Source: Desulfuromusa sp. (lineage in GTDB: Bacteria > Desulfobacterota > Desulfuromonadia > Desulfuromonadales > Geopsychrobacteraceae). Taken from it: a stretch of DNA of 60,211 bases. Below the pieces are notes generated by a model, which worked only from the letters and a program-made list of their open reading frames with translations, was not told where the DNA came from and did no database searches. The position numbers were made by a program, and so were the translations under genes. The stretch covers positions 1-60,211 of the forward strand of contig JASFYS010000046.1 in the NCBI GenBank assembly GCA_045047095.1, read 5' to 3'. Of this stretch, positions 1 through 60,211 are shown piece by piece; the first letter of the stretch is position 1, and every line of letters starts with the position of its first letter.

Positions 1-92
1 GGATCAGCCTTAAACAATAGCTCAGCAGACAGTAAATCGTTTTTTGCTTTAACCAACCATTGATTTGTTTCATGATTTTTTGGATCAACCAT
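1..92 (-). CDS. HEPN-domain protein, N-terminal part (runs off the window)
   Basis: Not in the ORF track. Minus strand from ATG at 92 reads MVDPKNHETNQWLVKAKNDLLSAELLFKAD, a W..KA..DL..A..L HEPN N-terminus. The start overlaps the end of the upstream nucleotidyltransferase. Confidence 0.75.
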   Translation of the reverse strand, partial: MVDPKNHETNQWLVKAKNDLLSAELLFKAD

Positions 93-405
93 ACAAAACC
101 TCCCCCTCTTCCAAAACTTTTTTTACCAGAGAGGTTATTACATTTTTTTTCTGCTCAACATCTGTACTCGTCTGCATCACAATATCAACTGGAACCTTCA
201 AGCCTCTTAACGCTTTATATACCTCACGCACACGTCGATAAGCAGGGAGATCTGAAGGCGGAACGATCACAAAAAGATCTAAATCACTATCTGCTGTCGG
301 TTGACCCCAAGCATGGGAACCAAAAAGTATAATTTTTTCAGGATGGACCGTTTCGACAACCCGTTTCGTTATTTCATCCAAAAGAATAGCATTAACTTCT
401 CTCAT
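85..405 (-). CDS. Minimal nucleotidyltransferase (MNT, Pol-beta fold) antitoxin
   Basis: IILFGSHAWG...DSDLDLFV (GS-x10-DxD) motif. Start moved to ATG 405 (MREVN) because the track's 453 start runs through a terminator hairpin. Confidence 0.85.
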   Translation of the reverse strand: MREVNAILLDEITKRVVETVHPEKIILFGSHAWGQPTADSDLDLFVIVPPSDLPAYRRVREVYKALRGLKVPVDIVMQTSTDVEQKKNVITSLVKKVLEEGEVLYG

Positions 406-420
406 CCGAGGTTCTCTCAA

Positions 421-449
421 TAAAAACGGGAGGGGAAATTCCCCTCCCG
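421..449 (-). terminator. Rho-independent terminator downstream of comEA
   Basis: CGGGAGGGGAA-A-TTCCCCTCCCG inverted repeat (427-449), followed by TTTTTA on the minus strand. Confidence 0.7.
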
Positions 450-488
450 ACATTGTAGCTGCGAAAGCGACTAAAAAACAGTAAATAG

Positions 489-773
489 TTACTGTTTTTT
501 CTTTCCTACAGTTAATTGATCACCCAGTTTTTCCAACAATTTCTCACCAATACCATTGATTTCAACGATTTGATCCACACTGGTAAATTTATGCTTATTG
601 CGATATTCAACAATTTTTTGTGCTTTTGCCTCACCAATACCCTTTTAATTCAACCAGTTGCTCTATGGTTGCAGTATTAAGATTGATTTATCCTGTGCAA
701 ATACAGGTTGGCCAACAAAGCACAAAGCCAATACCAGCAAACAGGCAACAAGTAAATTTCTTACTCTTTCCAC
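489..773 (-). pseudogene. comEA: ComEA-family helix-hairpin-helix DNA-binding protein with two frameshifts
   Basis: GTG 773 with a GGGG RBS; signal peptide MERVRNLLVACLLVLALCFVGQPVFAQDK. Adding one A (687-689) and removing one G (640-642) gives INLNTATIEQLVELKGIGEAKAQKIVEYR...EINGIGEKLLEKL. As given, the frame hits TAG at 663-665. Confidence 0.8.
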
Positions 774-930
774 GATAATCCCCCAATAGATGAAGTGTTC
801 ATAGTAAATCTGAACAACTCGGTGAAATGCTTTACAAAGAATGGCCCCCTTCGCGCATGTTCAGAATGAACACCTTGAAAGAATAACATCATGTAGATAG
901 TTTGAATAGAGGAAAATTAACAGAGGAAAA

Positions 931-1887
931 TTAACTATTCTCAAGAAACCCCTGAAAAGCACTTTTTAACCCATCTTCTAGGCCAATTGATGCTTGCCAC
1001 CCGAAGCTATTGAGTTTCGACACATCCAATAGCTTACGCGGAGTTCCATCGGGTTTGGACGTATCAAAGGTCAGCTTCCCCCTAAAATCTGTGACCCGAG
1101 CTATGGTCTCTGCTAACTCACGTATACTACAATCCATCCCGGTACCAACATTAATATGCGACAACATCGGTTGCGTCTGATCCAGATAAACTTTTTTTTG
1201 GAGATTCATCACATAAACACTGGCCGAGGCCATATCATCAACATGGAGAAATTCCCGTTTGGGGGTACCGCTTCCCCAGATGACAACTTCATTCAGGCCT
1301 TGTCGAACAGCTTCGTGAAAACGCTGGAGTAGCGCAGGAACAACATGGCTATTTTCCGAATGATAATTGTCGCCCGGTCCATACAGGTTAGTCGGCATGA
1401 CGCTGCGATAATCACGTCCATATTGACGGTTAAAACTTTCACAAAGTTTGATCCCGGAAATCTTGGCAATAGCATAGGGTTCATTGGTTGGTTCGAGAAC
1501 ACCTGTCAACAAAGCCTCCTCGCTCATCGGCTGTTCGGCATATTTGGGATAAATACAAGACGAACCTAGGAACAACAGTTTTTGCACATTATTCATGTGT
1601 GCAGCATGAATTACATTAGCTTCAATCAACAGGTTTTCATAGATGAATTCTGCTGGATAAGTATTGTTCGCGTGGATTCCACCAACTTTGGCGGCGGCAA
1701 GATAAACCTGATCAATTCGATTATTATGAAAAAACCGATTGACCTGATGTTGATCCATGAGGTCAAGCTCGTTGCGTTCCGCCAGCAGGAGATCATGATA
1801 CCCCAACGCGGTCAGTTGGCGAACAATGGCCGACCCAACCATCCCCCGATGTCCTGCGACATATATTTTTTGTGTGCCAGATTTCAT
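931..1887 (-). CDS. fcl: GDP-L-fucose synthase
   Basis: [35 protein letters not shown] motifs; adjacent to gmd. Confidence 0.95.
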
Positions 1888-3009
1888 TTAATTTTCCACA
1901 GCTACTGGAATTTCGTAGCCATGCTCTTTCAAAAAAGCATGGCGTTGTGCAATTTTAAGATCTTCAACAACCATTTCGGTACACATTTGCTGGGCGGAAA
2001 TTTCTGCCAACCAACCAAGCTTTTGCTGTGCCTTAGTTGGATCACCCAACAGCGTCTCTACCTCGGCTGGGCGGAAATAACGAGGATCGACGCGAACAAT
2101 CGTATCGCCCAGATTTAAAGCAGGGGCTTTATCACCAATAATAGCCTCAACAACCCCCTGCTCTTCTAATCCGCTTCCAACAAATTTCACAGTAATCCCC
2201 AGTGCTGCTGCTGACCAGCGGATGAAATCACGAACTGAAAATTGCTCCCCCGTAGCAATCACATAATCATCCGGGCTTTCTTGCTGCAGCATCAGCCATT
2301 GCATCCTGACATAATCCCTGGCATGCCCCCAGTCGCGTAACGCATCCATATTGCCCATGTACAAACATTTTTCCAGACCCTGAGCAATATGGGAGAGCCC
2401 GCGGGTAATTTTACGGGTGACAAAAGTTTCACCACGGCGAGGTGATTCATGATTAAATAATATCCCATTGCAAGCGTACATACCATAGGCTTCCCGATAG
2501 TTGACTGTGATCCAATAGGCATAAAGTTTTGCCACCGCATAGGGAGAACGTGGATAGAACGGCGTCGTCTCTTTTTGTGGTGTTTCTTGCACCAATCCGT
2601 ACAGCTCAGAGGTTGAGGCCTGATAAAAACGGGTCTTTTTCTCTAGACCAAGCAACCGTATCGCTTCCAGTAAACGCAAAGTTCCCATGGCATCAACATC
2701 GGCAGTATATTCTGGCGCCTCAAAACTCACCGCAACATGAGATTGCGCTCCCAGATTGTAGACCTCGTCCGGCTGAACCTCCTGTAGAATTCGGGTCAGA
2801 TTAGAAGAATCCGTCAAGTCACCGTAATGGAGAACAAAGTTCTGATTTTCAACATGCGGGTCCTGGTAGATATGATCGACACGCTGGGTGTTAAAAGAGG
2901 ATGCGCGGCGCTTGATCCCGTGAACTTCATAACCTTTATCCAAAAGCAATTCGGCAAGGTACGACCCATCCTGACCAGTCACCCCAGTAATAAGAGCTTT
3001 TTTAGCCAT
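1888..3009 (-). CDS. gmd: GDP-mannose 4,6-dehydratase
   Basis: [46 protein letters not shown]. Confidence 0.97.
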
Positions 3010-3074
3010 ATTAAGAACTCTTTCCCATGGACTTAAAGCCCATATACAAATAAAAAAACATGACCTGGAGAAAT

Positions 3075-4121
3075 CTATTTCACAAAAATACTTCGCAGCC
3101 GAACGCGACTTTTTTCAATAACATCTCTTACAGCAACCGCCGGATGGCTCTTTCTCAGCTGCCTGCGAGAAGCAACAACAGCACCGGAAGGCGAACTGTT
3201 CTGCACACCGTGTCTTGTCTCAATTTCACGGGACAGTACCGCAAAGAGATTGTACTTTTCCAACACCAGTCTTCGAGCCTCAATAATATACGGCAAACGG
3301 CGCTGATATTCATTATCTCTGATCGATCGTTGAATTATTTCATGAGCCCTGTCCAGATCATAGATATCGATCGGAATAAAGCTCTCTTCGGGGAAATAGT
3401 CAGCGGCGTTGGGGCAACCAAAATAAAAAGGCAGGTTCAACCCAAGAAAAGGATCCGCCAGCTTTTCCGTCCAATGATGTTCGCCGATATAATTTTCTAT
3501 GGCAATATGATATCGGTACGCATCCAACGCTTCAGCTTTATCTGCCATATCTCTGACGCCATGGCCAAAAATATCCAGCTCAGGAAGCTTTTGTTTAAGA
3601 TCCTGGGTAAACTGGTAGCGTTTATTATGCAGTGTATGCCTCTGTTTTTTATTAGAACACACGGTAGAGATATCTTTAGTCTTTCCTACGGGAGCAGTCG
3701 ACAGAATATCATCATAAGTGCGTAACCGTTCCGTCCCCCAACCATAAAACCACTGCAAGGCCGGCTGGGAAAAAATCCTATCACCATGGGGCAGAGCCCA
3801 TTCAGGCTGACTGGTCAGGACGCAACCAAACTGTCTGGTAAAATCATTGCCATAGGACTTGATAGATGGAGGTTCTGTTGTGACCAGAAGAGTATTCTGT
3901 TGCGGACAAGACAAGATTTCTTCCACATGAGGAACAGGTAAATCATTATAAACGACAAACCAATCGTAGTCCCGGGATGAAGGGTCAAAAATAAACTCAC
4001 AGTTGCCCCAAACCGACACACCAGCAGGAAACTGACGCAACCAGAGTGGCACATTGAGGGTACAGAATTTAACCTTTATTTTTTTATAACTTCGATCCAT
4101 TTTATCAGTTTTTAATTCCAA
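3075..4121 (-). CDS. Glycosyltransferase family 10-like (alpha-1,3-fucosyltransferase-type)
   Basis: YRYHIAIEN...WTEKLAD...PFYFGCPN matches the GT10 fucosyltransferase motif; next to gmd/fcl. Confidence 0.7.
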
Positions 4122-4154
4122 TTAAGTAAAAACACAGTAGACGATATTGGTTCT

Positions 4155-4952
4155 TTATTTCCAATAGTCTTCAATCCATGGAGTCGGCTTGACAGCCTTA
4201 TACAAACGCTTCCAGAAAGGTATTTTTTTGACAGTTGACCAGACACCCTGTACTGCTTCATGAGGATTCGGCGAACCATGGAAAATCAGTATTTTTGCAC
4301 CAGCAGGGATCTTCGCAGTAAAGAAATGGCGCAAAACCCCTTTAGGCAAACAATGGAAACGAAAACTCCGGCACCAACTCTCAGGCCAGAAGTTTAATTT
4401 TCCAAATTTCTTTATGATCTGAGAAGAAAGAAACTCCTGACTGGCAGTGAAATGCTCCTTAACAACCTCTTGTGGATGTTGCTCAAAATACTCTTTAACA
4501 AACCCAAGGTGACCGACAACCCACGAGTAACATGAAGCCTGTCCGACATGATCGCCCTTCGTATTCCAATCATTAATGATGACAAACTCATCGCCCTGCG
4601 GGTAGGTAAAGAAGCAATCAATATTGTCAACTATGACCGTATCCAAATCAAAATAAAGCACTCTTTGTCCGGTCAGCCCACCTAGATCATCGGCACAAAG
4701 ACCAGCTTCTTTGCGATAAGCATACTTATTATCCTCAGGTGCCACATTCATCACCGGAAGCGGCCTTGAAATAATTCCATCTTTCAAGCCATCAGCACTG
4801 TCTGTAAAGCAATAAAATCTGAAAGGGACAGTTGAATTGCGCTCAACCATATTATACAGGCGATTAACATAATAAGGGGGATAACTGCCCCCCCATTTAA
4901 TGCAGATAACGTTATAATATTTTAGCTTATCAGTACGAGTGTTGAGTTCCAT
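4155..4952 (-). CDS. Putative GT-A fold glycosyltransferase
   Basis: ICIKWG..Y...YVNRL..MV, YFDLD (DxD) and IFHGSPNPHE. Start at ATG 4952 with a GAGGT RBS. Confidence 0.7.
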   Translation of the reverse strand: MELNTRTDKLKYYNVICIKWGGSYPPYYVNRLYNMVERNSTVPFRFYCFTDSADGLKDGIISRPLPVMNVAPEDNKYAYRKEAGLCADDLGGLTGQRVLYFDLDTVIVDNIDCFFTYPQGDEFVIINDWNTKGDHVGQASCYSWVVGHLGFVKEYFEQHPQEVVKEHFTASQEFLSSQIIKKFGKLNFWPESWCRSFRFHCLPKGVLRHFFTAKIPAGAKILIFHGSPNPHEAVQGVWSTVKKIPFWKRLYKAVKPTPWIEDYWK

Positions 4953-5018
4953 AGCGACCTCTAAGACCCAAACAGGTGCAAAACCAAGAAATGGGTGCCA
5001 CAACTTACCAAACTTTCA

Positions 5019-6242
5019 CTATTGCTGAGCGGAAGAGCGTTCACACGAAGTGGAAACTGCAGGTACTCTAGCAATACATATCGCAAAAAACAGATAAAAA
5101 AAGATCAATGTCATATTAGGTTTCGCCCAGACTGATAAAAAAGACTGTCCATCTACCAAAAAAGCAACCAGTACTGAAACCAAAAGGGCCTTTTGGTGTG
5201 GGTCAGGATTCAACAAATAAAGCAGTCTAATTCTATAACTCAGAAACAATATGAAGCCAATAAAAACACTCAGGCCAAAGAATCCCATTGAAACAAAAGC
5301 TTCAAGAAAAATGTTATGTGGGCTACCGTAGGCGATGACTTTTTTTTCTCTTAGAAATTTAGCACCGTCCACCCCCAACCCCCAATAAGGACTATGGTCA
5401 AGGACATATTTAATGTATTTACTGCCACCATCAATCCGTTTAGATGTATGAATTTTTGAAAAGGCTATAGGATCTCCTGAGCTTATATAAGTAACAGCAA
5501 CAAGAGCAGCAAGGGAAAGGATAACAATGATAAGACCAACACCAAGGCTCCTCTTCCCGGCAGTTGCAATAGACAAATAAACAACTCCAGATACCGCTGT
5601 TGTTATGATGGCCGTCCTCCCATGTGAGGCCAGTGTCGCAATAAGAAAAAGTAAAACTAAAATCGCATTTAATCGGGATTTATTATTAAAATAAAAATAG
5701 AGTAAAAAGCAAAATCCAAGAGCCAGAAAATTTTGAGCTGAATGGTACATCGAATGATTAAATTTAATGACTTTAAAATGAGCAGTGGACTGTATTAAAT
5801 TAATATCAGTCACATAACTTAAAATAATGATAATTGACAATATTGAAGTAGAATAGAAAAAATACTTCAATGCATATTCCTTATTTTTTTTTGAATTTTC
5901 TGAGTTAAAAAATAAATATTCACAAAAATAACAAGACATAAGAGTCATCAACGCAACAACAATGTTTTTAGGAATATCATTAAGAAAACTGAAATCAGTC
6001 GGAATAATATTTATTATTAAAGTTAATAAAAAATAGATAAAAACTGAAATAATGAAAGGTGAATATTTTCTTGTTAAAAAACTTTTTCGAGCACAAAAAA
6101 TCAGAAAAAGAAAAGTAATGAGAGCAAAATGAATATAAAATAGCCCTCGGCCCAGATGCAGAAAAAAAAGCATCATTGCAAATAAAGATGAGATATAAAG
6201 TTCCTGCTTAAAAGAATCAGATTCTATAGGGCTAACCAGCAT
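5019..6242 (-). CDS. O-antigen ligase/polymerase family membrane protein (Wzy_C-like)
   Basis: Many hydrophobic segments, ..GRTA.. and PYWGLG...SPHNIFLE motifs; visibly AT-rich. Confidence 0.7.
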   Translation of the reverse strand: MLVSPIESDSFKQELYISSLFAMMLFFLHLGRGLFYIHFALITFLFLIFCARKSFLTRKYSPFIISVFIYFLLTLIINIIPTDFSFLNDIPKNIVVALMTLMSCYFCEYLFFNSENSKKNKEYALKYFFYSTSILSIIIILSYVTDINLIQSTAHFKVIKFNHSMYHSAQNFLALGFCFLLYFYFNNKSRLNAILVLLFLIATLASHGRTAIITTAVSGVVYLSIATAGKRSLGVGLIIVILSLAALVAVTYISSGDPIAFSKIHTSKRIDGGSKYIKYVLDHSPYWGLGVDGAKFLREKKVIAYGSPHNIFLEAFVSMGFFGLSVFIGFILFLSYRIRLLYLLNPDPHQKALLVSVLVAFLVDGQSFLSVWAKPNMTLIFFYLFFAICIARVPAVSTSCERSSAQQ

Positions 6243-6354
6243 AAATATTTCAATCTATAAGTAATTTTTTGGCTCATGGTGAATTCTAGTTCAAAGTGCA
6301 CTATCAGTGGGGGTGGTTTGAAAAAATAATGGCATCAATTATTCTATTCGTTGA

Positions 6355-7455
6355 TTATTCTTTTTTAATTAACAGGGTAATGCGATCACAAATATATTCA
6401 ATAACACTATCCTCCATTTGCGGCCATATTGGCAAAGAAAGAACCAACTTTGCAACGGATTCAGTCACAGGAAGATGATAAGAATCAGACTGATAAATTG
6501 GCAGTTTGTGAACCGGAACCGGGTAATAAATCATGCTTCCAATTCCTTCTGCAGCCAGATTTCTCTGCAACTCATCTCGGTCAGTACTATTAACCTGAAT
6601 CGTGTACTGGTGAAAAACGTGTCCCTCACATCCTTCTGGAGTGATAATTCCAGGAAGACCATCAAGTAGTTCATTATAGCGACTTGCCACTCTCCGCCGA
6701 CCTTCTGACCAGGCATCAATATGGGGCAATTTGACTCTCAATATAGCAGCCTGAAGAGAATCCAGACGTGAATTATAGCCAATAACTTCATTGTAATATT
6801 TCTTCTTTGCTCCATGGACTCGAAGCATTCTTGCTGAATCGGCCAAAGTATCATCGTTAGTCACCAACAAACCCCCATCACCGTAGCAACCCAGATTTTT
6901 GGACGGAAAGAATGAATAGGCACCCATGTCACCCATGGTTCCAAGTTTTTTACCTCGATAATCACCACTAAATGCCTGGGCGACATCTTCGATAACTTTC
7001 AGTTGATACTTTTCTGCCAAATTCATTATTATCCGCATTTCTGCAGGTCGGCCAAACAGATGCACCGGCATGATGGCTCTGGTTGCGGAAGTAATTTTCT
7101 CTTCGATCAAATCTGGATTAATATTATAGGTTTTAGAATCGATATCGACAAAGACAGGGGTAGCTCCAACGGCACTGATCGATTCGGCCGTAGCAAAAAA
7201 GGTAAACGGGCTGGTAATAACTTCGTCACCGGCTCCGATTCCGAGGGCACGTAGACCAATGACCAGAGCATCGGTTCCGGAATTAACTCCGATAGCATGC
7301 TTGGCACCCAGATATTCAGCAACCTCTCGCTCAAAAGCTTTAACTTCTGGCCCCATAATAAAATGCGTAGAATGCAACACTCCTTGAATAGCAGTGTTGA
7401 GCTCTTCCCAGAGTTCATCTATCTCTGGTGTCAGATCAAGAACAGGTACCCGCAT
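6355..7455 (-). CDS. DegT/DnrJ/EryC1/StrS aminotransferase (WbpE-like)
   Basis: NSGTDAL, IEDVAQA, SFFPSKNLGCYGDGG (PLP lysine). Confidence 0.9.
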   Translation of the reverse strand: MRVPVLDLTPEIDELWEELNTAIQGVLHSTHFIMGPEVKAFEREVAEYLGAKHAIGVNSGTDALVIGLRALGIGAGDEVITSPFTFFATAESISAVGATPVFVDIDSKTYNINPDLIEEKITSATRAIMPVHLFGRPAEMRIIMNLAEKYQLKVIEDVAQAFSGDYRGKKLGTMGDMGAYSFFPSKNLGCYGDGGLLVTNDDTLADSARMLRVHGAKKKYYNEVIGYNSRLDSLQAAILRVKLPHIDAWSEGRRRVASRYNELLDGLPGIITPEGCEGHVFHQYTIQVNSTDRDELQRNLAAEGIGSMIYYPVPVHKLPIYQSDSYHLPVTESVAKLVLSLPIWPQMEDSVIEYICDRITLLIKKE

Positions 7456-7458
7456 CTA

Positions 7459-8142
7459 TCAAACCTCTGCCTTAGAAACTTTATATTGATCGTAGGTCAT
7501 GCTGCCAGAAGCCATCTCATCAGGAAGTGGTGTTTCCTCATCCAGATCAAGACAGCGAAGCATCTCTGATGCTTGATCTTGGTTACCAGTCATCAATTGA
7601 TAGCGCAAGCCACTCTCAGGACAGACCATTACACCATTGATATCAGGATTCTTCAGCATATGACCATGGCGACTCATCCACCCTTTTTGTCGTGCGGGGA
7701 CACCAACCATAAGTGCATAAGCAGGGACATCTTTGGCAACCACTGCGCCTGCGGCAACAAAGGCATAGTGACCGATTGTAATGCCACAAACTATCGTTGC
7801 ATTGGCACCGATAGAGCAACCACGTTTTAACAATGTTTCTTCATACAAGGTGCGTCTGAGCACTTGGGAGCGTGGGTTAGTAACGTTGGTCAAGACGCAT
7901 GAGGGACCAAGGAAAACATCATCCTCGATCGTTGTTCCTTCATAGATCGAAACGTTATTCTGCACCTTGACGTTATCACCGATATAAGTGCCTCCCGCTA
8001 CGGAAACATTTTGTCCAAAACTGCAACTTTTGCCAATCTTGGCTCCAGACAATATATGGCTGAAATGCCAGATTTTGGTTCCAGCTCCGACTTCTGCACC
8101 GGCATCGACATATGAGGACTCATGAATAAAATAATCAAGCAT
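7459..8142 (-). CDS. Hexapeptide-repeat N-acetyltransferase (WbpD/WlbB-like) with C-terminal CPES extension
   Basis: [34 protein letters not shown]. Likely start is MLDYF at 8142. Confidence 0.85.
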
Positions 8143-8162
8143 AGATTCTACCTCTGAAGGTG

Positions 8163-9116
8163 TCACAGAACAGCTAGAAACGGATGAGAATGACTACTCC
8201 TAGTTAAAGTAGCTTTTGCATTGCGCAATTCAAAAACAAGACTGACTGCCGGTCTCGCATCCTCCATACCGAATCCTTTTCCAGACAGAATATCTCTATA
8301 AACGAGGGTGTGTAGATCGGCAAAACCAGTGGAAAACTCAAACTCATCACCATCCATATTCAAGGATCGGAAAGTTGTTTTCCCGGCAGCTTTTTCTTGT
8401 TCAGGAAGATCATTCCGGTCTACAGACAGGAACCAACGAACATCTGCTTTTTCCAACTCCAGAAATCCAGCCATATGATTTGAGCTGGAAAGGTGAACTT
8501 CATGGTGCTGAACAGATCCGAAAATCCACATCAGCATATCAAAGAAATGCACACCAATATTCGTAGCAATTCCACCAGACTTCTGTTCATCGCCCTTCCA
8601 AGATGTCATATACCAGCGCCCACGGGAGGTGATGTAGCTTAGGTCAATTTGATATTTTTCTTTTTTCTTCGCTTTAGCAACCTTCTCTTTTAACGCTACT
8701 ATTGAGGGATGAACGCGTAGTTGCAGGATATTATAAATCTTCTTTCCAGTTTCCTTTTCAATTTCGGCCAGCGCATCAACATTCCAAGGATTTAGTACCA
8801 GAGGTTTTTCACAGATGGCATCGGCACCAACCCGTAGAGCAAAACGAATATGAGCATCATGCAAATAGTTTGGAGAACAAATACTAACGTAATGTAAGCG
8901 ATTTTCCTCACCTTGGCGCTTCAGTTTTTCTGCATGCCGGTCAAATCGCTCGAACTCAGTAAAAAAAGCAACATCAGGCGAAAAACTGTCTAGAATTCCA
9001 ACAGAATCAGAAGGGTCTAAAGCAGAAATAAGATTGTTTCCTGTATCATAGATAGCCTTCATGTGGCGCGGGGCAATATAGCCACCGGCACCGATCAAGG
9101 CAAAATTATGGGGCAT
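8163..9116 (-). CDS. wbpB: Gfo/Idh/MocA oxidoreductase, WbpB-like UDP-sugar 3-dehydrogenase
   Basis: [54 protein letters not shown] resemble WbpB. Confidence 0.8.
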
Positions 9117-9281
9117 ATATATCCCTTATTTAGTTAAAATCATCAGTAAGCAATGTAAAATTCTAAGTTCAACTAGCAAGTACAAATGATACTACAATAT
9201 ACTTTTCTTGAATAAAAATATCAAATTTCATAGAAATTCAAAGACGACTATTCCCTCAGAGTGAGGTCATGAACAACAATC

Positions 9282-10271
9282 TTACCCTGATAACAACAAC
9301 TTTTGATAGAAGATCAAATGTTCTTGGGATGAATTGTCTATTAGATATTGATGCCCATGCAATTTTTTTATGTCAACAAATTCGCGCTTGAAAGATTCAG
9401 TATTTCTATATACATCCTCTAGCCTGGAAGCAATTTGAAATTCTTTTATGAGAAACCTTTCTGAGAGTATGTCCCCAGAAATCCCGACATCCCTTGAAAT
9501 CAACACGCGCCCATAAAAGAGTGCTTCCAAGACAACCAAGCCAAACCCCTCATTGTGAGAGCAGACAACAACGACATCTGCTTGATGCATCAACCTCGGG
9601 ATATCCGTTCTGTAGCCTAAGAAATTAATCTTTTTATCAATATTCAAAGAAATGGCCAAATTAACTAAATTATTCTTTTCAGGACCGTCACCCACAATCA
9701 ACAAGGTGAAGTCAAAGGTTAATTGTGCACATTCGGCGATAAGTTGATCAAATGCTTTAACCTTTTCCAGTCTCCCTACGGCGATAATAGTAAATAATTT
9801 ATTTTCTTCCGTCGCGGGTGGGAACACCTCTGGAGAAATTCCATTGTGAATTATCGTGACCCGATTATGATTGATTGAGTCCGCGACACCAGAGGAAACC
9901 GCGATGACCTGATCAAGCTTATTGAAAATACGCCCCTTACGTGGATTATGCTTCGTACTGACCCAAGGCATTTTTAATATTTTATTGAGTTTGTAAAATG
10001 TCTCTGTCGCTTTAGCGAAATGAGTATGAACCATATCTGGATTAATTTTTCTAAACTTCAGATAAAGCTCTAGATAGAGAAAAGGGTTCCTCCTGCTGCC
10101 TTTTGACCGATATTCAACGATATGGATTCTTTTATCCACGCGAGGGATGAAAAGAGCTCCTTGAGGTACCAATAAGACTATTTCTATTCTCTCACAAAGG
10201 GCGTTGACCAAATCGATATAAGCTTCACCACGCCCAAGACCGGTTGATGCAATAAAATGACAAACCTTCAC
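9282..10271 (-). CDS. Glycosyltransferase family 4
   Basis: VGRLEKVK, EGFGLVVLEA (E-x7-E). Confidence 0.85.
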   Translation of the reverse strand: MKVCHFIASTGLGRGEAYIDLVNALCERIEIVLLVPQGALFIPRVDKRIHIVEYRSKGSRRNPFLYLELYLKFRKINPDMVHTHFAKATETFYKLNKILKMPWVSTKHNPRKGRIFNKLDQVIAVSSGVADSINHNRVTIIHNGISPEVFPPATEENKLFTIIAVGRLEKVKAFDQLIAECAQLTFDFTLLIVGDGPEKNNLVNLAISLNIDKKINFLGYRTDIPRLMHQADVVVVCSHNEGFGLVVLEALFYGRVLISRDVGISGDILSERFLIKEFQIASRLEDVYRNTESFKREFVDIKKLHGHQYLIDNSSQEHLIFYQKLLLSG

Positions 10272-11356
10272 AATAATTCCCGATATGTCGCCAAGGTGCG
10301 TTCAACCATGGTAGTAAGACTGTACTCTGGATTTAAATTCTCTCGAAGGTTGACAAAGTCACCACGACTGACAAGCCGAATTTTCTCAGCAAGATCAAGA
10401 TAGTTCTGCGTATTAATCAAATAACCATTCACTCCATCTTCTACCAGATTGGTCAAACCCTCATATGTTGTAGCGATCACAGGCGTATCCATAGCAAAGG
10501 ATTCAACAATAGTTCGGCCGATATTGCCCATCTTTAGTGACGCATTAACCAAAACATCACTCAAAAAATAAATTTCTGCGATCTGATTCTGACTTCCGGC
10601 AAATACAATCCGGTCTTCAATATCATTTTCTTTTGCCAGAGTTTTCAAACTTTCCAAATAAGCGAGTTTATCCTCTCGTGCACCGCCAACAATTATTCCC
10701 ATAATCGTCGGGATATATTTTTTCAGATGCGCTATTGCCCGAATGAATGTTTCATAATCTTTAAGCCAGGTAATTCTACCCACACTTGCAACAATAAAAC
10801 AGTTCTCTAGAGAATATTTATGCTTAAACTCTGCAATAAATTCTGTGTCAATATTGCGTGAATCGAACTTATTCAGATCCACACCTCGCTGAATCACCCT
10901 GATTTTACTATCAGGAACGGCATAATTCAGAACAATATAATCTCTGACAACCTCACTGACCGTGATAACTCTGTCGCCACGGGTCATTATTTTGCTATAT
11001 TTATTGACTCTGTTCAAACCATGGACAGTGGTCACAAAAGGGATTTTCAGCTTCTTGTTTGCCAGATAAGTCAACCAGGCCGGCACCCGACTCCGGGCAT
11101 GAAGAACATCCGGGGAAATCTTCTGCAACAGTTTTCTTAGTTGACGAATTCTTAATGGCGCAGTCAGTGGATTTTTACTGCAAACATCAAAAACAATATG
11201 CCGACCGCCATCCTTTTCGATCTGTTCAGCCAGCTTCCCCCCTGCACTGATGACAATACTGTCAATACCCTGTTTCACCATCTCACGGCTCAACTCTACA
11301 GTCCCCCGCTCAACTCCTCCTTCATTCAACTCAGGTAATAATTGAACAATCTTCAC
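10268..11356 (-). CDS. Glycosyltransferase family 4
   Basis: LPELNEGGVERGT, HARSRVPAW, VGRITWLKD. Confidence 0.85.
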   Translation of the reverse strand: MKIVQLLPELNEGGVERGTVELSREMVKQGIDSIVISAGGKLAEQIEKDGGRHIVFDVCSKNPLTAPLRIRQLRKLLQKISPDVLHARSRVPAWLTYLANKKLKIPFVTTVHGLNRVNKYSKIMTRGDRVITVSEVVRDYIVLNYAVPDSKIRVIQRGVDLNKFDSRNIDTEFIAEFKHKYSLENCFIVASVGRITWLKDYETFIRAIAHLKKYIPTIMGIIVGGAREDKLAYLESLKTLAKENDIEDRIVFAGSQNQIAEIYFLSDVLVNASLKMGNIGRTIVESFAMDTPVIATTYEGLTNLVEDGVNGYLINTQNYLDLAEKIRLVSRGDFVNLRENLNPEYSLTTMVERTLATYRELL

Positions 11357-12294
11357 AACCGCACTCCATTTAACATCCCAGCCAGATTAATTTTTTCAGC
11401 AGCACGACCAACCTGACCGTTGCATAGATGGAGACAATTTTTCTCAGATAATAACTTTAGTAATTTATTAAATTTACTCCCCTTTGGCAGCTTGTTATCA
11501 AAAGGCAGCACTTCAACGCAGCTATGGCCAAAACTGACGGCTTCACTGAGCATCGAACTTGAATCAGCGGTCAGAAAAACATAATCACTGTGCTGCAGGT
11601 AGTCAGGGATAGGATTTATTGGTTCCTGTGAATAATAAACCGACCGTTCAAACTGAAATTCCCGTAACATTTTTTCGACATCTTTCGGAGTCCGTCTGGA
11701 GGTTGTCATCCAGACTCTATGCTCGGGAAACAGTTCATAAATTTTCGATATTTGCTGTTTTAACTTATCCGCTTTCATTCGAGACTGTTGGCTGTCACCG
11801 CCGATGATCAATGCAATGTATTTTTGTCCACCCTGTGGCTTTACAAGCCCCTGAGGGTCAACATAGGTCAAATTGATCGGCAGGCTGATAACGTTGTCAA
11901 GTACTGGCGGATCATCATGCTGTTGTGCGATAATCAAATCAAAATTCAGCCGATAGCCTTTTGGCAGCATGATAGCGACGGATTTACAAGCTAAGCGCTT
12001 TGCCACTGTCCTGTTCGCATAATAAGTCCCAGATCCGGCGGAAACAACCGCAGTGTAATTCCCCGGTATAATTTCAATCTTGAATAAAGCATCAGAGTAG
12101 AATCCCAGCCGATCCAGCAAATACGATAGCGCCTTTGCTCCGCGATACTTAAAATCGACCTGGATTAAATCGTAGTCGTAGCCAAGATGCTTTGCAAAAG
12201 CAATCGATTGATTGACATGGCCAGGCTTCCCATCACTTAAAATCAGTAGTCGTTTGGCTTTCACAGTAACAAGCTCAGTAGGTTTCAGCTTCAT
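11353..12294 (-). CDS. ELM1/GtrOC1-family putative glycosyltransferase
   Basis: LSDGKPGHVNQS, TTSRRTP, TADSSSMLSEA. Alternative GTG start at 12264. Confidence 0.75.
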   Translation of the reverse strand: MKLKPTELVTVKAKRLLILSDGKPGHVNQSIAFAKHLGYDYDLIQVDFKYRGAKALSYLLDRLGFYSDALFKIEIIPGNYTAVVSAGSGTYYANRTVAKRLACKSVAIMLPKGYRLNFDLIIAQQHDDPPVLDNVISLPINLTYVDPQGLVKPQGGQKYIALIIGGDSQQSRMKADKLKQQISKIYELFPEHRVWMTTSRRTPKDVEKMLREFQFERSVYYSQEPINPIPDYLQHSDYVFLTADSSSMLSEAVSFGHSCVEVLPFDNKLPKGSKFNKLLKLLSEKNCLHLCNGQVGRAAEKINLAGMLNGVRL

Positions 12295-12442
12295 CAATCA
12301 GCATAACTGGAATATCATCACGGATCGGATAACGCAATCGACAATTTACACAGAGGATAGTAGCGCCGTCATCGGCAAGCGCTACAGTCTGTTTACACTT
12401 GGGGCAAGCAAGGATTTCCAGTAATTCAGAACTTACAGACAT
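12275..12442 (-). CDS. Trm112/YcaR (UPF0434) family small protein, 55 aa
   Basis: Not in the ORF track. Reads MSVSSELLEILACPKCKQ...CVNCRLRYPIRDDIPVMLIDEAETY, in the usual position after lpxK. Confidence 0.9.
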   Translation of the reverse strand: MSVSSELLEILACPKCKQTVALADDGATILCVNCRLRYPIRDDIPVMLIDEAETY

Positions 12443-12445
12443 TTA

Positions 12446-13510
12446 TTAACTCCATAAACGCTTCGTTATGCTTGCAATCAATTCAGTTGAATTATCAATA
12501 ATGATATCCATAGCAATTTGATAACAGGGCAATTCAAACATATCAGCTGAAAGTTTGACAGCATCTTTTTCCGTCGTGATCAATGCATCAACATTGACCG
12601 ACGCAGCACATATTTGTTCCAGCGTTACATTTTGATATTCAGTGTGATCAGCAAATGACAATTTCTTTGACAGCAATAACCCAATATTTTCTAGAGAAAC
12701 AAAAAAGCTTTCAGGATCAGCAATCCCGGCAAACGCCAACAAGTTAAGATTTTTGAGTTGATTGACGGGAACCTTATGCCCATCGAGACTGACGGCAATA
12801 TCGGCCAATTGGTGGTGGCTATTATAGGACTGATAATTTTCAAACCCCGAATATGAGTGACCTCCAGATCGGGTCAGCAGCAGAAAATCAGCGCGCTTCA
12901 AGGCTTGCGGAAATTCACGGAGATTTCCGGCAGGAAGCGTCCATCCGTTTCCAAGGGGTCGAGTCGCATCAAGCAAAACCAGATCAACATTGCGGTTGAC
13001 GGCTCGATGTTGAAACCCATCATCCAGAATTATAAGGTCAGCGTTTTTTGATTGTTCCAGAACTTTAATAGCGTTGCTGCGTTTTTTAGCAATCAATACC
13101 GAACAATCTGGATTTCTTTTTGCCAGAAGATAAGGTTCATCGCCACATTCTGCAGCGGTCATCAAAATTCCGCCTCCAGAGGAGACGATACCGACATCAC
13201 CTGCAAAGCTTCCAGCATATCCGCGGCTGATTATTGCAGGATGCTTGCCCTGTTTGTGGAACTCTTTTATCAGCCAGTCAACGACGGGGGTTTTTCCCGT
13301 ACCGCCAACAGCTAGATTGCCCACGGAAACCACAGGAAGAAACGATTGATACACAGAGAACAAGCCATAATCGTAACAGAGATTACGGAACCAACTGATG
13401 CTCCCATAAAGAATCGATAATGGAAGAAGCAGAAGTAAAAGCAACCATTCCCATAGATTTTTAGCACCCCGGGTTACCAGGGAACGATGGAAAGCGGCTA
13501 GATTTTTCAT
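12446..13510 (-). CDS. lpxK: Tetraacyldisaccharide 4'-kinase
   Basis: VGNLAVGGTGKTP, GDEP, LDDGFQH, TTEKDAVK. Confidence 0.95.
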   Translation of the reverse strand: MKNLAAFHRSLVTRGAKNLWEWLLLLLLLPLSILYGSISWFRNLCYDYGLFSVYQSFLPVVSVGNLAVGGTGKTPVVDWLIKEFHKQGKHPAIISRGYAGSFAGDVGIVSSGGGILMTAAECGDEPYLLAKRNPDCSVLIAKKRSNAIKVLEQSKNADLIILDDGFQHRAVNRNVDLVLLDATRPLGNGWTLPAGNLREFPQALKRADFLLLTRSGGHSYSGFENYQSYNSHHQLADIAVSLDGHKVPVNQLKNLNLLAFAGIADPESFFVSLENIGLLLSKKLSFADHTEYQNVTLEQICAASVNVDALITTEKDAVKLSADMFELPCYQIAMDIIIDNSTELIASITKRLWS

Positions 13511-14802
13511 TTTAAAGCTTTAGAGATATGCCGCATGGTGCGCTCGGTTGTCCCGGCATTTTCTGCAATTAAAGAACTGCCTGCCTGCCCCATAGCACGA
13601 CAACGAGCAGGATCATTAAACATAATGATACCTTGTCGCACTAACTCATGTTGATTCGCAACCTTCACTCCGGCACCGGCACGGATTAATTTTGCAGAAA
13701 TTTCTTTAAAGTTATGGATATGTGGCCCGAAAAGGACAGGTTTCTGGAGCAATGCAGCTTCTAGCAGATTATGGCCACCGATGGGAACAAGACTTCCACC
13801 TACAAAAACCAGATCAGCAACGCTGTAAAAATCAAGAACCTCGCCCAGAGTATCAACAAGCAGAACATCTCCGGGAGAAAGTAACTCGTCTCCTTCCTGC
13901 AAAGAACTCCGCAGTCGATACTTGAATCCCGATTCTTTCAGCAAAGACTGAACCTCACGCTTACGCTCCGGATGACGTGGAATAAGAACCAGGATCAAAT
14001 CCCGATCTATCTGCGCTGATATTTTTTTATAAGCCTCAAGTAACTGTTTCTCTTCGCCATCGTGGGTACTTCCAGCCACCAGAATTGCAACCTGATCTGG
14101 CAATATATAGTGTTTTTTCTTTTGTTGAACCTGTTCATAGGTTACTTCTTTCAGATCGTGATCAAACTTAAGGTTGCCGGTATTTTCCACCCGTCCATCG
14201 GGAGCACCAAGAGCCATGATCCGTTCAGCATCGGTCTGAGATTGCATGCAGAAAGCAGAAAACCGATCCAGAATTGGTCGCAACAGAAAACGGGCTAGAC
14301 GATAACGTGGAAAAGAACGGTCTGAAATACGCCCATTGACCAGAATCAATGGAATCTCAAGTTGATGCGCTTGCCGGGTAAAATTTGGCCAGATTTCTGT
14401 TTCAACAATGATAATCAATTCGGGATGAACCGTATTGAGGGCTTTGCGCACCGCCCAGGAAAAATCAAAGGGGAAGAACAGACAAAGATCAATTTCTTTG
14501 TCTTCCAAGGCGATTGCATGCCCTGTTTCAGTCACATTGCTCACAAGGATTTGTAAATCGGGATATTTTAAACGAATTTGTTTGATCAGGGGCATTGCTG
14601 CCCGAGTTTCGCCAACGGAAACCGCGTGGATCCAGATCGTTTTTTTTGCTCGCAGTAAGCTCAATTGTCGCGGGGAATAATAACCTAAACGTTCCCTGAT
14701 ACCACGACGGCTTTTTCCATAACGTATTCCACGCAGTAAATAATACGGCACCAGAAAAAGCGCTGAAAGCACCAACAACAAATTATATAGCAGATACACC
14801 AC
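13507..14802 (-). CDS. waaA: Kdo transferase
   Basis: WIHAVSVGE, ETEIWPN, PRHPER, GGHNLLEAA. Confidence 0.95.
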   Translation of the reverse strand: MVYLLYNLLLVLSALFLVPYYLLRGIRYGKSRRGIRERLGYYSPRQLSLLRAKKTIWIHAVSVGETRAAMPLIKQIRLKYPDLQILVSNVTETGHAIALEDKEIDLCLFFPFDFSWAVRKALNTVHPELIIIVETEIWPNFTRQAHQLEIPLILVNGRISDRSFPRYRLARFLLRPILDRFSAFCMQSQTDAERIMALGAPDGRVENTGNLKFDHDLKEVTYEQVQQKKKHYILPDQVAILVAGSTHDGEEKQLLEAYKKISAQIDRDLILVLIPRHPERKREVQSLLKESGFKYRLRSSLQEGDELLSPGDVLLVDTLGEVLDFYSVADLVFVGGSLVPIGGHNLLEAALLQKPVLFGPHIHNFKEISAKLIRAGAGVKVANQHELVRQGIIMFNDPARCRAMGQAGSSLIAENAGTTERTMRHISKALK

Positions 14803-15448
14803 ATGACTCCAAACGAGCTTCAGCCAGTTGCTGGTTATCTTTCATTGCTTTTTTCAATCGCTCACGAAACCTATCCACACCCTCTTTTTTGTCAAAGTAT
14901 ATTGGCGCTCCAAAAGAGTAGACTCCACGTGAAAACGGATAAGGGAACAAAAAACGATCCCAGGATTGAAACCGGTGGCCACGACTACAAACAAAAGCCA
15001 ACGGCATAACGGGACGACCGCTCATCCGCGCCAACTGAACAACGCCATCCTTTAATTCATGACGTGGACCCTTGGGACCATCAGGGGTTAGAACAATATC
15101 TGCTTTTTCCCGGCAAAGATCCAACATTTCCTTAAAAGCGGCTCTCCCGCCTCGGGAAGAGGATCCCCGAACGGTATCCTGATCGAAATATTTCATCGTC
15201 CGCGCAAGCAGCTCTCCATCTTTTGAAGAGCTGATCAATAACTTTGCATGTTTTCCGGGATAACCAAAAACTAATAAAAATAACTGATCGTGCCAAAATG
15301 GAATAATGACGTGCTCACCCCGCTCCCAGACACTGTGAAGCTGATCCACTCCAATGATTTCTTTTCTTATCGATAAATTCAGGATACGCATCACCAATGA
15401 CGCAATGATCGGAACAAATTTCAACAGCAGACGATCACCAATTTTCAT
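14783..15448 (-). CDS. DUF374 / lysophospholipid acyltransferase family protein
   Basis: FWHDQL, SKDGEL, RGSSSRGG, TPDGPKGP, SWDRF. Confidence 0.8.
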   Translation of the reverse strand: MKIGDRLLLKFVPIIASLVMRILNLSIRKEIIGVDQLHSVWERGEHVIIPFWHDQLFLLVFGYPGKHAKLLISSSKDGELLARTMKYFDQDTVRGSSSRGGRAAFKEMLDLCREKADIVLTPDGPKGPRHELKDGVVQLARMSGRPVMPLAFVCSRGHRFQSWDRFLFPYPFSRGVYSFGAPIYFDKKEGVDRFRERLKKAMKDNQQLAEARLESCGVSAI

Positions 15449-17193
15449 CAAGAGTGATCCTCAAATTGTTTGTCATAAAGGCGCTTATACAGACCATTTT
15501 GCTGCAGTAATTCTTTATGACTTCCCGACTCAACAATCTCTCCTTTATCAAGAACCAGAATCCGGTCTGCATGCATAATTGTGGAAAGACGGTGAGCAAT
15601 AACAAAAGTGGTACGGTTAGCCATCAGATTTCCCAATGCCTGTTGAACCATGGCTTCACTTTCGGTATCCAGAGCGCTGGTCGCTTCATCCAGCAAAAGA
15701 ATTGGAGCATCTCGCAAAATCGCCCGGGCAATACAGATCCTCTGCCGTTGCCCTCCGGATAAGCGCACCCCACGATCGCCAACCAAGGTTTCATAACCAT
15801 CAGGAAGTTGACTGATGAATTCATCGGCATAAGCCTGACGTGCTGCAACCTCTACCGCGCTGAAATTAGCATCAGGTCGCCCATAACGAATATTGTTCAT
15901 GAGGGTGTCGTTAAACAGAAAGGTCTCCTGGTCAACCAAAGCCAGATTATCATGCAAACTTTTTTTGGTCAGGCTGCGGATATCCTTGCCATCAATCAAA
16001 ATCTGCCCCTGTTGTGGATCATAGAAACGATTTAACAACCCAATAAAGGTGCTTTTTCCGGCCCCGCTTGGCCCGACCAGAGCAACAACTTCTCCGGGTT
16101 TTGCAACGACAGAGAAATTACGTAAAACCAGATCATCGTCATAAGCAAAATCGACATTGTCAAAGCTGACATATCCCTGGCTACGAGGTAAATCAACAGC
16201 ATCTGGGGCATCAACAATCTCAGCTTGGTTATCCAGTACTTCAAAAACACGCTCAGCAGCACCGATAGCCTGCTGGATCACGTTATTGACCCGTGTCAAA
16301 CGTTTAAGCGGCGTGTACATTAACAAGATAGCCGTAAGAATAGAAAACAGTTCGCCTTTTGTCAGCGCTTCAGTTGCAACCCGATTCAGGCCATACCAAA
16401 GGACAGCTGCAACTCCAAACGAAGTCAATAACTCCATAATTGGTGAAGATGCCGCCGAATATTTAAAAGTCTTGCGGATAAACTTCAAAAACCCGGCATT
16501 TTCCCGAATAAATTTTTGCTCTTCCTGCTCTTCTGTGGCGAAAGCCTTAATGACCTTAATTCCGGAAAAGCTCTGTTCCAGGACAGCGGTAATCGTTCCC
16601 ATTGCTTCCTGACCTCTGCGGGAGAATTTTTTTATTTTTTTACCAATTGCCGCTGCCGGCCAGGAGGATGCCGGAATGACAATAAAGGCCATCGACGCCA
16701 TCTTCCAATCAGCATAAAATGCATAAGCGGTCAACGCCGTCAAGGTCAGAGTTTCTCGTAATAAAATCACCAGAACATCTGCGAACGCTGCCTGCATCAC
16801 ATTAATATCATTAAGAATTTTTGACATCAATGACCCCGAAGAGTTGTTGGTGAAGAAACGCGCTGATAATTTTATTGCATGACCGAAAACTTCATTGCGG
16901 ATATCCTGAATCGCATATTGCCCGGCACTGCGGATATTGTATTCCTGAATATAACGAGAGATGCCTTTGAATGCTGCCATGCCAACCACCAGAAATGGAA
17001 TCAACTTTACCAGTTTCAGGTTCCCAGCAATAATCAAATCATCAACAAATGGTTTAACCAGATAAGCGATAGCCGCATCTGATCCGGCAACCCCGAGTGA
17101 GGCAACCATTGACAGAGCAATAATCCATTTATAAGGAGCTGCATATTGGGCTATTCTAAAATAGATATTCTTTTGTTTATCGGTTAACAACAC
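15448..17193 (-). CDS. msbA: Lipid A export ABC transporter (TMD+NBD)
   Basis: GPSGAGKS, LSGGQRQRI, LDEATSALD; lies between lpxB and waaA. Confidence 0.9.
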   Translation of the reverse strand: MLLTDKQKNIYFRIAQYAAPYKWIIALSMVASLGVAGSDAAIAYLVKPFVDDLIIAGNLKLVKLIPFLVVGMAAFKGISRYIQEYNIRSAGQYAIQDIRNEVFGHAIKLSARFFTNNSSGSLMSKILNDINVMQAAFADVLVILLRETLTLTALTAYAFYADWKMASMAFIVIPASSWPAAAIGKKIKKFSRRGQEAMGTITAVLEQSFSGIKVIKAFATEEQEEQKFIRENAGFLKFIRKTFKYSAASSPIMELLTSFGVAAVLWYGLNRVATEALTKGELFSILTAILLMYTPLKRLTRVNNVIQQAIGAAERVFEVLDNQAEIVDAPDAVDLPRSQGYVSFDNVDFAYDDDLVLRNFSVVAKPGEVVALVGPSGAGKSTFIGLLNRFYDPQQGQILIDGKDIRSLTKKSLHDNLALVDQETFLFNDTLMNNIRYGRPDANFSAVEVAARQAYADEFISQLPDGYETLVGDRGVRLSGGQRQRICIARAILRDAPILLLDEATSALDTESEAMVQQALGNLMANRTTFVIAHRLSTIMHADRILVLDKGEIVESGSHKELLQQNGLYKRLYDKQFEDHS

Positions 17194-17214
17194 AAATAGC
17201 CCATTCCTTCAAAT

Positions 17215-18372
17215 CTAAGCTGCCATTTCCGCAGCAATCTCAGCGACCCGCACTGAGCAACCTGGCTCACCCAACAACTGTCGCACTTCTGTCAGATCTT
17301 GGCACATCGTTGCAATATATTTTTGATCATCAAGAAGGCGTAAAACTTCATGGCACATCGAGATCGGTTCTGCAGCATCCTGAATGAATTCCCGAACAAT
17401 CCCGCGCCCGGCCACGATATTAGTCAATCCGGCATATTCAATTTTAATCAACCGTTTACCGATAGCGTAACTTAAAGGTGCGACCTTGTATAAAATTGCC
17501 ATCGGTGTTCCGACCAAAGCAAGCTGTAACGTGACTGTTCCTGATACAGTAAGAACTGCATTGCAAGCAGCTGCAACTTCGTAAATATTTTCTTCGACAA
17601 TAAAAATCGGCAGGCCTGTTCCTGAGAATCTCTTTTCGATAGCACCTCGTGACAATGATGGGGCAACCGGCAATAAAAATTTGGCATCGGGCTTTTCATG
17701 ATGTAACAGTTCGACAGTTTCCACTAAGGTCTCTAGAATATGAGTCAACTCACTATTTCGGCTGCCGGGGAAAATACCAATAACCTGCGTATCTATCTCG
17801 ATTCCAAGGCTGTCTCGCAGCATCCCTTGTGGTTGGTTTTCCATAAACTCATCCAGTAGCGGATTACCAACATACTCAGCTTTCACGCCCAGAGATTCAT
17901 AGATTTGTGGTTCAAAAGGAAAAATCAATGCCAAGCGGTCAACCCGCTCAGCAATAACCTTTGCCCGGCCACTACGCCAAGCCCAGACTTTAGGACTGAT
18001 ATAATATAGAACAGGCACACCAGCAGCTTTTGCAACTTTAGCCAGGCGCAGGTTGAAATCAGGAAAATCAATTAAAATAAGCAGGTCGGGGCGCTCAGAA
18101 CTCATAAGTACACGCTTGAGTTGTCTGAAATGGCGATAAATTTGTGGCAACTGTCTGACGACTTCAACGACTCCCATAACTGACAATTCATCAGAAGGAA
18201 AAATAATTCGACAGCCCGCAACCTGCATCTTGGCTCCACCGACACCAAAAAAATTTAATTGCGAATGATATTCGGCAGCAGCCTTAATCAGATTGCTACC
18301 GTGCAGATCACCTGAAGCTTCACCTGCTACTATCATCACGTTACGGGATTGTTCAGCGTCAGAGTGCGACAT
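17215..18372 (-). CDS. lpxB: Lipid-A-disaccharide synthase
   Basis: AGEASGDLHG, IDFPDFN, SPKVWAWR, PGSR. Confidence 0.95.
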   Translation of the reverse strand: MSHSDAEQSRNVMIVAGEASGDLHGSNLIKAAAEYHSQLNFFGVGGAKMQVAGCRIIFPSDELSVMGVVEVVRQLPQIYRHFRQLKRVLMSSERPDLLILIDFPDFNLRLAKVAKAAGVPVLYYISPKVWAWRSGRAKVIAERVDRLALIFPFEPQIYESLGVKAEYVGNPLLDEFMENQPQGMLRDSLGIEIDTQVIGIFPGSRNSELTHILETLVETVELLHHEKPDAKFLLPVAPSLSRGAIEKRFSGTGLPIFIVEENIYEVAAACNAVLTVSGTVTLQLALVGTPMAILYKVAPLSYAIGKRLIKIEYAGLTNIVAGRGIVREFIQDAAEPISMCHEVLRLLDDQKYIATMCQDLTEVRQLLGEPGCSVRVAEIAAEMAA

Positions 18373-18388
18373 GAAAGTTCCAGATCCC

Positions 18389-18421
18389 AAAAACAAAAGG
18401 CGAGAACCTTACGGGTCTCGC
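18389..18421 (-). terminator. Terminator-like hairpin between lpxA and lpxB
   Basis: Minus strand GCGAGACCC-GTAA-GGTTCTCGC followed by CTTTTGTTTTT. Confidence 0.55.
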
Positions 18422-18455
18422 AACTTTTGCTGAATGAAAATAAACAGAATTCCAG

Positions 18456-19229
18456 CTAACGTGCCAGCCCACGCTCACTCTTTTTCAAAAATTCAAGGTA
18501 AGTGGCTACCTCTGAAGCAGAGGGATTAAACTGCTCTTCTATTTTGCCGATGGCTTCATCAAGTTTTAAGTTTGAGCGGAATACCAACTTGTACATACTT
18601 TTAATATTTGCCAATGCCTCACGACTGAAGCCGCGCCGCTTTAAACCGGTCAGATTCAAACCAACCACTTTGGCCCGATCCCCTTGGACAATTGCATAAG
18701 GAGCCACATCCTGACCAATCATCGAACCACCGCTAGCCATCACGTGGCAACCAATACGAGCAAACTGGTGAACCGCACTCAACCCGCCGAGGATTGCGTA
18801 ATCACCCACCTCAACATGGCCAGCCAAGGTAGCAGCATTTGCAAGAATCACATAGTCCTTGATAATACAGTCATGAGCCACATGCGCATAGGCCATGAAA
18901 AGGTTATCATTTCCAATCGTTGTGACACCACCACCATCATCCGTACCCAGATGGATGGTCACAAATTCACGAATCCGGTTACGATCCCCGATTTTAAGAT
19001 ATGAAACCTCTCCAGCAAATTTTAGATCCTGAGGAATCGCACCTATCGACGCAAACTGAAAAATCTGGTTATCACAACCAATTTCGGTGTGCCCCTCAAT
19101 AACAGTATGGGGTCCAACAGTTGTCCCAGAGCCAATTTTAACATGCTCACCGATAACCGCATAGGGACCGATCGTTACCGAAGGGTCGAGTTCTGCACCT
19201 GATGCAATAATCGCTGTTGAATGGATCAT
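18456..19229 (-). CDS. lpxA: UDP-N-acetylglucosamine acyltransferase
   Basis: PQDLKF, IREFVTIH, HVAHDC, VHQF; hexapeptide repeats. Confidence 0.95.
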   Translation of the reverse strand: MIHSTAIIASGAELDPSVTIGPYAVIGEHVKIGSGTTVGPHTVIEGHTEIGCDNQIFQFASIGAIPQDLKFAGEVSYLKIGDRNRIREFVTIHLGTDDGGGVTTIGNDNLFMAYAHVAHDCIIKDYVILANAATLAGHVEVGDYAILGGLSAVHQFARIGCHVMASGGSMIGQDVAPYAIVQGDRAKVVGLNLTGLKRRGFSREALANIKSMYKLVFRSNLKLDEAIGKIEEQFNPSASEVATYLEFLKKSERGLAR

Positions 19230-19241
19230 AGTTTCTCCATT

Positions 19242-19679
19242 TTACTTATCTGCAAAAGTTGCCATCAGGTTCGCTTCAGCAACCAGTGTATCTTCAACAT
19301 AGGCTTTGCCATTAAATTGATATATCCCTCGCCGCCTGGAAAGCAGCTCAACTTCCATTCGCAGAACATCACCTGGCAGAACCGGTTTGCGGAAACGGGC
19401 TTTATCAATACCAACAAAATAGGTCAACTGGTTATCTCCAATTTTATCAATAACCGTCACATAGGCACCTCCAACCTGTGCCATTGCCTCAACAATCAAA
19501 ACTCCTGGCATGGTTGGATGTTCAGGGAAGTGCCCCTGAAAAAATGGCTCATTAATGGTTACATTTTTATAGCCGAACACCTTAACACCTTCTTCAACCT
19601 CTTCGATTCGATCAATCAGAAGAAAAGGGTAACGGTGCGGTAAAATTTTCATAATTTGTTGCACATTTAATACAAGCAC
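19242..19679 (-). CDS. fabZ: 3-hydroxyacyl-ACP dehydratase
   Basis: LPHRYPFLLIDR, FQGHFP, MPGVLIVEAMAQ. Confidence 0.95.
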   Translation of the reverse strand: MLVLNVQQIMKILPHRYPFLLIDRIEEVEEGVKVFGYKNVTINEPFFQGHFPEHPTMPGVLIVEAMAQVGGAYVTVIDKIGDNQLTYFVGIDKARFRKPVLPGDVLRMEVELLSRRRGIYQFNGKAYVEDTLVAEANLMATFADK

Positions 19680-19680
19680 A

Positions 19681-20712
19681 TCAGTTCTCCTTCAACAATG
19701 TCTCAAGTTCATCCAAACGCTTTTTCATTTGTTGCATTTCCTTGCGCATTTCCGGAAGCTTAGACAATGTCATTGTCGACCGAAGCCACTGCTTATGAGG
19801 CATCAAAGGCAAACCCGATAAAACTTGGTTCGCAGCCACATTTCCAGTTGCGCCGCCCCGCCCTCCAATCATAACATTGTCCCCAACCTGCAAATGCCCA
19901 GCTATCGCAAACTGACCCCCAAAAGTGCAGTGATTACCAATTTTTGAACTCCCGGCAATCCCGCCCTGGGATACCAGAATACAATCTTCACCGACGTCTA
20001 CGTTGTGACCAATTTGTACCAAGTTATCTATTTTTGTCCCGCGGCGAATCCGGGTTTCACCAAGAGCTGCACGATCAACACAGCTGTTAGCCCCTATTTC
20101 AACATCTTCCTCAAGGATAACAATCCCGACCTGCGGAATTTTATAATATCCTGATCCATCGGGAGCAAAACCAAAGCCATCAGAACCAATAATTGCCGCC
20201 GGCTGCAGAATGACTCGATTGTGTAAACGGCAACCTTCACGCACCACTGAGTTGGCATGTAAGATACAATCTTTACCAATTGTGACATCAGCGTAAACAG
20301 CAACACCGGGATAAAGGGTTGTTCCAGCTCCAACTTTCACCCGCTCTCCCACGACACAGCCGGGATAAACTGTCGCCAATGCATCAATTTCAGCAGATTC
20401 AGCCACAAAAGCACCTGACATAACACCCTTAACCGGTCGCGCTGATCCCTGCAGAAACGTTAGAATTTTTGCAAACGCCAGATACGGGTCGGCACAGATA
20501 ATCAGACTTACCCCTGGAACATCAACCCCAGGAGCAAGAATCACTGCTGATGCCTGACAATCTTTTAGCTTTGCCAGATATTTAGGGTTAGCGACAAAAG
20601 TAATATCGCCTGCCTGTGCTTGATCAATGGGCGCAACCTGAAGGATGTCGAGTTCCGCGTCACCACGAATCTCACCACCAACCAAATCAGCTAATTGTTG
20701 TAATTTTGCCAT
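19681..20712 (-). CDS. lpxD: UDP-3-O-acylglucosamine N-acyltransferase
   Basis: GSDGFGF, KIPQVG, KIDNLVQIGHN. Confidence 0.95.
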   Translation of the reverse strand: MAKLQQLADLVGGEIRGDAELDILQVAPIDQAQAGDITFVANPKYLAKLKDCQASAVILAPGVDVPGVSLIICADPYLAFAKILTFLQGSARPVKGVMSGAFVAESAEIDALATVYPGCVVGERVKVGAGTTLYPGVAVYADVTIGKDCILHANSVVREGCRLHNRVILQPAAIIGSDGFGFAPDGSGYYKIPQVGIVILEEDVEIGANSCVDRAALGETRIRRGTKIDNLVQIGHNVDVGEDCILVSQGGIAGSSKIGNHCTFGGQFAIAGHLQVGDNVMIGGRGGATGNVAANQVLSGLPLMPHKQWLRSTMTLSKLPEMRKEMQQMKKRLDELETLLKEN

Positions 20713-20754
20713 TGTGGAATCTCTATGCTGAATACTTGTTGTTTCAATCAGGTG

Positions 20755-21273
20755 CTATTTCTTAGCTTTACTCGCATCATAAGCCTTGATCAGCTTTTCA
20801 GTCAGATCATCAACATTCTCAGCAACATAAACCAGACCGCCTTCACTCCGTTCAATAATCATGGAGTAATCACCATCCTTACCGAATTTTTGCAGAATTT
20901 CAGAGAGTTCCTTCAATATCTGCTGGGTTCGCTTTCCATCCTCTTGCTGAAGGTTGCGCTGAGCTTCCTTCTGAAATTTTTGCAGAGCTTCACCACTCTG
21001 CTGATACTCTTTTATTTTTTGTTGCTTGGCCGTATCTGAAAGGAGAGCGGCCTGCTTTTCCAGTTCACCTTTCAGCTTTAGAAACTCTCCCTGTTTGATC
21101 TTAAATTCAGTTTCATACTCTTTAGCCTGTGCAGCGATATCACTTTTTGCTTGAGCACCAGCTTTGGATAAGTTCAGAGCTTTCTGCAGGTCAACATAAG
21201 CAGTTTTTGTTGCCGCAAAAGCAGGAACAGAAAGTAAAAGTACGGCAATTAAAGCAAAAACAATTTTTTTCAT
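20755..21273 (-). CDS. skp: OmpH/Skp periplasmic chaperone
   Basis: Signal peptide, AYVDLQKAL and a coiled-coil body; lies between bamA and lpxD. Confidence 0.9.
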   Translation of the reverse strand: MKKIVFALIAVLLLSVPAFAATKTAYVDLQKALNLSKAGAQAKSDIAAQAKEYETEFKIKQGEFLKLKGELEKQAALLSDTAKQQKIKEYQQSGEALQKFQKEAQRNLQQEDGKRTQQILKELSEILQKFGKDGDYSMIIERSEGGLVYVAENVDDLTEKLIKAYDASKAKK

Positions 21274-21296
21274 GGTTTTCTCCTGTAAGTGTGCCC

Positions 21297-23537
21297 TTAA
21301 AAGGCTTTTCCTATGGTAAATTCAAATATTGACTGTTTCTCATTGTCGCGAGGTGACAGGTTGTAACCCCACTCAAACCGTAACGGTCCCATCGGACTCA
21401 GCCAGCGGATCCCAGCCCCAACGCTGTTCCTCATGTCAGAAAAATACTGATCATCATCGATCCAGGCATTACCGGTATCGTAAAATAAAACGCCCTTCAA
21501 ACCAAGGCTCTTATAAATTGGAAACAGGTATTCAAAGTTAAAATAACCCATTTTTTCACCACCGATAAAATTACCATTGCCATCAGTTGGACCAACCTCT
21601 CGATTTTCAAATCCACGGAGGGTTCGGATTCCCCCTAAGAAAAACTTTTCGGTAATTGACACATCTTCATCATCTGTTGACACAACATAACCAACCTCAC
21701 CGTGGATAGAAAAAACTGTTCCCCAGAACAAAGGGAAGAAATGTCGGTGCTCGATTATTGATTTAAGAAAATTTTCCGTGCCCCCCAACCCGGCATACTC
21801 AAGGCTCAGCTTAGTAATTCCACCGCGACTGGGATCCTGATAAAAATCGGTGCTATTGCGAATCCATTCTGTCGTCACTGAAGAAAGGGTTGTTTCACGG
21901 GCAAATATCCAAGGGTCATTGGGATCAACCGTCAACGTATTAATATTTAAAATTTCCTGTTGTTCATAGCGATAAGTCAGGAAGGCCTTGGAATTTCTGG
22001 TAACCGGGTGGCCTGTCCGGATCGATCCACCAGTACGGTGGTCGTCATAATCGTCATACTCTCTTTCCGACTTATAGACTTCGCCTCCAAGCGTCCAATT
22101 GGTATCAAGAAAGTGCGGATCACTGATGCCCAGAGAGTAGGTGGTACTGGTTGAGCCAAAAGAGCCACTCAGACTGAGACGAATTCCATAACCCATAAAG
22201 TTATCCTGGGAAAGTGATCCCTGCGCCATGAGCTTATCAGCTGATGAATACCCAAGCCCAATTGAAAAAGTACCCGTGGGTTTCTCAGTTACTTCGACAT
22301 CAAGAACGGTTTTACTCTCCTCTGAACCAGGCTTCTTGGTGACATTAACTTCATCGAAGAATCCAAGGTTACGAATCCTGCGATTTGCATCCTTAACTCT
22401 TTTGGCACTGAAAAGATTACCTTCAAGCAAGGGAATTTCCCGACGGATAACCTTGTCACGGGTTTTGGTATTACCGTTAATCTCAATCCGCTCAACAAAA
22501 ATCTGGATTCCTTGTTCCACTTCCAGATTCAGATCAATCAGGCGGAGTTTTTTATCTTTATTTGTCAAGGGGGCTACGTTTGCATAGGCATAACCATTAT
22601 CTGCATACAGATCTGTCAACGCCAAAATACTATCACGTAACACCTCGCGGCCAAAAACATCTCCAGGGTGCAACTTAACCAACTTCAACAGCTGCTCCTC
22701 TGGATACATCAAGTCGCCCGAAACAGTCACCTTCCCAACTTTGTACTGTACCCCTTCATCAATTTCTATCAAAATATCCAGAGCCTTATCTTCAACCAGG
22801 GAAACCTGAGCTGGCTTAACCTTAACGTCCTGATAACCGACATCATGGTATGCAGCTTTAATCCTTTCGATATCAAGATCCATGGTCTCTTCAAGATAAG
22901 CCCCTCTATCAGTAATCCAGGACAGGAACCAGCGTTCTTTGGTTTCAATTTTTTTAAGTAAATCCCCTTTATCAAAAACAGTATTGCCAACAAATTTAAT
23001 ATCCCGAATGAGAACCTTTTTCCCCTCATTGATTTTGAAAGTAAGGGTCGCTTCATTCTTAATATCGGTTTGCAGTTCTGGCTCTATTTTTGCGGCATGG
23101 TAACCGTCTTCAATATAGGCATTTTTAATCTCCAGGATACTCTCGTCAACTTTGGTTCGACTGTATATCGAAGGGGTTCTGACCTTCACAAGAGGGCGTA
23201 ATTTTTCCTTTGAAAGCTCATCATTGCCAATGAATTCGATTTTACGCACTAAGGGCAACTCTTTGACCACAAAAGTGAGGATTTTTGCTCCCTGCACCTC
23301 GGTCAACTCTGCAGAGACATCCTCAAAGCGCCCCAAAGCAAAGATACTATGTAACGCCTCATCAATTTTTTCTAAAGAAGTTTGATCCCCAGGCTTAATA
23401 GCAATTGCGGCCAGGATTGAAGATGTCTCAATCCGGCTGTTCCCCTCAATTTGGATATCAGAGACTTTAATTTCCTGGGCAGCAGAAAAAATGGCAATGC
23501 TTAGCAGAAAAAGTGTCAGTAGCGCTTTTTTCAACAT
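21297..23537 (-). CDS. bamA: Outer membrane protein assembly factor BamA
   Basis: POTRA repeats (GNTKTRDKVIRRE), LRGF motif, SPMGPLRF, C-terminal Phe. Confidence 0.95.
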   Translation of the reverse strand: MLKKALLTLFLLSIAIFSAAQEIKVSDIQIEGNSRIETSSILAAIAIKPGDQTSLEKIDEALHSIFALGRFEDVSAELTEVQGAKILTFVVKELPLVRKIEFIGNDELSKEKLRPLVKVRTPSIYSRTKVDESILEIKNAYIEDGYHAAKIEPELQTDIKNEATLTFKINEGKKVLIRDIKFVGNTVFDKGDLLKKIETKERWFLSWITDRGAYLEETMDLDIERIKAAYHDVGYQDVKVKPAQVSLVEDKALDILIEIDEGVQYKVGKVTVSGDLMYPEEQLLKLVKLHPGDVFGREVLRDSILALTDLYADNGYAYANVAPLTNKDKKLRLIDLNLEVEQGIQIFVERIEINGNTKTRDKVIRREIPLLEGNLFSAKRVKDANRRIRNLGFFDEVNVTKKPGSEESKTVLDVEVTEKPTGTFSIGLGYSSADKLMAQGSLSQDNFMGYGIRLSLSGSFGSTSTTYSLGISDPHFLDTNWTLGGEVYKSEREYDDYDDHRTGGSIRTGHPVTRNSKAFLTYRYEQQEILNINTLTVDPNDPWIFARETTLSSVTTEWIRNSTDFYQDPSRGGITKLSLEYAGLGGTENFLKSIIEHRHFFPLFWGTVFSIHGEVGYVVSTDDEDVSITEKFFLGGIRTLRGFENREVGPTDGNGNFIGGEKMGYFNFEYLFPIYKSLGLKGVLFYDTGNAWIDDDQYFSDMRNSVGAGIRWLSPMGPLRFEWGYNLSPRDNEKQSIFEFTIGKAF

Positions 23538-23597
23538 CTAGTAACCCTCAGCATAGAAAACATAAAAGAGTGATTATAAAAAATTGCATTAAGAACT

Positions 23598-24290
23598 TCA
23601 ATTTAAAATATCCCCGGCAAGAATACCGTCTTCAATCCGCAATGTCCGGTCGAGGCTATTGGCCAAAGAAATATTATGGGTAACGATAATCATAGTGAGA
23701 CCACGAGCTTGATGCATCCGGTTCAGTAGTAGCATAATTTCATCAGAAATACGGCTATCCAAATTACCAGTTGGCTCATCAGCCAACAACAGTTGGGGTT
23801 CACGAATGAGAGCCCGTGCAATAGCAACGCGCTGTTGCTCTCCCCCCGACAAAGCTCCCGGTTTGTGTGTCAGACGCGTCTCTAAACCAACTTCAGCTAA
23901 AATCGCTGTCGCTCTCCGTAGCGCATCTGTGCGTCTGACACCACCAATCAGAAGCGGCATCATAACATTTTCAACCGCGGTAAATTCTGGTAATAACTGG
24001 TGAAACTGAAACACAAACCCCACGGTGCGATTTCGGAAAGCATCAAGTTCTGCACCGCGCAAAGCAAAAAGGCTGTCACCTTCAAACCGGACATCACCAG
24101 AGGTAGGACGATCCAGTCCGCCAAGAATATGCATCAGGGTTGTTTTTCCAGCGCCAGAAGTCCCGACAACCGCAACCCGCTCACCAGCACAGATTTTCAG
24201 GTTAATGCCGCGAAGCACCTCAATTATTCCACCAGGAGTCGTGAAGTTTTTACCCAAGCCGACAACTTCAATCATCGCCCTATCATTCAT
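23598..24290 (-). CDS. lolD: Lipoprotein-releasing ABC ATPase
   Basis: GTSGAGKT, VFQFHQLLPEF, LSGGEQQRVAIARA, ADEPTGNLD. Confidence 0.9.
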   Translation of the reverse strand: MNDRAMIEVVGLGKNFTTPGGIIEVLRGINLKICAGERVAVVGTSGAGKTTLMHILGGLDRPTSGDVRFEGDSLFALRGAELDAFRNRTVGFVFQFHQLLPEFTAVENVMMPLLIGGVRRTDALRRATAILAEVGLETRLTHKPGALSGGEQQRVAIARALIREPQLLLADEPTGNLDSRISDEIMLLLNRMHQARGLTMIIVTHNISLANSLDRTLRIEDGILAGDILN

Positions 24291-24306
24291 AATAATCTCG
24301 CAAAAA

Positions 24307-24430
24307 ATGGCTCAGCAAGAATTCCGGCCGCCAAAACGGAGTAGATTTTCGGGGGCGAAGACATCCATATATATGTCGGGATCCTGAACAGCTGCTGCAA
24401 CGCCGGAGGTCGGACTTTTTGCGACGCCAT
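24307..24430. repeat. ~124-bp imperfect inverted-repeat element (REP/MITE-like) filling the lolE-lolD gap
   Basis: Left end ATGGCTCAGCAAGAATTCCGGCC versus reverse complement of the right end ATGGCGTCGCAAAAAGTCCGACC; inner GACAT..ATGTC stem. Confidence 0.55.
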
Positions 24431-25681
24431 TCATTCATAGCGCAACGCTTCGGTTGGATCCATGCGTGAAGCCCGCCAGGCTGGATAGATGGTTGCCAGC
24501 AAGCAAATACTCATTGCCATTATCACCACAATAACCACATCACTAAAAATGATATCCGCAGGAAAATGTTCCATTCCGTAGACAGTCTGATCAAAGATAC
24601 GGATATTAAAGGTGCGCTCGAGAAACTTAATAGCAACGTCCGCATAGTTTGCCAGGAAAACCCCTAATACTGCGCCCAGTCCGGTTCCGAGGGTTCCGAT
24701 GATAAAACCTTCCATGATAAATATTTTCATAATACTGCGGGCATTGGCACCCATGGCTCTCAATATAGCAATATCCCGATTTTTTTCCATCACCACCATG
24801 ATCAGTGTTGTCGCAATATTAAAAGCAGCAACCAGCACGATAATCCCCAAGATAATAAATAGACCTAGTTTTTCCAGTTTTAATGCTGACAGAAAAGAGC
24901 CATAGATACTCTGCCAGGGGCGAATAACGGTGGGAAATTCAAATTGAGAACGCAGAGAATCAGCAACCTGGGGAGCCCGATCATAACGATCGACTTCCAG
25001 CTCGATACCGCTGACAATCCCTTCTAGATCAAAAAATTTCTGTGCAACAGCTAAAGGGATATAAGCATTAAAGCTATCCACCAGACTGCTCTGTTTTTCA
25101 AAAATAGCGACCACTTGAAATGGTTTCATCTTCGGGATCATCCCGAAAGGAGTCATGGTAAATAATGGCGGGATAACATTTATGGAGTCACCGACAGCAA
25201 CCCCCAGACTGCTGGCCGTATCCAGTCCGATAATAATTCCAGGGCGATCCACTGCCACAGAAAAGAACTGCTCAGCCGCTGGCTGACCGTCCAAGGTCAG
25301 TAACGGTTGAGAAAAAATTTTATGCTCCGGGTCAATCCCCTTGACACTGACCGCCGAGACATTTCCATGGGACAACAACATTGCTTCTTTAGAAACAAAA
25401 GGGGTGGCAGAGAGAACATGTGGTGTCTTTTTTGCGGCTTCGATAAGCTCTTGTGAGTTACTGATCCCTTCACCAAAGCGCTGCATCAAAACGTGCGGAA
25501 CATTACCAAGGATCTGTTGCCGCACACCATCGGAAAAACCCGTCATCACCGCAAGCACCAGAATCAGAGCCGCAACGCCAAGGGTTACCCCGGCAATCGA
25601 GATAAAGGATATGACTGAAATAAAAGTCTGCTTTCGCTTGGCACGCAAATAGCGAAGGCTGATAAACCATTCGTAAGACAT
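24431..25681 (-). CDS. lolE: Lipoprotein-releasing ABC permease LolC/E
   Basis: RYLRAKRKQ, GVTLGVAALILVLAVMTGF, IAILRAMGA, YPAWRA...LRYE. Confidence 0.9.
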   Translation of the reverse strand: MSYEWFISLRYLRAKRKQTFISVISFISIAGVTLGVAALILVLAVMTGFSDGVRQQILGNVPHVLMQRFGEGISNSQELIEAAKKTPHVLSATPFVSKEAMLLSHGNVSAVSVKGIDPEHKIFSQPLLTLDGQPAAEQFFSVAVDRPGIIIGLDTASSLGVAVGDSINVIPPLFTMTPFGMIPKMKPFQVVAIFEKQSSLVDSFNAYIPLAVAQKFFDLEGIVSGIELEVDRYDRAPQVADSLRSQFEFPTVIRPWQSIYGSFLSALKLEKLGLFIILGIIVLVAAFNIATTLIMVVMEKNRDIAILRAMGANARSIMKIFIMEGFIIGTLGTGLGAVLGVFLANYADVAIKFLERTFNIRIFDQTVYGMEHFPADIIFSDVVIVVIMAMSICLLATIYPAWRASRMDPTEALRYE

Positions 25682-25696
25682 TATTATCCGTCTGGG

Positions 25697-27178
25697 TTAA
25701 ATTTCAGGACGCAGTTGAGGAAACAGAATCACATCACGAATTGAAGCTGAATTTGTTAACAGCATCACCAGGCGATCGATGCCGATTCCTTCGCCTGCCG
25801 TCGGTGGCAAACCATATTCTAGAGCACGGATGTAATCCTCATCCATGCCGTGGGCTTCTTCGTCACCAGCCGCTTTCTCTTCCAGTTGCTGCAAAAACCG
25901 TTCTTTCTGATCCAAGGGATTATTCAGCTCGGAAAAAGCATTTGCCAATTCACGACCAACAATAAACAACTCAAACCGATCAACGACATCAGGGTTTAGA
26001 TCGTTTTTGCGCGACAATGGTGAGATCTCGGTTGGATATTCAGTAATAAAGGTCGGTTGCCAAAGCTTTGGTTCAACCACTTCATCAAATATTTCTGCAA
26101 GCAACTTGCCATGACTGATGCGGTCATCCAATTCGAGACCAAGCTCTTTGGCATAGGCAAATGATTGATCTCGATCTTCCAGAACAGTCATGTCAGCAGA
26201 ACCGTACTTAATGATTGATTCCTTCAAAGTTAAACGGTCCCACGGCGGAGTCAGATCAACCTCTTTTTCTCCATAAGGAATGAGCAGACTTCCACAAACC
26301 TTGTTGGTGACATGGCAGATCAATTCTTCAGTAAAGTCCATCATGTCATTATAGTTTGCGTACGCCCGGTAAAATTCCATCATCGTAAATTCAGGGTTAT
26401 GCTGGATTGAAATCCCTTCATTGCGGAAATTTCGGTTGATCTCGAAGACCCGATCAAAACCGCCGACGACCAATCGCTTCAAATAAAGTTCTGGGGCAAT
26501 CCGCAGGAACAGATCCATTTTCAGCGTATTATGGTGGGTAACAAATGGCTTGGCTGTTGCTCCTCCAGCGATGGGGTGCATCATTGGTGTTTCAACTTCC
26601 AGATAATCACTCTCAAGCATATATTCGCGGATCAAATTAACAATCCGGCTACGCTTGCGAAACACCTCACGCACTTCAGGATTGACAATCAAATCAAGAT
26701 AGCGCTGGCGATAACGGGTTTCTACATCGGTCAAACCATGCCATTTCTCGGGCAGTGGTAAAAGAGACTTGGTCAGTAAACGAATCTCAGCGGCGCGGAT
26801 CGAAAGTTCGTCAGTTTTGGTGCGGAAGGGAGAACCGGAGACCCCGATAATATCACCAATGTCAAACTTCTTGAAGGTCTCGAAAACATCTTCCCCAACC
26901 TGATTGCGGGCAACATAAATCTGAATTCGACCACTACCATCCTGCAACTGTAAAAAAGCCGCCTTACCGAAGTCGCGGCAAGCCATAATACGCCCACCAA
27001 TACGATAAGTGACATCCAGCTCTTCCAGGTTCTGTTTATCATCGGTGGCATGCGCATCAAGCACCTGCTGAGCATTATGTGTGACTACAAAATCATTAGC
27101 AAAAGGGTTGACACCGGCAGCCTGGTAACTTTCAACTTTGGCTCGCCGCTGTTGCAATAATTCGTTCAGTTCTTCCAT
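25697..27178 (-). CDS. lysS: Lysine--tRNA ligase (class II)
   Basis: [33 protein letters not shown]. Confidence 0.97.
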
Positions 27179-27342
27179 GATTTTCAATCCTTGATAGCTT
27201 AAATTTGGAGTCGCACGATAACCTCAGAACCCAAGGTTCGTCAAGGCAGAAAGCCTTTCCAAAGGTTACAAGGTGTCAATATCAATGGACACCGGAGATA
27301 TCGGCAGAAATGAAGCTCTGAATCAACCCTGAAAAACAGCCA

Positions 27343-27753
27343 TTACAACTTTTCGAATGCAGTCAGAACCTCACGAAACTCAGATGGCATACGACATGGT
27401 TTACGCGTTTGATAGTTGAAGCAAACCAGCGGGGTCTCCCCCTCTGCAGTCAACTCAGCGTCACGTTCAATACGATATTCCAGCACCCAACTGGAACGTT
27501 TCAACCCCTTTGATTTAACCCTGATACTTAACTGATCGCCGAGAAACATTTCTTTACGATAAAAAATATGCGCTTCCGGCATAATGATTCCGCAACCTCC
27601 GAGATCGACTTCAGAGTAGGGTCCAAGGCTTGCCAGATATGCGATTCGGGCATCTTGAAAAAAGTTCAGGACTGCTGAATTAGCAACATGTCCACCGTAA
27701 TTGATATCAGCAACACCAACACGGTAGGGAAATTGAAAAAAGAAATTATTCAT
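27343..27753 (-). CDS. 4HBT/YbgC-like acyl-CoA thioesterase
   Basis: DINYGGHVAN...FQDAR. True start is MNNFF at 27753 (GAAGGT RBS); the longer track ORF overlaps mutM. Confidence 0.85.
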   Translation of the reverse strand: MNNFFFQFPYRVGVADINYGGHVANSAVLNFFQDARIAYLASLGPYSEVDLGGCGIIMPEAHIFYRKEMFLGDQLSIRVKSKGLKRSSWVLEYRIERDAELTAEGETPLVCFNYQTRKPCRMPSEFREVLTAFEKL

Positions 27754-27799
27754 TTGACCTTCACCATACAGACAGGGCTGAAAAATACGATGGGAGCCA

Positions 27800-28615
27800 T
27801 CAAGTCTGACAACTTGAGCAGTAAAAGGTCGAGCGTTGCCCCAACCTCTGACTGAGAATGGGTAACCCACAAACAACGCAGGAGGCGCCACTGCGTCCAT
27901 AAACCTGCAATTGTTGAGAAAAATAACCCGGCTTACCGTCTGCCTGGCTAAAATCATTGATGGTTGTGCCACCAGCGATGATGGCTTGGTGGAGAATCTT
28001 CTTAATTGCGCTTGCTAAATCTTCATAACGTTTCAGGCCGACCCTTCCCGCAGCGCAATCAGGGCGGATTCCCGCACCAAACAGCGCTTCATTAGCGTAA
28101 ATATTACCCACCCCGACAACCGTCTTTTGATCCATTATAAACTGCTTGACTGACTGTTTCTTCCCTTTGGCGACAGCATTGAGAGAGCCCCCACTAAAGG
28201 CATCAGTCAGTGGCTCAGGGCCAAGGTTATGAAGCAATTTATGGCTATAGGGATCAGCATCGGTATAAATAAATGCGCCAAATTTACGTGGGTCAGTCAA
28301 TCTGAGACACTGGCCATCGGTAAAAATCAGGTCTACATGATCGTGCTTCTGTTCCGTTGTTCCCGCCGGGACGATCCGCAAACTTCCAGACATTCCCAAA
28401 TGTATTATTATTGTTCCCCGATCACAGAACAATAACAGGTACTTGGCGCGACGTTCAAGTTTACGTATTTTCTGCTGAGGAAGTCGCTGGCAAAGAACCG
28501 GATCAAGAGGCCAGCGCAACTTAGCAGTACGAAAGACACACTCAAGGATGGTGCGATCAGTTATATGGGGAGCAATTCCGCGTAGAGTCGTTTCAACTTC
28601 AGGTAATTCAGGCAT
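27800..28615 (-). CDS. mutM: Formamidopyrimidine-DNA glycosylase
   Basis: MPELPEVET, HLGMSG, GVGNIYANE, C-terminal Zn finger. Confidence 0.97.
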   Translation of the reverse strand: MPELPEVETTLRGIAPHITDRTILECVFRTAKLRWPLDPVLCQRLPQQKIRKLERRAKYLLLFCDRGTIIIHLGMSGSLRIVPAGTTEQKHDHVDLIFTDGQCLRLTDPRKFGAFIYTDADPYSHKLLHNLGPEPLTDAFSGGSLNAVAKGKKQSVKQFIMDQKTVVGVGNIYANEALFGAGIRPDCAAGRVGLKRYEDLASAIKKILHQAIIAGGTTINDFSQADGKPGYFSQQLQVYGRSGASCVVCGLPILSQRLGQRSTFYCSSCQT

Positions 28616-28705
28616 AGTAAGCTCAGAAAATAAGCAGTTTAGGTTGGAGGTTGTTAGTTTTAAACCCTAACAAGCTAAACGTCTTCAACCTATTTTTTGC
28701 TGTTT

Positions 28706-29113
28706 TCAAAAACAGATCTTTTGGTCAACATTATCAAAATGGTGAAAATCAATTTTTTCAGGAACCCCGGGATAATCTTCTATTCCCAACTTCTGAGCTG
28801 AGTGATAACGCCACCCAGTAGCAGTTTTAATCAATAGAGCTAATTCATAAAAAAACCGAGAAGAAACTGCAGCCACAATCTCCATCACCAGAAGTACTTC
28901 TATTTGCTTTTCATCAAGCACCCGCTGGCGCAAACAACGCCAATTTATAATTGCAATAGAGCCCAACTGCTGTTGGGCGAACTGTATATACGAGCTTCGA
29001 TCACTAAACTGCTGGCGCAAGGGGGCATCATCATGATAGCTGTCATAGAGGGCAACATAGTTGCCAGCACTTAAAGCAGAAAAACGGGTCTCTAAAAGTT
29101 GTTGCACAGTCAT
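28706..29113 (-). CDS. YchJ-like (NTF2-fold) protein
   Basis: LLETRFSA...SYH...WRYHSA resembles the YchJ core; no SEC-C motif. Confidence 0.55.
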   Translation of the reverse strand: MTVQQLLETRFSALSAGNYVALYDSYHDDAPLRQQFSDRSSYIQFAQQQLGSIAIINWRCLRQRVLDEKQIEVLLVMEIVAAVSSRFFYELALLIKTATGWRYHSAQKLGIEDYPGVPEKIDFHHFDNVDQKICF

Positions 29114-29964
29114 TCCTTTAACCTCGGATCCAGCGCATCACGAATTCCTTCACCCAGAAGATTATAACCCAGGACAGTTATCAGAATTGCCAAGCCGGGG
29201 AAAACCGATAACCACCAGGCGCTACCAAGGGTTTGTTTACCGATAATCAACATATTTCCCCACGAGGGGGTCGGCGGCTGCACCCCAATGCCAAGAAATG
29301 AGAGGGCACTTTCAGTTAGAATCGCTCCGGCAACTCCGAGAGTGGCAGACACCAGCACCGGCGACATCGCATTCGGTAAAATATGGCGGAAAATAAGTCG
29401 CAGATCTGAGGCTCCAAGTGCCTGCGCGGCAAGAACAAAATCACGCTGACGCAAACTGAGAAACTCAGCCCTGATCAAACGAGCCACTCCCATCCAACTG
29501 GTCAGTCCAATCACAATCATGATATTCCAGATAGATGGATCAAGAAACGCTATCACCGCCAGAATCAGAAAAAATGTAGGAAAGCACAGCATGATGTCGA
29601 CAAATCGCATCACCAGAGCATCAACCCAACCGCCATAATATCCAGCTAAAGAACCTAAAACAATACCAATCAGGGTTGAAATACCGACCGCGACAAAACC
29701 GACGAGCAATGAAATCCGGGCACCGTAAAGCATTCGGATCAGCACTTCACGTCCTAAATCGTCCGTTCCAAGGGGATGATTTATACTCGGCGGTAGTAGA
29801 CTTTGACCAATATCTATAGCCGCGGGATCCACGCCACTGAATGAAGCGACAGCAGCCATCAGAAACATAATCGAAACGATTCCGCCACCGACCAGTGCCA
29901 TACGATTATGACGTAACTGCCGCCAAACAACATCAAAAAGAAAAGTCCGTCGAGATCGCAACAT
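29110..29964 (-). CDS. Peptide/nickel ABC transporter permease (OppC/AppC-like)
   Basis: HPLGTDDLGR, HILPNA, ESALSFLGIGVQPPTPSWG. Confidence 0.9.
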   Translation of the reverse strand: MLRSRRTFLFDVVWRQLRHNRMALVGGGIVSIMFLMAAVASFSGVDPAAIDIGQSLLPPSINHPLGTDDLGREVLIRMLYGARISLLVGFVAVGISTLIGIVLGSLAGYYGGWVDALVMRFVDIMLCFPTFFLILAVIAFLDPSIWNIMIVIGLTSWMGVARLIRAEFLSLRQRDFVLAAQALGASDLRLIFRHILPNAMSPVLVSATLGVAGAILTESALSFLGIGVQPPTPSWGNMLIIGKQTLGSAWWLSVFPGLAILITVLGYNLLGEGIRDALDPRLKE

Positions 29965-29966
29965 AA

Positions 29967-30581
29967 TCAGTTAAATTTTACCCGTTCAACATCAAGCGCA
30001 CTCAAGACACCCTTTTCTTTCAGGACATCAAGCAGTCGATCAAGTCGCGGATCATTGGCAGAAACCTCTGAGAAATCCACTGCACCATAGTCGATAACAC
30101 TCGGTTCGACCTCTGGCTCAGGTGGTTTTGGTGTCTCTTTGGGCGCGTTATTTTTGATCGCCTGGCTAATTTCATCTTCTATCGCCAACACCGGAATTAT
30201 TTTACATCCGGTGGCAAACTGCAGATCGTCAACCAGTTTAAGGTTGGTTGGATCAGTCATGGCCACACGTAACAACTTCTCATTACCGGTTTTACGTAAT
30301 TCAATCGGAATCACCATCAATTCCATCAGCCGTTCAACTGACAATAGCGCCATAAGCTCCCTAGGGATTTCTAATTCCTGCAAAGAAACCCGGGAATATT
30401 TCACCTGCGACTCCAGAAATTCCAAGATAGTCTCTTCAGGAAGATAGCCAAGTTTAACCAGAGCGCTACCAATCCGGCCACCCAGATTCCGCTGCATAGA
30501 AAGAGCTGAATCAAGTTGAAACTGATCGATCAGACCAGCCTCCAATAACATTTCTCCCAAACGATTTGCATTAACTTGCAT
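29967..30581 (-). CDS. Stand-alone MshEN (T2SSE_N) domain protein, putative c-di-GMP receptor
   Basis: RLGEMLLEAGLIDQFQLDSALSMQ followed by RIGSALVKLGYL...LESQ and VAMTDP; no ATPase domain. Confidence 0.8.
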   Translation of the reverse strand: MQVNANRLGEMLLEAGLIDQFQLDSALSMQRNLGGRIGSALVKLGYLPEETILEFLESQVKYSRVSLQELEIPRELMALLSVERLMELMVIPIELRKTGNEKLLRVAMTDPTNLKLVDDLQFATGCKIIPVLAIEDEISQAIKNNAPKETPKPPEPEVEPSVIDYGAVDFSEVSANDPRLDRLLDVLKEKGVLSALDVERVKFN

Positions 30582-30611
30582 AGTGCCCCCTGTATTTCAA
30601 AATTTTCAGCA

Positions 30612-31607
30612 TCAGGCTGACCCCCCGCCCTGGTGACTGTGACGAATACGCGGATCAGCCAGAGCATAACAGATATCTGCCAAGAGATTCCCAAGCAATG
30701 TCAGCACAGCGCCCATCACCAGAATCCCCATAATCAACGGATAGTCCCGCATCATAACACCATCGTAAAAAAGTTTTCCCATCCCCGGAATGGCAAAAAT
30801 AGTTTCAAAAATAACACTCCCACCAATTAATCCGGGAACCGAAAGCCCGAGGATAGTAATAACTGGAAGCAATGCATTGCGTAACGCATGTTTATAAATC
30901 ACCGTCCGTTCTGACAGCCCCTTTGCCCGGGCAGTGAGGATATAATCCTGGCGGATCACCTCAAGCATATTAGAACGCATATAACGGGAAAACCCTGCCA
31001 ACCCACCGATCGCAGAGACAAAAACTGGCAGGATTAAGTGATTGATCCGGTCGATTAGTTGTCCACCCCAGCTTAAATATTCATAACCGAGGGATTTCAA
31101 CCCGGAAACCGGCAACAAGCCCAGGCGGACGCCGAACCAATCCATCAGTAGCAATGCCAGCCAGAAAGAGGGCATGGCAAAACCAGTAAAGACCAAAATC
31201 GTAGTCGTACGATCAAAACCTGAATTCCGTTGAATTGCGGAAAGAATCCCCAGTGGAATAGAAACGGCAAGGATCAAAATAATCGAGAGCGAATTGAGTA
31301 AAATAGTAACCGGTAATCGTTCCAGCACTTTATCCAGAACCGGCCTGCGGTCGGTCGCAAAAGATTCGCCAAAATCGAGTTGCACCAAACGTGACAACCA
31401 CTTTCCATATTGGACGTAAAGAGGTTGATCAAGTCCATATTGAGACCGGAGTCGCTGTTGCAGCTCAGAACTGACTTGTGGATTGAGCTGCGTTTGCATA
31501 TCCGTCGGTTCTCCCGGTGCCAGATGGATCACGACAAAAGAAATCAGTGTGATCCCCAACAATAACGGGATAAGCAACAACAGACGTTTCGCAATATAGC
31601 TCAGCAT
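30612..31607 (-). CDS. Peptide/nickel ABC transporter permease (OppB/AppB-like)
   Basis: [27 protein letters not shown]. Confidence 0.9.
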
Positions 31608-31688
31608 ACGATAAATACTCTCGCAAAAAACGACTAATCACCTGAACCGCAATAGGTTATCGGCTGGTCATATACAACATCAGTAAAA

Positions 31689-31797
31689 GGGACTGTCCCC
31701 GCATGGGGGCTGTCCCAGGCTTTTGTGATGCAAACCCCCGCAATTTCATTGCCCGTAAACTCTTGGAACCGCCCCCGATGGAGCTGGGGACAGTCCC
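31689..31797. repeat. GGGACTGTCCC...GGGACAGTCCC-bounded REP-like element, copy 1
   Basis: Palindromic ends with inner GGGGGCTGTCCC; closely similar to the reverse complement of 58097-58206. Confidence 0.8.
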
Positions 31798-31806
31798 GAG
31801 GGTACT

Positions 31807-33444
31807 CTAGCGCGAGTACTTCTGTTCAACTTGTGGCACAAACCATTGGTTGAAATTATAACGAATTCCAGCTGGAGCAGGTTCTACCCCTCGAAACCGC
31901 TTGGAAACTGCTGGCAAAGCCTCCCCGACATACAAAAAGGTATAGGGCTGCTCTTCCGCCAATATTTCCTGAAATCGGTCATAATAAACTTTGCGCTGTT
32001 GCAGATCAAAAACCCGCCGCCCCTGTTCCAGTAATTTGTCAACTTCAGCATTTTTAAAGCCGATAAAATTAAGCTCGCGTGGTCCAGTTTTGCTGGAGTG
32101 CCAGATATTATACTGATCCGGTTCCGGTCCGCCAGTCCAGCCTAAAATTGTAGCATCAAAATTCCCTGGATTTATAAATTCTTTGAGAAACGTCGCCCAC
32201 TCAATAATCCGCAATTTTACTTCAACACCGATCTCCTTGAAACGACGCTGAATAATTTCACCCGTTTTTGAGCGCAGATCGTTCCCCTGGTTGGTAACAA
32301 TGGTAAAAGCCAGCTCCTTACCGTCTTTATCTAAAATGCCATTCCCATCAGTATCCTTCCAGCCTGCCTCCGCTAAAAGCTGTCGGGCTTTATCAGGATT
32401 ATATAAATAGGTTGGAACATCAGAATTATAAACCCAGGTGTCAGGCTTGTAAGGCCCGGTTGCAACGGTACCATATCCCAGCAAAACACCATCAATAAGT
32501 TCCTGCTTGTTTATTGCATAGGAAAGCGCCTGTCTGACACGCTTATCCTGAAAAATCGGGCGATTCAAATTATAACCCAGGTAAGTATAGCCAAAATTCA
32601 AGTAGCGATATTTATTATACAACCGTCTGAACGCGGGAGTATCGGTCTGCCGATCAAACTGCAACGGCGAAAGCCCCATAAAATCAAGACTGCCGGTCTG
32701 TAATTCAAGAAACTGGGTAGAAATATCGGGGATAATCCGATAAACCACCCGCTTGATATAGGGTTGTCCCTCAAAATAGTCGGGGTTCGATTCAAGAACA
32801 ATTTTTTCTCCCCCCACCCATTCAGCAAAGCGGTATGGTCCGGTTCCAACCGGGTTACGAGCCAACTTGCTTTTGGTAATATCCTCCCCATCCAAAAGAT
32901 GTTTGGGATGGATAGCCATCGCCCAGCTGATCAAAGCCGGAGCATAGGGTCTGTCATAATGGACCACAAAAGTATAGGGATCAGGGGTTTCAACTCCCGT
33001 CACTTGTTTGAACGATTCGGCATAAGCAGTCGGAGTTTTGGGATCAATATAAAGCTGATAGTTAAATTTGACGTCAGCAGCAGTAAAAGGAACTCCATCG
33101 TGCCAAGTCACATACTTGCGCAGATGAAAAGTAATGGTTAAATTGTCATCGGAGATATCCCAACTTTCAGCCAGCTCCCCCTCAATTTGCAGATTTTTAT
33201 CGTAGCGAACCAGACCGTTATAAATCAGACCATTGATCGAACTGGAAGCAGAATCAGATGCCAAGACCGGCAGCAGGGTACTGGCATCCCCGATTGAGGC
33301 TTCAATAAAAGTATCACCAAATTCTGGAGTCAACGCTTCTGCAACCCCGGGATGGTTGACTTTATCAGAACTATTATTACAAGCGCTGAGCAATAATAAT
33401 CCAAAAGAATAAAACAGAAATTTATAACAAAATATATTTCTCAT
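31807..33444 (-). CDS. Peptide ABC transporter substrate-binding lipoprotein (family 5)
   Basis: Lipobox LSAC, WHDGVPFTAADV, PVGTGPY, VRQALSYAIN. Confidence 0.9.
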   Translation of the reverse strand: MRNIFCYKFLFYSFGLLLLSACNNSSDKVNHPGVAEALTPEFGDTFIEASIGDASTLLPVLASDSASSSINGLIYNGLVRYDKNLQIEGELAESWDISDDNLTITFHLRKYVTWHDGVPFTAADVKFNYQLYIDPKTPTAYAESFKQVTGVETPDPYTFVVHYDRPYAPALISWAMAIHPKHLLDGEDITKSKLARNPVGTGPYRFAEWVGGEKIVLESNPDYFEGQPYIKRVVYRIIPDISTQFLELQTGSLDFMGLSPLQFDRQTDTPAFRRLYNKYRYLNFGYTYLGYNLNRPIFQDKRVRQALSYAINKQELIDGVLLGYGTVATGPYKPDTWVYNSDVPTYLYNPDKARQLLAEAGWKDTDGNGILDKDGKELAFTIVTNQGNDLRSKTGEIIQRRFKEIGVEVKLRIIEWATFLKEFINPGNFDATILGWTGGPEPDQYNIWHSSKTGPRELNFIGFKNAEVDKLLEQGRRVFDLQQRKVYYDRFQEILAEEQPYTFLYVGEALPAVSKRFRGVEPAPAGIRYNFNQWFVPQVEQKYSR

Positions 33445-33463
33445 AAAATCTTATCAATTTCAT

Positions 33464-34219
33464 TCACGGGAGGGTTTCAAGGGGGATATTCTCAGGCTTT
33501 TCCAGATGAAACTGGACAATATTAATCCTCTCATTGACCTTGAGTTCAGAAAAATTGACTTTCACCCGCGTCTGCTCCAAAGGCATTGCAATCTTAACAA
33601 GATGTGGAAAATGACTCTTTTTTGAAAATTCTTGATAATCAACTGAGAGGTATTGTTTTCCAGCTCTGAAATAATGGCACCCGATGACCTGAAGTTGCCG
33701 ATCAAACAGCAGTTCCTGCCGGTTATTATTATTTGACAGAACCAGCTTCAAAGCTCCTGATGTTAATTCAACGCTGTAATTTTGATAATCTATCAGGGGC
33801 GGATCATACAGCAATAACGCCAGCAGATCTTTGGTCGCCAGAGGGATCCGTATAAACCGGAAAATATTCTCATAGCTCGCTGGGCCCCGGAGAAACCGAC
33901 CCGGGACAGTCGTCTTGAGAAACACCGACAAAGTTTCACCGTCAGAGGTCATTTGTAGAATCAGTTGACCAAATCCGGTTAAGACATCGGTTCGTAAAAG
34001 ATCGGGTTTTTGCAACAATAGAAACTGTTGACTGGTAAAAAATTTATCCCTGGTTGTCAAAGAGACACTTGCAGCACCATCCAATGATGAGTAACGGCCT
34101 GATGTAGAGGCAAGATGAACCAGCAACTGATCTGCGGTAGGAATGTCAGTCCAATCCGGCTCTGACGGGCGAATACAACCTGTCAGCCCGACCAATAAGA
34201 AAAAAATCAGCCACCGCAT
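33464..34219 (-). CDS. Lipoprotein, LolB-like/DUF4292-type
   Basis: Lipobox LTGC; beta-rich body; follows a TPR lipoprotein, the usual context for LolB-like genes. Confidence 0.5.
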   Translation of the reverse strand: MRWLIFFLLVGLTGCIRPSEPDWTDIPTADQLLVHLASTSGRYSSLDGAASVSLTTRDKFFTSQQFLLLQKPDLLRTDVLTGFGQLILQMTSDGETLSVFLKTTVPGRFLRGPASYENIFRFIRIPLATKDLLALLLYDPPLIDYQNYSVELTSGALKLVLSNNNNRQELLFDRQLQVIGCHYFRAGKQYLSVDYQEFSKKSHFPHLVKIAMPLEQTRVKVNFSELKVNERINIVQFHLEKPENIPLETLP

Positions 34220-35958
34220 TAATGTTCCTCCAATAACAGCAATTTGAGTTTTTCTTCCACTTGCGTCGCCTGCGGATCAATTTCCAGCACCCGTCGATAC
34301 ACCGATGCAGCCTTCTCCCAAAGCTTCATGGCAGAGTAAAGATCCCCCAAGTGCTCCTGAATGACAGCATCATCAGGATGCAATTTAACCGCTTTTTCAA
34401 GTTGCTCACGGCTTTCTGGGTAACACCCCATTTTGAAATAAATCCAGCCCAAAGTATCAACAATATAACCACTTGGCTTGATCGCTAATGCTTTTTGAGC
34501 TCGGCTCAACGCTAACTCCAGATCAATCTCATTTTCGGCCTGATCATACGCAAGAAAATTCAATGCGTCCGAATGGGAATCATCCAGCAACAAAATTTTC
34601 TCCATCGTTTGGACCGCAAGCTGGCGCTTATCTTGTTTTTCGTACAGCACCCCAAGTTGATAAAGTAGCTGTGTCGCGTCGGGATTTTTTTCAATGCCGT
34701 CCAGAGCAACTTGAACCGCCTGTTCATAATCTTCACGATCCCCAAGAAAAGCAACCAGGTAATAATAGACATCGGGTTGATGAATATCCTGTTTGATTAT
34801 CTGTTGTAACTTTGCTATAGCCTTATCATCCCGATCAGACTGTTTATACAGATAAGCCAGCTGCAAAGCCGCTTCAGTATAAATCGAAGAATCTTGACCA
34901 ATCGGTTCTAAAGCAGAAATAGCCTCATCAATTTTGCCCTGTCCTGACAAAGCCATGGCAAGATAATAACGACTGCGCCCATGCTGATCGTCCGAGTTCA
35001 GGAGGAGACGGAAAGCATTCTCAGCTTCAGCCCAATTTTCCAGCTCCAGTTGAATCAGGCCGATTTGATTGATAACTGGCAAATTGTCAGGAAACTGCTG
35101 GCGGACAGCCTGGAGCTGCAAGAGGGCGTCCTCAGGCTGGCGGCGAACAAGAAAATATTGCGCCAACTGTTGCCGCACCGCTGCGGCTCTTGGATTACGA
35201 GTAATAAAAGCTTGATACAGTTCCAGGGCAGCATCTTGATCCTGCCTCTCCAATAACTTGCCATATTCAAGAACCGCCGGTAGCTGATCCGGCTGCTTCT
35301 TCAGCAATTTTTTATAGATCGCAGTGGCTTTATCCGCCTGCTTTGCGTCTAGATATAAACGAGCCAGAGTAAGTTGTGCCAAGCCTGATTCCGGTTGCTG
35401 CTTCAGTAACGTCTCCAAAACAACTATTGCTTCGTCCTTACGATCGAGCCGGGTCAGGTCTATTGCTATGCGCAACGGCAATGCATCATTTTTGGGTGTC
35501 AACTCTAAAGCCCGACGGAAATGGTCAATTGCAGATTCATAGTCCTGTTGATAGCTAAAAACATCACCCAACAGCTCATGCGCAGCAACATTTTCAGGAT
35601 CTCCTGCCAGCAAGGCTTCTAAAGTGGTAACGGCTTGTTCGGGCTGCTGCTGGTGTAAATAGGCCTTCGCCAGAATCAGCTGCAGATAATCCGATTGCGG
35701 ATCAAAGCTTAGGGCTCGTTGCAGCGCAGCAATCGCCTCTTCCCAGCGATTTTCCGCAGCAAGAATTCTGAATTCGCTAAATGCAAAAAGGGACTTTGCT
35801 TCGGGATCAACCAATTCTGAGCGATAATTAACGGCACTTGCATCTTCGGGAACAGGTGCCTGAGACCGGTTGACGGCAACGCAACCAGAAATAAAAACCA
35901 GAGTGGAAAGCAAGCAGCAAACCGTTGTTTTTACGGTAAATAAATCTTGAATCTTCAA
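34219..35958 (-). CDS. Tetratricopeptide-repeat lipoprotein
   Basis: ISGC lipobox, multiple TPRs, ALNFLAY...YIVDTLGWIYFK...EHLGD. Confidence 0.85.
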   Translation of the reverse strand: MKIQDLFTVKTTVCCLLSTLVFISGCVAVNRSQAPVPEDASAVNYRSELVDPEAKSLFAFSEFRILAAENRWEEAIAALQRALSFDPQSDYLQLILAKAYLHQQQPEQAVTTLEALLAGDPENVAAHELLGDVFSYQQDYESAIDHFRRALELTPKNDALPLRIAIDLTRLDRKDEAIVVLETLLKQQPESGLAQLTLARLYLDAKQADKATAIYKKLLKKQPDQLPAVLEYGKLLERQDQDAALELYQAFITRNPRAAAVRQQLAQYFLVRRQPEDALLQLQAVRQQFPDNLPVINQIGLIQLELENWAEAENAFRLLLNSDDQHGRSRYYLAMALSGQGKIDEAISALEPIGQDSSIYTEAALQLAYLYKQSDRDDKAIAKLQQIIKQDIHQPDVYYYLVAFLGDREDYEQAVQVALDGIEKNPDATQLLYQLGVLYEKQDKRQLAVQTMEKILLLDDSHSDALNFLAYDQAENEIDLELALSRAQKALAIKPSGYIVDTLGWIYFKMGCYPESREQLEKAVKLHPDDAVIQEHLGDLYSAMKLWEKAASVYRRVLEIDPQATQVEEKLKLLLLEEH

Positions 35959-36220
35959 AAAAATATTCCTTCAAATAAGCGCTAGCATGAAAAACATTAA
36001 CTATTGATAAGTAGCACACTCATTTCGCGAGCGTCAAACCCTTAAAAAAATCATCAGATCAACTTTACAGAGTTGAAATTTCTGGTAAATTGCCACCATG
36101 TGAAACTTATAATTATTGTTGTAATTCTATCCTTTCAGGATTAGTCTGTAATGTGCGTGCACAAAATTAAAGAAGCAATACTCAAATTTTTCCAGAGTCA
36201 ATGAGCTAAAAGGTCAATCG

Positions 36221-36472
36221 ATGAAAGAACCACAAAGAAACTCAATCAGAGAAGCCTGGATCCTCTGTCTGATTCTAGGTGTGGTTATGATCAATTTCCC
36301 CTTTATCCATATCTTCAATACCACGGGACTGCTTTTTGGAATCCCGGAACTGGTTCTTTATTTCTTTATCGGTTGGCCAATCTCAATCGCCGTTATCTGG
36401 CTTTTTGTACGCTACCTTGAAAAAGACTCACAAAATAGCTCTAAAATAGTGGGGGACAAGAGCGACCCATGA
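36221..36472 (+). CDS. Small two-TM membrane protein translationally coupled to the SLC5 sensor
   Basis: Two hydrophobic segments (NFPFIHIFN..LFGIPELVLYFFIGW); ATGA overlap with the next gene. Confidence 0.7.
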   Translation: MKEPQRNSIREAWILCLILGVVMINFPFIHIFNTTGLLFGIPELVLYFFIGWPISIAVIWLFVRYLEKDSQNSSKIVGDKSDP

Positions 36473-39400
36473 TCCCGGCAAAGACCATTCTCTTTATGTC
36501 GATCATCTCTACAAAAACTGTCCTCCTTGTCTCCTTTGGCTATTTTGCACTGTTATTTCTGGTTGCCTTGTATGCTGAGAAATGCCGCAAGACCGGAAAC
36601 TGCCTGCTAAAAAATTCACATATCTACTCACTGTCGATTGCTGTTTATTGCACCAGCTGGACCTATTACGGGAGTGTCGGCAAAGCAGCAACCAGCGGTC
36701 TGGAGTTCTTACCGATTTACTTAGGTCCTACTCTCGTTGCTTTTGCCTGGTGGTTTTTACTCCGCAAGATGCTTCTCATCAGCAAACAACAGAACATTAC
36801 CAGTATTGCTGATTTTCTTTCCAGTCGCTATGATCGTTCCACCGTTCTTGGTGCAATTGTCACTCTGTTTGCAGTCTTTGGTATTACCCCCTATATCGCG
36901 TTACAGTTGAAAGCCATTTCCCAGACATTAAGCATCCTGTCGATGCCATTAACGATGCCTGGCACCGGTTTATACGATTATGCCTCGAAACTTCCATGGA
37001 GAATCGATATCGCATTCTTCGTGGCGCTACTATTGGCACTGTTTGGTATGTTGTTTGGTGCCAGAACCCTTGATTCTTCCGAAAAACACGAAGGGCTGGT
37101 TGTCGCAGTTGCCTTTGAATCTATTGTAAAATTGGTCGCTTTCCTGGCTGTCGGTATTTTTGTCACCTATGGTCTGTTCGATGGCTATATCGATGTCTTC
37201 CAACGCTTTTTTGAACAATTTCCCGAACGTCGCGACCTGCTCCTGCTGGGGACACAACAGACCCCTTACACCAAATGGTTCACGCTGATTGTTTTGTCGA
37301 TGATGGCAGTGATGTTTCTCCCCCGCCAATTTCACATTATGATTACAGAAAATACCGATGAGCAGCATATCAAATCAGCAATGTGGAAATTTCCAGCATA
37401 CCTTTTTCTCATGAACTTGTTTGTCCTGCCAATTGCTCTTGGTGGTTTGATCATCAATGGCGGCGACACAACCCAAGCGGATTATTTTGTCCTGACCCTG
37501 CCCCTCTCTACGGGACATCCCTGGTTAGCACTCTTGGTGTTCATTGGGGGATTGTCTTCATCTGCTGGAATGGTCATGGTCTCTTCAGTAACAATAGCAA
37601 CAATGGTTCTGAACCATCTGGTCATGCCGATTATTTTGAGAATGAATATTCATGCACAAAGCCTTTCCAGGCTTTTGATCAATATTAAACGGCTTGGTAT
37701 TCTTGGGGTAATCTTCATCGGTTATTTCTATTTTAAACTTATTGGTAATTCTTACGCTTTGGTTAATATGGGATTAATATCCTTTTCTGCGGTCACTCAA
37801 TTTGCGCCAGCAGTACTCGGCGGACTGTTCTGGAAAAGAGCCAACCGTAGAGCAGCAATAACAGGAATCAGTTTGGGTTTTGCGCTGTGGTTTTATACCC
37901 TGCTAATTCCTTCATTTGTCCGTTCCGGATGGCTCCATTCAGATATCCTGCAAAATGGTTTATATGGCATCAACCTCTTAAAGCCTCTGGAACTTTTTGG
38001 CCTGCGCGGGTTTGATATGTACAGCCACTCACTGTTCTGGAGCATGCTGTTTAATCTGTCGGCCTATTTAACCATATCCTTCTTTGCCAAACAGACGAGA
38101 TCAGAAGAAATCCAAGCTGAAAAATTTGTTGATGTCTTTGTGGATCAATCACAGCAACCAGACAAACTGAGGCGCATCAGCAAAGCCCCAACGGTTATGG
38201 AGTTTGTAGAATTAATGTCCAAGTTTATCGGCGAAAAACCGGCTCAAGCTGCCATAGCTGATTATTTAAGCTATCAAGAAATTGATTCCCGGGGAAACCT
38301 CTCAGATCACGAAATCCCAAACTTGAAAAGTTTTACAGAACGCACCCTGGCCGGCCATGTGGGTACAGCTCCAGCGCACATTATTCTGGAAAACTATCTC
38401 GCTGCTCGCGGCAGTGAGATGGAAGATGTTTTTGATATTTTTGGGACGGTCACTATCAACCACGCTTCCAGTCGCGAACAGTTGAGTGTGCTCTACGATG
38501 CAGCGCAAATTGTTTCCAGCGAAGGAGATTTCCAAAAAACCCTTGATAACATTCTGGAACTTCTTGCGCAGCAATTTAAATTTGATCTCTGTGTGATCCG
38601 CTTTCTAGAACCGGAATCGATGACACTGATTGTCAAGAGTCTGGTCGGAACATCCTCGGAATATTTTGGTCAGTTTGAACGCAATCTCAATACGGAGACC
38701 TATATTGGACAGGCATTCCTCTCCAATGTAACGACTGTTGTCAATGACACTGACCTGATTGAAAAACCAACCTCAGCAGAACATATCAAGCGCGATGGGA
38801 TTACCTGTCTAGCCCACACTCCGATCGTTTCTGAGGGAGAGACAATCGGTATTCTATCGGCTTTTTCCAAAACCTCAAAAGGAATTTTTACTCAAGAATT
38901 TATTGCTCTGTTCGAAAACCTTGCGGGTCAAATTGGGATTGCCTGGCGCAACGACCAACAACTCCAGAAGCTTCTTCTCGGTCGGGAACAAGAACGAGAG
39001 ATGCAGATTGCTAAAGATATCCAGAAAACTCTCCTCCCGACAAATCTGCCCACCCTGGGGCATATTGATATTGCTGGTCTGTGTGTTCCAGCGCATCAGG
39101 TTGGAGGAGATTATTACGACTTTATTGAACGCAACAGTTCAGCTTACGACCTCATTATTGCTGATGTGTCAGGACACAGTATTGGTTCAGCGCTGATCAT
39201 GGCGGAAACACGAACTTTTATCCACGCCCGGATTGAAACTATTAAACACCCGGCTGAGATGTTACTGGCTCTCAACAGTTATTTCCTTAAAGATCTGGAT
39301 CGTTCCGATCTGTTTGTTACTATGTTTTATTTACAATATAATCCTATAACCCACCGACTTATTTATGGCAATGCTGGGCATAACAACCCCTTGCTCTGGA

Positions 39401-39720
39401 AAAAAAGTCAACAGAAGCTCGTTAGTCTGGATGCAGAGGGGTTGATTTTCGGGATTAAAGATAACATCTCCTTTGAACAGAAAGCGACTGATCTGGAATC
39501 AGGAGATATTCTGCTTCTCTATACAGACGGAATTGTAGAAGCTGAGAATAAGGATAATGATTTTTTCGGGATAGACAGGCTTGGAAAAATACTTTCAGAG
39601 TGTGATGATTTAGGTTCACAAGAATTGATCGATCGGATTATGATACAAGGTCGAATTTTTACCGGAATGCGTCATTTTAAAGATGATATTACCCTGGTTG
39701 TCATGAGGATTTTAAAATGA
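36469..39720 (+). CDS. SLC5/sodium:solute symporter-like domain + STAC + GAF + PP2C (SpoIIE/RsbU) phosphatase fusion
   Basis: N-terminus has CbrA/CrbS-type YSLSIAVYCTSWTYYGSVG, PYIALQLKA, ESIVKL and LPRQFH. STAC-like SKFIGEKPA...TERTLAGHVG, then a GAF region. PP2C motifs VGGDYYDF, ADVSGH, NAGH, YTDGIVE, DDITL. Confidence 0.85.
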   Translation: MIPAKTILFMSIISTKTVLLVSFGYFALLFLVALYAEKCRKTGNCLLKNSHIYSLSIAVYCTSWTYYGSVGKAATSGLEFLPIYLGPTLVAFAWWFLLRKMLLISKQQNITSIADFLSSRYDRSTVLGAIVTLFAVFGITPYIALQLKAISQTLSILSMPLTMPGTGLYDYASKLPWRIDIAFFVALLLALFGMLFGARTLDSSEKHEGLVVAVAFESIVKLVAFLAVGIFVTYGLFDGYIDVFQRFFEQFPERRDLLLLGTQQTPYTKWFTLIVLSMMAVMFLPRQFHIMITENTDEQHIKSAMWKFPAYLFLMNLFVLPIALGGLIINGGDTTQADYFVLTLPLSTGHPWLALLVFIGGLSSSAGMVMVSSVTIATMVLNHLVMPIILRMNIHAQSLSRLLINIKRLGILGVIFIGYFYFKLIGNSYALVNMGLISFSAVTQFAPAVLGGLFWKRANRRAAITGISLGFALWFYTLLIPSFVRSGWLHSDILQNGLYGINLLKPLELFGLRGFDMYSHSLFWSMLFNLSAYLTISFFAKQTRSEEIQAEKFVDVFVDQSQQPDKLRRISKAPTVMEFVELMSKFIGEKPAQAAIADYLSYQEIDSRGNLSDHEIPNLKSFTERTLAGHVGTAPAHIILENYLAARGSEMEDVFDIFGTVTINHASSREQLSVLYDAAQIVSSEGDFQKTLDNILELLAQQFKFDLCVIRFLEPESMTLIVKSLVGTSSEYFGQFERNLNTETYIGQAFLSNVTTVVNDTDLIEKPTSAEHIKRDGITCLAHTPIVSEGETIGILSAFSKTSKGIFTQEFIALFENLAGQIGIAWRNDQQLQKLLLGREQEREMQIAKDIQKTLLPTNLPTLGHIDIAGLCVPAHQVGGDYYDFIERNSSAYDLIIADVSGHSIGSALIMAETRTFIHARIETIKHPAEMLLALNSYFLKDLDRSDLFVTMFYLQYNPITHRLIYGNAGHNNPLLWKKSQQKLVSLDAEGLIFGIKDNISFEQKATDLESGDILLLYTDGIVEAENKDNDFFGIDRLGKILSECDDLGSQELIDRIMIQGRIFTGMRHFKDDITLVVMRILK

Positions 39721-39821
39721 TCATTAAAGCGACTCATTTTTTGGTCAACATTCCTAAAATAGGGTACACTTAAAATCAATTTATTAACATGACAAAACTG
39801 AACTCAAGAAGGAGAACTCGC

Positions 39822-40157
39822 ATGCAGTTGAAAATGACCGAACAAGGAGACATTGTTATCATTAATGTCGAAGAAGAACGGATGGATGCCTACAACAGCG
39901 GAGATCTTAAAGAACAAATGTTACAACTATTTGATGAGGGAAAGTGCAGTCTGGTGATTGATTTAAGCACCGTGCGATTTATCGATTCATCCGGTCTTGG
40001 TGCCCTGGTATCCGGTTTCAAAAATGCCAGTGCTCGTGAAGGGAGCCTTAAGCTATGCTGCCTTCAGCCACAAGTTCGATCAATGTTTGAATTGACCCGT
40101 CTCCATCGAGTTTTTGAAATTTTTCCCTCTCAGGATGAAGCATTAGCTAGTTTCTAG
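39822..40157 (+). CDS. STAS-domain anti-sigma factor antagonist (RsbV/SpoIIAA-like)
   Basis: IDLSTVRFIDSSGLGALV with the phospho-Ser; AAGGAG RBS before ATG 39822. Confidence 0.9.
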   Translation: MQLKMTEQGDIVIINVEEERMDAYNSGDLKEQMLQLFDEGKCSLVIDLSTVRFIDSSGLGALVSGFKNASAREGSLKLCCLQPQVRSMFELTRLHRVFEIFPSQDEALASF

Positions 40158-40188
40158 TCTGGATATAAACATCGATAGAAAGATCAAC

Positions 40189-40611
40189 ATGTCAAAGCAG
40201 GTTAAGATTGATATAACGGTTCCGAATCAAACCAAGTATCTCGGGATGATTGGACGCATTGGCGAAAGCATGGCTTATTCCCTGAAGGGCTACCATGGGA
40301 ATCGCCGGGAACTCGCCTATCACCTTAATCTGGTACTGACAGAAGCCTTAGCAAATGCAATAGGTCATGCACATGACTTCGATCCAGACAAAGATATCAG
40401 AGTCTCAATCTCTGCCTCTGATCAAGATATCATCATCAAGGTTTTCGATCAGGGGCAGGGTTTTGACCTGGAATCACTGGCTAAACTTAAAGCACGGGTG
40501 AGTGCTGAAGGGGGTCGTGGGATCCAGATTATTTTTAAATTAATGGATCAAGTCAGATATATTCAGGAAGGCGACAGTAACGTCTTAGAAATGACCAAAT
40601 ATCTACACTAA
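40189..40611 (+). CDS. RsbW/SpoIIAB-like Ser kinase / anti-sigma factor (HATPase_c_2)
   Basis: EALANAIGH (N box), DQGQGFD (G1), GGRGI (G2). Confidence 0.88.
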   Translation: MSKQVKIDITVPNQTKYLGMIGRIGESMAYSLKGYHGNRRELAYHLNLVLTEALANAIGHAHDFDPDKDIRVSISASDQDIIIKVFDQGQGFDLESLAKLKARVSAEGGRGIQIIFKLMDQVRYIQEGDSNVLEMTKYLH

Positions 40612-40626
40612 TCCCCATAAATGTAT

Positions 40627-41973
40627 TTACCTGATTCCATATTCTTTCAACTTGCGCCTGAGCGTGAGTCGATTGATCCCAAGAATATCTGCCGTATGAG
40701 TTTTGTTGTGATCCGTCTTTTTATAAACTGTGAGAATATGTTGTTTTTCGACTTCAAAGAGCGGTAGCATTTCATCTATTGTTGATCTAACTTCCGAACA
40801 ACATCCTACCAATGTCAAATCTTCAGGGGTGATAGTCCCACCAGAATGGAGAAGTGTCGTGCGTTCAATGACGTTTTTCAGTTCTCTGACATTTCCAGGC
40901 CACGGGTGCTTTTTAAGACAAGTCAATGCGGCAACAGAAAACTCGCAGTTCTTCTCCGGGCTGTGCAACAGAAATTCTTTGAGGAACAGATTTGCCAATA
41001 ACGGGATATCTTCCGGATGATTTCGTAAGGAAGGAACCTGAATAGGAAACACGTTGAGACGATAGTATAGATCTTCACGGAACAGACCTGATTGGATCTG
41101 CTCATACAGATTTCTGTTGGTCGCTGTCACGATACGGACATCAACATGAATCGGTTGTTGTCCGCCAATTCGGGTCACCGTCATATCTTCAAGAACCCGA
41201 AGCAGTTTAGCCTGTAGCCCCGGTTCCATTTCAGCAATTTCATCCAGAAATAACGTCCCGCGATCGGCAAGTTCAAAGAGCCCTTTCTGACTATTTTTTG
41301 CGTCGGTATAAGCACCTCTCTCATGTCCAAAGAGCTCATTTTCCAGGAGCGATGCTGGCAGAGCAGCACAGTTAATTTTGAGCAATGGCCCTTCGCTACG
41401 AGAACTCTGATAGTGAATAGCTTCTGCCACTAATTCTTTCCCAACACCACTTTCACCCAGAATCAGCGTCGTCGTTGCATTGGCTTTAGCAACCAACATA
41501 ATTTCCTGACGGATCTTTTTGAGGGTATTAGAATCCCCTTCAAGGCGGGTCCAGGAACGTTTATTGCGCTGTTTTTCACGTTGTCTGAAGGTCTTCACCT
41601 CACCGCGCAATTGACGCGTTTCCATTGCTCTTTCAACCAATATTTGTAACTCGTCCAGATCAAACGGCTTGTTGATGTAGTCAAAAGCTCCTAATTTTAG
41701 AGCGGTAACAGCAGTCTGTACCTCTGGAAAGGCTGTAGCAACAATAACCAACAGGGATTGTGGGTCAGGAACTTCTGCAAGCAGATCGAGACCAGAACCA
41801 TCAGGCAATTTCATATCCAGAATCATCAGGTCAAAATCGTGTTGACGCATTTCCTTTCTGGCTTCAAAGAGGGTCTCAGCACTTAGGGCGATATAATTTT
41901 CTTGCTGGAAAAAATCAACCAAACTCTCACGCAGCATCTCTTCATCTTCGACAATCAGAATCCTCCCGCGCAT
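40627..41973 (-). CDS. Sigma54-dependent NtrC-family response regulator (REC-AAA+-HTH)
   Basis: VEDE/LDMKLPD receiver, GESGVGKE, ENELFGHERGAYTDA, FREDLYYRL, WPGNVREL, Fis-type HTH. Confidence 0.93.
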   Translation of the reverse strand: MRGRILIVEDEEMLRESLVDFFQQENYIALSAETLFEARKEMRQHDFDLMILDMKLPDGSGLDLLAEVPDPQSLLVIVATAFPEVQTAVTALKLGAFDYINKPFDLDELQILVERAMETRQLRGEVKTFRQREKQRNKRSWTRLEGDSNTLKKIRQEIMLVAKANATTTLILGESGVGKELVAEAIHYQSSRSEGPLLKINCAALPASLLENELFGHERGAYTDAKNSQKGLFELADRGTLFLDEIAEMEPGLQAKLLRVLEDMTVTRIGGQQPIHVDVRIVTATNRNLYEQIQSGLFREDLYYRLNVFPIQVPSLRNHPEDIPLLANLFLKEFLLHSPEKNCEFSVAALTCLKKHPWPGNVRELKNVIERTTLLHSGGTITPEDLTLVGCCSEVRSTIDEMLPLFEVEKQHILTVYKKTDHNKTHTADILGINRLTLRRKLKEYGIR

Positions 41974-43925
41974 CCGCTACCTCCCTCTGGAAAATAAATA
42001 CTGGCTTCAACACCACCATGGGGGCGGTCGTTAAGATCGATTGTCCCCTTCATTTCAGCAACCAATTGTCTCACAATTGCCAGGCCTAACCCGGTTCCCT
42101 CGGGTTTACTGGTCACCAGTGGTTCAAAAAGCTGGTCAATCAGTTCTGCTGGTAAGCCGCAGCCATCATCATAAATTTTGATCTCAATCTGCCCCACGGA
42201 TCGACGTGCAAAGACATCAACTTGTCCATTTTCATCACAGGCTTGCAGCGCATTCAGAATGAGATTCATAAAGATCTGGTGGAGATACTGTGCTTTTGAG
42301 CAGACTAGTAGTGGCTCAGAAGGTAAATGGAGTTGTAATTGAATTTTATGTCGATCTGCTTCTTCGCAGAGGATAAAAGCAAGATCACGCAAAACTTGGC
42401 TGACATTTATCTGTTCTCGCTCCTGGTTCTGTTGTGGCGCCAGGTAGCTGGTTAAATGTCCAAGGAAATCTCCCAGACGATCAACCAGGTTCAGCATTTT
42501 GGTGATATCCAGCTGCAGTTTCTGATCAAGATCCGTGCGGCGTTGTAGCAGTTGCAGTTTCACCCGCATTCCTGCCAGGGGATTACCTATCTCATGGGCG
42601 ACAGTTGCTGACAACATTCCCAGCGAAGATAGCCTGTTTGCCTGCAACAGTTGCCGCTCTAAAGTTAGCATCAGCTTCTCGGCTGCATCTGCTTCTAGTT
42701 GCGAGCGATTAAGATCGGCGACCCTTTTTTCAACCTCTTCCTTTAAAAGCATATTCCAGTTAAGGAGTTCTGCATGTGTTTGTTGTTGAGATTGTGCCAT
42801 TTCATTCAAGGCACACGATAATTCTCCAAATTCATCACGACTGGTAATATTTACAATTGTCTCAAAATTGCCAGCAGCAATAGTGTTAGCAAAGCGGGAC
42901 AAACGACGAATCGGACGACTAAAACGCCGAGCTGCAATAATTGCCAGGGTCGAAGCAAGCAGGGCAAGCAATAGAAAAGAAAAGATGAAGGTTTTTTTTA
43001 GCTGCTTTAACTCGGCATAGAGATATTTCTGCGGGTAAGCAATGGTTAAATACCAGAGATGTCCAAATCCGGCACTGACCGATGCCGTAGCCAGGATATC
43101 AGACTGTACTGCGGCAACATTAGGCGCTTCATCTGGCTTGGGAAACAGACGTATGATCTGCTGGAAATTATCAAGTTCAGAGTTGTCGGCACTCAAAAAA
43201 TTAACCTTGCCTGCGTAGCTGTCCATCTTGATAAATTGATGGTTCTGATTGAATAGCAAAATACGAGTTCCATCGACATTGAGCAGATATTTCAGAGATG
43301 AAAGCAATTTTTCACCAAAGACATTGATGATAACCAGCCCTGCGGTTGCCCCTGAAGGATCGAGAATTGGGGCGGCAACCCTGACAACCAAACGTTTAGG
43401 CTCTTCGACCCGACCAAATTCCATATTAAGATCAAGATGCGAAACATAGGTTCCTCCTGGAGGGCAATGAAAAGCCTCCTGGATATAGTAGCGGTCACTT
43501 TTATCCTGTAAGTTGGATTCTGGAACCAGAACCGCTTTTCCATCAATATTGTTGATCCGCAGTTGTTCACGCCCATCCTTAGAAATAAAACGAATCTGAT
43601 AATAATCTTTTTCTACCATGATGGCCGCAAGAAACTCGTTCTGTATCAATGCCCATTGATCAGCATCCATATCCTTCTTGAGTCTCCGCTGTAAAAACCG
43701 GGCAAGAGAACGGACATCTCTTCTGACACCATTCAGATAATCTTCAATCGAGTTACCTGCCGTGATGACTTCCGCTTGTAACTCCTGATTAATCTGCGCG
43801 CGCAACGCTTTTTCCATGTGCTGCAAAGAAAGATTTCCCAAAAACAAAATTGGACCCAGAGACAGACCCAGAAACGCAATCAACATTTTTCTTCGAATTG
43901 ATAACGTTACCTGTGGAAACAGCAT
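41955..43925 (-). CDS. Sensor histidine kinase (periplasmic Cache-like + HAMP + HisKA + HATPase)
   Basis: Two TMs, YYQIRFI...QDKSDRYY Cache-like region, AHEIGNPL, NLILNALQA, DDGCG, GTGLGL. Confidence 0.92.
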   Translation of the reverse strand: MLFPQVTLSIRRKMLIAFLGLSLGPILFLGNLSLQHMEKALRAQINQELQAEVITAGNSIEDYLNGVRRDVRSLARFLQRRLKKDMDADQWALIQNEFLAAIMVEKDYYQIRFISKDGREQLRINNIDGKAVLVPESNLQDKSDRYYIQEAFHCPPGGTYVSHLDLNMEFGRVEEPKRLVVRVAAPILDPSGATAGLVIINVFGEKLLSSLKYLLNVDGTRILLFNQNHQFIKMDSYAGKVNFLSADNSELDNFQQIIRLFPKPDEAPNVAAVQSDILATASVSAGFGHLWYLTIAYPQKYLYAELKQLKKTFIFSFLLLALLASTLAIIAARRFSRPIRRLSRFANTIAAGNFETIVNITSRDEFGELSCALNEMAQSQQQTHAELLNWNMLLKEEVEKRVADLNRSQLEADAAEKLMLTLERQLLQANRLSSLGMLSATVAHEIGNPLAGMRVKLQLLQRRTDLDQKLQLDITKMLNLVDRLGDFLGHLTSYLAPQQNQEREQINVSQVLRDLAFILCEEADRHKIQLQLHLPSEPLLVCSKAQYLHQIFMNLILNALQACDENGQVDVFARRSVGQIEIKIYDDGCGLPAELIDQLFEPLVTSKPEGTGLGLAIVRQLVAEMKGTIDLNDRPHGGVEASIYFPEGGSGCAGGF

Positions 43926-43983
43926 TTTTCATGACCTCATTTGTAGATAAAACATCTGGTGACTCATCAAAAACTCATTCCGA

Positions 43984-44046
43984 TGGATAGAAAGGTACCA
44001 CATAAACGGTTAATTATGAACCATACAGGTGGTTTTATTTTTACCA
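43984..44046. promoter_or_regulatory. Three phased imperfect palindromes, candidate bEBP enhancer (UAS)
   Basis: TGGATAGAAAGGTACCA (43984), CGGTTAATTATGAACCA (44007) and TGGTTTTATTTTTACCA (44030): YGG-N11-CCA at an exact 23-bp period. Confidence 0.6.
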
Positions 44047-44096
44047 CCCAGCATTCCAGATTTTGGTAAATCCCTGTTATTTCGATACTTAACTTG

Positions 44097-44112
44097 TGGC
44101 ACGCTTTCTGCT
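44097..44112 (+). promoter_or_regulatory. Sigma54 -24/-12 promoter of the cytochrome operon
   Basis: TGGCACGCTTTCTGCT: GG(44098-99)-N10-GC(44110-11). Confidence 0.8.
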
Positions 44113-44191
44113 TTGGATTTATGTATTAACTAGAACTGCAATTGAAGAACCAAAAATACTTTGTAACCTTTGATTCAGGAGAGATCGCTCA

Positions 44192-44848
44192 ATGGAAAAC
44201 AATGGAAAGAAGACTTTTTTTGACAAAGGTGAGTTCTGTAAAAAATTTCTGCTCCCCGGAGCTGTCATTCTTATTCTTATTTTCTTTTTCTGTGGAGATA
44301 AAAAACCTGATATCCCTGACCCTGTTCCACTTAAGGCTGAATGGTATACACCGGAAACTGCACGTGGAGAGATTCTGGAAAATACCGTCATGCCGGGAAA
44401 TTGTTTCATCTGTCACAGTGTTCAAGTGCCAGACCCGAGTGTCATTCGTCCACAGTTTGCCCATGCAACAGTTAAACTGGAACATGGTGCCAATAATCGT
44501 TGTTTCAATTGTCACCATATCTATGATCGTGACAGCCTGGCTGGTGATGGTGAAAGCAAAATACCCTTTGCAACTCCTGAAAAACTCTGTGCCCGATGTC
44601 ACGGTCTTATTGTTAAAGACTGGCAGGAGGGAACTCATGGGTTGAGACAAGGCGGTTGGTTGATTAAAAATGGTGCAAACCCAGTTAACTTCACCTGTAC
44701 TGAGTGTCATGATCCCCATTCCCCAAAATTCAAATATGCAATTGCAGCTCCTGCTCCGGTTTGGCCCAAGAAGACAATCCGGACAACCAAACATGATGAA
44801 GATCCTAAATCTGCATACTTAATTGAATCACACCAGGAGAGCTTCTGA
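44192..44848 (+). CDS. Membrane-anchored tetraheme cytochrome c
   Basis: N-terminal TM; CFICH, CFNCH, CARCH, CTECH. Confidence 0.88.
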   Translation: MENNGKKTFFDKGEFCKKFLLPGAVILILIFFFCGDKKPDIPDPVPLKAEWYTPETARGEILENTVMPGNCFICHSVQVPDPSVIRPQFAHATVKLEHGANNRCFNCHHIYDRDSLAGDGESKIPFATPEKLCARCHGLIVKDWQEGTHGLRQGGWLIKNGANPVNFTCTECHDPHSPKFKYAIAAPAPVWPKKTIRTTKHDEDPKSAYLIESHQESF

Positions 44849-45798
44849 TGAGTACAGAAGAGCAAAAAGACCTTGAGCTGAACACCGAAAACCAGCAGGA
44901 ACCAGTTCTCAGTCGCCGCTATTTTCTTGCCGGAACAGCCTGTCTGTCAGTCGCTGCGGCAGTATCTTTATCACCGTTGCTGAATGCTGAGGAGGTTCCT
45001 TCCGCAGATGACTTTATCCAGCAGCATTACAACGAATTGAGTGATGAGGATAAAAAAGAAATCTTTGCCCGGCTCGAAGCTGAGGTTAAAGAAAAATATG
45101 GGGTAGCTGCTACGATATCTGACCCCCCACCCATGGAAGGTGTTGAGTTTGCTTATGTTCTCAACTTGGGGCGTTGTATCGGCTGCCGAAAATGTGTCTA
45201 TGCCTGCATGAAAGAAAATAATCTTTCCCGCAGCCCACAAAAACAATACATCCGCGTTCTGAAGATGAAAAAAGGCGCCATCAACCTGGAAACATCAAGC
45301 CATGACTATCCGGAGAAAGAAGCGGCTAGTGATGATTTCTTCTACATGCCCGTTGCTTGTCAGCAATGTCGTGAACCCAAATGTATTGAAGTCTGTCCGG
45401 TAAAAGCGACCTGGCAAGAGAAGGACGGCATTGTTGTTATCGACTACAACTGGTGTATCGGTTGTCGCTATTGTGAAGCAGCCTGTCCATACCACGCCAG
45501 ACGTTTCAATTTTGCCGCACCACAGGTTCCCGCGGAAGAGTTAAATCCAGACATGGGATATCTTTCCAATCGTCCACGCTATATGGGCGTCATGGAGAAG
45601 TGTACTTTCTGCCTGCACAGAACCAGGCGTGGCGAGTATCCAGCCTGCATGGAGGTCTGCCCGACTGGATCACGGAAATTTGGCAACCTCAGGGATCCCG
45701 AGAGTGAAGTGCGCAAAATAATAGAGCAGGAACGTGTATTTGTACTTAAACAGGAAGCCGGGACACTCCCGAAATTCTATTACACGTTTGCTAAATAA
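44848..45798 (+). CDS. Tat-exported 4x[4Fe-4S] protein (NrfC/DsrO/HybA-like)
   Basis: SRRYFL twin-arginine motif; CIGCRKCVYAC, CQQC..PKCIEVCP, CIGCRYCEAACP, CTFC..ACMEVCP. Confidence 0.9.
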   Translation: MSTEEQKDLELNTENQQEPVLSRRYFLAGTACLSVAAAVSLSPLLNAEEVPSADDFIQQHYNELSDEDKKEIFARLEAEVKEKYGVAATISDPPPMEGVEFAYVLNLGRCIGCRKCVYACMKENNLSRSPQKQYIRVLKMKKGAINLETSSHDYPEKEAASDDFFYMPVACQQCREPKCIEVCPVKATWQEKDGIVVIDYNWCIGCRYCEAACPYHARRFNFAAPQVPAEELNPDMGYLSNRPRYMGVMEKCTFCLHRTRRGEYPACMEVCPTGSRKFGNLRDPESEVRKIIEQERVFVLKQEAGTLPKFYYTFAK

Positions 45799-45847
45799 CG
45801 GGTCAGGAATGTTTTCACTTGCCAACTATTATCCGAAGGGGTGATCA

Positions 45848-47062
45848 ATGAAAGCTGGTTTTTCAGGATTTGTTAGTCATGCGGTCAAATCTATTTTGAT
45901 CGGAAATCGAACTTACACCTTATGGATGTTTGGGCTGATTGTTATCAGTATGTTTGGACTGAATGCCTTCAGTCGCCAGATTGCTCATGGCCTGTACACA
46001 ACCGGTATGGGGGATGAAGTTTCCTGGGGGCTCTATATCTCAAACTTTGCCTTTTTGGTGGGAATGGCTGCAGCAGCGGTTATGATGGTTATCCCGGCCT
46101 ATATTTTTAAAGACGAAGAAATCCACAAAGTTGTCATTTTTACCGAATTATGGGCGATTGCCGCACTAACCATGTGTCTGCTCTTCATCACCGCTGATAT
46201 CGGCCGCCCCGATCGTCTCTGGCACATGATCCCATTCCTCGGGATATTTCACTGGCCGATGTCAATGCTGACTTGGGATGTTTTAGTTTTAAACGGCTAT
46301 CTGCTCCTCAACATATACGTCTGCGGTTACGTTCTTTATAAAAAATATCATGGTCAAAAGCTGGTCGCTCGCCATTATCTCCCATTTGTCTTTCTTGCTA
46401 TTGCCTGGGCACCATTAATTCATACGATAACTGCATTTCTCTTCCAAGGATTGGCTGCCAGACCTTTCTGGCATACCGGTCTGATTGCACCTCGCTTCCT
46501 AGCATCTGCATTTGCTGCCGGACCCGCATTTATCATTCTGGTATTTAAAGTGATGGATTATTTTAAATGCTGCAAAATCCATCAGGATGTGATTGCGAAG
46601 ATACGGGTCATCATCACCGTCAGCTTATTAGCCAATCTACTTCTGGTAGGATCGGAACTTTTCACCGAGCTTTATTCCGGTTCTGAGCACTCTATCCACT
46701 TGGCTTTTCTGCTCGGCTTTCATGGGCCAAGCGTCCTCGCTCCATGGATGTGGGGCGCTATCATCCTCAATGTAATCGCAGCAATCATTTTACTTTTACC
46801 GGTGCGCCAAAACCCGCAGTTTTTAACCGTTGCCTGTGTCATGATAATTGTCGGTATCTGGGTTGAAAAAGGGTTGGGCTTTGTCATTTCCGGTTTTGTT
46901 CCAACACCACTCGGCGATTTTGTTCAATATCAACCATCACTCAACGAACTGACGGTCTGTTTCGGCATCCTGGCTTTTGGACTGCTGGTCTATACAGCAT
47001 TGCTGAAAGTTGCTGTACCAATTATCAATGGTGAACTCTGCCACAGAGAGAATAATGATTAA
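45848..47062 (+). CDS. NrfD/PsrC/DsrP-family quinol-interacting membrane subunit
   Basis: VSWGLYISNF, DIGRPDR, HTITAFL, APRFLASAF; many TMs. Confidence 0.88.
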   Translation: MKAGFSGFVSHAVKSILIGNRTYTLWMFGLIVISMFGLNAFSRQIAHGLYTTGMGDEVSWGLYISNFAFLVGMAAAAVMMVIPAYIFKDEEIHKVVIFTELWAIAALTMCLLFITADIGRPDRLWHMIPFLGIFHWPMSMLTWDVLVLNGYLLLNIYVCGYVLYKKYHGQKLVARHYLPFVFLAIAWAPLIHTITAFLFQGLAARPFWHTGLIAPRFLASAFAAGPAFIILVFKVMDYFKCCKIHQDVIAKIRVIITVSLLANLLLVGSELFTELYSGSEHSIHLAFLLGFHGPSVLAPWMWGAIILNVIAAIILLLPVRQNPQFLTVACVMIIVGIWVEKGLGFVISGFVPTPLGDFVQYQPSLNELTVCFGILAFGLLVYTALLKVAVPIINGELCHRENND

Positions 47063-47099
47063 GAACAACTCTTTACTTGCATCAAACAGGGAGGTCAAT

Positions 47100-49463
47100 G
47101 TGCAAAAAAAATTATTAATGATGTTACTGACTATTGGAGTCGCTTTCAGCTTCAGCTCTATGGTGTACGCAGCAAGTGGTTGTACCACTAACGACTGCCA
47201 TGCCGGACTCGAAGAGATTGTTCCGCCAGATTTTCCCATGTCGCAACAGCTAAAAATGAACGGGCAGATGCATGGCGATCCTGAAGGGTGCGTCATGTGC
47301 CACGGTGGGAATCCCACAGCAACCAAGAAGGAAGAGGCGCACAAAGGGATCCCTGCAACGTTGCGGATGGCTCCCGGCCCTAAAGATTTCTATCCTGATC
47401 CTGGTTCGATCTGGATTTCTCAAAACACCTGTGGTGTCTGTCACGTCGGCTATGTCTACCGCTCACAACTTTCGTTAATGAACACTGAGGCTGGCAAAAT
47501 CTCTGGCAACATGCACACTTGGGGCATGGAGGAAGTCGCCAACCACAAAAATCCATGGGGTAACTACGACGTTGAAGATACAGATGGTCAAAAGCCGCTA
47601 GTAGGAACACCCACGTATCAGAAATACATGGCTGACCAGATCAGCATGTATCCTGAGCAGTATCCAAAAAGTCTGAAACAGATGCCGAATCCGACCATGG
47701 AAGAGGTAAAAAAAGACCCGAAGAAAGCCGCATTTGCTTATCAGCGTCAAGATTGTAACCGCTGCCATCTCGGTGTCAAAGGTCGGGAAAAGCGCGGCGA
47801 TTATCGTGGTATGGGTTGCTCAGCCTGCCATATTCTCTACAGTAATGATGGTTACTACGAAGGCAAAGACAAGAGCATCGACCCGAAGAAAAAAGGGCAC
47901 ATGCTTAGACACCGCATCGCCGGAACCCGTAAAACTGGCGGGATCCCGGTCGAAACCTGTAACTCATGTCACAATCGTGGTAAACGAATTGGAACATCGT
48001 TCCAGGGTCTGATGGAATTCCCCTACGGATCTCCTTTCGATGAAAATGGCAAAATCCAACCTAAGCTCCACACCAAGAGATATATGTTTGTCTCTGACGA
48101 CCTGCATCATCAGCAGAAGAGTCGTGAAGGAAACCCCGAAGGCGGGCTTCTGTGTCAGGATTGTCATACCAGTATCGATATGCACGGTGACGGCAATATC
48201 CATGGAACCACTATGGGTCAAGTCGAGATCGAGTGTACCGATTGTCACGGCACTCCAAAGGCGTATCCATGGGAACTTCCTGTCGGTTATGGCGATGAGT
48301 TTGGCAAAAGAGCTCAGACCAAACCACGTGGCACAGCGACGAAGCAATTGGTTACCGTGCAACAGTTCGGCGACCCCTTTGAAGTTGAAGATGGATATCT
48401 GATTACTGCCCGTGGCAACCCATTGGGTAACGTTGTCCGGCGAGGAGATAAGGTCATCGTCCACTCAGCAACCGGTAACGATTTTGAGGTTCCGGCACTG
48501 AAGGGTCTGGCTGTCAACAAGAAGTGGAAGAACCCTGATGCACAGGTTGCCATGATGGCAGTCAGTGGTCACCTTGAAAAGATGGAGTGTTACACCTGTC
48601 ACGCTTCATGGGCACCACAATGCTACGGTTGTCATGTCAAAGTTGATTACAGCAATGACAAAAATGGCAAACAAAAAGGTGGGACTGACTGGATTGCTTC
48701 GGGCAACAGCCACGATTCCCACGGCCAGACAGCTGAATCAAAACTAGGTTCAAAAGGTATCTTTACCTCAGGCAAACCAATGGAAAAACGGTCGTATCTG
48801 CGCTGGGAAGATCCGGTTCTCGGAATCAGCGGTGAAGGACGTGTGACTCCACTGATGCCTGGTTGCCAGGTGGTTTATACTGTTGTTGACGATACCGGTA
48901 AAGTCATTGTCAATAACATGATTGCCGATGCCCCGGATGAAGCCAAATATGTGGGACAGGAACATGTTCCATTGGCAATAGATATGTCACCGGTTCAACC
49001 ACATACAGCACAACGTAAAGCCCGTACTTGCGAGAGTTGCCACGGTAATTCTAAAGTTGCCGGTCTTGGTATCGGTGATGGCACTTTCGGTCTTGGACAA
49101 AATAAGCCCGTTGTTGAAGATCTGATTGACGCCAAAACCGGGAAAGTTATCCCAAGTAAGTATAGTGTTCAGATCCCGGCTATTCCAAAGCTGGACTTTG
49201 ACTGGTCACAGATTGTTACCCGCGATGGCGTCCAGCTGGCAACCGTTGGATCTCACTGGCCACTCAGCCGCGCATTCAACAAGAAGGAAATTGATACCTT
49301 CATGCGCACTGGCACTTGTATGGGTTGCCACCAGAACATGAGCCAGGAAGATCTATGGAAGAAGGTCAGTGAAGACGGCAAACTTGATTTCAAACAGCAC
49401 AATGAGATGATGAATAAAATGCTTCACAATATGGCTAAAAATGCTCCAAAAATTAAAAAATAG
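47100..49463 (+). CDS. Large periplasmic multiheme cytochrome c (11 CxxCH + 1 Cx4CH)
   Basis: GTG start at 47100 after a GGAGG RBS; signal peptide. Motifs: CTTNDCH, CVMCH, CGVCH, CNRCH, CSACH, CNSCH, CQDCH, CTDCH, CYTCH, CYGCH, CESCH, CMGCH. Confidence 0.88.
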   Translation: MQKKLLMMLLTIGVAFSFSSMVYAASGCTTNDCHAGLEEIVPPDFPMSQQLKMNGQMHGDPEGCVMCHGGNPTATKKEEAHKGIPATLRMAPGPKDFYPDPGSIWISQNTCGVCHVGYVYRSQLSLMNTEAGKISGNMHTWGMEEVANHKNPWGNYDVEDTDGQKPLVGTPTYQKYMADQISMYPEQYPKSLKQMPNPTMEEVKKDPKKAAFAYQRQDCNRCHLGVKGREKRGDYRGMGCSACHILYSNDGYYEGKDKSIDPKKKGHMLRHRIAGTRKTGGIPVETCNSCHNRGKRIGTSFQGLMEFPYGSPFDENGKIQPKLHTKRYMFVSDDLHHQQKSREGNPEGGLLCQDCHTSIDMHGDGNIHGTTMGQVEIECTDCHGTPKAYPWELPVGYGDEFGKRAQTKPRGTATKQLVTVQQFGDPFEVEDGYLITARGNPLGNVVRRGDKVIVHSATGNDFEVPALKGLAVNKKWKNPDAQVAMMAVSGHLEKMECYTCHASWAPQCYGCHVKVDYSNDKNGKQKGGTDWIASGNSHDSHGQTAESKLGSKGIFTSGKPMEKRSYLRWEDPVLGISGEGRVTPLMPGCQVVYTVVDDTGKVIVNNMIADAPDEAKYVGQEHVPLAIDMSPVQPHTAQRKARTCESCHGNSKVAGLGIGDGTFGLGQNKPVVEDLIDAKTGKVIPSKYSVQIPAIPKLDFDWSQIVTRDGVQLATVGSHWPLSRAFNKKEIDTFMRTGTCMGCHQNMSQEDLWKKVSEDGKLDFKQHNEMMNKMLHNMAKNAPKIKK

Positions 49464-49499
49464 CCACATATATTGAGAAGACTCTCTCCTCTCAATTCC

Positions 49500-49531
49500 C
49501 CCGGCAGCTTCTCGCTGCCGGGGATTTTTTT
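49500..49531 (+). terminator. Rho-independent terminator closing the cytochrome operon
   Basis: CCCGGCAGC-TTCTC-GCTGCCGGG then A and a T run. Confidence 0.8.
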
Positions 49532-49550
49532 AGTTAAACTAGGAACTATT

Positions 49551-50015
49551 TTGAATCGATTACTACTACAACTGATAGCAATTCTGGAAATTATTGGCGG
49601 TGTCTGGGGCCTTTCTATAATGCTTTACCGAATGGCAAACGTCCTGGATACTTTTAAGTTCCTGCTGTTTATGCTGCTGTATCTCGTTCCATTTATTATC
49701 AGTATCATTGCCGGCATTCTATTATTCAAACAAAAGACCGCAGGATTAACCCTTTCCCTGGTTATTCAACTGCTACAAATCCCCTACTTTGCCTTAGCTG
49801 GGCTCTATTATTCATTCATTTCCGGGGTACTAGCTGGCATCAGAATTAGCTTACTGGAAGGGATAACTCACTACAATTTTAATTTTCTTTTTGGGGGGTA
49901 CTGTCAGATACAAACAGGTTTACCGGTTGAAATTTCAGCTTTTGGCATCAATATATTTGCCGTTGTTACTTTCAGTTTTTTACTTATATATAAGTTGCAA
50001 GGTAAAGAAGCCTGA
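49551..50015 (+). CDS. Hypothetical integral membrane protein
   Basis: Several hydrophobic helices. TTG 49551 (AGGA upstream) is preferred because the track start lies upstream of the terminator and would read through it. Confidence 0.6.
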   Translation: MNRLLLQLIAILEIIGGVWGLSIMLYRMANVLDTFKFLLFMLLYLVPFIISIIAGILLFKQKTAGLTLSLVIQLLQIPYFALAGLYYSFISGVLAGIRISLLEGITHYNFNFLFGGYCQIQTGLPVEISAFGINIFAVVTFSFLLIYKLQGKEA

Positions 50016-50017
50016 CA

Positions 50018-50632
50018 TTATAAATAATCGAGTAATTGCAGATGATTCGACAATGATATCTTCCCTGAAACCTCCTTGCCGTAACCGGCAAATTGCATAT
50101 TTGCTTCGGTTGCCGCAAGTTTATCCAGCTCAGAATCCCCAATGAACAGACAATTTTCAGGTTTAATATTGAGTGATTCTGCAGCCAAAAACAACATATC
50201 CGGAGCAGGTTTGGGATTTTCAACATCATGACTCGTGACAACCGCTGTAAAATATTTGTCCAGATTAAAATGGTCAAGAATCGCCAATATACTTTTGCCA
50301 CGATTAGTTGCAATAGCCATAGGATAGTGGCCGAGGAGCTGTTCTAAAAGCTCGGTTAAATCGGCCTCCGGTTCCATATATGGGATAAACGCTCGATAGT
50401 CCAAAGTTGCTGAAAAAATGCGTGCTGATGGCAAATCTTCCTGACGCAAAAGGTTTGCTAAAACAACCGATGAACTAGCGGTATGACACATCTGTGCCAG
50501 CTCTTTGTGCTCAGTAGAAACCGGGGGGTAGGAAAACTCTTCAAGAATTCGATTATAATAGGCCAGATTCGCCCGCCGACTTTCAAACATCACCCCATCA
50601 CAATCAAATATTACAGCCTCAATCTGACTCAA
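50018..50632 (-). CDS. HAD-superfamily hydrolase (Gph-like)
   Basis: FDCDGV, ATNR, PKPAPD, IGDS. Confidence 0.9.
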   Translation of the reverse strand: MSQIEAVIFDCDGVMFESRRANLAYYNRILEEFSYPPVSTEHKELAQMCHTASSSVVLANLLRQEDLPSARIFSATLDYRAFIPYMEPEADLTELLEQLLGHYPMAIATNRGKSILAILDHFNLDKYFTAVVTSHDVENPKPAPDMLFLAAESLNIKPENCLFIGDSELDKLAATEANMQFAGYGKEVSGKISLSNHLQLLDYL

Positions 50633-51408
50633 GTCTCTGCCTTCCTGAGAAGATAGATCAGGCCGGCTACCCCGAACAAGATCATCGGCAGCGATAGCAG
50701 TTGTCCCATCGTCGCCCCTCCCCAGAGGAAACCGAGCTGCTCATCGGGCTGGCGCACAAATTCAATCAGAAAACGAAATATTCCATACACAAAAACAAAA
50801 CTAAAAGCAGGAATGCCAGGACGAACCCCGAAACGGTGCAGCAGATAAATCAAAATAAACAGAACTATTCCTTCAAGACCTGCTTCGTAGAGCTGGCTCG
50901 GGTGACGTGGTAATGATCCCCCATTAGGGAAAATGATTCCCCAAGGTTGTTCGGTCACCCTCCCCCAAAGTTCAGAATTAATAAAATTTCCGATCCGTCC
51001 AAAACCAAGGCCAATTGGTACTGCAGCGACAGCCAAATCGGCAATCAGGAGAAGAGGCAATTTACGGATCCGACAAAAAATCAATAGGACAATCAGAACT
51101 CCAAGCAATCCCCCATGAAAACTCATCCCCCCTTCCCAGACGTAAAAGATTTTCAGCGGATGATTTACATAATAGCTGGTGTTATAAAACAAGGTATACC
51201 CGAGTCGGCCACCAAGAACAACACCAAGAACTGCGTAGAATAACAGGTCAGAAATAAGTTCTTTTTTAATCGGCAGCGACCGTAGTTTGACGATATGACA
51301 CATCATGAAGTAGCCACCAACAAAACCCAGCAGATACATCATCCCGTACCACCGAACAGCAAGTGAGCCGATGCTGAAAATAACTGGATCAATCTGTGGA
51401 AAAATCAT
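50629..51408 (-). CDS. lgt: Prolipoprotein diacylglyceryl transferase
   Basis: RWYG, GGRLGY, GGMSFHGG, GRIGNFIN, HPSQLYE. Confidence 0.96.
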   Translation of the reverse strand: MIFPQIDPVIFSIGSLAVRWYGMMYLLGFVGGYFMMCHIVKLRSLPIKKELISDLLFYAVLGVVLGGRLGYTLFYNTSYYVNHPLKIFYVWEGGMSFHGGLLGVLIVLLIFCRIRKLPLLLIADLAVAAVPIGLGFGRIGNFINSELWGRVTEQPWGIIFPNGGSLPRHPSQLYEAGLEGIVLFILIYLLHRFGVRPGIPAFSFVFVYGIFRFLIEFVRQPDEQLGFLWGGATMGQLLSLPMILFGVAGLIYLLRKAET

Positions 51409-52331
51409 CGGGCTATCTTTCTAAGTAGAGTCAAAATATTTTCCATATCCTCGGGGACAGGAGCTGAAAAGATCATATCATGATTAAGCACAGGATGACG
51501 AAAAGCAAGTTTTTCAGCATGCAATAGCGGTCGTAAAACTTTAACATCACAAATCTCCCTAGCTCCCCCGTAGCGCTGATCGCCGACCAGTGGACAACCC
51601 TGTTCCGCCATGTGAGCTCGGATTTGATGAGAACGACCTGTTAATATTTCAATATTCATCAAGGAATAATTCCCCAGAGTTTCAACTAGCTGAAACCTGG
51701 TAATCGCCTCCTTGCCACCCTTCTCAACTGATTTGACACGGTTTTCCTTTCTGGATCGAGCCAAAAATGATCTAATTTCGCCCTTATTTAATTCCGGAGC
51801 ACCATGAACCAAAGCAAGATAATTTTTCTTGGCTTCGTGTTCCATAAAAGTCCGGGTCATTTCCTTATGCGCTCGAGGATGAATTGAAAAAACAATGACC
51901 CCAGAGGTTCCTCTGTCCAAACGCTGGATCATCCCTATTTCAGCTTTTTGATGCAACCGAAAAGGATCCTTCAGGTGCCATTGAAGCGCTTCAAACAAGG
52001 TTCCTTTGAAGCGCGCATGGGTTGGTTGTGTATCCACGAGAGCAGGTTTATTTAAAACAATGATATATTGATCCTGAAACAGAATACCCGGCTCGATAAT
52101 CCGAAAGGGATCTAAAGACAACTGATCAATGTAAACTTCCACCGAATCACCAAGTTGAACCGGTGACGAGCTGCTTCTAACTCTGCGGCCATTGACATGA
52201 ACCCCACCGATGTCAATAATTTTTTTGGCCAGAGTCCGGGATAACTCGATAGAAGCAGCAGCCAGGTATTGATCAAGCCTCAATCCAACCTGTTTAAGAG
52301 TCACCTGTAAGCGATGGATTGTCCATTTCAT
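51405..52331 (-). CDS. RluA-family pseudouridine synthase with S4 domain
   Basis: RLDQYL, LNKPA, QRLDRGTSG, TGRSHQIRAH, GDQRYG. Confidence 0.9.
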   Translation of the reverse strand: MKWTIHRLQVTLKQVGLRLDQYLAAASIELSRTLAKKIIDIGGVHVNGRRVRSSSSPVQLGDSVEVYIDQLSLDPFRIIEPGILFQDQYIIVLNKPALVDTQPTHARFKGTLFEALQWHLKDPFRLHQKAEIGMIQRLDRGTSGVIVFSIHPRAHKEMTRTFMEHEAKKNYLALVHGAPELNKGEIRSFLARSRKENRVKSVEKGGKEAITRFQLVETLGNYSLMNIEILTGRSHQIRAHMAEQGCPLVGDQRYGGAREICDVKVLRPLLHAEKLAFRHPVLNHDMIFSAPVPEDMENILTLLRKIAR

Positions 52332-52385
52332 CAGCTTAAATGTCCATTTATTGCAATATTACATTCATTAAATTTAATTTTTTTC

Positions 52386-52413
52386 TTGACTTAATTTCTG
52401 AAATTGCTAGTAT
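52386..52413 (+). promoter_or_regulatory. Sigma70-type promoter for the 6S RNA
   Basis: TTGACT (52386-91), 16-nt spacer, TAGTAT preceded by TG (extended -10). Confidence 0.5.
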
Positions 52414-52435
52414 GAAATCACAGTATAGATCTTTG

Positions 52436-52615
52436 AATTTCTGGGGTGTGCGGCTTGGTTCTGATTCCTTGACCAACATTTTTACTGACCTGTCATTACG
52501 TGAAAAGATGGTGTGCAAGCCTGTCCACGAGCAGGACGTCTAAAGTTTTTTCCGTAGACAAAATTTTTGTTCAGGTCATTCGTAAAGAATCATACCGGCA
52601 TCCCGGAGACATTCC
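52436..52615 (+). ncRNA. ssrS: 6S RNA (ends approximate)
   Basis: About 180 nt with paired ends (CTGGGGTG/CATCCCGG; CGGCTTGGTTCT/AGAATCATACCG). Segments CCTTGACCAACATTT, GGTGTGCAAG and GGCATCCCGGAGA resemble 6S RNA. Has its own promoter and terminator. Confidence 0.75.
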
Positions 52616-52617
52616 AT

Positions 52618-52660
52618 AAAAAAGGCTCTGAAATAATTTCAGAGCCTTTTTCTTTTTTTT
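52618..52660. terminator. Bidirectional terminator between 6S RNA and ihfB
   Basis: AAAAAGGCTCTGAAA-TAA-TTTCAGAGCCTTTTT, with an A run on one side and a T run on the other. Confidence 0.8.
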
Positions 52661-52678
52661 ACTTCATAGCTTCTTGTA

Positions 52679-52957
52679 CTACTCATCAACCCGATCACGC
52701 AGTTCCTTACCGGTTTTAAAAAATGGTGTTTTGCGTGATGGAATTTTGACGAGCTCACCGCTTTTGGGGTTCCGCGCTTCGCGAGCATCACGTTCACGAA
52801 CGGAGAAAGAGCCAAATCCACGAATTTCAACCCGATCTCCTTGAGCAAGAGCCTTGCCGATTCCACCAAAAATCAGATTAATAACAGTTTCAGCGTCTTT
52901 TTTGTTAAGAATTTCGTGTCCCTCAAAGAGTTGCTCTATCAATTCACTTTTTGTCAT
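52679..52957 (-). CDS. ihfB: Integration host factor beta subunit
   Basis: MTKSELIE, RVEIRGFGSF, ARNPKSG, FKTGKELR (alternative ATG at 52960). Confidence 0.92.
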   Translation of the reverse strand: MTKSELIEQLFEGHEILNKKDAETVINLIFGGIGKALAQGDRVEIRGFGSFSVRERDAREARNPKSGELVKIPSRKTPFFKTGKELRDRVDE

Positions 52958-52992
52958 CATTACCTTCCACAGATCTTAATATTTATAAGCAA

Positions 52993-53883
52993 TCAGTAGT
53001 TATTCAAGAGATATTGTGGTCCGATTAATTTTCTGCCACTGAGATTAACTCCAAGATAACGACTCACAGCATTCTTAAAATATCGATCAATCAAATTTAT
53101 CCTTTCCGGCTCCGGATAAACCAAGCTGGGTTCATCATCAATCCCAGCCGCTTTAGCAGCATACTTGATTGCATCGTTCAAAGTCCCAATTTCATCAATC
53201 AAGCCTATATCTTTAGCCTGACGTCCGGTAAAAATCCGGCCATCAACAAACGGTTGTAGTCTTTCTATCGACATCTTTCGGCCAGCACTAATGGCTTCAA
53301 CAAACTGCAGATGAACATCATCAATCATCCCTTGCAGCAACGCACGATCAGCTGGTAAAAATTCCCGGGTTGATGAACCAATATCTTTAAATCGCCCGCT
53401 TTTTACAACCTCTGTGTATATCCCAATTTTCCCCATTAACTCCTGATAGTTGGGAAACGACATAATAACCCCAATGCTCCCGGTTATTGTGCCTGGATTT
53501 GCAAATATTCGTTCTCCGGCAACGGCAAGATAATAACCACCTGAAGCAGCTACAGAACCCATCGAGATAATCAATGGCTTTTTTTGGGCGAGTTGTTTTA
53601 ATTCAGCATAAATTTCCTGTGATGGTCCGGCACCGCCACCGGGGGAATCAATTCTGAGAACAACTGCTTTAATGTTACGATGATCACGAAATTCAACGAT
53701 CTGTTCGATCATACGACGACCGTCGACAATAGTACCTTTGACTTCAAGGATACCAACTTTGTCACCGACAGAAACAACAACTGAACCCGCGTTGAACAGT
53801 CCTGCAGTAAGAACAACCAGTAGAAAAAATAAGAAGATTCCACCAACTGTTAGAGATGCTAGTAAAAAGGGGCGTTTCTTCAT
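52993..53883 (-). CDS. sppA: Signal peptide peptidase SppA (S49, 36K type)
   Basis: RIDSPGG, AASGGYY, TGSIGV, DGRIFTG. Confidence 0.92.
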   Translation of the reverse strand: MKKRPFLLASLTVGGIFLFFLLVVLTAGLFNAGSVVVSVGDKVGILEVKGTIVDGRRMIEQIVEFRDHRNIKAVVLRIDSPGGGAGPSQEIYAELKQLAQKKPLIISMGSVAASGGYYLAVAGERIFANPGTITGSIGVIMSFPNYQELMGKIGIYTEVVKSGRFKDIGSSTREFLPADRALLQGMIDDVHLQFVEAISAGRKMSIERLQPFVDGRIFTGRQAKDIGLIDEIGTLNDAIKYAAKAAGIDDEPSLVYPEPERINLIDRYFKNAVSRYLGVNLSGRKLIGPQYLLNNY

Positions 53884-53893
53884 TTCAACCATT

Positions 53894-53926
53894 AAAAAAG
53901 GGGCTCCCAGTATATGAGGAGCCCCT
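53894..53926 (-). terminator. Terminator after rpsA
   Basis: AGGGGCTCC/GGAGCCCCT stem followed by T6 on the minus strand. Confidence 0.65.
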
Positions 53927-53945
53927 GTTCAAGTTCATCAATAAA

Positions 53946-55664
53946 TTAATCTTCAGTTTTACGATCCATGGCACCTTGGAGCAAATCACCAAAGTTTGAT
54001 GTTGCTTTTTTCTGCGCACCCATGAATTCGTTAACTTCCGCTTTTTCTTTTTGAACATCAAGATTTTTGATTGACAGAGCAATTTTACGATCAACTGTAT
54101 CAACTTGCAGAACCCCTGCCTCAAGTTCAGCACCAACTTCAGTGAAATCTTTCGGGCTGTCGATCTTTTCCTTGCTCAATTCTGAAACATGAATCAGACC
54201 TTCAATCCCCTCTTCAAGCTCAATAAAGATACCAAAATCAGTTATTGACGTGACTTTACCCTTCACAATAGTTCCGCGTGCATATCGTGTAGGAACCGTC
54301 TCCCAGGGATCAGTGCTCAGTTGCTTCAAGCCCAGGGAAAAACGCTCATTATCGCGATCAATGTTCAAGACAACAGCCTTAACCAGATCACCTTTTTTAT
54401 AAGCCTCTGAAGGATGTTTGATCCGCTTAGTCCAGGATAGGTCAGAGATATGCACCAAACCGTCGATTCCCTCATCAACACCGACAAAGATACCGAAATC
54501 GGTAATATTTTTAACCTGTCCCTCAATGATGGTGCCGATCGGGAATTTCTCGCCAATAACATCCCAGGGATTCGGCTCAATCTGCTTCAATCCAAGAGAA
54601 ATACGACGATTATCGGTATCAAGTGCCAATACAATTGATTCAACATCGTCACCGATTGAAAGAACTTTATTCGGGTGCTTAACCCGTTTGGTCCAACTCA
54701 TCTCAGAAACATGAATCAGGCCTTCAACGCCCTCTTCAAGCTCAATAAATGCGCCGTAATCAGTCAAACTTACAACCTTACCGGTCACCTTGGTCTCGAT
54801 CGGGTATTTGGCTGCAACATCCAACCATGGATCCGGAGCAATCTGCTTCAGCCCCAGAGAAACCCGCTCTTTTTCTTTATCGAATTTCAGCACTTTGACA
54901 TTAATTTTGTCACCAACCGCCAGGATATCTGATGGGTGTTTAACCCGTCCCCAAGACATGTCAGTTATATGCAATAAGCCGTCAATACCACCAAGGTCAA
55001 TAAATGCACCATAGTCAGTCAGGTTCTTAACGATACCCTCAATAACTTGACCTTCTTCAAGTGTTTTCAAGGTGTCACTACGATGTGATTCACGCTCGGT
55101 TTCGAGGAGAACCCGTCGCGACAGGACAATATTTCCACGGCGTTTGTTCAGCTTGATAATTTTGAAATCATAGATTTGCCCGATCACTTTATCCAGATTA
55201 CGTACTGGACGCAGATCAACTTGAGATCCCGGCAAGAAAGCATTAACACCGATGTCAACTGAGAGCCCACCTTTAATACGGCTGAGAATTTTACCTTCAA
55301 CCACAGCGTCTTCTTCCAGAGAATTCCAGATCTTCTGCCGATCAGCTTTCTCCTTGGAGAGAACAATCAGACCACTGTCACTTTCACCACCACCGAACAG
55401 GACATCATATACGTCACCTACCTTGACGTTGATTTCCCCTTTTTCGTCAGCAAACTCACGGAGAGGGATAACCCCTTCCGACTTGTAACCAACGTCTACC
55501 ACAACTGAGTCAGGGTTCACCTGAACAATTGTTCCTTCTACGACGTCATTTCGCTTCAATTCAAAGCCGCCCTGCTCATAGTCCTTCAGCAGTTCTTCAA
55601 AGCTTTCCTCGCCGTCCTGCAGTTCCATTTCTTCTTCGTCTTGCATGTCTTTATCTTCTACCAT
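53946..55664 (-). CDS. rpsA: 30S ribosomal protein S1
   Basis: Repeated S1 domains (DGLLHITDMSW, EGLIHVSEMSW, DGLVHISDLSW). Confidence 0.97.
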   Translation of the reverse strand: MVEDKDMQDEEEMELQDGEESFEELLKDYEQGGFELKRNDVVEGTIVQVNPDSVVVDVGYKSEGVIPLREFADEKGEINVKVGDVYDVLFGGGESDSGLIVLSKEKADRQKIWNSLEEDAVVEGKILSRIKGGLSVDIGVNAFLPGSQVDLRPVRNLDKVIGQIYDFKIIKLNKRRGNIVLSRRVLLETERESHRSDTLKTLEEGQVIEGIVKNLTDYGAFIDLGGIDGLLHITDMSWGRVKHPSDILAVGDKINVKVLKFDKEKERVSLGLKQIAPDPWLDVAAKYPIETKVTGKVVSLTDYGAFIELEEGVEGLIHVSEMSWTKRVKHPNKVLSIGDDVESIVLALDTDNRRISLGLKQIEPNPWDVIGEKFPIGTIIEGQVKNITDFGIFVGVDEGIDGLVHISDLSWTKRIKHPSEAYKKGDLVKAVVLNIDRDNERFSLGLKQLSTDPWETVPTRYARGTIVKGKVTSITDFGIFIELEEGIEGLIHVSELSKEKIDSPKDFTEVGAELEAGVLQVDTVDRKIALSIKNLDVQKEKAEVNEFMGAQKKATSNFGDLLQGAMDRKTED

Positions 55665-55698
55665 TGGAGATGTGACCCCCTTACGAATTTCCCGACGC

Positions 55699-55900
55699 CT
55701 TGCGACGGCGGACTCAGATCTGGATCAGTGTGTGGGCGACTGAATAAGAGCGTAAGTGCTTGGGTTGAATAAGTGTTTCAAAAATCTTAGCTGCACCAAA
55801 AGGTTCAGCGGTGATTTTTGAGGCGCTTAAGCAATCCAATAACTTGTGCTATTAACTGTCGATCCGCTCACTGATTCAGGTCAAATTGAGACTGCGCAAG
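55699..55900 (+). other. ~200-nt rod-like imperfect hairpin in the cmk-rpsA intergenic region
   Basis: Nested stems 55717-30/55869-82, 55749-57/55842-50, 55760-67/55832-39, 55770-86/55813-29 and an AAAA apical loop; non-canonical pairs are G-U on the + strand. Confidence 0.6.
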
Positions 55901-55955
55901 TTAGCACAGCCCTTGAGAAAAAACAAACCAATATTTATCAGGCAGTTATTCTCTT

Positions 55956-56639
55956 TTAACCGGCAACTTCTGCTTCTTTATTCCGGACGATAAGAAACAT
56001 TTTCTGAAGAACCTCATCTATCGATAAATGGGTTGAATCGACCACGACAGCATCATCCGCCTGCTTTAGTGGAGCATAAGTTCTGGCGGTATCTACGGCA
56101 TCACGTGCCTCGACCTCAGAAATCGTTTGTTGCAGGTCAACAGCAAGCCCCTGCTGCCGTAACTCCTCATAACGCCGCTGCCCTCTTTCTGCTGCCGTTG
56201 CCGAAAGAAAAAATTTAATGTCGGCGTAAGGAAAGACAACTGTGCCGACATCCCGCCCCTCCAGAACAACTCCACCACCCTCTCCCATTTTTCTCTGCAG
56301 CAACATCATCGCCTCACGTACTGCAGGGTTTGCCGCAACCTGCGCGGTCAACAGACTGACCTCCGGAGTCCGGATCGCAGCAGAGACATCGAGATCATTG
56401 ACCAGCACCCGATCCACACCATCACCGTAGACAAGCTTGATTGACATTGTAGAGCAGAGTTTTTTGAGGGCAGCCGTATCCTTGGGATCAATGTTTTGTT
56501 CTCCAGCGAGGAGGGCAACGGAGCGATACATGGCACCGGTATCGATATTCAGATAGCCGAGTTTTTCAGCTAGAGCTTTGCTCAGAGTGCTTTTACCCGC
56601 TCCGGAGGGGCCATCAATGGCAATAATCAATTTCTTCAA
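55956..56639 (-). CDS. cmk: Cytidylate kinase
   Basis: IDGPSGAGKST, DTGAMYR, EGRDVGTVVFP. Confidence 0.95.
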   Translation of the reverse strand: MKKLIIAIDGPSGAGKSTLSKALAEKLGYLNIDTGAMYRSVALLAGEQNIDPKDTAALKKLCSTMSIKLVYGDGVDRVLVNDLDVSAAIRTPEVSLLTAQVAANPAVREAMMLLQRKMGEGGGVVLEGRDVGTVVFPYADIKFFLSATAAERGQRRYEELRQQGLAVDLQQTISEVEARDAVDTARTYAPLKQADDAVVVDSTHLSIDEVLQKMFLIVRNKEAEVAG

Positions 56640-56641
56640 GT

Positions 56642-57946
56642 CTAACGATCCTTCCCAATCAAAGTTAACAGATCCCAGAATCCGGGGAAAGATGTCTCGG
56701 TACAGGCGGTATCAGCAATCTCAACATTGCCCTCTGCTGCCAGTGCAGCAACGGCCAGACTCATGGCAATCCGGTGATCCCCAAAGGAATTGACTCGACC
56801 ACCAGAAAGGGGCTGCCAGCCGGTGATCACCATACCGTCTTCGCGAGGCTCAATGACACCACCCAGAGCGCCAAGGGTTTCGCACATGGCAGCAATCCGG
56901 TCTGTTTCCTTGACCCGCAACTCTTTGGCATCCCGGATTATTGTTGTTCCACTGGCAAAAGCGGCTGCCACACTGACTACCGGGAATTCATCAATCGCCC
57001 GGGGGATCAGCTCACCGCCGATCTCTATACCGTGCAGGGAGCTGCTCTTAACCAACAGATCGGCAACCGGTTCCCCTGACAGTTCACGCTGGTTGGTCAG
57101 TTCAATTGAGCCCCCCATCTGTTGTAAAATGTCGATCACCCCACAGCGGGTCGGGTTGACACCAACACTCTTTAATAACAGTTCAGACCCCGGCACAATC
57201 AGTCCGGCGACCAGAAAGAATGCAGCAGAGGAGATATCACCCGGAACCTCAATATCTTGTCCCGTCAACGCAACCCGCCCGGTGACTCTGGCTCCGCCGG
57301 AAAAAGATTCCAGTTCAGCACCAAAATAGCGGAGCATCCTCTCACTATGGTCCCGCGAGAGGTGAGGTTCATAGACAGTCGTGGTCCCTTCAACCTGCAT
57401 CCCGGCAAGCAACACTGCCGACTTCACCTGGGCACTGGCAATCGGTGAATGATATTCAGTCGGATGTAATCCACCCCCATCAATCGCCAGCGGCGCTTTG
57501 GAATGATCTTCCCGCCCCAAAATTTTTGCCCCCATCTCGGACAACGGACCGATCACCCGCCCCATTGGCCGTTTCCGCAAATATTGATCACCGGTCAGGA
57601 CCGAGAAAAACGGTTGTGCCGCCAGAATGCCGCTCATCAAACGCATGGTTGTCCCGGAGTTGCCACAATCAACGACATCCGTCGGCTCACGCAAACCATC
57701 CAGACCACGTCCATGGACAATTAATTCATCAGCACCAGCCTCAACAACCTCAATTCCCAGACTTTTAAATGCCTGCATGGTTGAGAGGCAGTCCTCGCCG
57801 CGTAACAAGCCGCGAATGCGACTGTTCCCTTGCGCCAGAGAGGCAAACATGATCGCCCGATGAGAAATCGATTTATCCCCGGGAACAATAATTTCTCCCC
57901 GCAATCCGGCTGCAGGGACAACAGTTCTGGATTTTATTTTATGCAT
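56642..57946 (-). CDS. aroA: EPSP synthase
   Basis: [39 protein letters not shown]. Confidence 0.97.
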
Positions 57947-58096
57947 CAGAGTGATCCTCTATATCAACAAACAGAGTATTCCGGGGACAGGTACCCTTCG
58001 TATCCCCGGAATACGGATGAGTAAATTCAAGCAATATCTTAGTAAACTCGGGACTGTCCCGAATGGCGCTAGTTTAAGCAATATTGTAGTAAATTC

Positions 58097-58206
58097 GGGA
58101 CTGTCCCCGGGTTCATCGGGGGCTGTCCCAAGAAGTTTACGGTCCATGAAACAGCAGTGGTTCGCACCGCAAAAGCCTGGGACAGCCCCCATGCGGGGAC
58201 AGTCCC
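58097..58206. repeat. GGGACWGTCCC-bounded REP-like element, copy 2, within a composite repeat region (57976-58235)
   Basis: Inverted copy of 31689-31797. Its left end completes a 32-bp direct repeat (58029-58060 vs 58076-58107); also flanked by a GTATTCCGGGGA hairpin and three TWAACCT-like heptamers. Confidence 0.8.
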
Positions 58207-58238
58207 GTTTTTGCTGAACCTTTAACCTTTAACCTTTT

Positions 58239-59108
58239 TTATAATATGGCGTCACGCAGCTGCTTCGACCGGAGAAAGAATTCAAACAGTTTGTCGCCAT
58301 TTCCTTCAGCAATATCTTCTTTCAACTCTGCAAGAGAACTTTCAAACTGCGCAATCATCTCCAGCAACGCCTCACGATTGGTTTCGGCCACATCACGCCA
58401 CATGGTGGGATCAGAAGAGGCTATCCGGGTAAAATCACGAAACCCGCCGGCAGAATATTCAAGAATATTTTCCTCATAATGGTCGTAGGAACCCACCGCA
58501 TTAACCAGAGAATAAGCCACCATATGGGGCAGATGACTGATCGCAGCAAGAACTTTATCATGCTTCTCGCAACCCATCTCCACAACATTGCTGCCGACAG
58601 CCGTCCACATCTGTCTAATCAGTTCAAGAGCCTGAGAATCGGTATTGTCAGTCGGGGTCAGAATGCAACGCTTTTCTTGATACAGAGTTGGAAACGCGGC
58701 CTCAACACCGCTGTTCTCAGTGCCGGCAATCGGGTGACCGGGGACAAAATGGATCCCCTCCGGCAATAGGGGTTCAATTTTTCTGACCACATCCCCCTTG
58801 ACACTGCCACCATCGGTCAGAATCGCTCCCGGTTTTAATCCCGATAGACACTGCTGTGTCACCAGTTCCAGGGTCTTAACCGGGGTCGCCAGAAAGACCA
58901 CATCGGCATCCTTAACCGCTTCGGCAGGATCACGTTGATAAGAATCGATCACCCCAAGTTCAAGCGCTTTCTCCAGGTTTGGCTTCCCCCGTCCGCAACC
59001 GACCACTTCACCGACTACACCCGCCTGTTTCAGTGCCAGAGCAAGTGACCCGCCAATCAAGCCGACACCGATGATCGCTAACCGTGGAATCAAAACGTTA
59101 TCAGCCAT
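58239..59108 (-). CDS. tyrA: Prephenate/arogenate dehydrogenase
   Basis: GVGLIGGSLA, DGGSVK, GHPIAGTE, SHLPH, GFRDFTRIA. Confidence 0.92.
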   Translation of the reverse strand: MADNVLIPRLAIIGVGLIGGSLALALKQAGVVGEVVGCGRGKPNLEKALELGVIDSYQRDPAEAVKDADVVFLATPVKTLELVTQQCLSGLKPGAILTDGGSVKGDVVRKIEPLLPEGIHFVPGHPIAGTENSGVEAAFPTLYQEKRCILTPTDNTDSQALELIRQMWTAVGSNVVEMGCEKHDKVLAAISHLPHMVAYSLVNAVGSYDHYEENILEYSAGGFRDFTRIASSDPTMWRDVAETNREALLEMIAQFESSLAELKEDIAEGNGDKLFEFFLRSKQLRDAIL

Positions 59109-60207
59109 GACTGTTTTCCCCTGTCACACTTTCATCTCTGGCGATCGGGTAAGCACCAAGAATTTTGAGGAAATGGCAGTGTCCCCGCAACTCTTCGATG
59201 GCCGCCGAAATTTCCGGGTCATCAATGTGACCGATCAAATCAAGGAAGAAAATATATTCCCAGGCTTTCTGTTTCATCGGCCGACTCTCGATCTTGGCCA
59301 GGTTGATCTCCCGCTTGCTGAACGGTTCGAGCATCCGGTAGAGGATTCCCGGCTCATCTTTAACGCTGAACATGATCGAGGTTTTATCGGCACCGCTCTT
59401 TTCCGGGGTTTTCTTGCCGATCACCAGAAACCGGGTGAAGTTATGGGGATTATCTTCAATCTTCGCCTTAACTACCTGCAGATCATACTGCACCGCAGCG
59501 GCCTGACTGGCGATCGCCGCCACCGATCCATCTTCAGCGGCCATCTGTGCTGCAGCAGCCGTGCTGGCAACATCGAGAAGGGGCATATCGGGCATATTGG
59601 TTTCGAGCCAGTGGCGACATTGCGCTAGAGGTTGCGGGTGAGAAACAATTTTACTGATTTTTTCGATAGTTCCAGATTTAGAGAGAAGATTATGGGAAAT
59701 TTCCAGCATAATTTCAGCGATCATCTGCAATTCAGAATCAAAAAACATATCCAGAGTGTGATTCACCACCCCCTCGGTCGAATTTTCCACCGGAACCACC
59801 CCATATTGAGCGCGACCCCGTTCAACTTCTTCAAACACGGCAGGAATACTTTTCAGGGGAACCAGCTGTGCAGAGAGACCGAATTGCACCATTGCTGCCA
59901 TGTGGGTAAATGTCGATTGCGGCCCAAGAAACGCAACCTGCATCGGTTTTTCCATATTCAGCGATGCCGAAATGATTTCCCGAAAAACTTTACACACCGC
60001 ATCATTAGGAAAAGGGCCGGAATTCTGCCCGATCAGCCGTTCATAAATAGCTTTTTCCCGGCTAGGGACATAGAAAGTTTTTGCACTCCCCTCCTTCGCC
60101 TTCCCCACCGACACCACCACCTCGGCACGTTGATTCAGTAGATCAAGAATCTGATCATCGACCTGATCAATTTGTTGACGTAATTTGCTTAAATCTTTAT
60201 CTGTCAT
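59101..60207 (-). CDS. pheA: Chorismate mutase / prephenate dehydratase (P-protein)
   Basis: LRQQIDQVD chorismate mutase domain, PVENSTEG, SHPQ, NFTRF, IESRP. Confidence 0.95.
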   Translation of the reverse strand: MTDKDLSKLRQQIDQVDDQILDLLNQRAEVVVSVGKAKEGSAKTFYVPSREKAIYERLIGQNSGPFPNDAVCKVFREIISASLNMEKPMQVAFLGPQSTFTHMAAMVQFGLSAQLVPLKSIPAVFEEVERGRAQYGVVPVENSTEGVVNHTLDMFFDSELQMIAEIMLEISHNLLSKSGTIEKISKIVSHPQPLAQCRHWLETNMPDMPLLDVASTAAAAQMAAEDGSVAAIASQAAAVQYDLQVVKAKIEDNPHNFTRFLVIGKKTPEKSGADKTSIMFSVKDEPGILYRMLEPFSKREINLAKIESRPMKQKAWEYIFFLDLIGHIDDPEISAAIEELRGHCHFLKILGAYPIARDESVTGENSHG

Positions 60208-60211
60208 AAGA

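Follow-up and report, generated by a model that had tools for sequence, protein, structure and literature searches.

What does a transporter-like membrane sensor control when it ends in a serine phosphatase and is encoded beside a partner-switching pair? The question is raised by a window of 60,211 nucleotides from Desulfuromusa sp. (contig JASFYS010000046.1; the window is the whole stretch of DNA that was analysed), in which an earlier note had proposed a compact plus-strand operon with intact catalytic motifs that joins a transceptor to partner switching. We confirmed an intact plus-strand unit of four ORFs, here called X, S, V and W, at 36221..40611, and the proposed union of transceptor and switch stands in architecture, motifs and synteny alike. 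The features of the locus are as follows.

36064..36091, + strand: weak candidate sigma70-type promoter, TTTACA-16-TAAATT (promoter scan)
36221..36472, + strand: X, two-helix membrane peptide of 83 aa (ORF list, hydropathy)
36469..39720, + strand: S, whole protein of 1083 aa, SLC5-STAC-GAF-PP2C
36469..38103, + strand: S, SLC5 transporter-like domain, residues about 15-545 (CbrA alignment, model)
38185..38409, + strand: S, STAC four-helix domain, residues about 573-647 (CbrA STAC alignment, model helices)
38497..38958, + strand: S, GAF domain, residues about 677-830 (Pfam, PDB 2QYB match)
38959..39720, + strand: S, helical linker (about 831-858) and PP2C/SpoIIE domain (859-1083) (Pfam, motifs)
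39822..40157, + strand: V, STAS anti-sigma-antagonist-type protein of 111 aa, predicted phosphosite Ser56 in FIDSSGLG (Pfam; TIGR00377 over cut-off)
40189..40611, + strand: W, RsbW/SpoIIAB-type serine kinase of 140 aa, predicted anti-sigma factor (Pfam, RsbW 6M36 match)

The candidate promoter comes from a scan at chance level (12 sites versus 10.2 expected by chance), and the stretch is fairly conserved among 14 aligned upstream regions. Two neighbours were set aside as parts of the unit: a convergent kinase/sigma54-regulator pair (40627-43925), which adjoins the operon in some close relatives only, and an APH/P-loop gene, which was found in only 123/151 genomes and is located elsewhere in the window's genome. 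V has two candidate starts, 39789 and 39822, and the second appears the most likely because AGGAGA lies 7 nt upstream and the resulting length is the commonest among relatives; the phosphosite is therefore numbered Ser56.

The composition of S was established in two ways. Pfam places GAF at residues 687-826 and SpoIIE at 892-1081, and the Pfam SSF model gave no match with the whole protein, a 90-residue piece scoring barely over the cut-off. The front end is recognised by alignment of residues 15-647 to the SLC5-STAC chain of CbrA (PDB 10ED, E 1e-74) and by fold, for which an alignment-based model of residues 1-664 (pLDDT 83, with SGLT/NIS fold matches) was used instead of a single-sequence AlphaFold model (pLDDT 38). 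S has the 13-helix LeuT-fold SLC5 domain typical of SLC5-STAC proteins (a crude hydropathy scan put 12 segments over threshold), and both alignment and model place a STAC four-helix bundle after it, with helices at 576-587, 589-601, 616-631 and 633-645 (pLDDT about 60-78); PDB 5A1Q was absent among the structural matches listed for the model. The GAF domain matches PDB 2QYB (E 1e-26). S then ends in SpoIIE, not in the HisKA and HATPase_c domains that work with a response regulator, and lies outside the kinase subfamily. The PP2C motifs GGD, DVSGH, TDG and DD, with their metal-binding aspartates, are invariant in 62/62 full-length relatives. Against 5 relatives dN was 0.045-0.126 in each of the four domains of S and dS 0.9-2.9, close to saturation; such rates mark S as a protein under purifying selection.

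V and W belong to the Pfam families STAS and HATPase_c_2, respectively. The DSSGLG motif of V is invariant in 65/65 sequences, and Ser56 aligns with the phosphorylated serine of RsbV and SpoIIAA. W matches Bacillus subtilis RsbW (6M36, E 5e-9), and its residues E52, N56, D87-G89-G91 and G109-G111, which form the N, G1 and G2 boxes and include the serine-contacting Glu, are invariant in 46/46. The window's genome yielded a single STAS protein, V, and a single stand-alone RsbW-type kinase, W, and since no second STAS protein was found the PP2C domain of S likely acts on V. Besides S the genome encodes another SpoIIE protein. X consists of hydrophobic helices at 14-32 and 45-63 and gave no Pfam family over the cut-off; an Atlas lead to 'solute:sodium symporter small subunit' reached a score of 0.89, below the 0.9 mark. 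It is present in 51/55 loci, its stop overlaps the start of S via ATGA in the window (with a start-stop overlap in 32/53 loci), and it is missing in 12/12 loci that lack the SLC5 part. Two helices and an overlapping upstream gene are CbrX-type features, and X is likely the counterpart of CbrX.

The unit is widespread. In the Geobacter/Desulfuromonas class S occurs in 135/151 genomes and V in 146/151; V and W lie downstream of S in 55/59 loci, and the full order X-S-V-W is kept in 45/49. That S is an assembly chimera, a set of chance neighbours or a decaying locus can be dismissed: a small number of genomes do have split or frameshifted copies (G325, and one copy each in G439 and G351), but the full-length fusion is present in isolates, Desulfuromusa kysingii and Malonomonas rubra among them, and in single-contig genomes, under purifying selection and in conserved order. 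The exceptions to the layout are informative. One family (f107, 8/8 genomes) and two further genomes (G337, G353) keep V-W with X and S absent at the locus, and in G379 and G407 only the linker and PP2C domain precede V-W; judging from these natural deletions, V-W is the core of the switch. No V or W was found in five genomes that have RpoD-bearing kin, so the switch is dispensable. No relatives of V were found in viral contigs. In a quick tree 26 PP2C forms group as a single clade (SH-aLRT 99) nested among SLC5-STAC-GAF kinases from other classes, so that S was likely derived from histidine kinases of SLC5-STAC-GAF type through an output swap. A swap of this kind is proposed in the available sections of PMC12143880, and output domains on the SLC5-STAC sensor are freely swapped.

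Taken together, these data are best explained by a class-wide operon in which a cycle of S phosphatase and W kinase on V would free a target, most likely RpoD, a reading to which we assign a probability of roughly 0.35 as a whole. W would very probably place a phosphate on Ser56 of V, and S would remove it; unphosphorylated V would then capture W and so release the target of W, for which the housekeeping sigma factor, RpoD, is the likeliest candidate. X probably packs on the SLC5 domain in the way that CbrX packs on CbrA. On balance we lean towards an SLC5-STAC module that is proton-coupled via Lys221 and modulates phosphatase activity by way of the GAF dimer and the helical linker. V would be a hub, with extra S copies of altered pocket and REC-PAS-PP2C proteins, which have the same type of phosphatase, all feeding the single V.

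Such a system is predicted to work like an Rsb switch and not like a SigB system. No SigB/SigF-type sigma factor was found in the operon or in the window's genome, where the four sigma70_r2 matches are RpoD, RpoS, FliA and one ECF-like factor. FliA is present in 116/151 genomes and missing from two families that have S and V (0/11 in f98, 0/3 in f99), and RpoH was not found in 8/8 genomes of the window's family; the switch being kept in these lineages, neither FliA/FlgM nor RpoH was retained as a candidate for the shared target. RpoS is present in 145/151 genomes. In G305 and G315, which belong to two genera, pcm and apt are there without the rpoS block between them, and the S, V and W motifs are intact; both assemblies are small and fragmented (2.3 and 1.8 Mb), and the losses could be recent. 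Three other rpoS-less genomes (G353, G355, G365), in which apt is missing too, were excluded, and G433 was left out. G315 has only RpoD and an RpoH-like factor, without an ECF factor, and S is its only SpoIIE protein. Since for each of FliA, RpoH, RpoS and the ECF factors there are lineages that have the switch without it, RpoD (41/41 genomes examined) or a non-sigma target of V is left. This elimination assumes one shared sigma target, and RpoD, being universal, cannot fail it. We name RpoD as the conserved target only tentatively; the available text of PMC4552016 has chlamydial RsbW binding sigma66.

W could instead be mainly an anti-RpoS factor, as the CrsR and HsbR kinase domains are. The switch would then adjust the general stress response to the nutrient state, and the rpoS-less genomes would keep it via a second target or after recent loss. 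The frequencies of RpoS and V given above fit this proposal, as does the control of RpoS by CrsR-CrsA and HsbR-HsbA in Gammaproteobacteria described in the accessible part of PMC6482189. We consider it improbable, however, because in G305 and G315 V (58-59%) and W (45-47%) have diverged no further than in relatives of the family that do have rpoS, and four genomes that carry RpoS (G333, G427, G431, G349) had no W that we could find. Somewhat unlikely too is an output without any sigma factor. V itself, in one of its phosphorylation states, would then bind an effector, as do HsbA, SypA and BtrV, and W would be merely its kinase. Conservation is far higher in V than in W (68% versus about 49% identity to G096), V is almost always single-copy, the switch is tracked by no specialised sigma factor, and outputs of this kind are widespread among Gram-negative bacteria (PMC8256260, PMC6482189). 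On the other hand, V has to match both W and several phosphatases, a demand that could by itself explain its conservation, and next to the operon no gene for an effector is maintained, the APH/P-loop neighbour falling short of the full set of genomes.

On the input side, S likely senses a small organic acid, perhaps a short carboxylate. The pocket of CbrA (Y51/S53/W55/A56/F71/Y75/K196/F248/F406; PMC13488458) aligns with Y60/T62/W64/T65/F80/Y84/K221/S277/F439 of S, and Lys221, at the Na2 site, is kept in 26/26. The changes relative to CbrA are those of CrbS-like references, and the S pocket motif is widespread in the family, including the pyruvate-linked RpuS. Kinase relatives (L123, L125, L127, L129) adjoin acs, acyl-CoA hydrolase, SSF permease or CBS-nucleotidyltransferase genes, a set that the available text of PMC5715377 gives as the CrbS regulon; this acetate context comes from GAF-less kinases, and no acetate genes were seen among the few neighbours scanned of the closer GAF-kinases (L111, L115, L119). 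Orphan S copies have acyl-CoA or carboxylate neighbours in 6/14 distinct cases and no such hint in 8/14, and no acetate gene lies beside the main X-S-V-W operon. The succinyl:acetate CoA-transferase profile lends acetate no support, since it does not separate sensor-less from sensor-bearing genomes (7/8 genomes of f107 have the enzyme). A short carboxylate such as acetate as the actual ligand is thus a tentative proposal, at somewhat under even odds.

The earlier note had supposed that solute binding or transport controls the phosphatase. The available sections of PMC7096432 report that histidine is without effect on CbrA kinase activity and that the SLC5 domain is non-essential, which speaks against a simple solute-binding version. 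It is possible, at odds we would put clearly short of even and with any of the outputs above, that the GAF domain reads a cytoplasmic signal and that SLC5-STAC only tunes activity, whether as an anchor, as a dimer scaffold or as a minor transporter. CbrA without SLC5 still signals (parts of PMC7096432 and PMC9100948), the GAF domain of S is constrained to the same degree as the SLC5 domain, and the G379 and G407 operons make do with linker and PP2C. Orphan S copies are nevertheless substituted exactly at pocket residues, as expected if the pocket sets specificity, and 83/531 SLC5 columns are invariant across 62 sequences.

If the preferred reading of an S/W cycle on V is followed, the switch is a near-universal and apparently unstudied global regulator of the class that drives iron/sulfur reduction and microbial electrochemistry. 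Although speculative and quite improbable in full, it is conceivable that in Geobacter, Desulfuromonas and relatives a transporter-phosphatase family reads acetate and related acids and sets the free RpoD pool via one conserved STAS hub. Bacteria that reduce electrodes and metals would then have a carbon-sensing throttle on growth, one that was missed because the copy with the crystallised GAF domain (2QYB) is frameshifted. S also offers a clean test of a long-open question, whether transport through an SLC5 'transceptor' controls output, since a phosphatase with a defined protein substrate gives a simple readout and the natural pocket variants and sensor-less forms serve as controls. A sharp question is likewise posed, namely what an Rsb switch targets in bacteria without SigB, and the loss pattern leaves two kinds of answer, RpoD and a partner of V that is not a sigma factor.

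As to novelty, a literature search of main texts found no study of the window's system, in keeping with the earlier note, which knew of no characterised example; the STAC paper of Korycinski 2015 (J Mol Biol) may list the architecture. The parts are nonetheless already known, and SSS+GAF+PP2C(+HATPase) proteins of Actinobacteria were noted from database counts in a review (PMC7918813, section 5.1.1), with no experimental study of them found in the literature. These actinobacterial proteins, e.g. P0159 of Streptomyces albogriseolus, likewise hold SLC5-STAC-GAF-SpoIIE in one chain, but they have a fused kinase domain and take a separate place in a FastTree tree of 139 rows (P0200-P0271 mostly left out, P0265 among them), for which reason their fusion is likely independent. 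With CbrX-CbrA of Pseudomonas putida (PDB 10ED), CrbS/MxtR and RpuS the unit shares the SLC5-STAC front end, the Na2-site Lys and a small two-helix gene overlapping the start. It differs in that the output of S is a Ser phosphatase and not a His kinase, that GAF replaces PAS, that the partners are STAS and RsbW in place of a response regulator, and that the pocket is CrbS-like and not CbrA-like. B. subtilis RsbU/RsbP-RsbV-RsbW-SigB and SpoIIE-SpoIIAA-SpoIIAB-SigF have the same order of PP2C, DS(S/T)G STAS protein and GHKL kinase, whereas the window's unit is without a SigB/F-type sigma factor and its sensor has a transporter fold. CrsR-CrsA (Shewanella) and HsbR-HsbA (Pseudomonas) are also Proteobacterial-type switches without SigB and with several possible outputs; CrsR and HsbR, however, hold REC-PP2C-kinase in one soluble, phosphorelay-fed chain, and their RpoS and FlgM/FliA outputs do not track the window's system. 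Chlamydial RsbU uses a periplasmic Cache-type sensor and not an SLC5 transporter, and the RsbU-RsbV1-RsbW-sigma66 system of Chlamydia trachomatis likewise has a membrane sensor phosphatase, stand-alone V and W and no SigB. Its metabolite input and primary-sigma output, as given in the available sections of PMC4552016 and PMC8256260, are the model favoured here, with RpoD as the predicted target.

The signalling system is real and class-wide, and is a new wiring of known parts. The four open reading frames were located in the window where an earlier note had placed them (36221..40611, + strand), and domain searches and structure matches confirmed the make-up claimed there: a small membrane protein (X, a two-helix peptide) precedes a 1083-aa SLC5-STAC-GAF-SpoIIE sensor (S), SpoIIE being its PP2C-type phosphatase domain, followed by a STAS protein (V) and an RsbW-type kinase (W). 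Domain profiles assigned GAF and SpoIIE to S, STAS to V and HATPase_c_2 to W. Over residues 1-647 S aligns with CbrA's SLC5-STAC chain (PDB 10ED, E 1e-74), its GAF domain matches PDB 2QYB, and a structure model of S (pLDDT 83, from 50 aligned sequences) matches the SGLT and NIS transporters. The catalytic motifs, said to be intact, are invariant across aligned relatives, and comparison with 5 close relatives shows purifying selection on every S domain. The most likely start of V is 39822, making its phosphosite serine Ser56. Operon GC content is similar to that of the remainder of the window, where the neighbours are:

30612-35958, - strand: TPR lipoprotein, 251-aa lipoprotein of no family and peptide ABC transporter, divergent from the operon
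40627-43925, - strand: Cache-HAMP histidine kinase and sigma54 response regulator, converging on W
44192-47062, + strand: small cytochrome c, 4Fe-4S and NrfD-like membrane gene set, named from translations

The TPR gene adjoins the operon throughout the class, also where X and S are deleted; the kinase/regulator pair diverges from the cytochrome set, an arrangement seen in some close relatives only. A gene for an APH-like plus P-loop double kinase commonly runs into X or V (loci L097-L104, L138-L148). The window's genome carries it on a separate contig, C56 (L172:3453-5042), behind a sugar-type ABC transporter and facing an ORF that we take to be HipA-like. Contig C28 of this genome (8858-15557) encodes a GAF-HD protein near a second, membrane-anchored SpoIIE phosphatase, and contig C165 has two SSF permease genes of 600 aa each.

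The records of the relatives fetched, 66 loci in all, bear the names Desulfuromusa, Malonomonas, Pelovirga, Geopsychrobacter, Geothermobacter and Geobacteraceae. X lies upstream of S in 51 of the 55 loci having sufficient flank, V and W lie downstream in 55/59, and the four-gene synteny that the earlier note had proposed surveying is complete, in the order X-S-V-W, in 45/49. A class-wide set of 151 genomes yielded S in 135 and V in 146. Among 301 genomes of the phylum full-length S matches came from this class alone (10 of its 11 genomes, S being interrupted by a contig end in the eleventh); in other classes similarity stops at GAF, and all 14 such proteins scanned end in histidine kinase domains. 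One genome (G439) has six S matches, including a tandem pair with one copy frameshifted (L149), and another MAG has three copies with V-W beside one only (L043, L057, L062).

In each of the 8 f107-family genomes, as well as in G337 and G353, V-W occupies its normal locus but X and S are gone, and in G379 and G407 just the linker and PP2C of S are kept. X is absent along with the transporter part in 12/12 loci, several sharing ancestry. These natural deletions show that V-W is the core and the sensor an input, with X travelling with the transporter, consistent with CbrX, the small partner peptide of CbrA, packing on the CbrA SLC5 domain (available text of PMC13488458). Some genomes carry extra S copies without V-W, several with altered pocket residues, and REC-PAS-PP2C proteins share the phosphatase clade of S and an identical flap sequence; V therefore looks like a hub. 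Flap-type loops determine STAS specificity in Bacillus, according to part of PMC11418112, and the loops differ in the other SpoIIE protein of the window's genome (C28, 708 aa).

The GAF domain of S in G325 is identical to PDB 2QYB, presumably a Geobacter sulfurreducens structural-genomics target, over 178 residues. This S has one extra base in a C run where its PP2C domain begins, causing a frameshift (L158:4940-4975); since an in-frame ATG follows, production of a soluble phosphatase might still be possible. Part of PMC2700814 mentions, for G. sulfurreducens, an 'anti-anti-sigma factor gene' with frameshifts in its phosphatase domain; that gene may be the same one, and the shift may be a sequencing error.

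Positions of the CbrA pocket correspond to conserved residues in S, and Lys221 at the Na2 site (26/26) suggests proton coupling. The pocket deviates from CbrA as CrbS-like kinases do, the CrbS labels resting on organism, length and layout and the RpuS label on its plasmid. Acetate genes adjoin four GAF-less kinase relatives, and acyl-CoA hydrolase, thioesterase, PrpR-type or TRAP genes adjoin 6 of 14 distinct orphan S copies, some pairs congeneric. Points against such a signal are that the few closer GAF-kinases scanned had no acetate-type neighbours, that the CoA-transferase profile was uninformative as a test of acetate as signal, and that solute did not alter CbrA kinase activity, as far as the available text of PMC7096432 goes. 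We tentatively propose a short carboxylate as ligand, at somewhat under even odds.

SigB/F was not found in the window's genome, whose sigma70 hits are RpoD, RpoS, FliA and an ECF-like protein. FliA occurs in 116/151 genomes and was not found in entire families that retain S and V. RpoH was found in 66/68 other genomes of the order and in none of the 8 of the window's family (one a single contig). RpoS is present in 145/151; among the six genomes where it was missed, apt too is absent from three, which were set aside as assembly gaps, two are G305 and G315, and one is a further genome. G305 (L224) and G315 (L225) have what we take from the translations to be surE-pcm-apt without the yqaA-nlpD-rpoS block between pcm and apt, and S, V and W are intact in both. 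From the sigma70 family G315 shows RpoD and an RpoH-like factor only, ECF was not found, and its sole SpoIIE protein is S. Both genomes are small (G315, 1.8 Mb), and downstream of apt in L225 are repeats of CRISPR-like appearance. Because FliA, RpoH, RpoS and ECF are each missing where the switch is kept, RpoD is by elimination the sole candidate left, if one sigma70 is the common target; RpoD is itself unable to fail such a test. RpoD would parallel the RpoD-type target for which Chlamydia offers a precedent (PMC4552016, in part). The elimination presupposes a shared sigma70, and the output may instead be a non-sigma effector of V (PMC8256260, in part). RpoS, nearly universal here, may be the main target (PMC6482189, in part), against which stands the intact switch of G305 and G315.

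The earlier note's claim of novelty stands in part: no study of this operon was found in the literature searched, subscription papers and supplements aside, but SSS+GAF+PP2C proteins had been noted in Actinobacteria, without experiments in the available text (PMC7918813, section 5.1.1). The SLC5-STAC sensor family (PMC5715377, PMC9100948, PMC4834066) and, separately, the partner switch (PMC7340262) are known, from the parts of these sources available. In a quick, midpoint-rooted SLC5-STAC tree without AU test, the 26 phosphatase forms are a single clade (SH-aLRT 99) among GAF-kinases, so that one kinase-to-phosphatase swap behind GAF in the class ancestor is the simplest reading. Outputs among the best 150 cluster representatives include 112 kinase, 4 GGDEF/EAL, 3 HD and 5 SpoIIE, one of the last a Streptomyces SLC5-STAC-GAF-SpoIIE-HATPase_c_2 protein; it and one metagenomic SpoIIE protein place outside the phosphatase clade of S, and an output swap appears to have happened outside this class as well. 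Other outputs on the same sensor (P0159, P0198, P0265, P0166, P0261) include the Streptomyces single-chain SpoIIE plus RsbW-type kinase, SpoIIE+TPR, an HD domain and tandem DUF835. The swap proposed for S would be of the same kind as the modular exchange put forward for PPM phosphatases in the available part of PMC12143880.

Follow-up and report, generated by a model that had tools for sequence, protein, structure and literature searches.

A Putatively Inducible Cbc4-Type Module of Desulfuromusa with a Twelve-Heme ExtM-Superfamily Cytochrome, a Candidate Sulfur-Anion Reductase

Four Genes between One Promoter and One Terminator

In a stretch of 60,211 nt of Desulfuromusa sp. DNA (hereafter the window), we found four open reading frames, all on the forward strand between positions 44192 and 49463, encoding a tetraheme cytochrome c, an iron–sulfur (Fe–S) protein, an NrfD-type protein, and a twelve-heme cytochrome (table 1). 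A sigma-54 element upstream and a stem followed by a T-run downstream bear out the first-pass annotation, which had placed the four genes between one promoter and one terminator. It had also reported that the unit lacks a molybdo-subunit; indeed, no such gene is adjacent to the locus, and Pfam Molybdopterin matches in the whole genome are confined to contigs C107 and C87. What is directly observed comprises the four genes with their cofactor motifs, the promoter element and terminator that flank them, the divergent regulator pair, and the conservation of these parts.

Table 1. Features of the four-gene locus and its divergent regulators (positions in the window)
Feature	Position	Strand	Description
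NtrC-type response regulator	40627..41973	-	Receiver PF00072, sigma-54 activator AAA+ PF00158, Fis HTH PF02954
Sensor histidine kinase	41955..43925	-	Periplasmic dCache, HAMP, HisKA, HATPase
Two imperfect inverted repeats	44007-44023, 44030-44046	+	GGT-N9-ACC type; conserved columns, 9 aligned promoters
Sigma-54 -24/-12 promoter element	44097..44112	+	TGGCA and TTCTGCT invariant in 9/9 aligned promoters
Membrane-anchored tetraheme cytochrome c, CbcS-like	44192..44848	+	218 aa, 4 CxxCH, one N-terminal hydrophobic helix
Tat-exported 4x[4Fe-4S] protein, CbcT/DsrO/NrfC type	44848..45798	+	316 aa
NrfD/DsrP-type quinone-interacting membrane subunit, CbcU-like	45848..47062	+	404 aa, 10 predicted hydrophobic helices
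Periplasmic twelve-heme cytochrome c, long-form ExtM/CbcM-superfamily paralog	47100..49463	+	787 aa
Heme 4 motif, C219-x-x-C222-H223	47754..47768	+	Aligns with OTR catalytic heme II; candidate open heme
Heme 10 motif, C508-x-x-C511-H512	48621..48635	+	Absent from OTR; co-occurs with Cys589
PGCQ motif with lone Cys589	48858..48869	+	Candidate His/Cys heme ligand or metal ligand
Intrinsic terminator	49499..49530	+	10-bp stem (49499-49523), then T-run; -23.8 kcal/mol

The tetraheme cytochrome has four invariant extra histidines (His91, His98, His149, and His176; 24/24 aligned rows), which predict four bis-His hemes. The Fe–S subunit carries a twin-arginine motif (S-R-R-Y-F-L) and 16 cluster cysteines arranged as four groups; its best family model is DsrO, at 179.8 bits, below the cut-off of 200. 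The membrane subunit matches Pfam NrfD (PF03916, E-value 7e-36) and passes the DsrP model (377 bits for a cut-off of 350), and its His126, His192, and several Asp, Glu, and Arg residues are invariant in 30/30 rows. The last gene begins with a GTG codon preceded by a GGAGG site, and its product bears a Sec-type leader, 11 CxxCH motifs, one CX4CH motif (residues 28–34), and one unpaired cysteine, Cys589, which agrees with the cytochrome of about 790 residues and 12 hemes described earlier. The CX4CH motif is a likely heme site because homologs hold either CX2CH (72/149 rows) or CX4CH (66/149) at this position, the pattern being unmatched in 11.

A scan for sigma-70 promoters returned 13 sites for 13.1 expected, that is, chance level. 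The sigma-54 element is the sole match in the 60-kb window, whereas the whole 2.97-Mb genome has 44; it precedes the operon in eight of ten related loci, the other two being a locus on too short a contig and a Desulfobacterales locus. The two inverted repeats, 50–90 bp upstream of the −24 element, are likely activator-binding sites to judge from their conservation, and a strict form of the pattern finds one box in 6/8 relatives. The divergent NtrC-type response regulator, which adjoins the operon in seven of ten related loci, likely activates it. The dCache domain of the kinase is of the vpHK1S-Z8 (PDB 3LID) type (best PDB matches 2P7J/3LID, E-value 4e-5), and a structural relative is described as solved with phosphate (PMC8534201). 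The same sensor type adjoins the twelve-heme gene in 9 of 90 loci, versus 48 matches across 401 whole genomes, a linkage that needs four changes on the tree. Among these 401 genomes, the sensor domain has its best match (E-value 5e-51; next 8e-33) beside a twelve-heme gene 61% identical to the Desulfuromusa one. The sensor family is common (35/401 genomes, with the same pocket motif), and no ligand-specific motif separates linked sensors from their unlinked relatives. The earlier description of the module as inducible is thus supported by the conserved sigma-54 site, the two upstream inverted repeats, and the divergent pair of dCache kinase and sigma-54 activator.

The Cbc4-Type Trio and Its Relatives

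A likeness to Cbc4 (CbcSTU, GSU0068–0070) of Geobacter sulfurreducens had been suggested, and the subunit make-up, on which the comparison is based, supports it: both units have an anchored tetraheme cytochrome c with four predicted bis-His hemes, a four-cluster Fe–S protein, and an integral membrane subunit, NrfD-type in Desulfuromusa, with no molybdo-subunit. The Desulfuromusa unit differs by the addition of the fourth, twelve-heme gene and of the divergent sigma-54 two-component system. The physiological role of Cbc4 itself is given as not known in PMC13591261.

Close relatives of the NrfD-type gene have a known catalytic partner alongside in 11 of the 20 loci checked: an HAO-family octaheme in seven, a NapA-type enzyme in five (three of them shared with HAO loci), and an NrfA/ONR-like and a Qrc/Arr-like enzyme in one each. 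The gene order cytochrome c, Fe–S protein, NrfD, octaheme is repeated in 4 of the 20. The same four-gene layout is described in T. dismutans and D. thermophilus (PMC5276818), where a cytochrome c, a 4Fe-4S protein, an NrfD protein, and a large multiheme cytochrome lie together and a metabolism of nitrite or sulfur compounds has been proposed; there, however, the large cytochrome is a HaoA homolog, whereas the Desulfuromusa one is a twelve-heme protein of the ExtM superfamily.

The trio also resembles DsrJOP of the DsrMKJOP complex, since its membrane subunit scores above the DsrP cut-off and its Fe–S subunit is nearest to DsrO, but it has a tetraheme cytochrome instead of the triheme DsrJ, and no dsrMK alongside. 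We rejected the possibility that it is part of DsrMKJOP: dsrMK is absent among the neighbors, the DsrO cut-off is missed, and dsrA (TIGR02064) has no match in the host genome, which is 100% complete by markers. A molybdoenzyme NrfD module (Psr, Ttr, Arr, Qrc, or ACIII) was also rejected, the locus being without a Molybdopterin-family subunit.

A Distant Paralog of ExtM

By sequence comparison, the twelve-heme cytochrome is a distant paralog of ExtM/CbcM (GSU2935; NF040943; ext/Cbc6 cluster). The two share twelve hemes in the same order and the PGCQ cysteine, but the long form is 25% identical to ExtM of the same genome, is longer by about 170 residues with extra conserved Lys and His residues, and has the NrfD trio as its partner, whereas that of ExtM is cytochrome b/Rieske. 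True ExtM identity was rejected: model NF040943 gives 208.8 bits for a cut-off of 800, no ext genes are nearby, and the true extM of the host (1050 bits) lies within the ext cluster on contig C190.

The twelve-heme family comprises 2,645 proteins at E ≤ 0.001, and 58 of the 401 host-phylum genomes contain matches; its members adjoin several different quinol complexes or are solitary. The trio is present nearby in 7 of 90 twelve-heme loci; most close homologs are without it, many of the contigs being short. The 13 plasmid matches are weak and partial, none spanning 80% of the query. A PDB sequence search returned no relative, and ESM Atlas matches are limited to generic cytochrome c3/c7 clusters. 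As to whether the cytochrome belongs to a known family with an assigned role, a point on which its catalytic reading had been made to depend, it is a relative of ExtM, and in the accessible article texts on ExtM, GSU2935, MccSep/ExtKL/Cbc6, and dodecahemes with OTR/NrfD we found neither a function for the twelve-heme cytochrome nor a link to OTR, and a search on the pocket residues of OTR returned no paper. The models of uncharacterized Desulfuromonadia cytochromes in the PMC11492766 supplements may include this family.

A Probable OTR-Like Core, Its Heme Ligands, and Cys589

The top structural match of the whole model was octaheme tetrathionate reductase (OTR; SO4144, PDB 1SP3; TIGR04315), with Z 6.4 and rmsd 4.6 over 268 aligned positions (next Z 3.0), and a second comparison gave Z 6.7, both values lying below the Z of 7–8 that is common for unrelated models according to the comparison tool. 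With a core-only model (residues 101–521), OTR still came first (Z 3.9; HAO 3.0), and Foldseek found nothing in the PDB at E ≤ 0.001 with either model (OTR E-value 1.6). Profile alignment to OTR reached probabilities of 98.4 (local) and 99.6 (global), and aligned OTR hemes I–VIII with hemes 3–9 and 11, heme 4 falling on heme II, described as the catalytic, Lys-ligated heme (PMC3769277; MmcA preprint). Shuffling with motif positions fixed lowered the score from 124.9 to 61.2 ± 9.5 (maximum 78.7, n = 14), and masking the CxxCH letters abolished the profile match (probability 8.9). HAO-type profiles also score 87.6–96.5 against the protein; an HAO-type core was rejected, these scores being lower than that of OTR and the structural Z values only 3.0–3.1. 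The match is moderate, and the protein is probably made of an OTR-type eight-heme core and four extra hemes.

Along with this probable core, the two proteins would share a C-terminal beta domain and distal His positions, which align at H336, H362, H491, and H635; M127 replaces a His, and another distal His of OTR corresponds to Gln302. Besides its four added hemes, the Desulfuromusa protein has two long insertions, and TIGR04315 (cut-off 375) has no match on the contig of the window. The heme II equivalent is kept in 105/106 rows, but the active-site Cys of OTR (NNFC motif) has no counterpart, the sole non-motif Cys being C589, in the C-terminal domain. A G132-K133 pair lies between hemes 3 and 4, with K in 82/91 close rows and 40/106 broad ones; K133 does not align with the Lys of OTR, which the global alignment puts elsewhere.

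Among 106 diverse rows, we counted 11 ligand-type columns for 12 hemes, that is, seven His, three Met, and one Cys (H81, M127 [M/H], H271, H336, H362 [H/M], H491, H635, M47, M485, C589, and H767). Further histidines are kept in the close subfamily (n = 91), namely H324 (83 rows), H719 (81), H455 (81), H267 (70), and H337 (64), any of which could fill the twelfth site. With only seven universal distal His columns, a complete set of bis-His hemes, which the first-pass annotation had associated with a pure electron wire, appears unlikely, and we rejected an all-bis-His wire.

Heme 10 and Cys589 occur together in 72 of the 106 rows and are both missing in 21, the others having the heme only (11) or the Cys only (2); the two are therefore concordant in 93/106 rows, and in 91/91 of the closer set. 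MccSep (ExtKL) and TsdA likewise have a strictly conserved Cys outside the heme motifs that is linked to a single heme, ligation in the twelve-heme protein being read from co-occurrence only; no sequence or fold match to them was found, and the protein has no Sec. Because the heme-free model places the heme-10 motif within a beta-strand, a Cys3His metal site may be formed instead. The protein has 7.0 kDa per heme, versus 5.5 for ExtM of the genome, and thus lies just at the enzyme threshold of a published rule that assigns values below 5 kDa to wires and above 7 to enzymes (PMC7096707).

A Candidate Sulfur-Anion Reductase

We tentatively favor a reading in which the module is inducible and draws on menaquinol to reduce a small sulfur anion. 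The four genes would form an inducible respiratory branch under one conserved sigma-54 promoter, the dCache kinase likely sensing an oxyanion and turning on transcription. The trio probably oxidizes menaquinol and delivers electrons to the twelve-heme cytochrome, along a path that would lead from the quinol site of the NrfD subunit through four Fe–S clusters and the bis-His tetraheme to the 12-heme chain. The cytochrome would then act in the periplasm, reducing a small, soluble anion of sulfur, most likely with heme 4 as the open site, lined by subfamily-conserved Arg, Lys, and His residues. At the added heme 10, Cys589 is a likely ligand, which would reproduce the His/Cys arrangement that serves S–S chemistry in TsdA and MccSep. 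Thiosulfate, polythionate, or sulfite are our leading guesses for the substrate, by analogy and elimination, because the genome has other candidates for polysulfide, tetrathionate, and nitrite (it encodes elsewhere a Sec-type ExtKL/MccSep, a TtrA-like molybdoenzyme, and an HAO-type octaheme). The earlier proposal that the cytochrome is the catalytic terminal enzyme holds in part: the probable OTR-type core, the heme-coupled Cys, the mass per heme, and the enzymes encoded at the fourth position of sister operons favor it, whereas the missing OTR active-site Cys does not.

It is somewhat unlikely, in our view, that the cytochrome is a noncatalytic periplasmic relay or electron store, linking the trio to MccSep, the TtrA-like molybdoenzyme, or conduits of the outer membrane, and that its Met and Cys ligands serve just to tune potentials. 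ExtM keeps PGCQ too and is flanked by a cytochrome b/Rieske complex and by MccSep, the latter described as a proven polysulfide reductase (PMC5877670; PMC13510729); the place of this short paralog downstream of a separate enzyme leaves some weight to a wire role. The variety of quinol complexes beside family members, some of which stand alone, also suits a relay, as does the reported reduction of PpcA-type carriers by CbcS without a dedicated enzyme (CbcS preprint). The OTR-fold protein MmcA is described as a conduit (MmcA preprint), but it lost heme II, whose equivalent the twelve-heme family retains almost throughout. Moreover, the residues gained by the long subfamily, including conserved Lys and His, are absent from short ExtM forms, and an enzyme is the better fit to both the dedicated ligand sensor and the value of 7.0 kDa per heme.

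A catalytic role with nitrite, hydroxylamine, or NO as the physiological substrate, instead of a sulfur compound, seems improbable: the enzymes served by sister trios are for the most part nitrogen enzymes (NapA, HAO-type, and NrfA-type), but His/Cys hemes are described as marks of sulfur enzymes (PMC13510729). In addition, the genome has a separate pair of NrfH-like protein and HAO-type octaheme with its own regulators, NapA was not found among its two molybdopterin matches, and no nitrogen-enzyme cluster recurs beside the 90 loci, save octaheme genes in a few.

It is very improbable that the cytochrome oxidizes sulfide, sulfite, or thiosulfate while the trio reduces menaquinone, like QrcABCD-type complexes; NrfD-type modules do work both ways (QrcD/ActC vs. 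NrfD/PsrC), homologs adjoin alternative complex III and oxidase genes (loci L209 and L238), and TsdA-type His/Cys hemes are oxidative, but the host is Desulfuromusa-like, from a group of sulfur and iron reducers, and dsrA was not found in its genome. CbcS is also reported to donate electrons outward (CbcS preprint).

The sulfur-anion reductase reading lends itself to a wider proposal, which we consider unlikely as it stands: the long-form ExtM superfamily may be an unrecognized class of OTR-derived twelve-heme enzymes, with open heme 4 and His/Cys heme 10 as two active sites, performing a multistep, molybdenum-free reduction of sulfur oxyanions, fed by the quinol complex of each lineage and induced via a recurring oxyanion sensor. 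As it combines a single promoter, sensor, and quinol-oxidizing unit with a single candidate enzyme, the locus is well suited to tests of this large family; the OTR mapping and the ligand count single out the heme-4 pocket and Cys589, and screening ligands against the sensor domain would be simple and could reveal the substrate. A positive outcome would mean a further way of respiring sulfur anaerobically that needs no molybdenum, and would also inform the open roles of ExtM, Cbc4, and OTR. An example of a route through two such active sites would be from thiosulfate or polythionate to sulfite, and then to sulfide.

A conserved and probably inducible four-gene unit

The first-pass annotation described a tetraheme cytochrome c, a Tat-exported Fe-S protein, an NrfD-type protein and a large multiheme cytochrome, with no molybdo-subunit, between one promoter and one terminator. 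All four ORFs were confirmed and are closely packed, with a sigma-54 element upstream and a strong terminator 3' of the cytochrome gene, and a genome search found no molybdopterin gene near them. The unit is real and conserved; its first three genes (the trio) lie upstream of the twelve-heme gene in 9 of 10 related genome loci, the contig of the tenth being too short. Because a close copy (at least 76% identity, some partial) is present in 10 of the 22 other genomes in our genus sample and the next relatives (~68%) belong to Desulfobulbales, the unit looks accessory. Five near-complete genomes of this sample contain only the short type of ExtM, the 12-heme protein of the ext/Cbc6 cluster. The small membrane protein just past the terminator occupies the same place in four related loci and is absent from another (L002).

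Features of the four-gene unit and its surroundings, and other loci of the source genome (G000)
Feature	Position	Strand	Basis or remark
Two conserved inverted repeats			50-90 bp upstream of the sigma-54 element
Sigma-54 -24/-12 element	44097-44112	+	sole match in window; in 8/10 related loci
Tetraheme cytochrome c, N-terminal anchor	44192-44848	+	ORF and motifs
Fe-S protein, Tat-exported, four-cluster	44848-45798	+	one-base overlap with tetraheme gene
NrfD protein, ten-helix	45848-47062	+	ORF and helix prediction
Twelve-heme cytochrome, 787 aa	47100-49463	+	11 CxxCH and one CX4CH
Small membrane protein just past terminator	49566-50015	+	no Pfam match
Small membrane protein, 1083-aa protein, two further genes	36221-40611	+
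Canonical ext cluster (extI, KL, M, N, Rieske, cytochrome b, S)	G000:C190:3240-12616 (L253)
NrfH-like tetraheme and HAO-family octaheme pair	G000:C6:25436-27389 (L251)		divergent two-component system
1045-aa Tat molybdoenzyme with NrfD and Fe-S partners	G000:C87:8856-13817 (L250)

A sigma-70 promoter scan gave only chance-level matches. The conserved sigma-54 element, the inverted repeats and a divergent gene pair for a dCache histidine kinase and a sigma-54 activator make it probable that the unit is inducible, as suggested earlier. The closest solved relatives of the sensor domain (42980-43835, minus strand) are 2P7J and 3LID (E 4e-5), the latter recorded with bound phosphate in PMC8534201, and an oxyanion may be the inducer. 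Of 90 loci with the twelve-heme gene (80 metagenome, 10 genome), 9 have this sensor type next to it, against a background of 48 matches in 401 whole genomes of the phylum; the best relative of the sensor domain among those genomes adjoins a 61%-identical twelve-heme gene. In a tree of 38 rows, linked sensors need four changes, and the well-supported branches are compatible with one origin.

Farther upstream in the window, the 1083-aa protein carries GAF and SpoIIE phosphatase domains behind an N-terminal half that is hydrophobic, resembles a transporter and has no Pfam match; it is followed by what we take to be an anti-sigma-antagonist and an anti-sigma-kinase. This cluster is retained beside the regulator pair in several relatives.

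The probable quinol-oxidising trio and its partners

The membrane subunit scores above the cut-off of the DsrP model, and DsrO is the nearest match for the Fe-S subunit. We nevertheless rejected a DsrMKJOP identity, because the cytochrome has four hemes and a search of this genome, rated 100% complete, found no dsrA. The composition of the trio instead matches Cbc4 (CbcSTU) of Geobacter, as the annotation had proposed: according to the CbcS preprint, Cbc4 combines a membrane subunit and a four-cluster protein with a tetraheme that is anchored and has four bis-His hemes. Four extra histidines are invariant in all 24 aligned tetrahemes.

Among 20 loci drawn from strong non-self matches to the NrfD protein of the window, 11 have a catalytic partner: an HAO-family octaheme in seven, a NapA-type protein in five (three of them in HAO loci; two of the five were checked against NCBIfam, one scoring above the cut-off), an NrfA/ONR-like and a Qrc/Arr-like protein in one each. 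In the remaining nine, the neighbours are large multihemes or a second module, or no partner is evident. This variety suggests that the trio works like a NapC/NrfH substitute serving differing clients. The gene order of the window, with an octaheme in fourth place, recurs in 4 of the 20, and the same four-gene layout is described, with a hypothetical role, in two thermophiles (PMC5276818). A widespread DsrP-like trio subfamily (loci L090-L109), whose NrfD proteins are 45-53% identical to that of the window, passes or nears the DsrP model, but its partners are of NapA, HAO-type, NrfA-type and 16-heme kinds; a protein labelled "DsrP" in databases may thus be misnamed.

The twelve-heme family

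A database search returned 2,645 relatives of the twelve-heme cytochrome. It is not a true ExtM, scoring 209 of 800 bits with that model, and the true ExtM of this genome (1050 bits, 25% identical to it) lies in the full ext cluster. Nor did we find a known family with an assigned role: the papers on ExtM say no more than that it is conserved, has 12 hemes and belongs to the ext/Cbc6 cluster (PMC5877670, PMC11976967, PMC13591261), and a literature search, mostly outside subscription journals, returned neither a function for ExtM nor a link to octaheme tetrathionate reductase (OTR). The unit joins a trio of a known kind, probably quinol-oxidising, to a twelve-heme protein that is uncharacterised, probably catalytic and likely built on an OTR-type core.

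The complete trio adjoins the twelve-heme gene in 7 of the 90 loci, in two clades; other partners, in neighbourhoods that include many short contigs, are TPR modules, alternative complex III, Fnr and heme-lyase genes, or none visible. In another clade (L173-L176, L179, L183, L184, L186, L188, L189, L191, L193), a TPR protein follows the twelve-heme gene (20 of 90 loci), as does a ~205-aa protein without Pfam family in the neighbourhood of 12. In a third (L195, L197-L202, L204, L205, L208, L210, L242), its partner is a Rap1a-like protein, small and exported (12 of 90), and heme-lyase genes and a Crp/Fnr regulator are frequently present as well.

Probable relation to octaheme tetrathionate reductase

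The AlphaFold2 model of the cytochrome (pLDDT 93.8, pTM 0.92) had no significant Foldseek match. When VIA-align ranked 48,161 chains, OTR (1SP3) came top at Z 6.4 (rmsd 4.6 over 268 residues; Z 6.7 in another run). The next match had Z 3.0, and a core-only model gave Z 3.9 against OTR; the tool warns that values below 8 may be due to chance. At the profile level, the cytochrome matched 20 OTR-family rows with a probability of 98.4, hemes 4-8 falling on OTR hemes II-VI; a global run placed OTR hemes I-VIII on hemes 3-9 and 11. The controls pointed both ways. HAO-type profiles reached probabilities of 87.6-96.5 at half the score of OTR. The OTR match vanished once motif letters were masked. Shuffling non-motif columns with motifs fixed reduced the score from 124.9 to 61.2 +/- 9.5 (maximum 78.7, n=14), and because the score was thus halved, residues between the motifs carry signal. 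The cytochrome quite probably shares ancestry with OTR, and an OTR-type core is likely.

Heme II of OTR is described as catalytic and Lys-ligated (PMC3769277; MmcA preprint). Of 106 diverse rows, 105 retain the equivalent of this heme. The alignment does not fix a counterpart of the lysine, and the OTR active-site cysteine has none in the cytochrome.

Ligands and candidate active hemes

In these 106 rows, near-universal His or His/Met columns correspond to H81, M127, H271, H336, H362, H491 and H635; at M47 and M485, a nearby His or Met appears, by eye, to replace the residue in most short forms, and H767 accompanies heme 12 in 64 of the 75 rows having it. Counting Cys589, this bookkeeping gives 11 ligand columns for 12 hemes, and under the OTR mapping heme 4 is the simplest candidate for the one short of a ligand and thus for an open heme. 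Any of five further histidines conserved in the close subfamily may supply the twelfth ligand.

Cys589, the only unpaired cysteine, accompanies heme 10 in 72 rows (neither in 21, heme only in 11, Cys only in 2) and in 90 of 91 closer rows, the other having neither. His/Cys ligation is given as the catalytic feature of TsdA and MccSep (ExtKL) in PMC13510729. A Cys3His metal site is a possible alternative, because the heme-10 motif falls in a predicted beta-strand. At the CX4CH position, homologues carry CX2CH or CX4CH. His512 is kept despite loss of both heme-10 cysteines in P0125, P0137, P0139, P0143 and others (93 of 106 rows have the histidine and 83 the complete motif), and may have a second role.

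Proposed function

The annotation had cast the large cytochrome as the catalytic terminal enzyme. The probable OTR-type core and the ligand shortfall favour this, and the protein is probably catalytic, the open heme and the substrate being candidates only. We tentatively favour a sulfur-anion reductase, a reading that falls somewhat short of an even chance. A sulfur anion is suggested by Cys589, by the relatives among OTR and ext proteins, and by elimination, given the other enzymes that the genome encodes. A periplasmic anion would activate the dCache kinase and the activator would open the sigma-54 promoter; the NrfD subunit would oxidise menaquinol, electrons would reach the twelve-heme chain by way of the Fe-S clusters and then the tetraheme, and heme 4 and/or Cys-linked heme 10 would reduce the substrate.

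That the twelve-heme protein is a wire is unlikely, though the strongest of the rival readings. The conduit MmcA lost heme II (MmcA preprint), the equivalent of which is retained here, and mass per heme is 7.0 kDa, versus 5.5 for ExtM; the values reported in PMC7096707 are under 5 for wires and over 7 for enzymes. A nitrogen compound as substrate, suggested by the HAO-family partners of related trios, appears improbable, and an oxidative direction of the module slightly more so.

The elimination rests on three enzymes encoded elsewhere. As extKL on C190 has an in-frame TGA where the selenocysteine of MccSep sits, the genome likely encodes a Sec-type polysulfide reductase. The pair on C6 is a candidate nitrite/hydroxylamine reductase, and the molybdoenzyme on C87 is closest to TtrA (451 bits, cut-off 1750).
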